This document shows positions 1 to 64,000 of a stretch of 64,000 nt of DNA, one piece after another (the first letter of the stretch is position 1; each line of letters starts with the position of its first letter). Origin of the DNA: an uncultured Acidobacteriota bacterium (lineage in GTDB: Bacteria; Acidobacteriota; Vicinamibacteria; Vicinamibacterales; UBA2999); contig CAVSKE010000040.1 in assembly GCA_963728305.1 (NCBI GenBank), forward strand, positions 94,005-158,004. The letters are read 5' to 3'. Position numbers and translations under genes: made by a program. Below the pieces are notes generated by a model. It was not told where the DNA came from, ran no database searches, and was given only the letters and a program-made list of their open reading frames with translations.

Positions 1-40
1 GAGACGCTCGACGATCATGCGGTAGAGCCCTGGCCGGTCA

Positions 41-1453
41 TTAGCGGGGCGAACCGCCTGACGGACCAGGCGATGAGCCGGCCAGTGCTTTCGCTTCTGC
101 GTCGACGTCCCGTTCCCATTGGTCAATCAGCGGGAACAACTTCCTGACAATATCGGTGCGCTGACTGGCGAGGTCGTTGCGCTCGCCAATGTCGTTGGCA
201 AGGTTGTAGAGCATTGGATTGCCGGCATCGAGCAGCAGTTTCCAGTCGCCCTGCCGGACGGCGCGCTGCCGCCGCGCCTGCCCGGTGATCCGCCAGAAGA
301 GCGTCCGTTCCGTGCGCTGTGCACCCTCCTGCAGCAGCGGCAGCAGGTTGATGCCCTCGAGGCGCGCCTCTGCCGGCACCGGGGAGTTGGTGACCGCGGC
401 AATCGTGGCCGTCAGGTCCATGATGATGCCAACCTGCGACGAGGTCTTGCCGGCGGGAATCCGGCCGGGCCACCGGAAGATTGCCGGCACACGGATGCCA
501 CCTTCCCAGACGGTGCTCTTGCGATGGAACAGCGGCGCATTACGGGACAGCCACTCCCCGCCGTTATCCTGCGTGTAGATGACCAGCGTGTTGCGCGCCA
601 GGCCGAGGCGATCGAGTGTCGCGAGAATCTTTCCCACGCCTTGATCCGCTCGCTCGAGAATGGCGGCGTAGTCCTTACGTGTGTTGGTCGGATCCTCTTG
701 CGGCTGGACGAATCGGCCGTTGCCCGGCGCCGTCGAGGGATGGTCCGGCACCTGGAACGGCCAGTGCGCGGCGTTGAAGGCCACCTCGAGGAAAAACGGC
801 TGCTTGGCATTCTCCTCGATGAACTTCACCGATCGCTCGGTGAACAGGTCCGTCGAGTAGCCAGTGACGTGCGTGGGCTGCGCATTCTCGAAGAGGTCGT
901 GCTCGCCAGCCTGATCGGTGTGCTGGTAGTAGTCGATCAAGCCGCTCTTGAACCCGAAGAAGTAGTCGAACCCGTGCGCGTTCGGACTGAACTCCGGCTT
1001 GTAGCCCAGATGCCACTTCCCAACCAGCCCGGTGCGGTAGCCGTTGTTCTTGAGCAGCTGCGGCAGCGTGCGACCGTTGGCGGGCAGTCCCTGCTCCTGC
1101 GCCGTGCGTGCAGCGCCGAGCGGATTCTCGATCCGATATCGCTGTTGATAGCGTCCGCTGATCAACATCGCGCGCGTCGGCGAACAATTCGGGGCTGCGT
1201 AGAAGTCGGTCAGCCGCGTGCCGTTCTTCGCCAGGCTGTCGATGTTCGGCGTCTTGATATCCGGCGCACCGTAGCTGCCGATATCGCCGTACCCGACATC
1301 GTCGGTGATGATGAGGATGACGTTCGGACGCGACGGTGCCGCTTGGACGGCAGCGGGCGTCTGAGCCGCGGCGGACGCGGCACAAGCCACGGTAATGAGG
1401 AGCGCGAAGGCGCCGGCGCGCCGCGCGAGCAGACGGCTGAGTGCTGTGCGCAT
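41..1453 (-). CDS. Secreted arylsulfatase A-like sulfatase
   Basis: Signal peptide; PNVILIITDDVG, CSPTR formylglycine motif, GKWHLG. Confidence 0.93.
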   Translation of the reverse strand: MRTALSRLLARRAGAFALLITVACAASAAAQTPAAVQAAPSRPNVILIITDDVGYGDIGSYGAPDIKTPNIDSLAKNGTRLTDFYAAPNCSPTRAMLISGRYQQRYRIENPLGAARTAQEQGLPANGRTLPQLLKNNGYRTGLVGKWHLGYKPEFSPNAHGFDYFFGFKSGLIDYYQHTDQAGEHDLFENAQPTHVTGYSTDLFTERSVKFIEENAKQPFFLEVAFNAAHWPFQVPDHPSTAPGNGRFVQPQEDPTNTRKDYAAILERADQGVGKILATLDRLGLARNTLVIYTQDNGGEWLSRNAPLFHRKSTVWEGGIRVPAIFRWPGRIPAGKTSSQVGIIMDLTATIAAVTNSPVPAEARLEGINLLPLLQEGAQRTERTLFWRITGQARRQRAVRQGDWKLLLDAGNPMLYNLANDIGERNDLASQRTDIVRKLFPLIDQWERDVDAEAKALAGSSPGPSGGSPR

Positions 1454-1456
1454 GAT

Positions 1457-2401
1457 TTACTTAAAGATGGAGCGCAGGGCGTCCATCTGAGAGGGATCGG
1501 CTTCGCCGAGTTTCATCGGCGTCACCGATACGTAGCCGTTCGACACTGCCCACATATCCGTGCCTTGCGGGGCGGTGCCACCTTCCTCGAATTGATTCCA
1601 ATAGATCGATCGGCCCGACGGATGCTTGGTCTCGGCGAACGATTCCTTGCCGCCCTGCTGCATCGCCTGGGTCGTGATCATGTAGCCCTTGAAGCCATCA
1701 GCCGGCATGACGGGGATGTTGACGTTCAGGAAGGTGTTGGGCGGCAGGCCGTACTGCTTCACACGCCGTGCGACACCGAGCACTTCTTCGGCCGCGAACA
1801 CGTAGTCGCGCTGCGTACCGGCTTCGGCAAGCGAGGTCGCAATCGACGGAACGCCGAGCATCGCCCCCTGCCGGGCCGCACCGACGGTGCCTGACAGATA
1901 GGAGGAGTACCCGAGGTTGTAGCCGCGATTGATCCCGGTGACGACGAGATCGGGTTTGGGCGTCAGAATGTTGCTGATCGCGACATTCACTGTCGTCGCG
2001 GGCGTGGCCGTCAGCGAGATCGCCTTCAAGCCATTCGGGAGCGTCAGATCGTTCCGGAATACCGGCTCGGTGGTCACGATCGAATGTCCCTTGCCGCTCT
2101 GGTTGTCTGCCGGTGCGACGATGATCACCTGACCGATGGCCTGCAGCGTCTGCGCGACAATCGCCATGCCCGGCGCGCGAACGCCGTCGTCGTTGCTGAT
2201 GAGAATCCGATACGGAGGAGGTTGCGGGCGTTGCTGCGCTTTCAGCGGCGCAAGCAGGGATGCCAGTAACAGTACGAAAAGCGCAATGTAGGGCCGGCCC
2301 TTCCGGACCACGTAGAGCCGGTCCTTGGCGACCACGTAGGGCCGGTCCATTGAAGCCATGTAGGGCCGGTCCTTTGGGACCGGCCAGATCGATCTCGGCA
2401 T
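1457..2401 (-). CDS. surE: 5'/3'-nucleotidase SurE with apparent signal peptide (start uncertain, 2401 to 2311)
   Basis: ILISNDDG, NQSGKGHS, TGINRGYN, YLSGTVGAA, GYVSVTPM motifs. Confidence 0.9.
   Translation of the reverse strand: MPRSIWPVPKDRPYMASMDRPYVVAKDRLYVVRKGRPYIALFVLLLASLLAPLKAQQRPQPPPYRILISNDDGVRAPGMAIVAQTLQAIGQVIIVAPADNQSGKGHSIVTTEPVFRNDLTLPNGLKAISLTATPATTVNVAISNILTPKPDLVVTGINRGYNLGYSSYLSGTVGAARQGAMLGVPSIATSLAEAGTQRDYVFAAEEVLGVARRVKQYGLPPNTFLNVNIPVMPADGFKGYMITTQAMQQGGKESFAETKHPSGRSIYWNQFEEGGTAPQGTDMWAVSNGYVSVTPMKLGEADPSQMDALRSIFK
2288..2385 (+). repeat. Four tandem 24-bp GTAG-REP-derived units; the last is a full palindrome
   Basis: Units start at 2288, 2312, 2336, 2360 (GTAGRGCCGGYCC...); the last reads GTAG-GGCCGGTCC-TTTG-GGACCGGCC. 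Confidence 0.85.
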
Positions 2402-2414
2402 GGCGCCGAGATTA

Positions 2415-2756
2415 TCAGAATGCGGGGTTCGGACGCTTCGTCACTCGGTAGATTGCCCAGACCAGCAATCCGAGCAGCGCAACCGGCAGCAGCGGGGCCA
2501 ATAGCGAGAGCACCGCGGACAGCAGCGCCCCAATGAGCGCGACCACCACGACGACCATCACAATCGGTGCGATGATCAGTCCCAGGAGTCCGCCGAGCAG
2601 ACCGAACACCATTCCGAAGATGCCGCCGATCAGCTTGAAGAGCAGGCGAATCGGGAATGTGATCAGCCAGATCACCGCGCCCATCACGATGAACGGAATG
2701 GCAACGGCACCGGCAAAGGCCAATGCCAGAGCGCTGAGGACGATGAAAGCGACCAT
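2415..2756 (-). CDS. Small hydrophobic membrane protein
   Basis: 113 aa, almost entirely hydrophobic; co-oriented between rpoZ and surE. Confidence 0.75.
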   Translation of the reverse strand: MVAFIVLSALALAFAGAVAIPFIVMGAVIWLITFPIRLLFKLIGGIFGMVFGLLGGLLGLIIAPIVMVVVVVALIGALLSAVLSLLAPLLPVALLGLLVWAIYRVTKRPNPAF

Positions 2757-2757
2757 C

Positions 2758-3108
2758 CTATCCGGACGTTACGCGACGTGCCCGGTCGAGGTTCCCTCTG
2801 GTTCGGGGCGGGAGAGTGACTACTTGAGACTCTTCGGGCTTGGTCGACGGTGGGACCTCATACAGGACCAGACCGCGGCGCACTTCCTCCATCGCCACGC
2901 GCTCGGCTTTGAACGGCATGGCCCGAGGTGTCTCGACGCCGTCGTCGTCTGAGCTCAGTCGCGGCAGCGCCCCACGGCGCAGCTGCTTGGCACGCATGGC
3001 GGCAACGTCCACGTAGAGAAAACGGCTTTCGATGGGAGGTGCTTTCGGACGAGGAGCACCCGGCTCGGTTTGACTGTCCGAACCGAGAAGTTCGTCTGTG
3101 TCGGCCAT
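2758..3108 (-). CDS. rpoZ: RNA polymerase omega subunit
   Basis: ESRFLYVDVAAMRAKQLRRGA...KAERVAMEEV matches the omega consensus; C-terminal end uncertain. Confidence 0.85.
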   Translation of the reverse strand: MADTDELLGSDSQTEPGAPRPKAPPIESRFLYVDVAAMRAKQLRRGALPRLSSDDDGVETPRAMPFKAERVAMEEVRRGLVLYEVPPSTKPEESQVVTLPPRTRGNLDRARRVTSG

Positions 3109-3136
3109 AAGGAATCAGACTAACACACACAAGCAA

Positions 3137-3206
3137 GGCCTCAGGACTCGGGATTCAGGTGTCAGAACAGGCGAGCTCTGAGTCCTGATTCCTGAGCCCT
3201 GAGGCC
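3137..3206. repeat. Hairpin of inverted 7-bp tandem repeats (TCAGGRY / CCTGAGY)
   Basis: ggcctcaggactcgggattcagg...ctgagtcctgattcctgagccctgaggcc. Confidence 0.8.
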
Positions 3207-3222
3207 ACCGAGAAGTGGCCGC

Positions 3223-3633
3223 TCAGGCGGCCACTTCGACGTTGATGGTCCGCGGCTTCGCTTCGTCCTTGAACGGCAGCTTCACTGTCAGCACGCCGTT
3301 CTTAAACTCAGCGCTCACCTTGCCGGCGTCCACGGTGTTGGGCAGCGTGAACGACCGAGTGAAGGTGCCGTAGCGGCGCTCGACGCGCCGGAACTGCTCC
3401 TCCTTCACCTCCGCCGGGAACTTCTTTTCGCCGCGGAGCGTGAGGGTGTTGTTCTCGACGGTCACCTCGACGTCCTCACGATTGACGTCGGGCAGCTCGA
3501 CCTTGATCACGAGATCGCGGCCGGCCGTCTCGAAAATGTCCACCGGAGGCAACCAGCTTCCACGCGCGGTCAGATCTTCGTCGCGCAGGTAGACATCGGT
3601 CAGCAAACGGAACGGATCGAATCGAGTAATCAT
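3223..3633 (-). CDS. Hsp20/alpha-crystallin small heat-shock protein
   Basis: WLPPVDIFE, ERRYGTFTRSFTLP, FKNGVLTV; AAGGAG RBS before ATG 3633. Confidence 0.95.
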   Translation of the reverse strand: MITRFDPFRLLTDVYLRDEDLTARGSWLPPVDIFETAGRDLVIKVELPDVNREDVEVTVENNTLTLRGEKKFPAEVKEEQFRRVERRYGTFTRSFTLPNTVDAGKVSAEFKNGVLTVKLPFKDEAKPRTINVEVAA

Positions 3634-3646
3634 TGTCTGGTTCTCC

Positions 3647-5515
3647 TTACGCATCGACGACTTCGCCATCCTTGACGTCGTCGTTTGTCTCTGAGGCCTG
3701 GGCGCCGGGCCCGGAGGCCTGCTGTTTGTAAAGCTGCTCGGCGAGCGTGTGCGACACCTTCTCCAGCTCTCCGCGGGCCGTGCGGATCGCCTGCAGGTTG
3801 TCGCCCTTCACCGCCTCGCGAACCGCCGCGATCGCGGATTCGACCTTGCCCACCTCGATCGACGGCAGACGATCGCGGCTTTCGTTGACTGTCTTCTCCA
3901 CCGAGTAGGCGAGCGAGTCAGCCTGGTTGCGCTCGTCAATGAGCTCGCGCCGGGCTTTGTCCTCCGCCTCGTGTGCCGCGGCGTCCTTCACCATGCGATC
4001 GACGTCGTCCTTGTTCAGACCGGACGAGCCGCTGATGGTGATCTTCTGCTCCTTGCCGGTAGCGACGTCCTTCGCCGTCACGTTGACGATGCCGTTGGCA
4101 TCGATGTCGAACGCGACTTCGATTTGCGGCACGCCACGCGGCGCGGGCGGCAGTCCCACCAGCTGGAAGCGTCCGAGGGTGCGGTTGTCGCGCGCGAACT
4201 GCCGTTCGCCTTGCAGCACGTGCACCTCGACGTTGGTCTGGTTGTCCGTTGCGGTCGAGAAGATCTCGCTCTTCCGCATCGGAATCGTCGTGTTCCTCGC
4301 GATCAGCGTCGTCATCACGCCGCCGAGCGTCTCGATGCCGAGTGAGAGCGGCGTCACGTCCAGCAGCAGGACGTCCTTCACCTCTCCCTTGAGCACCCCA
4401 CCCTGAATCGCCGCCCCGACGGCGACGACTTCATCGGGGTTCACGCCCTTGTGCGGCTCTTTGCCGAAGTACTCCTTCACCAGCTGCTGGATCTTCGGCG
4501 TGCGAGTCGTGCCGCCGACCAGCACCACTTCGTCGATCTCGGACGGCTTGAGACCGGCGTCGGCGAGCGCCTGTTTCACCGGTCCCATCGACCGCTGGAA
4601 CAGTTCGTCGGCGAGCTGCTCGAATGTCGCACGCGACAGCTTCATCTGCAGATGCTTCGGACCGCTTTGGTCGGCGGTCACGAACGGCAGATTGATGTCG
4701 GTCTCGAAGACGGTCGAGAGCTCGATCTTGGCCTTCTCCGCTGCTTCCTTCAGGCGCTGCAACGCCATCCGGTCCTTGCCCAGATCGATGCCGTCGCTCT
4801 TCTTGAACTCAGCGATCATCCAGTCGATGATTCGCTGATCGAGATCGTCGCCGCCGAGATGCGTGTCGCCGTTGGTCGCCTTGACTTCGACGACGCCCTC
4901 ACCCACTTCGAGGATGGACACGTCGAACGTGCCGCCGCCGAAGTCGTAGACGACGATGGTTTCGTCCTTCTTCTTGTCGAGGCCGTAGGCCAGCGCCGCA
5001 GCCGTGGGCTCGTTGACGATGCGAAGGACGTTGAGGCCGGCGATCTTGCCAGCGTCTTTCGTGGCCTGACGCTGCGCGTCGTTGAAGTAGGCTGGAACGG
5101 TGATGACCGCATCGGTGAGCTTCTCACCGAGGTAGTCCTCAGCAGCGCTCTTCAGCTTCTGCAGCACGACCGCCGAGATCTCGGGCGGCGAGTATTTCTT
5201 GCCGCGCACTTCCACCCAGGCATCACCGTTGTCGGCCTTGATGACCTTGTACGGGACGCGGGTGACTTCCGTGGAGACCTCGTCGTGCTTCCGGCCCATG
5301 AAGCGCTTGATCGAAAACACGGTGCTGTCGGGATTGGTCACGCTCTGTCGTTTGGCGACCTGACCGACGAGCCGCTCGCCGTCCTTGGTGAACGCAACAA
5401 CGGATGGCGTGGTTCGTCCGCCCTCCTGGTTCACGATGACCGCGGGCTCGCCCCCTTCCATGACTGCGACCACTGAGTTCGTTGTGCCGAGGTCGATTCC
5501 AATGACCTTGCTCAT
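3647..5515 (-). CDS. dnaK: Chaperone DnaK (Hsp70)
   Basis: [42 protein letters not shown]; AGGAG RBS. Confidence 0.98.
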
Positions 5516-5551
5516 CTTTTGGTTTCTCCTGCTGGATTCCTGCTGAATCCG

Positions 5552-5614
5552 ATAGTAGCCAATCATATGAGTGTATGTCAAGCATCTAATCTTAGTTATT
5601 AACACTCATATAAT
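5552..5614. promoter_or_regulatory. Divergent sigma70-type promoters for dnaK and hsp20, with a 10-bp inverted repeat
   Basis: Minus strand TTGACA(5581-5576)-N18-TACTAT; plus strand TATAAT 5609-5614; ATATGAGTGT(5565-5574)...ACACTCATAT(5602-5611). Confidence 0.65.
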
Positions 5615-5681
5615 GTCGTTGCTCGTTTTGACGCTGCTTTCCGCGCTTGGTTCCCGGCTCGAAAGGGCCACAAGGCATGCG

Positions 5682-6158
5682 ATGATGGCCGCCGTGGCCC
5701 AGTTTTCCTTTATTCCCTCAGCTGAGACGCGCGATCTCGCCGGCGACCTCCGAGAGCTGTTCGCCGAACTGGCCGCGACGCTCCCCCCCGAGCAACGCGT
5801 CTATTCCGGCGAATGCCATCCGGCCATCGACGTGCTCGAAACCCAGACCGGCGTCGAAGTCATCGTGGATGTCGCGGGTGTTCCCGCGCAGGGGATTCGC
5901 GTCCTGTTTCGCGGAGACACATTGATGATCGCGGGCGAAAAGGCCCCTGGCCCTACGGCCGCCGAGCCGACGTTTCACCTCGTCGAACGGGAGTTCGGTC
6001 GCTTCGCACGCGCCGTCCGCTTATCCGGCGCCTTCGACGTGTCTCGCGCCCGCGCTTCGCTCTCCGGCGGCGAGCTGACGATCGTGCTGCCCCGCCTTGC
6101 CGAGCGGCGCGGCGAGCCGCACCTCATTCCCCTCTCCACCGACAACGGTCGTTCATGA
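5682..6158 (+). CDS. Second Hsp20-family protein
   Basis: PAIDVLET, VEREFGRFARAVRL, GGELTIVLP; start uncertain (5682/5694). Confidence 0.85.
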   Translation: MMAAVAQFSFIPSAETRDLAGDLRELFAELAATLPPEQRVYSGECHPAIDVLETQTGVEVIVDVAGVPAQGIRVLFRGDTLMIAGEKAPGPTAAEPTFHLVEREFGRFARAVRLSGAFDVSRARASLSGGELTIVLPRLAERRGEPHLIPLSTDNGRS

Positions 6159-6988
6159 ACATCCTCTTCATCGGCGACATCGTCGGCCGTCCCGGACGGG
6201 ACATGATTCGCAAGGGCGTGCGCGCCCTTGCCGAGAAGCACGAGGCTGATCTCGTCATCGCCAACGCGGAGAACGCGGCCGCAGGTTTCGGGATCACCAA
6301 GGACATCGGCGACACGCTGCTCGAACTCGGCGTCGACGTGATGACCTCGGGCAATCACATCTGGGACAAGAGGGAAGCGCTCGAATACATCGCCTCTGAA
6401 CCGCGGCTGCTGCGGCCGGCCAACTATCCTGCCGGCGTGCCTGGCCGCGGCTCCTACGTGGCGCGCACCGGCGATGGGCGCGAGGTCGGCGTCATCAACG
6501 TCATGGGGCGCGTGTTCATGACGCCCATTGACGATCCGTTCGCGGTCGTCCTGCGGGAGATCGAAGCGATTCGTCACAAGACCCGCTTCATCGTGGTGGA
6601 CTTCCACGCCGAGGCGACGAGCGAGAAAGTCGCCATGGGGTGGCATCTCGACGGCAAGGTCACGCTGGTGGTCGGCACGCATACACACGTGCAGACCGCT
6701 GACGAGCGAATCCTCCCGAATGGCACGGCCTACATGACCGACGCTGGCATGACCGGGCCGCAGGACTCGATCATCGGGATGGAGCGCGAGCCCTCACTCG
6801 CGCGGTTTCTCACCGGCATGCCGACCAAGTTCGAACCGGCCACCGGCAATCCGCGGTTGAATGGTGTGCTCGTGACCGCCGACGACAAGACCGGCCGCGC
6901 CACGGCCGTCACGCGAATCAGCTACTCGGATGCCGACCTCACGGCGTTGAGCAGGACGGCCGAGCCGGCGCACGCGAATCAGCGATGA
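6155..6988 (+). CDS. ymdB: YmdB-family metallophosphoesterase (TIGR00282-type)
   Basis: MNILFIGDIVG, NAENAA, TSGNH, DFHAEATSEK, GTHTHVQT. Confidence 0.93.
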   Translation: MNILFIGDIVGRPGRDMIRKGVRALAEKHEADLVIANAENAAAGFGITKDIGDTLLELGVDVMTSGNHIWDKREALEYIASEPRLLRPANYPAGVPGRGSYVARTGDGREVGVINVMGRVFMTPIDDPFAVVLREIEAIRHKTRFIVVDFHAEATSEKVAMGWHLDGKVTLVVGTHTHVQTADERILPNGTAYMTDAGMTGPQDSIIGMEREPSLARFLTGMPTKFEPATGNPRLNGVLVTADDKTGRATAVTRISYSDADLTALSRTAEPAHANQR

Positions 6989-8449
6989 GCCTGTTCGATC
7001 TGCCCTTCGAGGAACCTGCCCCGGAGGCCGAGCCCGAGCCGGAACGCGAGCGGCCCGCACGCAGAACCTCCGGCGGCTCACGAGCGCCGCATCCACTACG
7101 GTCTCGGAACTCACCGGGCGTATTCGCACGCTGCTCGAGGAGGAGTTCTTCGAAGTCTGGGTCGAGGGCGAGCTCTCGAACTGCAAGGTCTGGAACACCG
7201 GCCACATGTACTTCACGCTGAAGGACACGAACGCGCAGATCAAAGGCGTGATGTTCCGTTCGTCGCTGCTCCGCCTCCGGTTCAAGCCTCAGGACGGCCT
7301 GCGGGTTGTCGCGCGCGGCCGCGTCACCGTCTACGACCCGAAGGGCGAGTATCAACTCGTCTGCGAGCACTTCGAGCCCGAGGGGCTCGGCGCGCGGCAA
7401 CTCGCCTTCGATCAGCTCAAACAGCGGCTCGTCGAAAGAAGGGCTCTTCGACGAGCGGCGCAAGCGCGCCCTGCCTGCCCTGCCGCGAAAGATCGGCGTG
7501 GTGACTTCGCTCGACGGCGCGGCGATCCGCGACATTCTCAAGGTGCTCGGCCGTCGCTACGCGAACGCGCACGTCGTGATTCGTCCGACACGTGTACAGG
7601 GCGAAGGGGCCGCACTCGACATCGCCCGCGGCCTCTCCGCGATCGGTCGCGTCGGCGGCGTGGACGTCATCATCGTCGGCCGCGGCGGCGGCTCGATCGA
7701 AGACCTCTGGGCGTTCAACGAAGAAGTCGTCGCTCGCGCGATTGCCGGCTGTCCGGTGCCGACGATTTCCGCCGTCGGCCATGAGACCGACGTGACGATA
7801 GCCGACTTCGTCGCCGACGTGCGCGCGCCGACGCCGTCTGCGGCCGCCGAAATGGTCGTGGCGCGGCACGATGACTTCGTCGCGCGCATCGATCGGTTGA
7901 CGCGCCGTGTCGGCGCAGCCATGGCATCGCGTCGTCATCGGCTCGAGTCGCGGCTGCGCACGCTCGAAGCACGCTCAGGACTCGCGGGAACGCGCGGCCG
8001 CCTCGCGATGCGCGGGCGCCATGTCGCCGAACTGACGCACGAGCTCGGTCGCGCCATGCGCGGCGGTCTGTCGCGGCGCGAACGGCGTTACCAGCGGTTG
8101 CGGCTGACGCTCGAAACGTTCGACCTCCGGCGTCGACTCGCCGGCGTTCGCACGCGACTGGTGGCCGGTGAAGGCAGGCTCGCCGCATCAATCGATCGGC
8201 GTCGTCACGCGCTGGCAGTCGCAGCTCGGCGCGGTCGCCGCCAAGCTCGAGAGCCTCAGTCCGCTCGCGGTGCTCGCGCGGGGCTATGCTGTGTGCTGGA
8301 ATGGCGATCGGACGGCGGTCATCCGCGACGCATCGGCAGTCGCCATCGGCGACCGCGGTGACGGTGACCGTCCAGCACGGCGAGTTGTCGTGCGAGGTGA
8401 CCGATCGCCAGTGCCGCCCGAAGGATCCGAAGACCGGAGAATCAGGTAA
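6985..8449 (+). CDS. xseA: Exodeoxyribonuclease VII large subunit (several apparent indel frameshifts)
   Basis: [52 protein letters not shown] found across frames. Confidence 0.9.
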
Positions 8450-8452
8450 GCC

Positions 8453-8694
8453 GTGGATTCAACGATCAAGGATTTCGAGGCCGCGATCGCCGAGCTCGAG
8501 ACGATCGTCAAGAAGCTCGAAGAGGGCGACCTGCCGCTCGAATCTTCACTGCAGCTCTACGAGCGGGGCGTGCAGCTCTCGCGCTATTGCCATGCGCGCC
8601 TCGAAGAGGCCGAGCGGCGCATCGAGATTCTGAACGAGCGAGGGCAGCTCAAACCGGCGCCGGCGACGCTGACCTCTGACGATGAGTCGAAGGT

Positions 8695-8698
<4 letters not shown>
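8453..8698 (+). CDS. xseB: Exodeoxyribonuclease VII small subunit
   Basis: FEAAIAELETIVKKLEEGDLPLESSLQLYERG. Confidence 0.95.
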
Positions 8699-9629
<931 letters not shown>

Positions 9630-9673
9630 TTTGGGGTCTGACCCCGGGTCAGACCCGAGATCGACCCAAATTC
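9630..9673. repeat. Short palindromic REP-like element
   Basis: gggtctgacc-ccg-ggtcagaccc core, flanked by tttggg...cccaaa. Confidence 0.6.
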
Positions 9674-9678
9674 GTTGC

Positions 9679-10411
9679 ATGGCGCGCGTACGAGCTTGAT
9701 CAGTTATTGCTCGATCGGAAGCTGGCGCCGTCGCGCGAGCGGGCGCGGGCGCTGGTCATCGCCGGCCAGGTGACGGTGGACGGCCGGACGGTCACCAAAG
9801 CAGGAACGGCCGTCGACGACTCCGCGGACGTGGCGCTCGTGACGCCGGATCATCCGTACGTCGGCCGCGGCGGACTGAAGCTCGCCCACGCACTCGACAC
9901 CTTTCAGATCCCGGTCGCCGGCCGCGAGGGTCTCGACATCGGTGCATCCACCGGCGGCTTCACCGACGTGATGCTGCAGCGCGGCGCCACACGCGTGGTC
10001 GCCCTCGACGTCGGTCACGGCCAGTTGGACTGGCGGCTGCGGCAGGACCCGCGCGTCGTCGTCCTCGAGCACGTGAACGCGCGCACTCTCACGCCCGACA
10101 TGCTGCCCGGCACAGTCGATCTGGTCACGATCGACGTGTCCTTCATCTCGCTGTCCCGTATTCTTCCCGTCGTCCCACCGCTCCTGCGGCCAGGCGCGGA
10201 TATCGTCGCCCTGGTCAAGCCGCAGTTCGAGGCCGGGCGCGAGGAAGTGCGCAAGGGGATCATTCGCGACGCCGCCATCCATGCGCGCGTGCTCGACGAA
10301 GTCGCCGCCACGGGCGCTGAGGTAGGATTGACGCGAGTGGCGTCCACTCCGTCACCGATCACGGGCCAGAAAGGCAACGTCGAGTTCCTCGTCCACTTCC
10401 GCGCGTCATGA
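9679..10411 (+). CDS. tlyA: TlyA-family rRNA 2'-O-methyltransferase (indel near start)
   Basis: S4 domain SRERARALV, YVGRGGLKL, DIGASTGGFTD, KPQFE, GNVEF. Confidence 0.93.
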
Positions 10412-11309
10412 ACCAGGCACAAATCACCCGCGTCGGCATCGTGGCCAAGACCGGATCTGGTTGCGGCCGCCGATCATCTGCATCGTCTCGCGCGCTGGCT
10501 GCGCGACCGGCAGCTCGCAGGCGGTCTTCGAGAACGACACCGCAACACTCGCCAGCGACAGCGCCGGCACACGCACCTACTCTCGCGAGACGCTGCCCGC
10601 CGAAGTCGATCTCATCATCGTCCTCGGCGGCGATGGCACGCTCCTCAGCATGGCCACGCGGACGGCGCAGTCGGGCCGCGACATTCCGATACTCGGCGTG
10701 AACTTCGGCAGCCTGGGCTTTCTGACGGAAGCGCGGATCGACGAGCTCTACACGGTGCTCGAGTCGGTCCTCAACGGCACGGCCACATTCGACGAGCGGG
10801 CCATGCTCGCCGCCGATGCCTATCGCACCCGCGAGCACTTCGATTCTCGCATCGTCCTGAATGACGTGGTCTTCACGAAGGCAGCGCTGTCGCGGATCAT
10901 CGAGCTCTCGGTGTCCGTGGGCAGCGGGCTGGTCATGAAGGTGAAGGCCGACGGGTTGATCATCGCGAGCGCGACCGGATCGACGGCGTACAACCTCGCC
11001 GCCGGCGGGCCCATCATCCATCCCAGGGCTGACGCGATCGTGCTCACGCCAATCGCGCCGCACACGCTGACCAACCGGCCGATCATCGTTCCAGGCAGCG
11101 AAATCATCGAGATCCGGCCGCAAGTGCAAGGGACGCTGGACGAGATCTTCGTCACCTATGACGGACAGTCCGGATATCCGCTGCAGCAGGGCGACATCGT
11201 TCGCGTGCGCCGTTCGGAGCGGACTCTGAAACTGGTGAAAGCCCCGCGCAGCTACTTCGAGCTGCTGCGCGAGAAACTCAAGTGGGGCGAACGCGGCGGC
11301 CGCGAGTGA
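10408..11309 (+). CDS. nadK: NAD kinase (frameshifted near N-terminus)
   Basis: GGDGT, GVNFGSLGFL, LNDVV, DGLIIASATGSTAYNLAAGGP. Confidence 0.93.
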
Positions 11310-11353
11310 AGCGGTAGCGCGCACGCTTGTGGACCGCGCCGGGAGGAGTCGTG

Positions 11354-12205
11354 ATGTTTCGACGAATCGTGTTCACCACGGCGGCACTCGCGTGGCTTGG
11401 TCATCGCACTCGCGGCGCAGCAGCGGCCGGCGGCCGTCAAGAGCGTCCGGCTCTACGTGTTCGAGAACGGCTCGATTCGCGGACTCGACCCCAAGCTGTT
11501 CAACTTCACCCGCCAGGAGCTGAAGGAGGTGGACTTCACCAACTCCTCCTACCTGATCGTCCACCCGAAGGGCACGCTCATGTTCGACGCCGGCGCCATC
11601 GAAGACAGCCATTTCAAGGGCGACGGCGCGCCGGTCACCGAAGGCATCCTGACCGCCACCAGGCCTCTGCTGCCACAGCTCAAGGCGGCGGGCTACTCGC
11701 CGTCCGACGTCACGTATTTCGCCATGTCGCACTACCACTCCGATCACACGGCCAACGCCAACGCGTTTGCCAGTGCGACCTGGATCGTCCAGAAGGCGGA
11801 GCGCGACTTCATGTTCGCCGACAAGCCTCAGGGCATCATTCAGCCCGCGCAGTACAACGCGCTGAGGAACGCCAAGACCGAGTTGCTCGAACGACGCAGA
11901 CTTCGACGTCTTCGGCGACGGGACTGTCGATCGTGAAGTCAGCGCCAGGACATACGCCCGGCCACCAGGTACTGTTCGTGAGGCTGCCGAAGACCGGACC
12001 GGTGCTGCTCGCCGGCGACCTGTATCACTATCCCGAAGAGCGCACGACCGGCCGCCTTCCGACCTTCGAGTTCAACACCGAGCAGTCGAAGGCATCGCGC
12101 GCGAAGATCGAGGCGTTCATCAAGCAGACAGGCGCGCAGCTGTGGATTGAGCACGACATCGCCACGCACGCGAAGCTGCCCAAGGCGCCGGCATTCGTCG
12201 AGTAG
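11354..12205 (+). CDS. Secreted metallo-beta-lactamase-fold N-acyl-homoserine-lactonase-like hydrolase (frameshifted)
   Basis: SHYHSDH, APGHTPGHQ, AGDLYHY motifs; signal peptide; GGAGG RBS. Confidence 0.8.
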   Translation: MFRRIVFTTAALAWLGHRTRGAAAAGGRQERPALRVRERLDSRTRPQAVQLHPPGAEGGGLHQLLLPDRPPEGHAHVRRRRHRRQPFQGRRRAGHRRHPDRHQASAATAQGGGLLAVRRHVFRHVALPLRSHGQRQRVCQCDLDRPEGGARLHVRRQASGHHSARAVQRAEERQDRVARTTQTSTSSATGLSIVKSAPGHTPGHQVLFVRLPKTGPVLLAGDLYHYPEERTTGRLPTFEFNTEQSKASRAKIEAFIKQTGAQLWIEHDIATHAKLPKAPAFVE

Positions 12206-12210
12206 GGGCC

Positions 12211-13268
12211 TTATCGTCGTCCCGCCGCTTGGGCCGCACGCTGGGCGCGGTAGTAGAGCACCTGGTATTGGTACACGTTCGCGTTGTGCTCCTTGAGCGT
12301 CGTCGCGAATACGTGTGAGCCATCGTTACGGCTCACGAAGTAGAGATACGGCACGTCGGCCGGCGAGAGCGCGGCTTCCAGGGACGCCCGGCCCGGTGCG
12401 GCAATCGGGCCCGGCGGCAGTCCCGGGTAACGGTAGGTGTTGTACGGCGAGTCGAAGCTCAGATCCTCACGCCTGATGTTGCCGTCGTACTTCCCGGCCT
12501 TCATCAGCGCGTAGACAACGGTCGGATCCGCCTGCATGCCCATGCCCTGCTTCATGCGGTTGCGGTACACCGCCGCGACGAGCGGACGTTCATCGGCTCT
12601 CGCGGTTTCCTTCTCGATCAGTGACGCGAGCGTGACCACCTGGCGCGTCGTCAACTGCTGGGCCTCGGCACGAGCCCGCAGTGTGTCGTCATACGAGGCC
12701 CGAAACCGATCCACCATCATCGCGACGACACGCGCCGCGTCGGCGCGGCGCGGCAGCGAATAGGTTTCAGGAAACAGATAGCCTTCGAGGTCCCTGGCTC
12801 TCGCGTCGAGGTCTTTGACCAGCGCGCCGTCGCTGGCCGCCTTGATGAAGGCTTGCGCAGGACCGAAGCCTCGCGACTCGAACACCTTCGCCATCTCCCC
12901 GATCGTCAGGCCCTCGGGGAATGTGAGGCGCTGCGTGTACACGTCGCCACTGGCCACCTTGTCGACGACAGCGAGCGGACGTGAGCGGCTGATCGAAACG
13001 GTACTCGCCCGCCTGGAGCGAACGCGAGCGGCCGGACCACCACATCGCGGCACGCAGGATGAAATCGTCGGAGACGACGCCGGCATCGAGCAGACGACGG
13101 CGAATCTCGGGCGAGCCGGCGCCCTGCGGAATTTCGACGAACACTTCCGGCGCCGTCGTAGCCCTTGTACGGCTCGTGGAGACGGCGCCGCAGTTCGTTG
13201 ACCAGCAGCGCTCCGGCCACAGCCACGACAACGATGATGGTGACCAGCGCGATCAGCAGTTTACGCAT
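12211..13268 (-). CDS. mltG: Endolytic transglycosylase MltG (frameshifted)
   Basis: N-terminal TM, EGYLFPETY, LASLIEKET, QADPTVVY, SPYNTY, GLPPGPI. Confidence 0.93.
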
Positions 13269-13715
13269 CACTGTTCGTCGAGATAGTCCTGAAGGATGAT
13301 GGCGGCCGCGGCCGCATCGATCTGTTTCTTGCGCACACGCCAGTCCTTCTCGCGGATGCGCGAGACGGCTTTCCGCTTCCCGGCTCGTCAAACGCTCATC
13401 CTGGAGGACGACCGGCACGGCCATCCGGGCGCCCAGCGCAGCCGCAAACGCCTGGACGCGCGGGGTCATGTCGTTCGGCGATCCGTCGAGGCGTCGCGGA
13501 AGCCCGACCACCAGCGACGCAAGGCCATCCTCTTCCGCCGCGAGTCGCGAGAGCTCGCTGACGGCGCGATCGAGCGCATCGCCGTCGAGCCCGGACGTCT
13601 GCAGCACGCCGACCGGCCGGGCCAGGGTGCCCGTCACGTCGCTCACCGCCACACCGATCCGCCGCTCGCCGACATCCAGCCCTGCCACGCGTCCCACGTC
13701 GTATAATTCTCGCAT
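13268..13715 (-). CDS. ruvX: YqgF/RuvX pre-16S rRNA nuclease (frameshifted)
   Basis: GLDVGERRIGVAVSD, VVGLP, DERLTSREAE, IDAAAAAIILQDYLD. Confidence 0.9.
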
Positions 13716-14859
13716 TCCTCGCTCATCTTCTCTTCTCCGTCGAGCGGCGGTGGCGGTTGCGGCCGCCGCGGTGACCGCTGCCCTGGCGGCTCAGACGCCA
13801 CCTGCCCCCGACACCCAGGGGCAACGCATCACCGATCGCATCCGCGCCCTCCAGCGCGAAGCCGATCGGCTGGCGGGTGAAGCGCGAACGCTCGTCGGCG
13901 ATCTGCGCAAGCTGGAAGTGGAACGCGACCTCAAGGCCGAACAAGCCAAGCAGGCGGCTGCCGAGGCCGCCGCCGCTCAGGACTCGCTGCGGCAAACGAC
14001 CGATCGACTGGCCAGCCTGGAACTGCAGCGTTTGGCGCAGTTGCCGGACATGAAGCAGCAGTTGATCGACGTATACAAGCGGGGACGCAGTGGATATGCG
14101 CGCTTGCTCGTCGGTGCGCGGGACTTCCGCGAGTTCGCCCGCGCGGCGCGTGCGGTCGCCTCCCTCGCCAGCGTCAACCAGAAGCGCAGGGAGGAACACC
14201 TGCGGACGCTCGAGGCACTGCGCAAGGAGAGAACCGCGTTCGAGCAGCGGGCGCGTGAGCTGCAGTCGCGTGATGCCGCGGCAAAGAAGGCTCGCGCCGA
14301 GGCTGAGCGCGCCGTCGCGGCACGCACCGAACGCATGGCGGAGATCGATTCGCGCCGCGACCTCACCGCCCAGTACGTCGGCGAACTGCAGGTGGCCTAC
14401 GACAAGATTCAACAGCAGCTCAACGCCAGCGAGAGCCGTGGTGACGCCGTTTCCGTCCCCCTGCTCCCCTTCCGCGGCGCGCTCGACTGGCCGACGACGG
14501 GCCGGATCAGCAGCCGGTTCGGCCAGGCCGAAGGCCGGCTGGGTGGAAGTGCCGTCAAAAACGGCATCGAGATCGCTTCGACGGAGGACCTCCCGGTGAG
14601 GGCGGTGCACGGTGGCACGGTGGCGTACGCCGACGTCTTTACCGGTCTCGGCACGCTGGTGATTCTCGACCACGGCGGCAACAACTACTCGCTCTATGGG
14701 TATCTCGGGTCGGCCGGCGTGCAAATGGGAGCGACGGTGGAAACCGGCGCGGAAATCGGCCGTGTGGGCGCGTCGCCAGCTGGACCGCCCGCGCTGTATT
14801 TCGAGCTCCGCGTCGACGGTAAACCGACAGATCCCGTACAATGGCTAAAGTCTCGGTAA
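13714..14859 (+). CDS. envC: EnvC-like coiled-coil + degenerate M23 murein hydrolase activator (start uncertain)
   Basis: Signal peptide, long coiled coil, WPTTG, KNGIEI, LYFELR; Zn-ligand motifs HxxxD/HxH absent. Confidence 0.8.
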   Translation: MPRSSSLLRRAAVAVAAAAVTAALAAQTPPAPDTQGQRITDRIRALQREADRLAGEARTLVGDLRKLEVERDLKAEQAKQAAAEAAAAQDSLRQTTDRLASLELQRLAQLPDMKQQLIDVYKRGRSGYARLLVGARDFREFARAARAVASLASVNQKRREEHLRTLEALRKERTAFEQRARELQSRDAAAKKARAEAERAVAARTERMAEIDSRRDLTAQYVGELQVAYDKIQQQLNASESRGDAVSVPLLPFRGALDWPTTGRISSRFGQAEGRLGGSAVKNGIEIASTEDLPVRAVHGGTVAYADVFTGLGTLVILDHGGNNYSLYGYLGSAGVQMGATVETGAEIGRVGASPAGPPALYFELRVDGKPTDPVQWLKSR

Positions 14860-14881
14860 TTCCCTCATATCGGAGTTCTTG

Positions 14882-16045
14882 ATGACTGCTCGCACCCGCC
14901 TTTGGGTTCTCTTCATATCGACCCCGATGATCGTGTTCGTCCTGGTGGGCGCATACCTTGGGCAGGCACTGGCGAAAGACGACACCTATCAGCACCTCCG
15001 GGTCTTCGATGATGTCGTCACTCACGTCGTCAATAATTACGTCGAGGAAGTGGATCTCAAGCAGGCGATGCGGGGCGCGATGCGCGGCATGGCCGAGGCG
15101 CTCGATGCCGACAGCGCCTTCCTGACCGCCGATCTGGTCCGCACCGTCGAAAGCAACTCGAGCGCCGGTCCTGCCGACGTCGGGATCGAGCTGGTTCGGC
15201 AGTATTACCTGCGCGTCGTGTCCGCACGTGAAGGATCGCCGGCCGCCAAGGCCGGCCTCCGCACCGGCGACTTCATTCGCGCGATCGACAACAAGCCCAC
15301 GCGCGACATGTCGGCGTACGAAGGCGCGCGACTCCTGCGCGGTGCCGCGGGCTCGAAGGTCAACCTCCTGGTCTTCCGCGGCAACGCCGCCGATCCTCAC
15401 GAGGTGACGCTGATCCGTGAGCGCATCGCGGGACCGGAACTGACCTCGCGGATGGCCAATCCCACCACCGGCTACCTCCGGATCGTTGATTTCACGAAAG
15501 AGTCGCCGGCCCGGATCAAGCAGGCGGTCGACGCGCTCGCCAAATCGGGCGCGACGCGCTACGTGATCGATCTGCGGGGTACGGCGCGTGGCGATCTGGA
15601 CGATGGCGTCGCGGCCGCACGGCTGTTCGTCCGTGCCGGCGTTCTCTCGGTGAAGCAGACGAAGGCCGGGCGCGACGTCGTCTCGGCGCAGGTCGCTGAT
15701 GCAGTGATCAGCGCGCCGGTGGAGCTGCTCGTCGATCAGGGCACCGCGGCTGCCGCCGAAGTGTTTGCCTCAGCGCTCGCCGACAACGACCGCGCGGATC
15801 TCGTAGGCGAACGGACGCTCGGACGCGCCGCGCGTCAGCAGCTCGTGAAGCTGCCCGACGGCAGTGGATTGCTGCTCTCCTCAACGCGATACCTCACGCC
15901 GAAGAACGAAGGCATCCACGAGCGCGGTCTCACACCCGACGTCGAAGTCGATCAGCCCGACGTCGAGTTCGGCGCGACGCCGCCGGCCAAGGATGAGACG
16001 CTCGACAAGGCGCTCGAACGTCTCGCCGACAAGAAAGCCGCATAG
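14882..16045 (+). CDS. S41 (CtpA-like) PDZ peptidase homolog lacking catalytic Ser/Lys
   Basis: PDZ (SPAAKAGLRTGD), IDLRG, GTAAAAEVFA, GERTLGRA, GLTPDV. Confidence 0.85.
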   Translation: MTARTRLWVLFISTPMIVFVLVGAYLGQALAKDDTYQHLRVFDDVVTHVVNNYVEEVDLKQAMRGAMRGMAEALDADSAFLTADLVRTVESNSSAGPADVGIELVRQYYLRVVSAREGSPAAKAGLRTGDFIRAIDNKPTRDMSAYEGARLLRGAAGSKVNLLVFRGNAADPHEVTLIRERIAGPELTSRMANPTTGYLRIVDFTKESPARIKQAVDALAKSGATRYVIDLRGTARGDLDDGVAAARLFVRAGVLSVKQTKAGRDVVSAQVADAVISAPVELLVDQGTAAAAEVFASALADNDRADLVGERTLGRAARQQLVKLPDGSGLLLSSTRYLTPKNEGIHERGLTPDVEVDQPDVEFGATPPAKDETLDKALERLADKKAA

Positions 16046-16046
16046 G

Positions 16047-16163
16047 CGTTCGGATCGTTCGAGTCGTTCGGTTCGTTCGATCAGAGCACTCGTCGAACGA
16101 CACGAACGATCCGAACGCCCAGAACGATCCGAACGTTTCGAACGCACGAACGATCCGAACGAT
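16047..16163. repeat. Hairpin of inverted 9-bp tandem repeats (CGTTCGGAT / ATCCGAACG)
   Basis: About 4 forward units, then about 8 reverse-complement units. Confidence 0.85.
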
Positions 16164-16170
16164 TCCGTTG

Positions 16171-16199
16171 TTGACTCCCCAATGGCCGTCGCGTATAAC
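16171..16199 (+). promoter_or_regulatory. Sigma70-type promoter of the HU gene
   Basis: TTGACT-N17-TATAAC. Confidence 0.7.
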
Positions 16200-16256
16200 C
16201 GCGAGCCATGACGCGCGCGCGAACACTTCACGCGCCTGCGGTCGGAGGAGATCTCG

Positions 16257-16529
16257 ATGAACAAACAGGATTTGATCACGAAGATCGCGAAAGACACCGG
16301 CTCATCGAAGGCGGGCGCGGCCGCTGCAGTCGATTCGCTGATCGACGGCATCACCAGATCGCTCAAGAAGGGTGACTCCATCACGTTCGTCGGCTTCGGG
16401 ACGTTCAAGACGGCGCTGCGGAAAGCGCGCACCGCGCGCAATCCCCAGACCGGTGCGGCCATCAAGATCCCGAAGCGCCGCGTCGTCCGCTTCAGCGCGG
16501 GAAAAGCGTTGAAGGAACACGTGCGCTAG
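16257..16529 (+). CDS. hup: DNA-binding protein HU
   Basis: MNKQDLI, GFGTF, ARTARNPQTG, FSAGKALK; GGAGG RBS. Confidence 0.96.
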   Translation: MNKQDLITKIAKDTGSSKAGAAAAVDSLIDGITRSLKKGDSITFVGFGTFKTALRKARTARNPQTGAAIKIPKRRVVRFSAGKALKEHVR

Positions 16530-16540
16530 CGCGTGTTCCT

Positions 16541-16676
16541 TCAAGGTCAAGGGTCAAAGGGCGAACGTCAAAGGTCAGATAACGGCCCAGACCGACGCCT
16601 TTGCCCTCGACTCACACCTTTGCTTCCGACCAACACCCTGTCGCCTGTCCCTTCGCCCTTTGCCTTTTGCCCTTCT
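16541..16676. repeat. Hairpin of inverted 7-bp tandem repeats (CAAAGGK / CCTTTGC)
   Basis: tcaaggtcaagggtcaaagggcgaacgtcaaagg ... cccttcgccctttgccttttgccctt; a separate 13-bp stem (16509-16544) spans the HU stop. Confidence 0.75.
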
Positions 16677-16718
16677 GTTATACTGAACGTTCGTTTTTGG
16701 CCTGATTTCGCTGGCTAT

Positions 16719-16795
16719 AGGCGCGTAGCTCAGTTGGTTAGAGCGCCTCCCTGACACGGAGGAGGTCAGTGGTTCGAGTCCACCCGCGCCTACCA
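16719..16795 (+). tRNA. tRNA-Val(GAC)
   Basis: Acceptor AGGCGCG/CGCGCCT, anticodon arm CCTCC-CTGACAC-GGAGG, GGTTCGAGTCC T-loop, encoded CCA; upstream TGTTATACT extended -10. Confidence 0.97.
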
Positions 16796-16935
16796 TCCTT
16801 CGACTCACGCCTGCGGCGTCGCATGCGCCGAACCGCAGCGTTCGCGCATGGCGGCGAGCCAGTCGACCAACGACGTCGAACGAGCAACGCGATGGCAGAG
16901 TCAGGACAAGCTTCCGCAGTTTCTCCACGACGCTA

Positions 16936-18901
16936 ATGAGCCAGGTCGACGATCACACTTCCCGACGGATCCAGTCGAAGTGTGCCCGCCGGAACGACGG
17001 TCGCCGATCTCGCGACGTCGATCTCGCCTGGCCTGGCCAAGGCGGCGCTCGCCGGGAAAGTAGACAGTCGCCTTGTCGATCTGTCGTACCCGCTGAACAC
17101 GGACGCCTCGGTCCAGATCATCACCTCGAAGAACGCCGCGGAGGCGCTGCCGCTCTATCGCCACAGCACCGCGCATCTGCTCGCCGCAGCCGTGACGAAC
17201 ATGTTTCCCGGCGTGCAGTGCGGCATCGGTCCGCCGACTGACGAAGGCTTCTTCTACGACTTCGTGGTCCCGCGGCCGTTCGTGCCCGAGGATCTGGAGG
17301 CCATCGAGCAGAGGATGCGCGAGCTGGCCGAACAGGATCTGATCTTCGAGCGCCAGATGTGGTCGCGCGACGAGGCCAAGCGCTTCTTCGGCGCGCGCGG
17401 TGAGCAGCTCAAGGTGCAGTTGATCGAGGAGAAGACCGAAGGCCAGACGCACGTCTCCTGCTACACGATCAAAGACAAGGAGACGTTCGTCGACTTCTGC
17501 GTCGGTCCGCACGTCCCGTCCACCGGACGGCTGAAAGCGTTCAAGCTGCTCAGCACGTCGAACGCCTACTGGAAGGGCGACGCGCGCAATCAACCGATGC
17601 AGCGCGTTTACGGCACCGCGTTCCTCTCCGAGAAGGAACTGCAGGAGCATCTGCGCCGAGTCGAGGAAGCCAAGAAGCGCGACCACCGGAAGATCGGCCG
17701 CGAGCAGCGCCTGTTCATGTTCCATCACTGGGCGCCGGGCGCGACGTTCTGGCTGCCGAAAGGAACGGTGCTCTACAACACTCTGGGCAATTACATGCGC
17801 GGACTGCTGATTCCCAACGGGTACACCGAGGTCAAGGCGCCGATCGTCTTCAACAAGGACCTCTGGGTCACGTCAGGACACTGGCAGCACTACCGCGAGA
17901 ACATGTTCCTCGTCGAGTCCGAGGGCGAGCAGATGGGCCTCAAGGCGATGAACTGCCCCGGCCACTATCTGATGTACGCCAGCGAGGTCCGCAGCTATCG
18001 CGATCTGCCAATCCGGTTCCACGAGCAGACGCCACTGCACCGTAACGAGGCTTCGGGCGTGCTGACGGGACTCACCCGCGTCCGGCAGTTCAGCCAGGAC
18101 GATGGCCACTGCTTCATCATGGAGTCGCAGATAGGCGACGAGGTCGAGCGTCTGCTCGGCCTGGTGCAGCGGGTGCACGACGACTTCGGGCTCGAGTATT
18201 CGATCAAGCTGTCGACGCGCCCCGAGGAGTTCATGGGCACGATCGAGACGTGGAACCATGCCGAGGCGGAGCTCAAGGCGGCGCTCGACCGTGCCGGCAA
18301 GCCCTACACGATCAACGAGGGTGACGGGGCGTTCTACGGCCCGAAGATCGATTTCGACATCACCGACGCCATCGGCCGGAAGTGGCAGTGCTCCACAATC
18401 CAGCTCGATTACATGAACCCCGAGCGTTTCGACCTGAAATACGTCGGCGCGGACAACGCGGAGCACCGGCCCGTCGTAATCCATCGTGCAATCTTCGGCA
18501 GCCTCGAACGGTTCATAGCCCTGCTGATCGAGCACTTCGCTGGCGCGTGGCCGTTGTGGCTGGCCCCGATTCAGGCCATCGTCATGCCGATTTCCGACCG
18601 CCATCGCGACTACGCAGTCGGGGTCCGGGACCAGCTGGCTGCCGCCGGGCTGCGCGTCGAACTGGACGACCGCCAGGAGAAGATTGGTTATAAGATTCGG
18701 GAGGCCCAGCTGCAGAAGATCCCTTACATGCTGGTGACGGGCGATCGCGAGGCCGCCGAAGGGGCGGTTTCGGTGCGCAGTCGTTCGGCCGGCGACTTGG
18801 GGTCGCGTGCACTCGACACGTTCATTCAGGACGCGCTCGAGGAGATTCGCCGGAAGGATCAATCGGGACCGGCGCCCGTAGCCGAGCATCAGCCGGCGTA
18901 G
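16936..18901 (+). CDS. thrS: Threonine--tRNA ligase (indel near start)
   Basis: TGS domain, HSTAHLLA, CVGPH, RDHRKIG, KAMNCPGH, GAFYGPKID. Confidence 0.97.
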
Positions 18902-18910
18902 GAGGACGTT

Positions 18911-19504
18911 ATAGCTTTCGATCGTTCGCCCAGACGTGATGATCGCGTTCGTACCAACGAGCGCATCCGTGTTCGCGAAGTCCGGGTCATCGACGAGACC
19001 GGACAACAGCTGGGGATCATGCCGCCGCCGCAGGCGCTCATCATCGCGCGTCAGAAAGGGCTCGACCTGGTCGAGATCTCTCCGACGGCGGTGCCTCCGG
19101 TCTGCCGGATCATGGACTTTGGCCAGTATCAGTATCAGGAGCAGAAGCGCGCCCGTGAGGCGAAGAAGCATCAGCGGGTGATCGAGGTCAAGGAGATCAA
19201 GTTCCGGCCCAAGGTCGATGTGCACGACTACGAGTTCAAGAAGAAGCACATCGAGCGATTCCTGGCTGAGGGCGACAAGGTCAAGGCGACCATCTTCTTC
19301 CGCGGCCGCGAAATGGCGCACCCGGAGATCGGACGGCGCATTCTCGAGCGCCTGATGTCCGAACTGGCGGACATCGCACTGGCCGAGACGATGCCGCGTC
19401 AGGAGGGCAATCAGATGCACGTCATCCTGACCCAGCGGACTGGACGAAAGAGCCCGCCGAAAGCGAAGCCCGAAACGGCCGCCGGGCCGGAGACAGACGA
19501 GTAG
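18911..19504 (+). CDS. infC: Translation initiation factor IF-3, non-canonical ATA start
   Basis: GGAGG at 18901, then in-frame ATA; [36 protein letters not shown]. Confidence 0.93.
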
Positions 19505-19508
19505 AGAC

Positions 19509-19706
19509 ATGCCGAAACTGAAAACACATCGTGGCGCCGCCAAGCGCTTCAAGAAGACCGGAACGGGCAAGATCGTCCGGGCCAGCGCGTTCAAGCGCCA
19601 CATCCTGACGAGCAAGACGACCAAGAGCAAGCGCCACAAGCGCGGCACCAAGCAGGTGGCCGATGGGGACGAACCCAAGCTGCAGCGGATGCTTCCGTAT
19701 AAGTGA
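19509..19706 (+). CDS. rpmI: 50S ribosomal protein L35
   Basis: [21 protein letters not shown]. Confidence 0.98.
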
Positions 19707-19711
19707 TGCGT

Positions 19712-19789
19712 GTAATGCAAAATGCAAAATGCAGAATGCAAGAAGGCGTTCTGCATTGTTTGCATTTTGACTTTTGCATTTTGAATTAC
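19712..19789. repeat. Hairpin of inverted 7-bp tandem repeats (AATGCAA / TTGCATT)
   Basis: gtaatgcaaaatgcaaaatgcagaatgc...ttctgcattgtttgcattttgacttttgcattttgaattac. Confidence 0.85.
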
Positions 19790-19802
19790 GAGAGTCAGTG
19801 AG

Positions 19803-20174
19803 ATGCCGAGAGTAAAAAGAGGAACAGTTCGCCGCGCCAAGCGGAAGAAGCTTCTCGCCCGTGCCAAAGGCTTCTATCAGACCAAGAGCAAGCTGTATCG
19901 TGCCGCGAAACAGTCGGTCGACACGGCGCTGAAGTACGCCTACGTCGGCCGCAAGAACAAGAAGCGCGAGTATCGCCGACTCTGGGTGGTCCGCATCAAC
20001 GCCGCTGCGCGCGAGAATGGGCTGACCTACTCGCAGATGATGCGCGGGCTCAAAGCCGCCGGCAGCACCATCGACCGCAAGATGCTGGCCGATCTCGCCG
20101 CCACGCAGCCGACCGCGTTTGCCAAGGTCGCCGCGCAGGCGAAGGCCGCGCTGCCAGCCGGAACCGCCGCCTGA
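19803..20174 (+). CDS. rplT: 50S ribosomal protein L20
   Basis: [33 protein letters not shown]. Confidence 0.98.
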
Positions 20175-20175
20175 A

Positions 20176-20257
20176 TCAATGCCCAATGCTCAAGGCTCAA
20201 TGCTCAATGCTCAATCCGTTGGGCATTGGGCATTCCGCATTGCGCATTGAGCATTGA
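20176..20257. repeat. Hairpin of inverted 7-bp tandem repeats (CAATGCT / GCATTGR)
   Basis: tcaatgcccaatgctcaaggctcaatgctcaatgctc...gggcattgggcattccgcattgcgcattgagcattga. Confidence 0.85.
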
Positions 20258-20259
20258 CC

Positions 20260-23466
<3,207 letters not shown>

Positions 23467-23552
23467 CGCGCAGTGGGCAGTTGGGAGTTGACCAACTGAG
23501 AGATGTCGTGGCACCATCTCCTCCACACTCCCAGAGCAAAGGAACCCAGCGG

Positions 23553-23828
23553 ATGGCAAAACAGGCGGTAGCAGCGCGCATTGATCTGGACCCGATCGAT
23601 CGACTCGAGGAAAAGGTGAAGCTGCTCGTCAGCGTCGTGGCCCAGCTGCGCCGCGAGCATGCGAAAGTCCTCGACGACAACTCGCGACTGATTCGCGAGC
23701 TCGACAGCATGCGCTCGCGTCTGGCCGAAAACGAAGTCACCGGCAGCGAGCTGTCGTCGTTGCGTGAGGAACGCGAACTGATTCGGGCCCGCGTCGCCGA
23801 GATGCTCGAGCAGCTCGAGGCGATCTGA
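23553..23828 (+). CDS. zapB: Coiled-coil cell division protein, ZapB-like
   Basis: 91-aa coiled coil (LEEKVKLLV...RVAEMLEQLEAI) directly upstream of zapA. Confidence 0.7.
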   Translation: MAKQAVAARIDLDPIDRLEEKVKLLVSVVAQLRREHAKVLDDNSRLIRELDSMRSRLAENEVTGSELSSLREERELIRARVAEMLEQLEAI

Positions 23829-23846
23829 CGTGAACCATCGTCGAGG

Positions 23847-24155
23847 ATGAGCAGCGTGGTCACAGTCGAAATCGCAGGACAGCGATACCCGATTCGCAGT
23901 GGGCTCGACGAGCGCTACGTCACAGAGCTCGCTGCCTATGTTGACCAGAAGATGCGTGCCGCCTCAGATGCTGCGCCGGCCAGCGACATGCTCGGCCTGG
24001 CCGTCCTCGTCGCGCTGAATATCGCCGACGAGTTCTTCCGTGAACGCGACCGCGAAGTGCATCTCCCGACCGGCGAGTTCCACGAGCGGGCCGCGCGTCT
24101 CGAGCGCATCGTGGACGAAGCGCTCGCGCAGGTTTCAGTCAAACAAGCCGTCTAG
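23847..24155 (+). CDS. zapA: Cell division protein ZapA
   Basis: VTVEIAGQRYPI, LAAYVDQKM, LAVLVALNIADE. Confidence 0.92.
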   Translation: MSSVVTVEIAGQRYPIRSGLDERYVTELAAYVDQKMRAASDAAPASDMLGLAVLVALNIADEFFRERDREVHLPTGEFHERAARLERIVDEALAQVSVKQAV

Positions 24156-24173
24156 CGGGCGTCCCTCGACCTG

Positions 24174-24202
24174 TTGACCGGCCCTGGATCGCACGATAAG
24201 AT
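24174..24202 (+). promoter_or_regulatory. Sigma70 promoter of 6S RNA
   Basis: TTGACC-N17-TAAGAT. Confidence 0.7.
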
Positions 24203-24207
24203 CCCCT

Positions 24208-24395
24208 GAGCTCCTGCTTTGCTCGTGATGGTTTTCGGAGGCTCGTCTGAGCCAACGTTAATCCCAAGTGAGCCGCGAGGTTGCGCGTTGTGCACGCCTC
24301 TGTTTCGAGGAAGCCTGAAGCGCGACCGATAACAGCGGCTCCACCTGCTTTCGCAGGTTCATTCGACCTCCCCACACGGCAAAGCGGGGCTTTTT
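24208..24395 (+). ncRNA. ssrS: 6S RNA (SsrS)
   Basis: Canonical position after zapA; ~185 nt; 5' GCTCCTGCTTTGC pairs with 3' GCAAAGCGGGGC, followed by a U-tract; own promoter. Confidence 0.8.
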
Positions 24396-24482
24396 CTTTT
24401 CTCGCCGTTGATCGGCCGGCGGAAGCCGGACACGACATTCCGCGGCGCTTCCTGTGGAAGCGCCGCTCCCTGCGGATCATCT

Positions 24483-25478
24483 GTGCCCACACTCACTGTC
24501 GCTGACATCGGCGAACGTGCGCTCATCGCCCGCATCAAGGCGCGCGTCTCGATGCCGTCGTGGGTCCTGATCGGCCCCGGCGACGACGCCGCGGTGATCC
24601 AGCCGGAGCGAGGCACCTACGATGTCGTCACCACCGACGCGCAGGTGGAAGGCGTCCATTTCGATCGACGATTCGTGCCCGCTGATGCGATCGGACATCG
24701 TGCGCTGGCCGTCAATCTCAGCGACCTGGCGGCAATGGGCGCGTCACCACGCGCTGCGCTGCTGTCGCTCGCACTGCCTCCATCGCTCGACGTCGCAGAT
24801 TTCGAGCAGCTGGTCGACGGTGTGCTCGCTGTCGCGGCGACGCATCGCGTCACGCTCGTCGGCGGCAACATCACGCAGACCTCAGGGCCGCTGACCGTTG
24901 ACATCACCGCGATCGGCTCGGTGCGTCCGCGCAAAGTGTTGACCCGCGCGGCTGCACGTCCGGGCGACGTGATTTACGTGACTGGCGCCCTGGGCGAAGC
25001 GGCTATCGGTTTGCAAAGATTGCGGTTGGGCGAAGGCGGGCCGTTGGACGCCTGCGCCGTACGGTATTTGAGGCCCCAACCTCGGGTCCGGGCAGGCCTG
25101 TTACTCGGCCGCAATCGTGCGGCCTCGAGCTGTATGGACGTCAGCGACGGACTTGCCGACTGCGTGCGTCAGGTGGCCGAGGCATCGGGGGTCGGGATGA
25201 CCATCGATGCTGCGGCTCTTCCGATACCGGCTGAGGTTCGGGAGTCGCAGGCACGGCGAGGGCGCGATCCGCTCGAGCCGGCGCTCAGCGGAGGCGATGA
25301 TTACGAGCTGTTTTTCACAGTACGACCAGCTCATCGGGGACGCCTGCGGATGGTTTGTCAGCAACTGGGCGATCTGCCGATAACACGGATTGGAGTGGTG
25401 ACGAAGGGTCGGGATCTGCTGGTGCGCGACGAAGACAGGACGCGCCCGCTCCCGACGGGTTACGAGCACTTCAAATAG
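24483..25478 (+). CDS. thiL: Thiamine-monophosphate kinase
   Basis: GERALI, GPGDDAA, VNLSDLAAMG, GGNIT, DVSDGL, GGDDYEL. Confidence 0.95.
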   Translation: MPTLTVADIGERALIARIKARVSMPSWVLIGPGDDAAVIQPERGTYDVVTTDAQVEGVHFDRRFVPADAIGHRALAVNLSDLAAMGASPRAALLSLALPPSLDVADFEQLVDGVLAVAATHRVTLVGGNITQTSGPLTVDITAIGSVRPRKVLTRAAARPGDVIYVTGALGEAAIGLQRLRLGEGGPLDACAVRYLRPQPRVRAGLLLGRNRAASSCMDVSDGLADCVRQVAEASGVGMTIDAAALPIPAEVRESQARRGRDPLEPALSGGDDYELFFTVRPAHRGRLRMVCQQLGDLPITRIGVVTKGRDLLVRDEDRTRPLPTGYEHFK

Positions 25479-26120
25479 ATGCGACTGATCCTCGCGCGCT
25501 ACACCTGGCTCAAGGTGATCGTGCTCCTCGCGGCGGTCGTGGGGTTCGTGCTGCTGTACGAAAGCCAGATGCGCGACTCGCGCAACGCCGCGTGGGAAAC
25601 CATGACCAATCCCGACGGCTCACCGATGCCCGGTGCGCGTCTTCCCTTCAGTGCCACTGCCTACTGCAAGGGCACGACGACGGCGTCCGGTGTCGGCGTA
25701 CGGAGTGGCATCGCCGCGGCCGATCCATCGATTCTGCCGGTGGGCAGCGTTCTCAACCTCGCGGTTGGCGACACCCGCTACAACGGCGTGTACACCGTGA
25801 TGGATACCGGCCCGAAAGTGCAGGGCCGCCTGCTCGACCTCTACATGTGGAGTTGTCACGAGGCGCTGAAGTTCGGCCGCAAGGACGTGCAGGTCACGGT
25901 ACTGCGTCTCGGATGGGATCCACGCGCCACCGCGCCAACGCTGATCGATCGGGTCTTCCGCGGCCGTGCCACACGGAAGCTTCCTTCGCCGGAGCCACCG
26001 CCCGCCGATACGCCGCCTGCAGATGGCGAGAGTGAGGACGGGCCGAACGTCCCGGAGGAGGCTCCCACACCTGAGGCCGACTCCACCGCGATCCCCAGCC
26101 CCGCGCCGCCAGTTCAATAG
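25479..26120 (+). CDS. Membrane-anchored 3D-domain (MltA-like) protein
   Basis: N-terminal TM; ATAY, AADPSILPVGS, DTG, LDLY; Pro-rich tail. Confidence 0.85.
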   Translation: MRLILARYTWLKVIVLLAAVVGFVLLYESQMRDSRNAAWETMTNPDGSPMPGARLPFSATAYCKGTTTASGVGVRSGIAAADPSILPVGSVLNLAVGDTRYNGVYTVMDTGPKVQGRLLDLYMWSCHEALKFGRKDVQVTVLRLGWDPRATAPTLIDRVFRGRATRKLPSPEPPPADTPPADGESEDGPNVPEEAPTPEADSTAIPSPAPPVQ

Positions 26121-26159
26121 TCGGCCCTGCTCTCGACCTCGCTCGGGCGAGATGACGCG

Positions 26160-29100
26160 TTATCGGGGACCCGCCGTCGCCAGCAATTCTTCCAGCAGCG
26201 TCGGATCTGCCGGCTTGGTGAGATGCACGTCGAAGCCGGCCTGCATCGCCTTGTGCTTGTCGCGCTCCTGCCCCCAGCCGGTCAGCGCCACGATCACGAG
26301 GCTCGAGCCGAACTCCTCACGAATGCGGCGGCACGTTTCGTAGCCGTCGAGTCCGGGCATGCCGATGTCCAGAATCACGATGTCGGGACGGAACTCGCGG
26401 ACACCGACCAGTCCGGCCTCGCCGTTGTGCGCGACGCGGCATTCACCGCCGAGCACAGTGACGAGTCGTTGCATCGCTCGTGTCCCCGCGGGGTTGTCGT
26501 CGACGACGAGCACACGACGCCCGGCACACGGCGTCACTGCGGCCCGAACGGCACTGCGGACGGGCGCGGCGGCGTGTGCCACGGGGACACGGAGCGTGAA
26601 AGTGCTGCCCCGGCCGGGACCGTCACTGTGAACGCCGATTGACCCGCCGTGCATCTCGATCAGATGTCGAGCCAGTGCCAGCCCGAGGCCGAGGCCGGCC
26701 TGCGACCGGTACGCCATGGCGTCGTCCTGCGTGAACAAGTCGAAGACGCGGGGCAACATCTCGCTGGAGATGCCCACCCCCGAGTCGGCGATGCGCAGGA
26801 CAACCTCGCGCGGGCCAGCCGCCGGCGACGCCAGTTCAGCAGACATGGTGATCTGTCCACCCGGATCGGTGAACTTCACCGCATTGTTCAACACGTTCGA
26901 TATGACCTGCACGAAGCGTATTGGATCGGCATCGATCAGCACTCGCGTGTCGGGCATGTCGATGCTGAGCGCGAACTGCCCGCCGTCGATGGCCGCACGG
27001 TTGGCCTGCACTGCCCTGGCGACCAGCGTCGCGAGTTCCGTGGGCCGCTGCTGCAGCCGAATCTTCCCCGACGTGATGCGTGATACGTCGAGCAGATCGT
27101 CGACCAGCCGCACGAGCAGCGTCAGCTGCTCCTCCATCTCTTCCCGGACTTCCCGTACCACCTCCGGCGTGTTGCCGGCGATTCGAATCAGCTCCAGGCT
27201 GGTACGAAGCGGCGCGAGCGGATTGCGCAGTTCGTGGGCCAGCGTCGCCAGGAACTCGTCCTTCCGTCGATCGGCGTCCTTCAGCCGCTGCTCGCTGTCA
27301 CGCAGCGAATCCTCGGCCTGCGTGCGCTCGATGAGATCGGCTGCCTGGCGCGCCAGGATGTCGAGCAGCCGGAAATCCCGTTCCGACGGCTGATGCGGCA
27401 CCGCCCAGTGCGTGCTGATCATGCCCAGTGTCTTGCCCGCGCGCGAGACGAGCGGTGACGTCTGGACGGCCTTGAATACCCGCATCGAGCAGCGCCGTCT
27501 GGGTGGCGGAGCCGGCCATGAACTCGCATCGGGCCACGTCTGGCGTAATGACGCGAGCGTTGAGCGTCATGGCGCGAGCGCAGGTCGTATCGGCGTCGGC
27601 GGGCACCCACTCCCAGCGCTGTCTGGCGCTTTCGTCGAAACCACGTGAGGCAATGAGATAGAGCGAGCCCCGCGGTCCACGCTCAGGGTAGAACACCTGC
27701 AGGCTCGCGAAGTGCGAACGCATGATCCAGATCGCCGCATCGACAACGGTTTCGTACAACGACTCCGCGTCGTGGCCTTCGATCAGCTGCGCGCTGAGCT
27801 GCTGCAGCAATTGTGTGTCCGCCAGCTCGAGACTCAAACGCCGTTCGCTCTCCCGCAAGGCGTTCTCACTGAGCCGCCGTTCGATGAGCTCGGCTGCCTG
27901 CCGTGAGAGCAGATCCAGGAAGCGAACTTCCCGCTCGGACACGCGGCGCCCGGACTCGCTCCAGTGCGTAGACAGCATGCCGACGGTTCGCCCGGCGCGC
28001 GTCACCAGTGGTGTGGATTGCGCGGACCGTATACCAGCGTCCACGAACAGGTGCATCACGCCGTGGGGGTCGGCGACGTCCGGGTCGTCGAAATGGACGA
28101 CGGCTGCCCGGTTCGTCGCGAGCGCCTGGCCGCACGACGTCGGTGACAGGGCATTCACTCGGCCGAACCGATGGGCCATCGAGGGGTCGAAGTCCGTTGT
28201 AGGCCAGGAGCGCCAGCTCGCGAGTCTCGTTATCGAGCAGCTGCAGGCACCCGGCCTGCGCGCCGGTGATCGACATCGCCGCTACGACAATCGCGTCGTA
28301 GAACGCCGGCGTGTCGGACTCGGAGACGAGCCGTACGCTCAGATCGCGCAGCAGCTGTGTGTCGCGGAGATCATTCGCGACCGCCTGCTCGGCCAGCGCA
28401 TGCTCCAGGCGCGCGAACAGCCGATCCGCGAGCTGACGGAAGAGACCGACCTCCTCCACGCGCCAGCGGTGAGGACGCGAGTCACACACAGCGAAGATGA
28501 AGGTCCACGCGTCGTCGCGGAGGAAGGGCATGCTCATGAAGGACCGCACTTGCAGCGCCTCATGGGGACCGGCATGCGTCCGAGAGTCGTGGTAGCGTGT
28601 CGTCCACGATATGCGGAACGCCGGCTCGGGCGGCCTGACGATACTCAGGCGTCACGAAGTCCGAGATGCGGAGGACGTCTGGCCTGCTCGGCGAGCCGTC
28701 CCGGTTCCACACGTGCAGCATGCGGATCTGATCGTTCGGCTCGTCCACGCCCAGCAGGCAGACGGAGGACACACCCAGATAGGCACCGAGCAGAGGTCCG
28801 ACGACCTGCATGATCTCATCGGGTGACGACACGCGGGCGCACCGGTCTGCGATCTGATCGAGCAGGGCGAGATCGGTATCGCGACGCTTGCGTTTGGTGA
28901 TATCCGTGGCGACGCCCGTCATCCGTACGGCACGGCGATCCGTGATCGTGTCACGCGACCCCGATTCGGCGACGTCGGTGAAGACCGTCTCTCCCCTGAT
29001 CTCGAGCCACCGCACCGAGCCACCAGCGTCAAGCACGCGGATGTCTTCGTGCAGCGACCCTGGCCCCGACGGCTCGATCGCACGCGCGAACATCGTCGTG

Positions 29101-29342
29101 CAGCGTGCGCGGTCAGCCGGATGAATCGAGGCTGTGATGATTTCGTCGAGGCTGAAGGTGCCGTTGTCCGGTAGGCCGAGCAACGTGAGCATTCTCGCGT
29201 CCGGCTCAACGTCGTCGTCGTCGACGCGCCAGATGAACGTGCCCATGCCCGACGCGTCGATAGCCGATCGAAGTCGGACTTCACGTTCGCTCAACGCGTC
29301 GAACGCGATCGGAACTGCGCCGGACTCACATTGTTCGCTCAT
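26160..29342 (-). CDS. Cytoplasmic PAS/multi-GAF hybrid histidine kinase-receiver (frameshifted)
   Basis: PAS (IHPADR, DITKRK), GAF repeats, LAHELRNPL, NAVKFT, DSGVG, REC (LDIGMP) across three ORFs. Confidence 0.88.
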
Positions 29343-29580
29343 CTGCTCTTGGTCAGCGCCGACGAATTCTAACAGCGAGACGCGTGCGATGTAACCGGTG
29401 TGTCGCGATATTTCTTTGCCACGACATCTCGTGGGTCGGGTGCTCCGAAGCGAGACAACTGCCCCTACGCACGAAACGGCCAGAGCCTCAGCCGCGCGTT
29501 CCATTGTGCCGCTCGATCGCTCCGACGATCAGCAGCACGGGCCGAGCTCGGGGTGCCTAACGACTGCAGGAGTCCCCGGA

Positions 29581-31405
29581 TCACACGGGGGACGGGGTCG
29601 CCGCCTTGGACTCGAACTGCAGCTGATACAACCGGTGATAGATGCCGCGCGCCGCCAGCAGCTCCTGATGGGTGCCTGATTCGCGCAGCTCGCCCTTGTG
29701 CAGCACCAGGATGCGGTCCATGTCCTGAATCGTCGAGAGGCGATGGGCGATGGCGATCGTCGTGCGGCCGCGCATCACTACTTTCAACGCATCCCGGATC
29801 AGCAACTCGGTGTCCGTGTCGACGCTCGACGTCGCCTCGTCGAGGATCAGCACTGTCGGATCGAACGCCAGCGCGCGTGCGAACGACAGCAGCTGCTTCT
29901 CGCCCGACGAGAACGTCGCGCCGCGCTCGGTGACCGGTGTGTTGACGCCAAGCGGCAACCGATCGACGAAGCGCGACGCGTGCACCGCATCGAGCGCGCG
30001 CCGCACATCGTCATCGCTGATCGACGGATTGCCGAGCCTGACGTTGCCGCCAATCGTGCCGGAGAACAGGTAGACGTCCTGCAGCACGAGACCGAACAGG
30101 CTGCGGAGCGCGCCGAGATCCATGTCGCGAATGTCGACGCCGTCGATCGTGATGCGGCCCTCCTGCACGTCGTAGAACCGCTGCAGCAGGCTCACGATTG
30201 TCGTCTTGCCGGAGCCGGTCGCGCCGACCAGCGCGACACGCTGCCCCGGACGCACTTCGAACGACACGTCGCGCAGGACGGGCTCGCCTTCCACGTAGGC
30301 GAAGGTGACGTTTTCGAAGCGGATCGTCCCCGGCGGATCTAACAGCCGCCGCTCTGCAGCTCGGCGTCCCCGAGCCTCACGGCGACCGCCGGCGCCGCCG
30401 GTGACGCAATCTCCACCGGCGTATCGAGCAGCGCAAAGATGCGTTCAGACGAGGCCATCGCGCCTTGTAGCAGATTGAACTTCTCGGACAGATCGCTGAT
30501 CGGCCGGAAGAAGCGCTGCGAATACTGGAGGAACGCGACCAGTGCGCCCAGCGTCAGCGTGTCGCCAGTCACTACCCACCCACCGCCGACCCACAGGATC
30601 AGCCCAGCGGCCAGCGCGCTGACCAGTTCGACGCCCGGATAGAACGCCGCGTAGTAGAAGATCGACCGCACGTTGGCGTCGCGGTGCTGCCGGTCGATCT
30701 CGTCGAACGCCTCGAAGTCGCGCTGCTCCCGGCGATACAGCTGCACGGTGGACATGCCGGTCAGGCGCTCCTGCAGGATAGGCATTGATGCGCGCGATCC
30801 AGGTGCGAACGTCGCGGTAGGTCTCGCGGACGTTGACGCGGAACCACTGCGTGATCACCGCAATCAGCGGCAGCACGGAAAACGCCACGAGCGCCAGGCG
30901 CCAATCCATCCAGACCAGCACCACCATGATGCCGATCAGCGTAAAGACGTCGCCGAATACCGACACCACGCCCGACGTGAACAGATCGTTGAGCACGTCC
31001 ACATCGGTCGTGACCCGCGTCATCAGCCGGCCGACCGGGTTGCGATCGTAGAAGCGCAGATCGAGCCGCTGCAGGTGCGCGATCATCTGCATCCGCATGT
31101 CGAACATGATCCGCTGCCCGGTCGCCTGCATCGTCCAGGTCTGGATGTATTCGAGGATGAACGAGGCCGTCAGGGCGATCAGGTAGAGCGCCGCCATCAG
31201 GCCCAGCCCCGAGACGTCTCGCGCCGGGATGTAGCGGTCGATGGCGATCTTCGTCAGGTACGGCGGGACCAGCTCGAGGCAGGAGTGGCCGATGATGGCG
31301 ATGACGGCGATCACGACCTGACGCCGGTACGGACGCAGGTAGCCGAGCAGCCGCCGCATCAAGCCGGCCGTCGTAGGCCTTTCCAAGGACGTCTTCTTCG
31401 TGCAT
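29581..31405 (-). CDS. ABC exporter TMD-NBD subunit, MdlB-like (frameshifted)
   Basis: [43 protein letters not shown]. Confidence 0.9.
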
Positions 31406-33188
31406 TACGAAGCCGCCAGCTCCTCTTCCAGCAACTGCTTTCGATAGAGCTCGGCGTAGAGGCCGCCGTGGCGCACGAGCGCGTCATGCGTCCCCGACTC
31501 CGCCACGCGGCCCTGATCGAGCACGACGATTTGATCGGCGCCGCGCACTGTGGACACGCGATGCGACACGATGATCGACGTGCGCTGACGCATCACTCGC
31601 GACAGCCGCTGCAGGATCTCCTCTTCCGTGTGTGTATCCACTGCCGACAAGGCATCGTCGAGAATCAGAATCGCCGGTCGACAGCACCAGCGCGCGGGCG
31701 ATCGCGGTTCGCTGCTTCTGGCCGCCCGACAGCGTGATCCCCCGTTCACCCACCAGCGTGTCGTACCCGTTCGGGAACGACTCGATGTCCTTGTCCAGGC
31801 GCGCAGTCGCCGCGGCGTCTTCGATCGCCGCCTGTGAGCCGCTCGATCGGCACGATCCGACGACGTCGATCGGGGCAGGCCGAACGCGATGTTGTCAGCG
31901 ACCGACGCGCTGAACAGAAACGGTTCCTGCGCCACGAATCCAATCGCGCCGCGCAGCGTGGCCAGCGGAATCTCGCGGACGTCCACACCGTCGATGAACA
32001 CCGTGCCTGGCGGCGCATCGTGCAGACGAGGCAGCAGACTGAGCAGCGTAGACTTCCCCGACCCGGTCGCGCCGACGATCGCCGTCGTCGTTCCGGCGGG
32101 AATCGTCAGCGAGACGTCGTGGAGCACCTCGATGTCGCCATAGCGGAACGTCAGGTGACGAAATTCGATCGCGCCTTGAATCCTGCCGATCGGTGAGGCC
32201 GGCACATGCTCGTCGGTGATCGCCGGCGTCGCGTCGAGAACCTCCAGCATGCGCTTCCACGACGCCATGCCGCGCTGCAGAAGGTTCGTCACCCAGCCGA
32301 ACGCAATCATCGGCCACGCCGAGCATCATCAGGTAGGTGTTGAACGCCACCAGCTCGCCAACCGTCATGCGCCCGGCAATCACTTCGCGGCTGCCGATCC
32401 ACAACACGAGCAGCGCGCCGATGCCCATCAGCAGGCCCATGCTCGGGAAGTACATCCCCTGGAGACGGATCAGCGCCCGGTTGCGCTGGACGTACTCCTC
32501 GTTCGCGCGGCGGAAGCGCTCGATCTCGAACGACTCCTGCCCGTAGGCACGCACCACGCGAACGCCGGCCAGCGACTCCTGCGTGACCGCGCTGATGTCG
32601 GACAGCTGCTCCTGGATCTTCTCGAATCGATGGTGAATCGCTGCGCCGAAGTAGCGAACAGCCAGCGTGACAAACGGCAGCGGCACGAGCGCCAACGGCG
32701 GTCAGCCATGGATTGATCGACACCATCAGGGCGATCGCCACGATGAATGTCAGGCCGGTGCTCGAGGCGTACATGACCGCCGGGCCGATCATCATGCGCA
32801 CCGCGCTGAGGTCGTTGGTCGCCCGCGACATCAGGTCGCCGGTGCGCGTGTGCTGGAAGTAGCCCAGGTGCATGCGCTGGAGCGCTGCGAAGAAATCGTT
32901 GCGGAGGTCGTACTCGAAATCGCGCGAGGCGCCGATGATGATGCGACGCATCAGGAAGCGGAAGAATCCGCCCACCAGCGCCAGCAGGAACAGCGCAACC
33001 GCGTATTGACGGACCTCGCCGAGCGTCAACGAGCTCTGCAGATCGTCGATGGCGTACTTGAGGACCCATGGCCCGGCCAGCGTCAGGACGTTGGCGACGA
33101 CGACACAGGCAAAGCCGAGGAGGAACGAACGCCGGTATTTCGCGAGATATCCGCAGGAGCCGGCGCTCCTGGACCCGGGAGAGCACAA
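31405..33188 (-). CDS. ABC exporter TMD-NBD subunit, MdlA-like, degenerate Walker B (frameshifted)
   Basis: [39 protein letters not shown]. Confidence 0.9.
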
Positions 33189-33224
33189 CTAAAGCGTACC
33201 AGACGGCGCGCCGATAGACGAAGT

Positions 33225-34056
33225 ATGCAAATCCGACTCGTGGCTGCCCTTCTGTTGTGTCTCCTGTTGTCATCGCGTGCCGAAGCCCAGTTTCGAGTTC
33301 CCGATCCCGCCCCTGGCGAGCAATTTCACGTCGAGCTCGGCCTGATGTTCTGGCAACCCTCGCCCGTCCTGCAGATTCAGACTGGCGCGCTTGCCGCGCT
33401 GGGTGAGAACGACGTCGATTTCGTCCAGGAGTTCGGCATCGAGAACGAGCGGTTCAACGAGTTCCGAGCGGTGATCAAGGCGGCGAAGAGACACAAGATT
33501 CGCGTCAGCCACGTGCTGGCGGAGTACAGCGCCAGCCACGACGCTTCAGCGGACCATCGTGTTCGGCGGACAGACATTTCCGGTCAGCGTTCCCGCCACA
33601 GCGGATCTGCAGTGGCGTGTGTGGCGCTTCGGGTACGAGTGGGACTTTGTCGCCATGGACCGCGCAGTCGTCGGGGTGGTGACCGAATTGAAGTTCAACA
33701 AGGTGTCCGCGGACCTCGAGGCACCGGGCTTCGGGAGCGAACTGACCGAGGTGTCCGCACCGGTCCCGACGATCGGCATGCTGGCACGCGTCTATCCGCA
33801 CAAGACGTTTTCGCTGACCGCTGAATTCACCGGGTTCAAAGTGCCAGGCTTCCTGGCCAATAGGATTACCGACGCCATCGACGACGACGCCGACGCCAAA
33901 GTCTTCGATCTCGATCTGTACGGCACCGTGAACTTCGGCAGCCACGTCGGCGCGCAAGTCGGATATCGCTCGCTCACCGCCGACTATCTCTTCGACGAGG
34001 ACGCCGGCGATCTGGAACTGAAAGGCTGGTATTTCGGCGGGCTGGTTCGGTTCTAG
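33225..34056 (+). CDS. Putative outer-membrane beta-barrel protein (indel ~33545)
   Basis: Signal peptide, alternating beta-strand pattern, C-terminal GWYFGGLVRF. Confidence 0.7.
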
Positions 34057-34059
34057 CAA

Positions 34060-34084
34060 GCGGGTCTAAAGACCCGCCTCCTAC
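34060..34084. repeat. GTAG-type REP element
   Basis: GCGGGTCT-AA-AGACCCGC...CTAC between convergent genes. Confidence 0.7.
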
Positions 34085-34100
34085 GCGTCACCCCGGCTGG

Positions 34101-34839
34101 TTAGATCTTTCTCGCCACGACAAGCAACGAGCTCCCGATCGGCATCGGCACATGCCTGCCGAGCGCCGCCTCGGCGCTCACCAACGCAGTCAACAGCAGA
34201 TTCACCGGCCCGGCAGGCACCGCGATGTCGGTGTCTGCCCGGACGGTTCGCCCGAATCGCCGCGTCACGCGCTGCACCAGCCGAACCGACGCCATCAGCG
34301 GAAACAGCGACGCGAACAGGAACGACACACGCTCAGGCCTGAGTCCCGCGGCCTCGACAAGGCGACGAGCGGTCGCCGGTGTGTAACGGCGCACTTCCTG
34401 CCACACTTCCGCGTGATCGCCACGAAGAGAGTCGAGCGCCGCCAAGCGTGATAACAACCACTCCGCCCGGCCTGACAATGCGCGCCATCTCACGGACCGC
34501 GGCGACATCGGCCTCGACACACTGCATGACATCGAACGACGTCGCGACGTCGAATGCACCGGATGCCAGCGGAATACGCGTCACATCGCCGCGGAGCACG
34601 GTGAGTCCGGTGGCGTGGGCGCGGGCCGGTCCGGCCTCGCTCAGATCGAATCCGACCGCCTTTCCAAGCGGACGCAACAGTTGCAGGTTGTGGCCGGTGC
34701 CGCAGCCGCAGTCCACGAGCCGGAGGCCCGGCCGGCCGTTGGCCAGGTCGGCGAGAACGGGAGCGACGAATTTGCGGAACCCTCGAAACCAGAAGTGGGT
34801 CGCTTCGGCGCGACCCGTCAGCTCGAGGAGATCGTCCAT
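34101..34839 (-). CDS. Class I SAM-dependent methyltransferase (indel ~34445)
   Basis: EATHFWF, DCGCGTG, FDVATSFDV, HxxVW..VRRY, PIGSSLL. Confidence 0.85.
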
Positions 34840-34842
34840 CGA

Positions 34843-37065
34843 CTAGCGGCTGGCGGTCAGACGTCCGTTCGGATCGAGAAGACCCGCTCCGTAGAGACGC
34901 CTGTAGTCCTCCGCGGTCCCGAGAATGCGCTTCACGTAGTTCTGCGTTTCGGGGAATGGAATGTTGTCGATGAACTCATCGGCAGGGAGACCCGGCGCCT
35001 CGGTGAGCCAGCGCGACACGCGATGTTCCCCGGCGTTGTAGCCGGCCAGGGCGTAGTGCGCACCGCCGAACATGTCGACGAGATCTTTGAAGTACTGCGT
35101 GCCAAGCCGCACATTGGTTTCCGCCTGGAAAAGGGAAGCGGTGGTGAACGACTTCATCCCGACCTTGCGCGCGTAGATGCGTCCGGTGCCGGGCATCAGC
35201 TGCATCAGCCCGCGCGCGTTGGCCGACGACCGGATCTCTGCGGTGAAGGTTGACTCCTGCGCCATCAACGCCGTAATCAGATAGGGATCCAGCCCGTGAA
35301 TCTTCGAGTACTTCTGAATCAGGGGCCAGTAATCGAGCGGGTAGATGATCTGCAGGACGTCCGGCGGAAGATCCTCTCCGCCCGCGGCGAGGAACTGCGG
35401 ATATGCACGGCGCATCAGCGTGATGGCACCGCGCATCGCGGTGAAGCGCTCCTGCGCGCGAAGCCCGAGTCCCTGCCGATGCCGGATCCACGCCGTCGTC
35501 GCCTGCAGCGGCGCCGAGTCGCCCCACACACGTTGCGCGTATTGAACCTCGCGCAGCGCCTCGTCGTAGAGCTGGAGCGCGGTGAGCTCGCGCATCAACG
35601 CCTCGGTCGGCGGCGTCTTCGTTGTCACGACAGAGGAGGTCATGGGTGCCGCAGTGCTCGGAAGAACGGGCTGCCGTCGCGTGGTGAGGAGCGCCGCCGC
35701 CAGACGTCCGTAGTACGAGTTGCGGTAGTCAGCGACAACGAGACGATAGCGCTCGTTCGCCGTCGCGGTGTCGTTGAGCTGATCGCGCGAACGGCCGGAC
35801 CAGTAGAGCCATGATGGGCGATAGTCGGCGCGCGGGAATGCGGTGGCCCCGGTCTCGAAGAACCTGATGGCGTCGTCGAGGCGGCGGCTGCGATACGCCG
35901 CCCATCCCGCCTTCCACGCCGCCCGCTCGGCATGGCGATGCCGTGGGAATTTCTGCGCCAGCTCACGGAACACGAGATCGGCTTCGGCGTCCTCGTCGAC
36001 GACGATATAGTGCGAGGCAAGGCCGTTCAGCATCTCGGCGGCCCACTCGCTGGCCGGGAAATCCTTGATCAGTTCGCGCGCTTCGGTGACGAACGTCTTC
36101 CGGTCACCCAGCTCGCGGATCGCGCTGATGTAGAAGTATCGCGCTTCGGGTTCGAGCTCATCGTCGTTCAGCAGCGGCTTCAGCGCGTCGCGCGCTGCGC
36201 GATTCCGGTCAAGGTAGTAGTCACACTCCGCGATTCGCAGCGCGACCAGGTCCCTGGTGTCGCCGTCGACGGACTTGGCGATCGCCTCGAAGCCGGCGCG
36301 CGCCTGTGCCCAGCGCCGCGCCTCGAACAGCCGTTGCGCGCGACGCTGCGCGCGCGCGACGAGATCCTCCGAAATCCCCAACGAGGCCTGCAGGCGCTCG
36401 ATGCCGCTCTGTGCGTCAACCGCCTCCGCACTCAGCGGGCTGTCGTAGTAGATGCGGCGGTACAGTTCGAGCGCGTGCTCGCGATGCGCGAGTGTTTCCT
36501 CGACCAGCGCCAACGCAAGCCACGCCTCTTCGGGCGACGCGAGGTCTTCGGCGATGAGGCCGCGCAGGATCGCCTCGGCGCGCGCCCCATCCTGCCGCGC
36601 AACCGCAACCTCTGCGAGCCGGAGGGGCACGGCTTCGTACAGATACCCTGCCGGGCGTGACGTCATCATCGACGTGAAGATCGCGTCGGCTTCGGGCAGG
36701 CGTGACAAACCCACGAGCGCGACGCCTGTGTAGTACCGCGTATACGCGGCCAGCGGCGTGGCATTGAGCTTCAGTCCGCTCAGGAGGGACAAGCCCGCCG
36801 CAAAATCTTCCGACGCAACGGCGCGAACCCCTTTGGTGAATCGGGTGAGTGCAGCCGCGTCCGCCCGCCCCTCGGCGGCGGTTCCTCCAGGCATCTCCTG
36901 GACGAACCAGTACTGCGAGACGTCGGTGGGCAGTGGTGCATGCCGTGTCGCTGTCAGCTGCACGGCCGCGGCTTCACGCGCGCGCGTCTCGTCGGGCGTC
37001 TGCTGTGCGCGCAGACCTTGGAACGCAGCAACCGCACACGCGAGGATGAGAATGACCCTTTTCAC
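34843..37065 (-). CDS. Soluble lytic transglycosylase, TPR + SLT domain (Slt70-like)
   Basis: Signal peptide, TPR helices, QESTF, ARGLMQL, GYNAG, ETQNYV. Confidence 0.92.
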   Translation of the reverse strand: MKRVILILACAVAAFQGLRAQQTPDETRAREAAAVQLTATRHAPLPTDVSQYWFVQEMPGGTAAEGRADAAALTRFTKGVRAVASEDFAAGLSLLSGLKLNATPLAAYTRYYTGVALVGLSRLPEADAIFTSMMTSRPAGYLYEAVPLRLAEVAVARQDGARAEAILRGLIAEDLASPEEAWLALALVEETLAHREHALELYRRIYYDSPLSAEAVDAQSGIERLQASLGISEDLVARAQRRAQRLFEARRWAQARAGFEAIAKSVDGDTRDLVALRIAECDYYLDRNRAARDALKPLLNDDELEPEARYFYISAIRELGDRKTFVTEARELIKDFPASEWAAEMLNGLASHYIVVDEDAEADLVFRELAQKFPRHRHAERAAWKAGWAAYRSRRLDDAIRFFETGATAFPRADYRPSWLYWSGRSRDQLNDTATANERYRLVVADYRNSYYGRLAAALLTTRRQPVLPSTAAPMTSSVVTTKTPPTEALMRELTALQLYDEALREVQYAQRVWGDSAPLQATTAWIRHRQGLGLRAQERFTAMRGAITLMRRAYPQFLAAGGEDLPPDVLQIIYPLDYWPLIQKYSKIHGLDPYLITALMAQESTFTAEIRSSANARGLMQLMPGTGRIYARKVGMKSFTTASLFQAETNVRLGTQYFKDLVDMFGGAHYALAGYNAGEHRVSRWLTEAPGLPADEFIDNIPFPETQNYVKRILGTAEDYRRLYGAGLLDPNGRLTASR

Positions 37066-38139
37066 TGAATGCTCCCGGAGGACTGACGCCCGATCGACGA
37101 GGATGCGAGCCCGGCCGCCCTTCCCGTCATGAGTCCCGCCGCCTGCCTGACCGTGATTCCTTCCAGCACACGTCCGGCGTGTCGGGCAAGAACGTCGAGA
37201 AACGCAGCCCAGTAGGGATCATCGTGGTTATCGGCAACGGGGCGGTCGGCATACAGGATCGCCACGACCGACCCACCCACCGACACCGGCCACGCGGCCG
37301 GTGTCCGCACCTCATCTGTACGAGCGAATTCCGGAACGGAATTCTCCGCGCGCGGGAAGACCCCAGCGCCGGACCGGACAGCCTCAGCCATGGGCCCGGA
37401 ATCACTCACGTCAATGTCGAGCCTCGGAGCATCGGAAGGGAAATCGAAACCGACGATTCGCCAGTCGCGGAGCCTGTTTCCTTTGACGAGAAAGACCGCG
37501 GCACGGCCGGCTTCACAGCCAGCCCGAAGCGCAAGCGTCTCTAGGACTTCGCCAAAGGTCGCCGCGTCGTCCAGCGCTCGCACTGCATCCGGCAATCGTC
37601 TCGCCTGCAAGGCCCACTGATCACTGTTACGGAGCTGGCCCGTCAGTCGGTTTACTTCATTGCGCGCCGTCTCGGACTCGCGTCGCAGTGCCTCGATGTC
37701 GCGCAGCGTCACCTCGACATCGTCGCGTGTCGAGTCGAGCTGTGCGCGCGCGTCCGCGATGTCCCAGGTCAGCCTCTCGATTTCCTCTCGAGCTGCCGCC
37801 GTTTCCTTCTGACTGTTCTGACTTTCTTTTAGGAGGCGACCCGCATCACCACGCGCCTCATCAAGACCACGCTGGAGCTCTTCGATCTCAGCGGCAAGAC
37901 GTATACGCTGCTGCTCCAACTCGCGCGCCGCAGACTCACGGACCTCCATCAGTTGCTGCTCGGCTTCCCGCCGAGCCTCAGCCGTGGCGCGCTCTGCGGC
38001 CTCGGCAGCCATCTGGGCGGTGGCGGCGCTGCGCAGTGCGGATCAGCTCGTCCTGACAAGAGCTGAGCTCCGACTCGAGGCGGCCTCGCAATGAATCGAG
38101 GAGTCGGTTTACCGTCTCACGAATCTGATCATCCAGCAC
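37062..38139 (-). CDS. Coiled-coil + C-terminal GAF-like domain protein (indel ~38030)
   Basis: Long heptad region, then PVSVGGSVVAILYAD GAF strand motif; GTG start at 38139 inferred. Confidence 0.7.
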
Positions 38140-38244
38140 AGCCACGTCTGAGCGCCATTATACGGCTCCCGTAAGCTGTTCGTACATCGACGTTTGGCGG
38201 CGATCCCGCGGAACGCCCGCCGGCCATAGCCTGTCTGACGAGGG

Positions 38245-39995
38245 CTACCGGAAGATCTGGTTGAGCCGCGCTTCGCTGACCAGGCGCACCTGTCGGACGC
38301 GCCACTGATTCCCACGAAGCTCCCAGACCTGTGAGACCGGGGAGATGCGCGGCGGCATGGCATTGTCAGATGAGCGTTCGGTCATGACCGCCGTCAGCAC
38401 AGCCGTATCCGCTGCGATCTGCACGCTGACACGATCGAGCGTGCGGTTGACGTCGACGTTTGCCGGAAAGCGCTCCTCGTTGCGTCGTTCATCCGCAAGC
38501 TGCAGGCCTTCGCTCGAGAGCATTGCCATGACCGCACGGTCCTGACGCTGGTAGGCATCGAGCCATTGGCGCGACGCCGTGACGACAGCGGCGACGGGCG
38601 TCGCCGGGCCTGGCGTTGGAAGCTCAGCGCGCGGCGCAGCAGGCGGCACAGTTGTTTCCGCGCGCGCGACCGGCGGTGGTCCAGACTCGATCGGCGGACC
38701 CGGCGGCGTGGCCGCGACGGGTTGCACGAGCGGGTACCGAAGTCGATCCACCGCTCGCCGAACTCGGAGGTCCTGCGGCAATCGGCGAGGATAAGGGCGC
38801 GGCTCTTTGAGTGGGTGTGGCTTGAGGACTCGACGGACCCGGCAGCGGCGTTGCGCTTGCCGCCTGGCGCTCGGGTACTTTCGACAACGAACTGGCGACT
38901 GACGACCTGGCCGTCGCGACCAAGCGGTGCCGCCTTGCCTTTGTTCACTGACACGTAGACGGCACCAGCGTCACCGACACGCAGCGTCACACTCTGCTGC
39001 GCATTGAGCTGCAGACTCTCACCCTGCGCCAGCATGCGGCCCGAGTCGGACTCTCCGTCCACGGTCGTTCGCAGCCACGACGATCGGCGCGCCTCGACGA
39101 GCAGCGAGAGCGCAGATGCAGCGGCCGATGTGTCGGCCACAGCCACGGGCGCGGGGGGCGGAGTTGATGATGCAGCCGGAGCAACGCTCGAAGGCGTTGC
39201 GGGAGTCCGTTCGGGTGCAGTCGATTGCGCCGCGACGTCCGACGCGGCCGGCTCTTTGCCGGATTGCTGCCACAAGATCGTACCAACGAGCACGGCTATC
39301 CCGGCAACACCGAAGAGCGCCACGAATACCCGAGCGCGCCGGTTCGAAGGCACCGGGACCGCATCGCTCGTAAACGGGGGTGACAACAGCATCCGCGATG
39401 CGGCGGGCGACATCGACGGTGTATATGAGTGCACGGGAGGAGACGACGGCGACGACGACCGTTGCGGCGTGGCGAGCAGCGTTTCCTCAGAGAAGATGCT
39501 CGGCGGTTCGGGCGGCGGAGGCAGCTTCGCCGGTTCCGCCAATGCCTGGAACGGAACGGTGCGCGCATCCTCGGCGAGTGCGTCCATGTCCGCGCGGGCG
39601 TCGTCGAGCATGCCCTTGACCGCGTCCTCAGGAGCAAAGACCGCGTCGCCGAAGTCCTGCTGGTCTTCTATCTCCCCATCGGTATCGCGTCCGCGGTTGA
39701 GGAGCACCGTGGGATCCGGCCGCGCCTCGGCTTCACCCAGCGCGGCCTGCACCTGCGCCGAGAGCACGAGCAGCTCACGCCTCGCCTCCATCACGATCTG
39801 CCGCACATCGCGTCGCGCTGACGTCACAATCTCCATCGCTTCACGCTCGGCCGAGCCGCGCACTTCGTCGCGCAATCTGGCCAGCTCGTCAGCTTGAGCG
39901 ATCCAGGCGTCTCGGCGGACGCGGTACTGCTCGATGAGATCGGGAACGGGCTTTCCCGGGGACGCGTTCGGCTTCAGCTCTTTCGAATCAGACAT
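38245..39995 (-). CDS. Bitopic protein: DivIVA-like coiled coil, TM, RodZ C-terminal (DUF4115)-like domain, NTF2-like domain (frameshifted)
   Basis: AEREAMEIVTSARRDV; TM; SWLRTTVDG...LRVGDAGAVYVSVN...PLGRDGQV; C-terminal QVWELRGNQWRV. Confidence 0.65.
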
Positions 39996-40104
39996 CGTCT
40001 TTGGGGGACTGGTCGGGTTTACGACACCCAGCACGCGACATTTGTGTGATTGTCCCCCCGGCAGGTGCCCGAAGTCGAGGCCCAACCATCCGAAATCTGA
40101 GCGG

Positions 40105-40133
40105 TTGACCCGGCCGACCCTGGGGCGTATAAG
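40105..40133 (+). promoter_or_regulatory. Sigma70 promoter of the TonB-dependent receptor
   Basis: TTGACC-N17-TATAAG; imperfect palindrome ATTGACCCGG..CCGGTCAAT at 40201-40225 before the RBS. Confidence 0.6.
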
Positions 40134-40236
40134 GGGTCCGCCTCACTTGTCAGAGCGCTTTCTACGCGGGTATTCGTGCAGTTTGGAGGATTCGCGGCTC
40201 ATTGACCCGGTTGAAGCCGGTCAATAAGGGGGATTC

Positions 40237-43200
40237 ATGCGACGCAAGGTATTCCTAATACTGCTGGGGCTAGGACTCCTGTTTGCCCCTCGTCTCGCAC
40301 ATGCGCAGGCATCAATCACAGGAGTTGTTCGTGACACGTCGGGGGCGGTGCTCCCTGGCGTGACAGTCGAGGCCGCGAGCGACGTCCTCATCGAGAAGGT
40401 TCGGACCGCCGTTACAGACGGCAACGGCCTGTATCGCATCGTCGATCTCCGTCCGGGCACCTACGTCGTGACCTTCACGTTGACCGGGTTCAGTACATAT
40501 AAACGGGAAGGCCTGGAACTCGCCTCTGAATTCAACGCGACGGTGAATGCGGATCTTCGTGTCGGCGCGCTCGAGGAAACGATCACCGTGACCGGCGAGA
40601 GTCCCATCGTCGACGTGCAGAGCGCGAGACGCCAGCGGACACTGGATAGTGATCTCGTGCAGTCGTTGCCCACGGCAAAGGGCTATGCGGGTCTCATGGT
40701 GCTGATTCCGTCGATGGTGCAGAGCGGCGGCGGCGTGCCCAACGTGCAGTTGAGCCCCGGCATGGTGGTGTTCGGTGGACGCGGCGGACGCGGCAATGAA
40801 GGGCGCGCCCAAGTCGATGGCTTGAATACAGGTGCCTCGCTGAACGGCGGCGGCGTCTCGGGCTACCGGCAGGACGTCGAGAACGCGCAGGAGATCGCCA
40901 TCACGACCGCCGGCGGTCTGGGTGAAACCGAGGTTGGTGGGCCCACCATCAACATCGTCCCGCGCACGGGCGGGAATACATTCCGGTCGCACTTCTTCTT
41001 CACCGGCCTTCGCGGCGGCATGCAGGCGAGCAACTTCTCCGACGAACTGCAGCAAGCGGGCCTTCGCACGCCGGCGAAGACAAACTACATCTACGACACC
41101 AGCTACTCGCTCGGTGGTCCGATCAAGCAGGACAAGATCTGGTTCTACTTCCTCGGTTACTACCGCGGCAGCGAGAACACCATCCCGGGCATGTTCTACA
41201 ACCAGAACTGAATTCGATCCGACGAAGTGGAGCTACGTGCCCGACACGAACCGCCCCGCCCTCTCAGGTGGCCGCGGTCCCTTACAGCCGGCGCTCCGCC
41301 TCACGTTCCAGTTGTCGTCGCGCGACAAGCTGAATCTGTTCTGGGATGAACAAATCAGCAACAACAGTCTCGGCGCCGGATCGGCGACGAACGCACCCGA
41401 GACGGGCGGCCGCAATCACGGATGGCAGCGCGTGCAGCAGGTCAAGTGGACCTCGACCCGCACGAACAAGCTCCTCCTCGAAGCGGGCCTCGGCACGTAT
41501 CTGTCGAACTGGAATACGCGCGAGCGCTACGCAGAAGATTCACCGTTGTCCGTTGACGCGCGCCGCAATCTCATTCAAGTGAATGAGCAGTGTGCCGCCA
41601 CGCAGCCTCGCGACGCTTTTGGCCGCGGCGGCACGTGCGCCGAGAACGGCGGCATCGCCGGTCTCAACTACCGCAATCAGGCGTTCTGGAACGCCGACTG
41701 GATCGGCGCGCACACCTGGAACGCGGCGGGCACGTACGTGAGCGGCGCCAACAGTATCAAGGTGGGATACCAGGGCGCCTATCATGAGGACAATCGCGCG
41801 CAGGAAGGTGGCACGAACGATCTGACCTATCGCTTCAACAACGGGATTCCGAATCAGCTGACGCAGCGGCTCGAGTCGTACCGCACGTACTCACGTGTGC
41901 GCTACAACGCGCTCTACGTCCAGGATCAGTTGACGCGCGGGCGGCTCACGATGACCGGCGCGCTGCGCTACGACCACTCGTGGAGCTACTACCCGGAACA
42001 GTCGATCGGTGGCCCGGGCGTCAGGTTCCTCCCGGTGCAGTTCACGTGGGAAGAGTCGAAAGGCGTGATCGGCTATAACGACCTGACTCCGCGCATGGGC
42101 GTCGCGTATGACGTCTTCGGCACCGGCAAGACGGCGCTCAAGTTCAACGCGGGCAAGTACCTCGAGGCCGCCGTCAACGGCAACGGCAATTACTCGGCGC
42201 TGCTTCCGAGCTCGCGGATCGACCTCACGCAATCGCGATCGTGGACCGACTCGAACGGCAACTACACTGCGGACTGCGATCTGCTGAGCGGTGCGGCGCA
42301 GAACCTTACCGCAACGGGCGGCGATGTCTGCGGCGCCTGGGCCAATCCCAACTTCGGCAGGGCCGTCGATGCCAACGGCAATCCGATCTACAGCCTTGGT
42401 TACGCTGAGAAGATTCTCAAGGGCTGGGGCACGCGGCCGTCCGATTGGCAGATCGGCGTCACCCTGCAGCAGGAGATCCTGCCGCGGGTGTCGATCGAAG
42501 TCGGCTACTCGCGCCGCTGGCTGCAGAACTTCACGGTCACCGACAACCTGAACGTGAGCCCGGCGGACTTCGACCAGTTCAGCCTGGTCGCGCCGTCCGA
42601 TCCGCGCCTGCCCGGCGGAGGCGGCTACACGCTCAGCGGGCTGTATAACGTGAAGCCCGACAAGTTCTCGGTACCCGTGAACAACCTACGCACCTACGCG
42701 CCGGACTACGGAACGATCTCGCAGGTCTACAACGGCCTCGATATCAACATCAATGCGCGCATGCGCAACGGCATCCAGGTGCAGGCCGGCACGACGACGG
42801 GACAGCGGGTGACCGACTACTGTGATGTCCGCGGTCAGATTCCGGAGCAGACCGGCGGCTTCTCCACCGGAAGCGAAGTCAACGCCTACGGTCCGGTGAA
42901 CCCGTTCTGCCACGTTGAGCCCGGTATCACCACGCGGTTCACCAGCGCCGGCAGCTACGTCATCCCGAAGATCGATGTCATGCTGTCGGGCACGTTCCAG
43001 AGCTCACCCGCCGAGCCGCTGCAAGCGAACTGGACAGTCTCGAGCGCCATCGTCGCGCAGACGCTCGGTCGCCCGCTCGCCGGCGGCGCGCCGAACGTCA
43101 CCGTCAATCTGCTGGCTCCGGATCAGATGCGCGGGCCGCGCGTGAATCAGCTCGATCTCCGCGTCGGCAAGGTCCTCCGCTTCGCGTCGCAGCGCGCGAC

Positions 43201-43344
43201 CGTCTCGGTGGACATGTTCAACGCGCTCAATGCGGATACGGTGCTGACCTATAACCAGGCCTTCACGCCGGGCGGACAGTGGCTTGTCCCGAACACGGTG
43301 TTGACGGCGCGGACGGCCAAGATCACCGTGCAGTACGATTCTAA
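40237..43344 (+). CDS. TonB-dependent receptor with N-terminal carboxypeptidase-regulatory-like domain (Oar-like; indels ~41205 and ~43340)
   Basis: ITGVVRDTSGAVLPGVTV, EETITVTGESP, GGPIKQDKIWF, ALRYD, PRMGVAYD; restoring one T gives terminal QYDF*. Confidence 0.9.
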
Positions 43345-43490
43345 GCGTTCGGATCGTTCGTAACGTTCGGATCGTTCGTAACGTTCGGATCGTTCGGATC
43401 GTTCGGATCGTTCGGATCGTTCATCACAGAACGGTTCGAACGATCGTGGAACGATTCGAACGCCCCGAACGCTCGAACGATCCGAACGCT
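43344..43490. repeat. Hairpin of inverted 9-bp tandem repeats (CGTTCGGAT family, second copy)
   Basis: About 8-9 forward CGTTCGGAT/CGTTCGTAA units, then degenerate reverse units ending ATCCGAACGCT. Confidence 0.9.
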
Positions 43491-43491
43491 A

Positions 43492-44040
43492 TTACGTGCC
43501 TGGGTCCACCTGAACGTCGCTCGCGACACGCCGCACGCCCTTCACCGCATACGCGACCTGCACGGCCTCGAGGTGCGACTCGAGCGACTTCGATCTGCCA
43601 CCCAGCAACACCACACCCTTGTTGACCGACGCGACCGAGATGCCACTGTCCTTCACTCGAGCGTTGGCTTTGAACGCGGCCTGCACGGCGTCCTTGACGT
43701 CGGCGTCGGCGCGGTCGGCCACTTCGCGCTTCGAGTTCGGAACGATCTGCAGCAGATTCTTCACGCTCTTCACGCCGTCGACCTTCGCGGTGACCTGCTC
43801 GGCCTTGGCCTTCTCGCCATCGGTCGCCACCTTGCCGTGGAGCGTGACCACGCCATTGACAGTATCGACGTTAAGATCCGCCGCGCTCACGTTGTCGGCG
43901 GTCATCAGCGCGATCGTCGTCTTCATCGTGATCCAGGCGTCGGCCGTGTCCGCGGCCATGGCCGGCGGCCCACCGATGCACAATCCCAGCGCAAGCGCAG
44001 CCGCGACGATATGGAAGTGCTTGGTTCGTCCTGTTGTCAT
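43492..44040 (-). CDS. Dual-BON-domain periplasmic protein (OsmY-like)
   Basis: Signal peptide; DAWITMK, VDTVNGVVTLHG, VDGVKSVKNLL, second BON; GGGAGG RBS. Confidence 0.92.
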   Translation of the reverse strand: MTTGRTKHFHIVAAALALGLCIGGPPAMAADTADAWITMKTTIALMTADNVSAADLNVDTVNGVVTLHGKVATDGEKAKAEQVTAKVDGVKSVKNLLQIVPNSKREVADRADADVKDAVQAAFKANARVKDSGISVASVNKGVVLLGGRSKSLESHLEAVQVAYAVKGVRRVASDVQVDPGT

Positions 44041-44075
44041 CTGAAGGCCTCCCTTGACCATTCAGGACTACGCAC

Positions 44076-44092
44076 TGCAACGCCGGTGCCCA
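44076..44092 (-). promoter_or_regulatory. Sigma54 (-24/-12) promoter motif
   Basis: TGGGCAC-CGGCG-TTGCA (GG-N10-GC) upstream of the BON gene. Confidence 0.7.
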
Positions 44093-44135
44093 TCAATGGC
44101 GCGGCGTTACTTTTGCGGGCCGTGGCAGGGGCGGG

Positions 44136-46421
44136 TCAGATATAGGACTTGCCGGTGCGGCCGGCGAGACTTGCCACGGTCGCGACGAGCTCGGTGGGAT
44201 CGACGGGCTTGGTGAGATGCGTTTGAAAGCCCGCGAGCAGCGCGCGACGTCGGTCTGCGACGCGTGCGAGCGCGGTGAGCGCCGCCGCCGGCACCGATGA
44301 CATCGGCGCCTGCATCTCACGCACGCGCTTCATGAAGTCATAGCCGTCCTGATCCGGCATCGCCACGTCGCTCACGATCACGTCGGGCACCAGGCCTTCC
44401 TGAATCGTCTGCAGCGCGGCCTTCGCCGTCTCGCATGCCGATACGCGCGCGCCGGCATCCTCGAGCAGCCGCTGCACGAGATCGCGGGCGTCGGCTTCAT
44501 CGTCAACCACCATCACGACGATGTCGGCGAGCACCGGCTTTGTACGCGACGACGCATCAACGTGCTCGGGCGCGTGATGCTGCGCCGATCGACTGAACGG
44601 CAGAGTGACGGTGAACACTGCACCGCGCCCCGAACCGGCACTCGAGGCCTGCACCGATCCGCCATGCATCTCAGCGACGTGCTTCACAATCGCCAGTCCC
44701 AGCCCGAGGCCGCCGTGCCGGCGAGTGGACGAGGAATCCCCCTGCCGAAACCGCTCGAAGATGTGTGGCAGCAGCTCCGGAGCGATCCCCTGGCCATCGT
44801 CAATCACTTCAATCTGCGCGCAATCGTCCACGATACGCAATCCAACTGTGACAATGCCGTCGCGGCTGGTGAACTTGATGGCGTTGCTTACCAGGTTCCA
44901 CACCACCTGCTGTAACCGCGGCCGATCGCCATTCACATCAGGATCGCTGTCGTAGACCGTGCTGAGATGGACGCCTCTGGCATCGGCGGCCGCGCGCGCC
45001 GAAGCCACGACCTCGTCGATGACCGACGCCAGGTTCACAGCGTGCACGTCGAGCGGCAGCTTGCCCGAGACGATGCGACTGACGTCGAGAAGATCGTCAA
45101 TGATCTGCGCTTGCCGACGGGAATTGCGATCGATCACCTCGATCGCCTTGCGCAAGGTCTCCCGGCTCTGGTCCTGCTTCAACACGCCAACCCACCCGAC
45201 AATCGAGTTGAGCGGCGTGCGCAGCTCGTGGGAGACGGTGGCAAGAAACTCGTCCTTCATCTGCATCGCACGCTCGGCATCGACGCGCGCCTGACGTTCA
45301 CGCTCGAGCAATTGATTGCGCTCTTCGTCGGCACGCTTGTGTTCCGTGATGTCGCGCGAGATCGCCAGCAGCCGCAGCACGGTGCCGCTCTCGTCGCGAA
45401 TCGGCGTGACGATCACATCCCACCACTTCGGTGTCCCCCGGGCAGTGGCACAGAACGCCTGGAACCGTCCCTCGCCGGCACGCACCGCGTCGGCGAGCGC
45501 GGCACCCGCGAGGCTGGCGCTCTCGCCCCACACCTCGACCCACAGCCGCCGGTTGAAGCCCGGCTCGTCGTCCACTTCGAGCAGCCGCGCCGCGGCGCGA
45601 TTCATGGAGATGAGCCGGCCGTCCGGCTCGAGAATCTGAATGCAGTCTCCCGAGTTGTCGAGGATGCTGCGGGTAGTCCGCTCGCTGCGCTGCAAGTCCT
45701 GCGTCGCCGATTGCATCGAGCTCTCGGCGCGCAGACGTCCCGCGATCTCGCGCTCGAATGCGATGCGCCGGCGTTCGAGACTGTGATCCACCGTCGCCGT
45801 GACGAGGCCGAGTGTCCCTGCCAACAGCAGGCTCGCGATGGCAAACACCAACGAGATCCGTCTCGCCAGGCGCGCTTCCTCGCCTCGCTGATCGAGCAAC
45901 GACTGCTCGACCATCTTCATGTCGGCCGCGGCCAGCCGGATGCGAGCCATCTGCTGATTCCCGGCATCGGAGGCAATCCCGCCGACCGCATCAGCCGTGC
46001 GCCCGGCCTGATGTGACTCGATTGCCGTCTGCAGCTGATTCAGTCGCTCACGGCTCAACGCGCTGAGCTGCTCTGCACGGGCACGCTGATCGGGATCGTC
46101 GGCTTCGAGTGTGGCGAGCGCTGCCGTGGCGGCTCCGACGCGCGGACCGGCGTCCATGTACGGCTCGAGCAGTGAGGCGCGGCCGGTGAGCAGATACTCG
46201 CGCGCGCTGTTCTCGGCGTCGAGCAGACTGGTGATGAGCTCGTCGGTCGCACTCAGTGCCTTATGCGCGCGATCGATCTGTTCGGACGCTATTGAGAAAC
46301 GAAAGTACTGGTGGAAGGCTAGCCCGCCGCACACAAGCAGCAGCGCGATGATCACCAGAAAGACCCCACGCCACTTCGGCACTGGTTGAATGTCCGGGTC
46401 TGAGGGGCGAAGTTCGGTCAT
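44136..46421 (-). CDS. CHASE3/PAS hybrid sensor kinase with receiver domain
   Basis: TM-CHASE3 (DAENSAREYLLTG)-TM, PAS, VSHELRTPL, NAIKFT, GLGLGL, REC (SDVAMP). Confidence 0.93.
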   Translation of the reverse strand: MTELRPSDPDIQPVPKWRGVFLVIIALLLVCGGLAFHQYFRFSIASEQIDRAHKALSATDELITSLLDAENSAREYLLTGRASLLEPYMDAGPRVGAATAALATLEADDPDQRARAEQLSALSRERLNQLQTAIESHQAGRTADAVGGIASDAGNQQMARIRLAAADMKMVEQSLLDQRGEEARLARRISLVFAIASLLLAGTLGLVTATVDHSLERRRIAFEREIAGRLRAESSMQSATQDLQRSERTTRSILDNSGDCIQILEPDGRLISMNRAAARLLEVDDEPGFNRRLWVEVWGESASLAGAALADAVRAGEGRFQAFCATARGTPKWWDVIVTPIRDESGTVLRLLAISRDITEHKRADEERNQLLERERQARVDAERAMQMKDEFLATVSHELRTPLNSIVGWVGVLKQDQSRETLRKAIEVIDRNSRRQAQIIDDLLDVSRIVSGKLPLDVHAVNLASVIDEVVASARAAADARGVHLSTVYDSDPDVNGDRPRLQQVVWNLVSNAIKFTSRDGIVTVGLRIVDDCAQIEVIDDGQGIAPELLPHIFERFRQGDSSSTRRHGGLGLGLAIVKHVAEMHGGSVQASSAGSGRGAVFTVTLPFSRSAQHHAPEHVDASSRTKPVLADIVVMVVDDEADARDLVQRLLEDAGARVSACETAKAALQTIQEGLVPDVIVSDVAMPDQDGYDFMKRVREMQAPMSSVPAAALTALARVADRRRALLAGFQTHLTKPVDPTELVATVASLAGRTGKSYI

Positions 46422-46454
46422 GCGGCGAGGAGAGGCACACTAATGTCTTCGAAA

Positions 46455-46471
46455 CGCAAATCCACTGCCAG
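46455..46471 (-). promoter_or_regulatory. Sigma54 promoter motif
   Basis: CTGGCAG-TGGAT-TTGCG upstream of the CHASE3 kinase. Confidence 0.55.
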
Positions 46472-46512
46472 GGTGCCGGGCGGTCGAGCTGGTGGAGGCC
46501 GAAAGCACCGAC

Positions 46513-48050
<1,538 letters not shown>

Positions 48051-48054
<4 letters not shown>

Positions 48055-48716
48055 GGAGCCGAAGCCTCCTCGGGTAATGCCACACCAACGGCCCCCCGTC
48101 CGTTGGCCGTAGCCCAAATTCGCCCCCCGGCCTCCGCTATCAAGCGGCAAGCCAGGGGAAGGGCGACACCGTGCCCTCCGCGCCACGGATCAAACGTCTC
48201 TGGGGGGGTTGACACGAGAGCGGCGCGATCCTCGTCGCAGCCCAGCAGGAACCGTGCCTCTTTTTTCTCTTCCTTCACTGAGACGCGTACCGCTTCGTTC
48301 CGGGTGGATTGCCTGACGGCGCACAGGATTACCGCGAGTGAGTGCACCAGACGGTCAAGGTGAACCCCTCGCACCGTGCCTGTGAGCTCCGGGTCGGCGA
48401 CGAATACTAAAGGCGAACACCGTGCCGTACACGCTTCGGTCACTTGCTCGACGAACTGCGAAACGCGAAGTGATGTGACCGGCCCGTCCGTGGCCTCTCG
48501 CTCGGCAACAAAGGCCGCGGCATCCTCGCAGAGTCGGCCAATACGGCCAAGCGCTTCCATCGACTGCACGAGCGCGCGTGAACGGTCAGCCTCAGACTCG
48601 AGCCGATTCTGGTGTAAGAGGCGCAGATAGCCCAGCGCGACACTCAGCGGCGCTCGCAAATCGTGGATGAGCAGGTTCAGCGCTTTCACGCTCTCTAGGT
48701 CATGAGTTGCTGGCAT
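48051..48716 (-). CDS. Sensorless HisKA protein with degenerate ATPase domain (possible phosphotransferase)
   Basis: H-box IHDLRAPL; N and G1 boxes absent; residual GGHGVAL...AGGRIW; ATGA overlap with the activator. Confidence 0.7.
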
Positions 48717-48754
48717 ACGAGTTGAACCACAAGAATCGCAAGCAGTAGTGACTG

Positions 48755-49189
48755 ATGACTTCAAATCCTCATTCGACCCCGGACGCGCCATCAGGCCCGA
48801 GCCTCCTCATCGTCGACGATTACCCCGACGCGCTCGATGTCTGGGGAGTCTATCTCCGTGCCGAAGGTTTCAAGGTCCTGACCGCCGCTGACGGCCAGAG
48901 TGCGTTCGCCGAAGCGGTGCGCGAGAAGCCCGACGTGATCATCATGGATCTCGAGCTTCCGGGGAAATCGGGATACGAAGTGGCGCGTGAACTGAAGGCG
49001 CGCCCCGATACTTGCGCGATTCCTCTAATCGCCGCCACCGGGTATTCGCACGTCAAGCAACTCGATCTGGCACGTGCGTCCGGCTTCGACGCGGTGATGG
49101 TAAAGCCATGCGATCCGCAGTCGCTGGTCGCTGAGATTCGTCGCCTCCTACGCAAACACGACGCGGCTCCTGCGGCGGCGACTGAGTAA
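48755..49189 (+). CDS. Single-domain response regulator
   Basis: LIVDD, IMDLELP, ATG, VKP. Confidence 0.9.
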   Translation: MTSNPHSTPDAPSGPSLLIVDDYPDALDVWGVYLRAEGFKVLTAADGQSAFAEAVREKPDVIIMDLELPGKSGYEVARELKARPDTCAIPLIAATGYSHVKQLDLARASGFDAVMVKPCDPQSLVAEIRRLLRKHDAAPAAATE

Positions 49190-49248
49190 CAGCCTTCCAT
49201 TTTAGGGCAAGCCATTACCTCAGCAGGCCGGTTCGGTACCACACGACT

Positions 49249-49265
49249 CTGGCACGAAGCCTGCT
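49249..49265 (+). promoter_or_regulatory. Sigma54 promoter motif
   Basis: CTGGCAC-GAAGC-CTGCT ending ~25 nt before the ATG at 49291. Confidence 0.65.
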
Positions 49266-49290
49266 CAGCCCAGCAATCCAAGGAGCGCAC

Positions 49291-49677
49291 ATGCCTGCGG
49301 ATGCCACCATTCAGAACGCGCTGATCGTCATCGCGATCGCGCTCAGTGTTCAGACATTGCTGATGCTCTGCACAGTGATCGCCATCTCGGTGGCCTGGAA
49401 GCGGGCGCAATCGACGCTCGACACACAGCTCAACCGCTTTGCCGAGCGCCTGGATGACATGGCCATGCAGACGCGCGTGGCTGTCAGCGCGCTGGAGCGT
49501 TCCACTAACCAGGTGAACACAGTGATTCACGATGCCGGCAACGTCCTGCGTGGTGTCGGGTCGTTCGTGGCAGCACCGCGATCATTGTTCATGACCGGCA
49601 TGGCGTCAGCCGTAACGGCGTTCTCGCGGTGGCGCCGATCGCGTCATCAACAGCAGGAGCACGCGGCAGCGCGGTGA
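49291..49677 (+). CDS. Membrane-anchored coiled-coil protein (YtxG/DUF948-like)
   Basis: N-terminal TM + amphipathic helix; AAGGAG RBS; position upstream of a YtxH-like gene. Confidence 0.55.
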   Translation: MPADATIQNALIVIAIALSVQTLLMLCTVIAISVAWKRAQSTLDTQLNRFAERLDDMAMQTRVAVSALERSTNQVNTVIHDAGNVLRGVGSFVAAPRSLFMTGMASAVTAFSRWRRSRHQQQEHAAAR

Positions 49678-49704
49678 GAGGCGCGCGGCCGCAGGAGGAT
49701 TCAC

Positions 49705-50037
49705 ATGTACGAGCGTCACGAAGATCAAAACGGGGGGTTTGCCGCCGGCCTCATTACCGGCGCCATTGTCGGCGCAGGACTGGCGCTGCTGCTGGCGCCG
49801 AAATCCGGCGCGGCGCTGCGCGATGAGCTCGGTGAGTCATGGCTCTCGCTGCGCGAGGCGGTCGGACGCCGTTATCGCGATCTGGCAGAACGCGCCGGCG
49901 TCGAGCTGGACAACCTGCAGGAGCGCATCGACCAGACCGCGGACGCGGTGGAGTCGAACGCCACCAAGCTCGTCGAGAAAGCGGCGCGGGAAGCGCGGCA
50001 GGTGTGGGGAGAACGAACGCCGAGAAACGATGTGTAG
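49705..50037 (+). CDS. YtxH-domain protein
   Basis: FAAGLITGAIVGAGLALLLAPKSGAALR; AGGAGG RBS. Confidence 0.88.
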   Translation: MYERHEDQNGGFAAGLITGAIVGAGLALLLAPKSGAALRDELGESWLSLREAVGRRYRDLAERAGVELDNLQERIDQTADAVESNATKLVEKAAREARQVWGERTPRNDV

Positions 50038-50040
50038 AAG

Positions 50041-50056
50041 TGGCACTCCGCTTGCT
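50041..50056 (+). promoter_or_regulatory. Near-consensus sigma54 promoter motif
   Basis: TGGCAC-TCCGC-TTGCT. Confidence 0.7.
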
Positions 50057-50066
50057 CCTTTGATTG

Positions 50067-50150
50067 GTCCATCCCCGCTTGGCGCGCGCTCTGCGAGCCG
50101 ACATTCGTTCCCCGTCCGTGCGAACGGGAGGCAGCATCTGCCTCCCTTCG
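50067..50150 (+). ncRNA. Candidate sigma54-dependent small RNA or structured leader
   Basis: Begins at the predicted +1 of the 50041 promoter; ends in perfect hairpin GGGAGGCAG-CAT-CTGCCTCCC (50126-50146). Confidence 0.35.
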
Positions 50151-50240
50151 CTATCCAACAGGCCTAAAAAATCATCGTTTCGCTCCCGCAGTTTGTAACG
50201 TCCGGGCGCGAGCTCTCACCACTTGACCGAGAGGTGATGG

Positions 50241-51599
50241 ATGAGACAGCGGGCCACGGTGGGTATTGGGATGCTCATTTGGATGTGCGTGGGTATCGCG
50301 CTTCCTCTTGTCGCGCACGCACAACCCTCGTCCGAGACTGAAATCTCGTGCGACGCGCCTGACGCGCTTCAGAAGGCATTGGCCGCAGCCTCGACCGGCG
50401 GACGAATCATCATCCGCGCGGGCACCTGCATAGGCAATTTCACGCTCGTGCGTGACGTGCGTATCCAAGGCGGCGGCTACGATCACGTCATGATCCGCGC
50501 CGCCGATCCGAGCCAACCCGTCCTCACCGTGCCGCGTGGCGTGATCACGACAATCAGCGGTGTAACGCTCGCCGGCGGACGAGTGGGTGTGCTCATCACG
50601 GGACGAGCCTCACTAGCCTTCAGCATGGTTACCGAGAATCTGTCGGGTGGCATCGAGGTCCGCGACAACGGAACATTCGAGGCCGACAAACTCAAAGTCA
50701 GTCGCAACAAAGGGCCGGGCTTGATCATCGTGAAAGCCGAGGCTGCGCTTCGCGGCAGTCTCGTCAACCAGAACGTCAGCAACGGCGAAGGCGGTGCCGG
50801 GCTGCTAGTGGTCGGCGGACGCGCCGAGCTGACCGCCACGCAAATCGAGGAGAACGACGCGGTCCGAGATGGCGGCGGCGTGCTCGCGCTGCAGAAAGGC
50901 GTGCTCGTCCTCGACCGTGTGCGACTCTTCCGCAATACGGCTCGAACCGGCCATGGCGGCGCGATTGCGGTGAACGCCAGCACAGCCGAGATCACGGGCA
51001 GCAGCGTGTTCGACAACGTGGCTGACGCGGGCAACGGCGGCGGCGTGGCGGTGCTGAACGGCGCCGAGATCAGGCTCCGCAATTCGACGATCGCCTCGAA
51101 CGTTGCCTCGTTTCAATTCGCCGACCGGCCAGGCGGTTGGGGCGGCGGCATCTATGTGGACAAGACGTCGAAGGCGTCGCTCGTCCACGCGACGATCACT
51201 CTCAACATGGCGCGATTCGCGGCTGGCATCGCCTCGAATAACGCTGTGATCCTCCAGGCTTCGCTGCTGTCGGGCAACCTGGGTGCCACGAAAGCCGGCG
51301 AGTGCGGCGGGCCAGGCCGTATCGAATCCAAGGGCTGGAATCTGCTGATGGAAAAGGGGGACTGCCGGTTCATCTCGAGTCCGGGCGACCTGATGGGGGC
51401 TTCACCGCGTCTCGGCCCACCCGGCCTGTACGGCGGCGCTTGGAACACCGTCCCGCTGCGGGATGGCAGTCCGGCGATCGACCGAATTCCGCTCGACGTA
51501 TGTTCGGGCGGTATCGATCAACGGCTCAAGCCGCGGCCGGCGAAAGGGGGCTGTGACGTCGGCGCCTTCGAGCGGCAACCGGACGACGTCATGCCGTAG
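50241..51599 (+). CDS. Secreted right-handed beta-helix repeat protein with choice-of-anchor Q-like C-terminus
   Basis: Signal peptide, GGG/GGAI + N repeats, SPAID...DQRLKPR...CDVGAFE. Confidence 0.8.
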   Translation: MRQRATVGIGMLIWMCVGIALPLVAHAQPSSETEISCDAPDALQKALAAASTGGRIIIRAGTCIGNFTLVRDVRIQGGGYDHVMIRAADPSQPVLTVPRGVITTISGVTLAGGRVGVLITGRASLAFSMVTENLSGGIEVRDNGTFEADKLKVSRNKGPGLIIVKAEAALRGSLVNQNVSNGEGGAGLLVVGGRAELTATQIEENDAVRDGGGVLALQKGVLVLDRVRLFRNTARTGHGGAIAVNASTAEITGSSVFDNVADAGNGGGVAVLNGAEIRLRNSTIASNVASFQFADRPGGWGGGIYVDKTSKASLVHATITLNMARFAAGIASNNAVILQASLLSGNLGATKAGECGGPGRIESKGWNLLMEKGDCRFISSPGDLMGASPRLGPPGLYGGAWNTVPLRDGSPAIDRIPLDVCSGGIDQRLKPRPAKGGCDVGAFERQPDDVMP

Positions 51600-51600
51600 T

Positions 51601-51699
51601 GGGGTACGAAATTGCGCTTGACGATGGGCGATTGGCGGATTGATTGAGGAATTCAGACCTCAATCCGCAAATCGTCCTTCGTCCATCGTCAATTTCCCC
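51601..51699. repeat. Degenerate 7-bp-periodic inverted-repeat hairpin
   Basis: ttgacgatgggcgattggcggattg...caatccgcaaatcgtccttcgtccatcgtcaa. Confidence 0.7.
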
Positions 51700-51764
51700 T
51701 TGTCCCGTGTTATTGTCCGCGGCACAGACCGCCCTTTTCCGGACATACATACGGAGCACTCGCC

Positions 51765-52661
51765 ATGAAGACGACAGAAGCGCAGATTCCTGCCGAAGCC
51801 ATCGAGGCGTACAACCTGTATATCCACGGTGAGATCGACCGGCGCGCGTTCTTTGATCGCGTCAACAAGGTTGCGGTGTCCACGGTTGCCGCGACCGCGA
51901 TGGTCAACGCGCTGATGCCGAACTACGCGGCGGCTCAGCAGGTCTCGCCGACCGATTCGCGCCTGAAGACCGAGTACGCGACGGTGCCGTCGCCCCAGGG
52001 CAACGGCAGCATCAAGGGCTATCTCGTGCGTCCGGCGAGTGCCGGCGCGACAAAGCTGCCGAGCATCCTCGTTATTCACGAGAATCGCGGACTCAATCCG
52101 CACATCGAAGACGTCGCGCGCCGACTCGCGCTCGAAAACTTCATGGCCTTCGCGCCCGACGGCTTGACGTCGGTCGGCGGCTACCCGGGCGACGACGGCA
52201 AGGGTGGCGAGCTCTTCGGCAAGGTCGATCGCGCGAAGATGTCCGAGGACCTCTACGCCGCCGCGGTCTGGCTCAAGTCGCGGCCCGACAGCACGGGCAA
52301 GCTCGGTGTCACCGGCTTCTGCTTCGGCGGCGGCATCTCGAACGCGCTCGCGGTAAGGATGGGCTCCGATCTCGCCGCAGCGGCTCCGTTCTATGGCGGC
52401 GCGCCTCCGGCCGCGGATGTGCCGAAGATCAAGGCCGCGGTGCTCGTGCATCACGGCAGCGAAGACGCGCGGTTCGTCGCGGCCTGGCCCGAGTACGAGA
52501 ACGCGCTCAAGACCGCCAAGGTCACCTACGAGGGCCACATCTACCCCGGCGCCGTGCACGGTTTCAACAACGACGCGACGCCGCAGCGCTACAACAAAGC
52601 CGCCGCCGATGAAGCGTGGAAGCGCACGGTGGCCTGGTTCAACAAGTACGTGCGCGGCTGA
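51765..52661 (+). CDS. Dienelactone hydrolase family protein (YghX-like)
   Basis: DRRAFF Tat-like motif, IHENRGLNPHI, GFCFGG nucleophile, HGFNND. Confidence 0.92.
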   Translation: MKTTEAQIPAEAIEAYNLYIHGEIDRRAFFDRVNKVAVSTVAATAMVNALMPNYAAAQQVSPTDSRLKTEYATVPSPQGNGSIKGYLVRPASAGATKLPSILVIHENRGLNPHIEDVARRLALENFMAFAPDGLTSVGGYPGDDGKGGELFGKVDRAKMSEDLYAAAVWLKSRPDSTGKLGVTGFCFGGGISNALAVRMGSDLAAAAPFYGGAPPAADVPKIKAAVLVHHGSEDARFVAAWPEYENALKTAKVTYEGHIYPGAVHGFNNDATPQRYNKAAADEAWKRTVAWFNKYVRG

Positions 52662-52678
52662 CGCGCGGCGAGGCTGTC

Positions 52679-53437
52679 ATGCACGACATTCATCGCACGC
52701 ACGAGGCGGGTTTGAAGACCCGCCTCTGTTTCGTTGTTCTGACGACGGTGTTTCTCGGCGCGCTGGGAACCGCGATCGTGTCGGCGCAAGCCAAACCGTC
52801 AGGCAAGACGGTGTGGGATGGCGTCTACACTGACGCGCAAGCCGAACGGGCCTCGGCGACGTTCAGCTCGACGTGTTCCAGATGTCACACACTGGGGGCC
52901 GACGGCAATCGCCCGCTCAGCGGTGACAAGTTCTGGGAAGGCTACACACAGAAGACCGTCGCCGATCTGTTGGCGTTCGTCAGCAAGAACATGCCGAACG
53001 GTCAGGGCGGCACGCTTCCAGCCGCGTCCTACAACGATCTGGTGGCGCTAATCCTCAAGTCGAACGGATTCCCGGCCGGCACCACCGAGGTGTCACCGGA
53101 GACGGGGGCCGGCGTCCAGATCATTCCGAAGGACGGACCAGGCGAGCTGCCCGCCAACACGCTGGTGCGTATCGTCGGCTGCCTCGCACCGAAGAGCGGG
53201 AGCGACTGGACGCTGACCAGTGCGACGGATCCCGAGCGCACCGAGAAGACGGCGGTCGTTGCTGAGGATGCCACGCGCGCGCTGGGCACGCGGACAACCG
53301 CGTTGAAGTTCGTGCTCGGCCGGCTGGATCAGCACGTCGGAAAGCGAATGTCCGTCACCGGGTTACTGCTCGGGAAGGGCGGCGCCGACGGCCTCAACGT
53401 GTCGACGATCAACCGGGTCGGCGAAACCTGCCCGTGA
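52679..53437 (+). CDS. Secreted c-type cytochrome with C-terminal OB-like domain
   Basis: Signal peptide, TVWDGVYT, CSRCH heme motif, MP distal ligand. Confidence 0.85.
   Translation: MHDIHRTHEAGLKTRLCFVVLTTVFLGALGTAIVSAQAKPSGKTVWDGVYTDAQAERASATFSSTCSRCHTLGADGNRPLSGDKFWEGYTQKTVADLLAFVSKNMPNGQGGTLPAASYNDLVALILKSNGFPAGTTEVSPETGAGVQIIPKDGPGELPANTLVRIVGCLAPKSGSDWTLTSATDPERTEKTAVVAEDATRALGTRTTALKFVLGRLDQHVGKRMSVTGLLLGKGGADGLNVSTINRVGETCP
52703..52726. repeat. REP-family palindrome inside the 5' end of the cytochrome c ORF
   Basis: GAGGCGGGT-TTGAAG-ACCCGCCTC, same core as copies at 34060 and 59264. Confidence 0.65.
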
Positions 53438-53679
53438 AATAGACGATTTTTTGAGCAATTCGGTATAGGTTCGCCGCATATGTCTGGGGGCCCACGCGGC
53501 CCCTATCAGGTGTAAAATTTCCTCCGTTGCAACCGTATACAGGTTGCGGGCCGACGAGTTTGCCCGTCGGCTCTATTGCCGCCGTTTCGTGCCTGCCGCA
53601 CCGTAGCCTTCGGCGAGGGCGGGCGTCGCGCGCGTGTGGGGTTGGTCGCTCGACTTTTCAGTCAAGAGGTGGGGCCAAG

Positions 53680-55337
53680 ATGCGCACCCGGACTTCCACG
53701 TTCCTGTCTTCCGTCACTGCCATCGTTATCTTTGGCGCACTCGCCTTTGCGGCTGGCGAGAGTCTCGTCGTTGACGCCGCAAAGCGTCACGATACGACGG
53801 GCGTGCGTGGGCTGATTGCCAAACGCGCGAACGTCAACGAGACGTCGCGAGACGGGTCCACTGCGCTGTTGTGGGCCGCGTACCATTCGGACGTCGCGAT
53901 GACGCGCGCGCTGATCGCCGCCGGCGCGAATCCGAATCTCTCGAACAAGTACGGCATCACACCGCTGCTGCAGGCCAGCCGCACCGGCGCCGATGAAGTC
54001 GTGCAGGCGCTGCTTCGTGCCGGCGCGGATCCCGCGCTCGCACATACGGAAGGCGAGACGCCGCTCATGGCGGCGGCGTTTGCCGGCAGTCTGCCGACAG
54101 TCCGGCTGCTGCTCGAAGCCAACGCCGACGTCAACGCGGTGGACTCGTATCAGAAACAGACCGCCCTGATGCGCGCGGCCGCTGAAGGCCATGCCGAGGT
54201 CATTCAGGCCCTGCTCGATGCGAAGGCCGATCCCAACAAGAAAGCGCACGTCACTGGCCTCGAGGAACGCAAGCACGGCGATCACCCGACCGGGGGATTC
54301 ACCGCGCTGATGTTCGCGGCGCGTAACGGTCACGAAGCGGCCATTCGCGCCCTGATCAAGGGCGGCGCGGATCCGAAGCTGACCAACGGCGACGGCGCCA
54401 CTCCGACCATCATCGCCATCGTCAACGATCGATTCGACCTTGCCAAGACGCTGGTCGACCTCGGCGCCGATCCGAACGACGGCTCGCTGTACTTCGCCGT
54501 GGATATGCACGATGCGACCAGCGACATGCGCGCGCGCGATGGATCGCGGCTGCGCGCCGATCACAGCAACACGATCGGCGCAGTCGATCTCGTGAAGGTG
54601 CTGCTCGATCGCGGCGCGGATCCCAACAAGCCTTTCGTCGGCCAGCTGCACTCGACGACGCTGTGCTGCGGTGAAGAGGTCAATTCGTCGCCGTTCTATC
54701 GCGCGGCGGTGGCGGCCGACGTCGAATCCCTGAAGCTGATGATCGCCAAGGGCGCCAAGGTGGAATGGAGCCCCGCCGAGGTGAAGAAGGAAGGCCGGGC
54801 GGTGGCGGCCGCGGGATGAACGCCAACGTCGGCAAGACGCCGATGATGATGGCGCTCAACGGCGGCCGTGGTGCCGCGTTCGCCGCCGGTCCCGGCTTCG
54901 ATCGTCTTGGACCACCGCCGTTCCGCGAAGCGTCGAACCGCGAGCCGGTGGAAGCGATCAAGGTGCTGCTGGCCGCCGGCGCGGACGCCAACGCCAAGGA
55001 TCCCAGCGGAGCGACGATGCTCCATCAGGCGGTTACGGCGCGGCAGGTCGCCATCATCCGCGAGCTCGTTGCCAAAGGCGCCAAACTCGACGCGGTGAAC
55101 AAGGACAACCTGACGCCGCTGCTGCTGGCCGAGAAGCCCGAGCCTCCGCCGCCGCCCGGCAACAACAACGATCCGAACACGTATCGTCGCAAGCGCGATT
55201 CACGTGACGACGTCATCGCCACACTGCGCGAGCTGATGAAGCTCGGACCGAACGATCCGGCGCCGGTGCCTCCCCCGCTGCCAGCCGACCAACAGAAGAA
55301 AGCCGACGAGAAGAAGGCGGACGAGGCGGCTCAATGA
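53680..55337 (+). CDS. Secreted ankyrin-repeat protein (indel ~54795)
   Basis: Signal peptide; multiple G-x-T-[AP]-L ankyrin units (GSTALLWA, GITPLLQA, GETPLMAA, GFTALMFA). Confidence 0.9.
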
Positions 55338-57911
55338 AGAAGGCTCTCGTCAGCGCGGCGCTTGTCTGGGTCGGCGCCGCGATGCTGTTCGCGCAGACGG
55401 GCAGCACGTCACGTCCCGCCTCGTCGCCGGCGCAGGCCCCGGCGACGGCGAAATCGGCCGCCGCTCCGCAGACGCCATCTGCAAGGCCTGCGTCCCCAGC
55501 GGTGACTCCGACTCGCGCCGTTGCGGCCGTGGCGTCGCCGGCCGATGCGCCGAAGCATCAAGCGCTCGTCAAGCAGTACCTGCGTCAGCTGCCACAACAG
55601 CAAGGCACCGCAGCCGGCAAACGACCCCGTCGATCTCGAAACCGCCCGTCTCGACAACCTGCTGCCGCATGCCACGACGTGGGAGCGCGTGCTGCGGAAG
55701 CTGAGCGTGCGCGCGATGCCGCCGCAAGGCATGCCGCATCCGGCTGAAGCTGACTACACCGCGTTTACGTCGTGGCTCTCGGCGTCACTCGATCAGGCGT
55801 GGCAGGGCAAGAGCACACCGGGCCGGTACGTGGTGCACCGCTTGAACCGCACCGAGTACGGCAACGCGGTCCGCGATCTCCTCGCGCTCGAGATCGATGT
55901 GGTCGAACTGTTGCCGAGCGACGGCGCCGACTTCGGCTTCGACAACATCGCCTCGTCGCTGCGAACATCCCCGCTGCTGCTCGAGCGCTATCTCACGGCC
56001 GCGCAGCGGATCAGCACGATGGCGGTCGGCGACCGCGCGGTGCGTCCCGGCACCAGCGAGTATCAGATCAGCCGCGAGTTCACGCAGAGCGGCCACATCG
56101 ATGGTCTCCCGCTCGGTACGCGCGGCGGGACGCAGGTGCGGCACGTCTTCCCCGCTGACGCGGAGTACAAGCTGTTCGGGCGTCTGGTGCGTGGCGTCGA
56201 AGAAGGCTACGCGGGCGTCGAAGGCAATGAGACGCCGGATACGTTCATCATCACGATTGACGGCGAAGAGGTCTACTCGGCGCAGATCGGCGGCCCGAAG
56301 GATCACGAGGTCCAGGCCAAGGACATGAACGAGGCCAAGACAATCATCGACGCGCGCATGACCGGCAAAGCCTTCGTCACAGCCGGTCCTCACGACGTCG
56401 GGTTCACCTGGCGCGAGCGTCCGGGGCAGCGGCAGGACGTCTGGCAGCCTGCGCTTCGCGACAGCCAGGAAGTCCACATGATCGCCGGTCTGCCACGGCT
56501 CAAGACCGTCGGCGTCGAAGGCCCCTACGACGTGAAGGGCGTGAGCACGTCGGCGAGCCGGGACAAAGTGTTCATCTGCCGGCCAACATCAGCCGCAGAT
56601 GAATCGGCATGCGCGCAGCGGATCTTCACCAACCTCGCGCGGCGCGCCTATCGCCGGCCGGTCACCGCCGAAGACGTCGACCCGCCGATGCAGTTCTACA
56701 AGCAGGCGCGCGACGCCAAGGGCGACTTCGACGCGGGTGTGCGCGCCGGGCTCGCACGCATTCTCGCCAGCACGTCGTTCCTCTATCGCATGGAGCGCGA
56801 CGCGGCGGGCGTGCAGGCCGGGACGGCGCACGCGGTGAGCGACGTCGAGCTCGCGTCGCGTCTGTCGTTCTTCCTGTGGAGCAGCATCCCGGACCAGACG
56901 TTGATGGATCTCGCGGCCGCCGGGAAGCTGCGTCAGCCGGGGGTGCTCGCCGGGCAGGTCCGCCGCATGATCGCCGACGAACGCGCAAACGCGCTGGTCA
57001 ACAACTTTGTCGGGCAATGGCTGCAGCTGCGCAACCTCGAGTCGAAGGTCGCGCCCGACCTGCTGATGTTCCCCGACTTCGATGACAACATCCGCAAGGC
57101 GTTCCGTCGCGAGACCGAGTTGTTCTTCGGCTACATCCTGCGTGACAACCGCAACGCACTGGAGTTGCTGAGCGCCGACTACACGTTCGTCAACGAGCGG
57201 CTGGCCAGGCACTACGGCATTCCGGGCGTCTACGGCTCGCGGTTCCGTCAGGTGAAGCTGACCGACCCGAATCGTCGCGGACTCCTCGGCCAGGGCAGCG
57301 TCCTGTCGTTGACGTCTGTCGCGACGCGGACCTCACCTGTCTACCGTGGCAAGTTCGTGCTCGCCACCTTCCTCAACACGCCGCCGCCACCGCCGCTGCC
57401 GAATGTGCCGGCGCTCGAGGAAGCCGCCAAGGGCGCCAAGGCCGCGCCGAAGACCGTGCGCGAAACGCTGGAACTGCACCGCAGCAGCCCGGTCTGCGCG
57501 TCCTGTCATCGCATCATCGATCCTCCCGGCTTCGCCCTGGAGAACTTCAATTCAATCGGTCAATGGCGTGAAAAGACCGAAAATGGCGCCTCGATCGATG
57601 CAGCCGGCATCCTGGCCGACGGCACGAAGGTCAACGGGCCCATCGCGTTGCGCACTGCCATTCTGAGCAGACCTGATGCCTTTATTACCGTGCTGACCGA
57701 GCGCATAATGACCTATGCGCTGGGCCGGGGTGTCGAACCATCCGATATGCCGGTCGTCCGGAGCATCGTGAGGAAGGCTGGGCAGAACAACTATCGGCTG
57801 GCGTCTATCGTTCAAAGCATCGTCGAGAGCGCACCATTTCAGATGCGGACCCGGCTGGAGCCGGAAGGGACCCCTACTAAAGTCGCTGAAGCGAGGTCAC
57901 AGCAGCCATGA
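55334..57911 (+). CDS. DUF1592/DUF1588/DUF1585/DUF1587/DUF1595 multidomain cytochrome-c-like protein (indel ~55580)
   Basis: CVSCH, HRLNRTEY, GFDN, RRAYRRP, ELASRLSFFLWSS, TSPVYRG, CASCH, YALGR. Confidence 0.9.
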
Positions 57912-59242
57912 TCATCACGAAGAAGCATCTGTCCCGCCGCACATTCCTGCGCGGTACGTTTGGCGCCGCCATGGCGCTTCCCCTGCTCGATGCCATGGTG
58001 CCAGCGCTCACGGCGCAAGGGAAAACCGCTGCGCGCACGCCGTTCCGCTTCGGCGCGATCTACATGCCGAACGGTGTATATCCCGACACGTGGCACCCAA
58101 CGACGGAAGGCGCGAACTTCGAGTTCAAGCCGGTCATGCAGCCGCTCGAGGGCTTCCGCGACCAACTGGTGACGGTCAGCAAGATGAAGGCGCCGTGGGG
58201 TGAATCCGTTCACCTCGGCGCGAGCTCGGCGTTCCTGAACGGCACCGGCCCGGTCGGGTCGCGAGACGAATCCGGTGACGCCTTTGGCAAGATCCAGTCG
58301 CGGAAGACCACCGACCAGTACATCGCCGACGTCGTCGCCGACGACACGCCGCTGCGCTCAATCGAAGTGGGCACCGAGGACATGGGCACCGCCGTGGGCG
58401 CGTGCGACGGGTTCCCCTGCACCTTCTTCAACGCGCTGTCGTGGCGCGACGATTTCAGTCCGCTGCCAATCGGCATCAACCCGCGCGTCACCTTCGAGCG
58501 CATGTTCGGCGAGACCGGATCCACCGAACAGCGCACCGCACGGCTGAAGGAGAAACAGAGCCTGCTCGACTCGGTGATGCAGGAGACGGCCAAGCTGCGG
58601 AACTCGCTGGGCGCGCCCGACAAGGCCATCCTCGACGAGTATCTGAGCAACATCCGGCAGGTCGAGCAGCAGCTCGATCGTATGGAGACCAGGCTCGGCA
58701 CGATCACCGGCGCGCCGGAAGCGCCGATTGGGCTGCCCGAAGCGTTCGACGATCACATGACCGTCACGTATGACTTGATGCACCTGGCATTTCAGGGCGA
58801 CATCAGCCGCGTCTTCACCTTCATGATCGGTCACGAGGCGAGCGACCGCGGCTACGCGCACATCGGCATTCCCGAGACGCACCACAGCATCTCGCATCAC
58901 GGCAACGACGCCGAGAAGCTCGCCAAGTACGCGAAGCTGTGCACCTATCAGATCGTGAAGTTCAGCGAGTTCCTCGACAAGCTGAAGGCCACGAAGGACG
59001 CCGACAGCAACCTGCTCGACCACTCGCTCCTCTACTGGGGCAGCGGCATGAGCAACGGCAACCAGCACGATCGCAGCAACCCGCCGGCGGTGCTCGTGGG
59101 TGGTGCGCACGGCCGCATGAAGGGCAACCGTCACATCGTCACCAAAGAAGAGCCGACGGCGAATCTGCTCCTGGCGATGGCGCATCTCGCCGGAGCCGAG
59201 ATCGAAAAGCTCGGCGCTAGCACCCGACGCATGGATCTCTAA
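57908..59242 (+). CDS. DUF1552 (HXXSHH) Tat-exported protein
   Basis: SRRTFL twin-arginine, LPLLDAM, YMPNG, HHSISHH, GSGMSNGNQH. Confidence 0.9.
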   Translation: MIITKKHLSRRTFLRGTFGAAMALPLLDAMVPALTAQGKTAARTPFRFGAIYMPNGVYPDTWHPTTEGANFEFKPVMQPLEGFRDQLVTVSKMKAPWGESVHLGASSAFLNGTGPVGSRDESGDAFGKIQSRKTTDQYIADVVADDTPLRSIEVGTEDMGTAVGACDGFPCTFFNALSWRDDFSPLPIGINPRVTFERMFGETGSTEQRTARLKEKQSLLDSVMQETAKLRNSLGAPDKAILDEYLSNIRQVEQQLDRMETRLGTITGAPEAPIGLPEAFDDHMTVTYDLMHLAFQGDISRVFTFMIGHEASDRGYAHIGIPETHHSISHHGNDAEKLAKYAKLCTYQIVKFSEFLDKLKATKDADSNLLDHSLLYWGSGMSNGNQHDRSNPPAVLVGGAHGRMKGNRHIVTKEEPTANLLLAMAHLAGAEIEKLGASTRRMDL

Positions 59243-59263
59243 CCGAACGCAACCCGCCATGAC

Positions 59264-59343
59264 GGCGGGTCCAAAGAACAGGACCCGCCCTACGCTGCAG
59301 ACTCAATGCACTCGTAGGGCGGGTTTTGCTTTTTAGACCCGCC
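59264..59343. repeat. Inverted pair of GTAG-REP elements (REPIN/BIME-like)
   Basis: GGCGGGTCC..GGACCCGCC-CTAC (59264-59293) and GTAG-GGCGGGT..ACCCGCC (59314-59343). Confidence 0.8.
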
Positions 59344-59377
59344 GAATCGCTAGGCAGCCGAATCGAAAGGCAAATCG

Positions 59378-60437
59378 ATGAAACGTACTCGTGATCGCGG
59401 CGATAGTCGCCCTCGCCGCAGCGCACATCGTCAGCGCTCAGAACGCGGCATGTGCGCCTTCGGGAGGCCTCACGTTTATCTGCGGCGTCGCGAACCCCGA
59501 AGACCTCGTGCTCGTGCCGAACACGCGATGGCTGGTCGCGAGCGGAATGGCGCCGGGCAGTGGACTGCATCTCGTCGACACGCGCGCGAAGACGGTGAAG
59601 TCCCTGTACGCGGCGGGCGCTGCCAACACGCGCCCTGACAAGACGAAGTACGCGGCGTGCCCGGGACCACTCGATCCGAAGCAGGCCGTCCTGCATGGCC
59701 TCAGCCTTCGTCCAGCGGCGGCCGGCCGCTACACTGTGTACGCGACGAATCACGGCGGCCGTGAGTCGGTGGAAGTCTTCGAACTCGATGCGAGCGGAGC
59801 GGCACCGACCGCGACGTGGACCGGCTGCGTGCTCGCACCGGGCAAGATGTCCTTCAACAGCGTCGCCGCGTTCAGCGACGGCACGCTGGTCGCGACCGTG
59901 CTGATCACCCCGGACAAGACCTTCGAGGATGCCTTTGCGCAGCGCCTCACGGGAGTCGTGATGCAGTGGGCTCCCGGCACACCGGCATTCACCGCACTTC
60001 CCGGCACAGAGCTGTCGGCGAACAACGGCATCGAGACCTCGCCGGACGATCGCGAGTTCTACGTAGCCTCGACGACGACTAAGCGGATTGTCGCCTTCGG
60101 CCGCAACAACACGACGAAGCCGCTGCGCGTGGCGCAGCTGAAAGAATTCGGACCGGACAATGTCCGGTGGACCAGCGACAATCGCCTGATCACCGCCGGT
60201 ATGATCGATGACGAGCCAGCCTGCGGTGGTGCGCCGAAGACCGAGGCCGGCATCCGGTGCCCGCGAGGCTATGTGGTGGCGACCATCGATCCGAAGACGA
60301 TGGCGGTCACCGAGGTCGCACGAGGGCCTGCAACGCCGGCGTTCACAGGCGCGGCCATCGCGATGATTTCCGGAAACGAGGTGTGGCTGGGATCGTTCAA
60401 CGCCGATCGCCTGGCGTATCGGGCGTTGAAACCGTAG
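59378..60437 (+). CDS. Secreted six-bladed beta-propeller hydrolase (paraoxonase/SMP-30 lactonase-like; indel near start)
   Basis: NPEDL, LHGLSL, NHGGRESVEVF, FNSV, ANNGI, GPDNV. Confidence 0.75.
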
Positions 60438-60490
60438 CCGGGACACCCGGCTACGGTAGCGTGGGGCGCGTCTTGATTTGTAGACCCGCC
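60432..60490. repeat. Hairpin plus degenerate REP between convergent genes
   Basis: CCGTAGCCGGG-ACA-CCCGGCTACGG, then GTGG-GGCGCGTCT..AGACCCGCC. Confidence 0.6.
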
Positions 60491-60508
60491 GGAACTCCGG
60501 AACGCCTG

Positions 60509-61489
60509 TTACGGACGATAGGCCTGCGGGGCGCCGCGGTATTCGTTCTGCGAGATCACGCCGTCGCGATTGGCATCCTGTCGATCGAAGCTGGTATGTG
60601 ACCATGGCCACTCGTCCAGCCGGATGCGCCCGTCGCCATTCATGTCGACGCGGGTGAAGTTCGTGGTACGAGTCATACTGTCGAACTCGCCCCTGGCCAA
60701 TCGACGGTCATCGTTGGCATCCAGACGATCGAAGGCGTACTGGCCGCCGTCCCACTCGTTAGGGTCGATGAATCCGTTGCCATTGATGTCGAGGTAGTCG
60801 AAGCGATCGTCGCTGGCGACCTCATCGTCCTGTGCGTTGCGATTGCCGCGGCGTTGCGCAGCCACGCTGACTTCCTCACCGGAGAGCCTGCCGTCGTTGT
60901 TCCAGTCGTAGGTGTTGAAGGTGCGCGCGTTGCCCCGCCACTCAGTGCGCGCAATGGCACCGTCGCTATTGATGTCCATCCGCCGGAAACGCATGCTGCT
61001 GCCATTGCCAGGCAGACTGCTGCTCTGCTGACTTGGCTGCTCGCCCGGTGCGCAGAAGCGGACGCTCGAGCCCGGCACCGTCCAATCACCGAACTGCTGC
61101 CGGTATTCAGCCGAGTCGACGATCTGGTCGATGAGCGGCGTCACGCCGCGGCGCGACACCAGGTTGACGGCGTTCTTCAGCCCTTCGGCGTCGGGCCCGC
61201 GATTCAGGAGGTGGCGATATATATCGGCCACGAGGGGCTCGCGCGCCTGATTGCCGAAGCGTTGGAGGTGCTCCGGCGATTTCGCGATGCCGCGGACGAT
61301 CTCGCGGACCGTCGTGCGATTGTTCAAGCGCTCCACCCACCCCGCAGCGCCGCTGTCGGCTGACCGCTGGAGCACCTGGCGATACACCTGTTCAATGACC
61401 TGCTGCGCATCCGTCGTGCACGGCTGCTGAGCCCCCGCGACGGACGGGACAACGGTAAGCGCGCCGAAGAATACGGCTACACGCCACAT
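60509..61489 (-). CDS. Secreted protein: phycobilisome-linker/DUF4214-like domain + six EF-hand-like motifs
   Basis: Signal peptide; VYRQVLQR, TVREIVRGIAKSPE, YRHLLNRGPD, IVDSAEYRQQFGDWTVP; six DxNxDxxI/L loops; GGAGG RBS. Confidence 0.8.
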   Translation of the reverse strand: MWRVAVFFGALTVVPSVAGAQQPCTTDAQQVIEQVYRQVLQRSADSGAAGWVERLNNRTTVREIVRGIAKSPEHLQRFGNQAREPLVADIYRHLLNRGPDAEGLKNAVNLVSRRGVTPLIDQIVDSAEYRQQFGDWTVPGSSVRFCAPGEQPSQQSSSLPGNGSSMRFRRMDINSDGAIARTEWRGNARTFNTYDWNNDGRLSGEEVSVAAQRRGNRNAQDDEVASDDRFDYLDINGNGFIDPNEWDGGQYAFDRLDANDDRRLARGEFDSMTRTTNFTRVDMNGDGRIRLDEWPWSHTSFDRQDANRDGVISQNEYRGAPQAYRP

Positions 61490-61562
61490 GACATCCCTCC
61501 TCGAGTTCTCATTCCACGCACGCACGTGTGCATGGAGCGCCTGCACGTCCAAATGAGAGTGG

Positions 61563-61578
61563 TGCAAGTGCGGTACCC
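61563..61578 (-). promoter_or_regulatory. Sigma54-like promoter motif
   Basis: GGGTAC-CGCAC-TTGCA (GG-N10-GC) upstream of the EF-hand gene. Confidence 0.5.
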
Positions 61579-61707
61579 TCGGCCGTAGGGTCCGCAGTGG
61601 GCTGCTCGAATGCTGTTTTATCCGGCTGCGGCACACAAAATGTGTCGATCAGGCTTGCAGCCGCAGTTCGCTGTTGCTACTCTCGCGTAGCCCCTCGCCC
61701 TAGAAAC

Positions 61708-62688
61708 ATGACTTCAACGTTTGGAGAGCGCCTTCGAACACAGCGCGAACAGCGGCAGATTTCGCTCGCGGCTGTCTCGGAGCAGACCAAGATCAAGCTG
61801 TCGCTCCTCGAAGCACTCGAGCGCGACGACCTCTCTCACTGGCCACTCGGACTGTTCGGCCGGTCCTATATCCGCTCCTACGCACAGGCGATCGGACTCG
61901 ACCCCACTGCCACGCTCCGCGAATTCCTGGAGCATCAGCCCGGGTCCGCCGAATCGGTCGCCATGTCGGAGGTGCAAGCAGTCGCCCCGGACAAGGCCAG
62001 CCGCCGTCCGCCGACGCGGCTCGAAGTCCTCATTGACTCGGCGATCGGCGCCTTCCACGCGCGGCGTTCGGAGGCCGCGCACCGAGCCGCCGCTACACCG
62101 GCAGCGCCGCCACCGCCGCTCGAACCGCCGCCAGCGATTGCCTACTCGGAGTCAGTGAGACCGCGTCAACGCTCGCAATCCTTCCCGACCCCACCCGCGC
62201 ACCTGCCGCTGCCGCAGCCGGAAAGCATCGACCTGGCGACAGTGGCGCACCTGTGCACCCGGCTCGGATGCGCGCAGGAAGCCGAAGAGGTCACGGCGGT
62301 GCTCGAGGAAGCGGCGCTGATTCTCGATCTCACCGGGCTGATTCTGTGGGCTCCCGACGCCCACGGCGTCGTGCTGACGCCGGTGTTCACCCAGGGCTAT
62401 CCCGACGAGGTGATCGCTCAGTTGGCCAGAGTGACGACCGACGCTGACAACGCGAGCGCCGAAGCCTTCCGCACCGGCAGGATGTGCATTGTCAGCGGCA
62501 ACGAGCTCAGTACCGGGGCGATCGTCGCGCCGATGCTGACGCCGATGGGCTGTGCGGGCGTGCTCGCCGTTGAAGTCAGAAATGGGGCTGAACAACGCGA
62601 AGACCTGCGCGCCGCTCTGACGATCCTCGCGGCACAGGTCTCGACTCTGATGGGGTTCTCTGTCCTCGCTCACACGATGAGCGCGTAG
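61708..62688 (+). CDS. RodZ-type HTH + GAF-like domain protein, no TM
   Basis: FGERLRTQREQRQISL...TKIKLSLLEALERDD...SYIRSYAQAIGLD; Pro linker; GAF-like APMLTPMGCAGVLAVE; upstream TTGCAG-N17-TACTCT. Confidence 0.8.
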   Translation: MTSTFGERLRTQREQRQISLAAVSEQTKIKLSLLEALERDDLSHWPLGLFGRSYIRSYAQAIGLDPTATLREFLEHQPGSAESVAMSEVQAVAPDKASRRPPTRLEVLIDSAIGAFHARRSEAAHRAAATPAAPPPPLEPPPAIAYSESVRPRQRSQSFPTPPAHLPLPQPESIDLATVAHLCTRLGCAQEAEEVTAVLEEAALILDLTGLILWAPDAHGVVLTPVFTQGYPDEVIAQLARVTTDADNASAEAFRTGRMCIVSGNELSTGAIVAPMLTPMGCAGVLAVEVRNGAEQREDLRAALTILAAQVSTLMGFSVLAHTMSA

Positions 62689-62710
62689 GGCGACGCATGC
62701 GTCGGCCTAC
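62685..62710. repeat. GTAG...CTAC palindromic REP-like element spanning two convergent stop codons
   Basis: GTAGGGCGACGCATGCGTCGGCCTAC. Confidence 0.65.
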
Positions 62711-63498
62711 TCCTTCTGAGCGCGGCTCTCTCTGAGATAGTGCGGGCTGTACGACAGCCCGTACGAGGTCTTCTGTGTCGCTTCGGCCTTGTGCTTGTTG
62801 AAGTCCGTTCTCGACGCTTCGATCGCCTGGATCTCTGCGTCGCTGCACGGGCGCATCGTGATCGGCTCGCGCGGCACGAAGAACACCTGTCCGATCGGAA
62901 TGCTGTGCTCGACAGTAATCCCCTCGCCGGCCTGCAGCACGTAGCGGAACTCAGTCTCGTGCGCATACCAGTCCGTTTCGACGCGAATTGCCAGCATCGG
63001 CGCAACCGGCCGCTCGATCATGTTGAGGATCGGCGAGTAGACCGTGTCCCAGCCGGACGGCGTCTGGAAGTTGGTCGCACCGCGCAGCGCCACCGCGCCG
63101 GCCGGCGTACCCATGTCCTCGGGTACGAGAAACGCACGGGTGACCGCCAGTGCGGCTTCGCGTGAGAGCATCGGCGCGCCGACGAAGGTCACTTCTTCCT
63201 TCATCATCCCGATTCCGCCAACCGACAGGGCCATCGTCACCTGGAAGATCGGCGTGCGCTTGCCGTCCGACGTGAGCAGGTAGTAGATGAAACGATAACG
63301 GCCGTCACCCTCGAACTCGACGAACAGCGATTCCTTGGGCTCCAGCGGGGCGTACACCATGAACCCGAGCATGCTGCCGGCTTCGAGCACCGGACAATGG
63401 CGCGCGTGCTGCGGCAGCAGCGGCCGCGATGATTCGCGTTTCGGCGGCAGACCCGTGCCAGGTCGCCTGGTGTTCGGAAAGGTACGGACTTCCATCAC
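62707..63498 (-). CDS. Hypothetical protein (possibly DUF6065/dUTPase-like fold)
   Basis: Coding-like codon usage; ARHCPV...GF, RVETDWY, PIGQVFFVPRE resemble DUF6065-type motifs. Confidence 0.55.
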   Translation of the reverse strand: MMEVRTFPNTRRPGTGLPPKRESSRPLLPQHARHCPVLEAGSMLGFMVYAPLEPKESLFVEFEGDGRYRFIYYLLTSDGKRTPIFQVTMALSVGGIGMMKEEVTFVGAPMLSREAALAVTRAFLVPEDMGTPAGAVALRGATNFQTPSGWDTVYSPILNMIERPVAPMLAIRVETDWYAHETEFRYVLQAGEGITVEHSIPIGQVFFVPREPITMRPCSDAEIQAIEASRTDFNKHKAEATQKTSYGLSYSPHYLRESRAQKE

Positions 63499-63607
63499 CG
63501 TATCGTAGTCGCAGTTCCCTCCACTACGCCCCTTGCCGCATCGGCCGGAGCAATGAAGAGGGGTCGGCGAATGCCACGGACACCACCTGCTGGCTGATGC
63601 CGCTGGC

Positions 63608-64000
63608 CTACTGGCCGCCGGTCGCTCGCGCCGGCGTCGACGAGCCTGCCACGTAACCCGTTCGAGTGCGAACTTTCACGTCCCTGTCACCGGATTCGAC
63701 CATCACGCGCACGTGCTTGACCTTGCCGCTCGACGTATCGCCTGGTTCGTAGGCGACGGTATAGCGGCTGCGAATATCGGCGGCAATCGCCCGGAAGGCC
63801 TTCCCGATGACCTCTCTCGGGTTCGGTTCGAACGCCAGGCCTCCGGTCACCTTCGCGAGACGGCGTAGCGCGCGGGGATTGTCGCCGAGGGAAATCGGAT
63901 CGATCAACGCGATCGTGTAGATCACCACGTTGGATGCTTGGACTTTCTCCAGTAGCTCGTCGAAGGACATCCTGCTCGCGTTATCGCCACCGTCGCTCAG
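63608..64000 (-). CDS. VWA-domain protein, acidobacterial type (partial, 5' end outside window)
   Basis: LSDGGDNAS, VVIYTI, LAKVTGG, RYTVAYEP, VRTRTGY. Confidence 0.85.
   Translation of the reverse strand: MSDGGDNASRMSFDELLEKVQASNVVIYTIALIDPISLGDNPRALRRLAKVTGGLAFEPNPREVIGKAFRAIAADIRSRYTVAYEPGDTSSGKVKHVRVMVESGDRDVKVRTRTGYVAGSSTPARATGGQ

Follow-up and report, generated by a model that had tools for sequence, protein, structure and literature searches.

Conserved sigma54-type promoters mark a candidate general stress regulon and a predicted phosphorelay in Vicinamibacterales

Results

The window analyzed here is a stretch of 64,000 nucleotides from the genome of an uncultured Vicinamibacterales bacterium (G000). 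It holds a cluster of predicted signaling proteins, effector-type genes and a small RNA, all interspersed with promoter boxes of the -24/-12 type:

43492..44040, minus strand: secreted OsmY-like protein with two BON domains (Pfam BON x2; NCBIfam OsmY below cut-off)
44075..44091, minus: -24/-12 box of the BON gene (score 14.0; kept in 4/4 metagenome orthologues and in L002 and L152)
44136..46421, minus: membrane hybrid histidine kinase, CHASE3-PAS-HisKA-HATPase-REC (intact H, N, G1 and G2 boxes plus receiver)
46454..46470, minus: -24/-12 box of the kinase gene (score 13.0; 10/12 orthologues)
46513..48054, minus: activator EBP-A, REC-AAA-HTH_8 by domain search, GAFTGA at residue 225
48051..48716, minus: H-box protein, stand-alone DHp+CA (weak HisKA match only, E 1.3e-4; start codon uncertain)
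48243..48259, minus: internal -24/-12 box within the H-box gene (29/32 orthologues)
48711..48727, plus: non-canonical box of the receiver gene, TTGA/TTGT at -12 (33/35 orthologues)
48755..49189, plus: single-domain receiver (domain search)
49250..49266, plus: -24/-12 box of the ytxG/ytxH-like operon (score 15.2; 24/25 orthologues)
49291-49677, plus: ytxG-like gene (no Pfam match itself; orthologues match DUF948 weakly)
49705-50037, plus: YtxH gene, second gene of the ytxG/ytxH-like operon (49291..50037)
50041..50057, plus: near-consensus -24/-12 box of the small RNA (score 15.5)
50066..50157, plus: predicted sigma54-dependent small RNA (ends approximate)
60509-61489, minus: secreted DUF4214/EF-hand protein
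61562..61578, minus: -24/-12 box of the DUF4214/EF-hand gene (score 13.0; 2/2 orthologues)

The six boxes listed in a first-pass annotation of this DNA (44091-, 46470-, 48711+, 49250+, 50041+ and 61578-) are all present, displaced by at most 1 nt. A seventh box that it had not listed (48259, minus strand) lies 205 nt 5' of the activator start, coincides in part with the longest stretch of invariant nucleotides in the H-box gene and is predicted from sequence to be an autoregulatory promoter of the activator. The GG-N10-GC boxes have a fixed spacing and are oriented upstream of genes, and they are kept upstream of orthologues in 37 metagenome orthologue loci (130 nt upstream scanned at a score of at least 11.5) as well as of EF-hand orthologues, and wrong-spacing controls on the orthologue sets came out close to zero. 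The same 130-nt scan found boxes before 0/21 orthologues of ytxH, 1/34 of the H-box gene and 1/27 of the activator gene. The non-canonical receiver box shares positions with the likely start codon of the H-box gene, which is on the opposite strand, and boxes of this type were also found in a different genus (G036) and a different family (G040). Between positions 43492 and 50150, six sites score at least 13 where the genome-wide rate predicts 0.34 (Poisson 1.6e-6), a value that is optimistic because the weight matrix, based on the sigma54 consensus, was drawn up once the locus sites were known; the conservation tests are independent of this p-value. Chance motifs were ruled out by the spacing, orientation and orthologue controls.

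As expected for such promoters, rpoN is encoded in the genome (TIGR02395 above cut-off). A second RpoD-like sigma factor and 41 sigma70-region matches are also found there, and these proteins are possible carriers of stress control.

Scanning the whole genome yielded 70 intergenic boxes (score at least 13.5) upstream of genes in the correct orientation, whereas wrong spacings gave 10, 30, 18 and 33 boxes and the wrong orientation gave 25. They head genes for CsbD, Ku, DUF5670 (twice), BON, YtxH, DUF4142, YflT-like, LysM, MgtC, baeRF10 and DksA proteins, and further an alpha-amylase-family treY-like gene, a glycosyltransferase-debranching operon, cyclase/Zn-dehydrogenase genes and holin_3_6+DUF3618. 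The regulons of RpoS, SigB and EcfG comprise target types such as osmY/BON, csbD, ytxGH, ku, yciF and trehalose and glycogen genes. Seven of 14 such marker loci in G000 have a box scoring at least 12.5 within 200 nt versus 118 of 5381 genes, a comparison that has to be read with Ku, DUF4142 and DUF5670 having been picked as markers once the scan results were known. In G000, yciF and a transglycosylase-associated gene have weak boxes only (10.8), and none was found at ytxH2, the ferritin gene or ku2. Among Vicinamibacterales relatives, boxes scoring at least 11.5 precede 22/29 csbD and 22/29 DUF5670 genes (background 229/5381, ca. 4%; wrong-spacing controls below 1), but only 7/29 Ku genes are boxed, with the related genomes in these counts being non-independent. 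Outside the class, 9/26 csbD genes are boxed (controls 0), with two of the positives coming from unpublished genomes. The genome-wide scan that the first-pass annotation had suggested thus supports its expectation that the boxes mark general-stress-type genes, both within G000 and elsewhere in the order.

The box at 50041 serves no protein-coding gene; it precedes a predicted structured small RNA of ca. 90 nt instead. This RNA folds into two hairpins (hairpin 1 at 50079-50101 and a G+C hairpin 2 at 50126-50146) joined by a C/A-rich linker, and its conserved 5' end lies at the distance expected for a start ca. 12 nt 3' of the GC. Covariation analysis found 94.5% of cells paired and 31 double-sided changes (0/500 shuffles). 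A first RNA model gave matches at L188, L189, L190 and L195 that were discarded as false and one partial match that was left uninspected, and with a promoter-free model all 25 new copies carry their own box 22-32 nt upstream (controls 0). We rejected a role for 50041 as the beta-helix gene's promoter or leader because the neighbors vary, with the next gene on the opposite strand in 13/24 cases, and the element ends in a hairpin. Its own promoter box, stand-alone position and conserved structure are those of a trans-acting small RNA. Rfam returned no family match over the element in the window and 10 homologue loci, the promoter-free model found no copy outside the order in 151 genomes of the phylum (strict filters, 27 candidates scored each), and an uninformative duplex scan turned up no target that was credible or shared.

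EBP-A has the layout of group I bacterial enhancer-binding proteins (receiver, AAA+ domain with Walker A/B and GAFTGA, Fis-type HTH), falls below every named NCBIfam cut-off, and its start overlaps the stop of the H-box gene (ATGA). The H-box protein is modeled as a soluble protein of 221 aa with a kinase-core fold (pLDDT 84). Its ATPase domain had been described as dead-looking, and its ATP-binding motifs are indeed gone while the histidine is kept: across the family, His is conserved in 122/126 members, the N-box Asn motif in 0/126 and DxGxG in 6/126 by a loose pattern. The protein thus lacks the N-box Asn and G1 DxGxG of active HisKA histidine kinases and is predicted from these features to be a phosphotransferase.

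Like ChpT (HPTransfase), the H-box protein combines a His-bearing DHp domain with a degenerate CA fold. However, the ChpT-like identity proposed at first is not supported by sequence: there is no match to the ChpT family, with Pfam HPTransfase unmatched in eight H-box family members and no ChpT chain among the 44 PDB sequence matches. The lower rank of ChpT in a fold search (Z 9.0 versus 14.5 for ordinary kinase cores) alone excludes nothing. The protein is also no member of the PhyT/PhyK group of alphaproteobacterial stress signaling, being soluble and sensorless with a HisKA-type HE/DxR rather than an HRxxN H-box, but by analogy this group is a closer counterpart than ChpT.

In 11/11 loci of the other gene context, the receiver near the H-box gene has the window's single-domain receiver as its best match in G000, so this linkage survives rearrangement. 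The CHASE3 kinase had been counted as a relay member as well and is present at the locus, but a different hybrid kinase takes its place in 7/7 other-context loci, and it is therefore no fixed partner of the relay. Positive feedback, originally suggested for the kinase, would fit on sequence grounds because the kinase, receiver and (via the internal box) activator genes all carry boxes.

GACA-N4-TGTC pairs are found at both amtB-like promoters and at 0/30 stress-type promoters. Dyad and word counts over 30 G000 promoters gave nothing significant that could serve the stress promoters as a shared palindromic enhancer, and therefore no activator can be assigned to them. An EM search outdid only a weak shuffle control. 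Word counts over 83 non-redundant promoters picked out CTCAGC (26/83, p 5.5e-7) and CTCTTA (p 5.5e-6), compared to a best p of 7.8e-5 in 30 random sets; these words at stress promoters are a lead only.

Discussion

Acidobacteriota are among the most abundant soil bacteria, but to our knowledge their survival of drying and starvation is largely unknown. The circuit offered here comprises named promoters, two candidate activators and what would be new families of phosphotransferase and of RNA. It builds on the observed boxes with their conservation and enrichment, the covariation of the RNA, the domain anatomy and the loss of ATP motifs from the H-box protein. Because conserved boxes front stress genes and a small RNA, we consider it likely, with a probability of roughly 0.55, that Vicinamibacterales run their general stress response via sigma54 and that this locus supplies one of two activator branches, with a predicted phosphorelay feeding it. 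Of the initial proposal of such a response, the boxes on stress genes and the feedback are retained, while ChpT identity, a fixed CHASE3 kinase and a sole activator are not.

EBP-A orthologues are found in 27/61 genomes and co-occur with the H-box gene in 26 of these 27 (the exception lies at a contig end), and another four genomes encode the H-box protein but not EBP-A. In our searches, 14 of 35 box-bearing genomes lack both genes, so we rejected EBP-A as the sole master of the regulon, which it probably is not. Twelve of these 14 encode EBP-B, a second activator that has a wider distribution (38/61 genomes) and is flanked by YtxH, YihY/BrkB, BON, SDR and DUF5670-csbD genes; two box-bearing genomes had neither activator in our searches. 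EBP-B might then be the only master of a real sigma54 stress regulon, with the window's relay being an envelope or exopolysaccharide regulator of purely local targets that landed among stress genes, as would suit the 8/8 listed other-context EBP-A loci where the nearest downstream box heads a second-activator/polysaccharide-export operon without stress genes. However, EBP-B was not found in eight box-bearing genomes including G000 (75% complete, with the yihY neighbor missing too), and the relay, whose own genes are boxed, lies within stress islands of different genera and families (G036, G040, L030, L230 and L231), which makes this account unlikely, if worth serious attention.

More improbable still, the H-box protein could act on EBP-A purely as a phosphatase or as an inhibitor that sequesters it, leaving the kinases to phosphorylate EBP-A directly and the regulon unchanged. 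The HExRT/N motif is linked to phosphatase activity, and T or N stands at H+4 in 86/126 relatives. However, this residue is Ala in the window's clade, His is kept almost throughout the family, and hybrid kinases without an HPt domain normally require a transfer protein. Sequestration has a precedent in PhyT, which also sequesters its regulator (PMC5898713).

That the boxes serve not a general stress response but a sigma54 program dedicated to one particular state (biofilm, desiccation, dormancy or low oxygen), or mainly silence genes that another sigma factor induces, would suit their presence at pilin-like, exopolysaccharide and gas-vesicle-region genes (partly named by eye), the other sigma factors of the genome and the oxygen regulon that Myxococcus NmpR runs via sigma54 (PMC11841059), but is very unlikely given targets that are the RpoS/SigB/EcfG marker set and stress-type promoters that do not share the enhancer of the nitrogen promoters.

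In the sigma54-run stress response with two activator branches that we favor, interchangeable sensor kinases (here the CHASE3-PAS hybrid) would phosphorylate either their own receiver or the single-domain one, and the catalytically dead DHp-CA protein would use its His to hand the phosphate on to the EBP-A receiver. Phosphorylated EBP-A would then oligomerize and open sigma54 complexes, with boxes at the kinase, receiver and activator genes closing a positive feedback loop. Much of the regulon likely depends on EBP-B, whose gene sits with ytxH/yihY/csbD-type genes, and EBP-A likely contributes envelope and exopolysaccharide output.

Such a circuit might amount to a fourth general-stress wiring beside RpoS, SigB and EcfG, with two activators, a dead-kinase transferase and an order-wide RNA arm, though we hold this view tentatively and at slightly less than even odds. 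Sigma54 would transcribe the effectors directly, from compact promoters often without room for an enhancer, and one activator would be fed by an independently evolved dead-kinase phosphotransferase family. If true, an ATP-gated sigma54 switch can run a general stress regulon, and the design of single receiver and dead-kinase transferase has evolved anew outside Alphaproteobacteria, with another output. Several of our literature searches returned no relevant paper, but with most subscription journals outside their coverage this does not show that the system is unpublished.

General-stress target gene types are shared with the RpoS, SigB and EcfG regulons (PMC3162934, PMC8103513), whereas the promoters here are of the -24/-12 type and therefore need an ATP-driven activator. 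Pak-SdrG-PhyT-PhyR of Sphingomonas melonis, whose PhyT carries a degenerate ATPase domain (PMC5898713), and Caulobacter MrrA-PhyK-PhyR (PMC5964349) likewise serve general stress with multiple kinases, one single-domain receiver and a phosphotransferase that resembles a kinase and acts via a conserved His (predicted in our case), but their output is PhyR/NepR/EcfG rather than a sigma54 AAA+ activator. Caulobacter CckA-ChpT-CtrA/CpdR similarly joins a hybrid kinase, a protein with DHp and degenerate CA domains, a regulator and a single receiver, but differs in the ChpT sequence and in its CtrA output (bioRxiv 10.1101/2021.03.08.434431). Borrelia Rrp2-RpoN-RpoS also places sigma54 above a stress-type program, with activation without an enhancer, but there sigma54 drives rpoS, whereas here the boxes directly front effector genes (PMC1976401). 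Myxococcus NmpRSTU is another multi-component phosphorelay of a soil bacterium leading to an NtrC-like activator and a sigma54 regulon; in contrast to our system, it controls an oxygen regulon, its palindromic enhancer is defined and NmpS is active as a kinase, and the available text yielded no dead-ATPase transfer protein or RNA (PMC11841059).

A likeness that includes an RNA is Vibrio LuxO/SypG, where hybrid kinases feed two sigma54 activators that control a small RNA (qrr1) and a polysaccharide locus (syp), though with HPt-domain transfer there and with general-stress targets and an RNA without Rfam family here (PMC10162802). The small RNA of our locus likely base-pairs post-transcriptionally via its C-rich linker, perhaps with Hfq, which is present in the genome.

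Conserved sigma54-type promoters at the locus

The system encoded here is a real variant of general stress control and probably one undescribed so far, with good support for its predicted sigma54-type promoters and small RNA. Our literature search found no report of a sigma54-run general stress regulon or of such a small RNA in Acidobacteriota, and "acidobact" is absent from the main text of a comparative sigma54 study (PMC3162934). Gene calls and domain searches agreed with the gene assignments of the first-pass annotation; a predicted small RNA, new to this analysis, is listed with them:

44136-46421(-), CHASE3-PAS hybrid kinase
46513-48054(-), REC-AAA-HTH sigma54 activator (EBP-A)
48051-48716(-), stand-alone DHp+CA protein (H-box protein)
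48755-49189(+), single-domain receiver
49291-50037(+), ytxG/ytxH
50066-50157(+), predicted small RNA

Catalytic motifs are intact in kinase, activator and receiver. The source genome, G000 (6.06 Mb assembly, 75% complete), encodes rpoN, on whose presence the first-pass annotation had staked its reading, and has 28 matches to sigma54-activator domains, 23 of them strong. All six promoter motifs (boxes, GG-N10-GC) proposed earlier were recovered at most 1 nt from their stated positions; the H-box gene contains a seventh, at 48259(-). By one fixed matrix, based on the sigma54 consensus and written after these sites were seen, six sites in the 6.7 kb locus score at least 13 vs 0.34 expected.

The expected conservation in orthologous upstream regions held across the 37 metagenome loci checked, with boxes kept before ytxG (24/25), the receiver (33/35, with TTGA/TTGT at -12), the kinase (10/12) and the BON gene (4/4). 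Within 130 nt upstream, a box was found before none of 21 ytxH genes, just 1/34 H-box genes and just 1/27 activators at these loci. The internal box is kept at 29/32 loci, and one additional locus with an Ala-to-Val change still has a GGTAC variant. A comparison of 17 distinct gap-free H-box genes puts the longest stretch without variation (17 nt) over the -12 half of this box, and the Ala154 codon is always GCA, a 9% codon; because invariance also holds for 26 of 100 highly degenerate codons, this is support, not proof.

Elsewhere in the window, the receiver-ytxG gap (49190-49245) holds a conserved, imperfectly palindromic word ~60-75 nt before the box, a possible enhancer or terminator. At 43347-43490, where the TonB-receptor-like and BON genes converge, a tandem 9-nt repeat opposite an inverted copy forms an extended imperfect hairpin that may be a REP-like element. 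Several genes at 53527-57911 and on other contigs are broken by apparent frameshifts, probably long-read errors, and are intact in genome G034.

Boxes at stress genes

At scores of at least 13.5, G000 has 70 correctly oriented intergenic boxes upstream of genes, 39 within 130 nt, vs 10, 30, 18 and 33 in wrong-spacing controls. Pfam naming covered 51 genes chosen from 20 regions, part of 88 proteins searched; amtB-like (two) and pilin-like genes, identified by eye, were positive controls. Box-headed are genes for CsbD, Ku, DUF5670 (two), BON, DUF4142, YflT-like, holin_3_6 + DUF3618, LysM, MgtC, baeRF10, 6PGD and DksA proteins, an alpha-amylase-family gene (treY by eye), a glycosyltransferase-debranching-oxidoreductase operon and a cyclase/Zn-dehydrogenase. 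A box of at least 12.5 inside 200 nt marks 7/14 marker loci vs a background of 118/5381, with the markers Ku, DUF4142 and DUF5670 chosen after the scan. The ytxH box is supplied via its operon, that of a frameshifted BON gene lies farther upstream, yciF and a transglycosylase-associated gene have weak boxes only (10.8), and no box was seen at ytxH2, ku2 or the ferritin gene. For the families named in the first-pass annotation, the tally outside the window is 3/5.

Among the best 29 loci outside G000 for each family (of 57, 93 and 115 matches listed), a box of at least 11.5 precedes csbD at 22, DUF5670 at 22 and ku at 7, with a background of 229/5381 and wrong-spacing controls of 0.25, 0.75 and 1.0, respectively, though related genomes are not independent samples. 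Six reverse-strand matches at csbD are mostly the divergent ku promoter, and two box-less csbD loci stand downstream of a boxed DUF5670 gene. Outside the class, csbD has a box at 9/26 loci (controls 0), several families having none. Unpublished genomes are included: G105 and G082 among these nine positives, G202 as a negative and G008 within the 61-genome tallies below. Gas-vesicle genes occur within boxed stress islands at L146 (G013) and L158 (G059).

Other regulators in G000 are an additional RpoD-like sigma factor on C21 (L297:559-2097), under both RpoD and RpoS cut-offs; rsbR/rsbT/rsbX stressosome-like genes (C18:38627-40600, L299; by eye); and four receiver-less GSFTGA sigma54 activators (C11:170253-178785 and C36:58949), three clustering with PilZ-like genes (by eye).

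A conserved core with variable kinases

EBP-A occurs in 27/61 genomes, 26 of which also have the H-box gene; another four carry the H-box gene but no EBP-A. The activator start codon shares ATGA with the H-box stop, which suggests translational coupling. In most relatives, this pair stands at the head of another activator gene plus polysaccharide-export genes, and a strong box separates the two groups at 8/8 loci examined. Receivers near the pair match the window receiver best within G000 (11/11 loci) and nearby hybrid kinases resemble another G000 kinase more (7/7), so the kinases vary around a core of H-box protein, EBP-A and receiver. EBP-A and the H-box gene are both missing from 14/35 box-bearing genomes, 12 of which have a second activator, EBP-B. 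The latter is found in 38/61 genomes, neighboured by YtxH, YihY, BON, SDR, MlaE or DUF5670-csbD genes, and shares a single stress locus with EBP-A in G036; neither EBP-B nor its neighbour was found in the incomplete (75%) G000 assembly. We infer the relay order and a split of labour between EBP-A and EBP-B. In G036, an RsbRD_N-HisKA kinase directly follows EBP-A (counterpart in L030), a possible stress input.

The H-box protein, 74% identical to a homologue in a Vicinamibacterales relative, is predicted to adopt the DHp+CA fold known from kinase cores (model pLDDT 84). In a family set of 126 stand-alone proteins (205-270 aa, among the best 150 profile hits), the His is present in 122 and the N-box motif in none, while G1 is mostly gone and G2-like glycines are retained. 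Kinase-like ATP binding is therefore not expected, in agreement with the dead-looking ATPase domain seen at first pass. By sequence it is no ChpT, the likeness proposed at first pass: neither Pfam nor PDB sequence comparison gave a ChpT match. By analogy, PhyT is the better counterpart: its ATPase domain is degenerate, and it relies on a His to carry out transfer to the stress regulator from a single-domain receiver (PMC5898713); PhyK works in the same manner (PMC5964349). A phosphatase role of the H-box protein is possible, with T/N at H+4 in 86/126 family members and Ala in the window protein. The H-box gene is usually divergent from msrPQ at L005-L028, L159 and L160, and G036 has two paralogues.

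A predicted small RNA

The box at 50041 is present as proposed, but a conserved non-coding element and not a protein gene lies behind it (fold z -3.2). A first RNA model, promoter included, matched in 24/61 genomes, with 25/29 inspected matches judged genuine, including a second G000 copy (C39:16854-16951(-)) that has its own box and is convergent with a CBS-like gene (by eye). Across 29 sequences, 94.5% of cells are paired (slid controls 45-56%), with double-sided changes in 7/12 pairs (31 cells), equalled by 0/500 shuffles. A promoter-free model matched in 26/151 genomes of the order; of its 34 matches, five were training sequences, four lacked a locus and 25 were assessed, all 25 with a box 22-32 nt upstream (24 scoring at least 13.5; controls 0). 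At 13/24 such loci, the gene that follows is encoded on the other strand. We infer a stand-alone, predicted sigma54-dependent RNA, which no Rfam family matches. Hfq is encoded in G000, and base-pairing would, as a guess, involve the C-rich linker; a duplex target scan yielded no target.

Mode of activation

For two activators, an RNA and polysaccharide genes, the nearest layout is Vibrio LuxO/SypG-Qrr1 (PMC10162802). Both amtB-like promoters in G000 (C27:215463, C8:134329) have paired GACA-N4-TGTC palindromes (two each), a candidate nitrogen-activator site; such pairs occur at 0/30 stress-type promoters. Fewer than 75 free bases lie upstream of 14/28 stress-type promoters vs 0/6 nitrogen or pilin promoters. 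Activation of stress promoters may be enhancer-poor, resembling Rrp2 (PMC1976401), or use degenerate sites. In the clade without EBP-A (L142-L149), the csbD box is preceded by two conserved elements, a TGTAAG-N2-TTACA palindrome and a CTCATCAG word, together a candidate EBP-B site.
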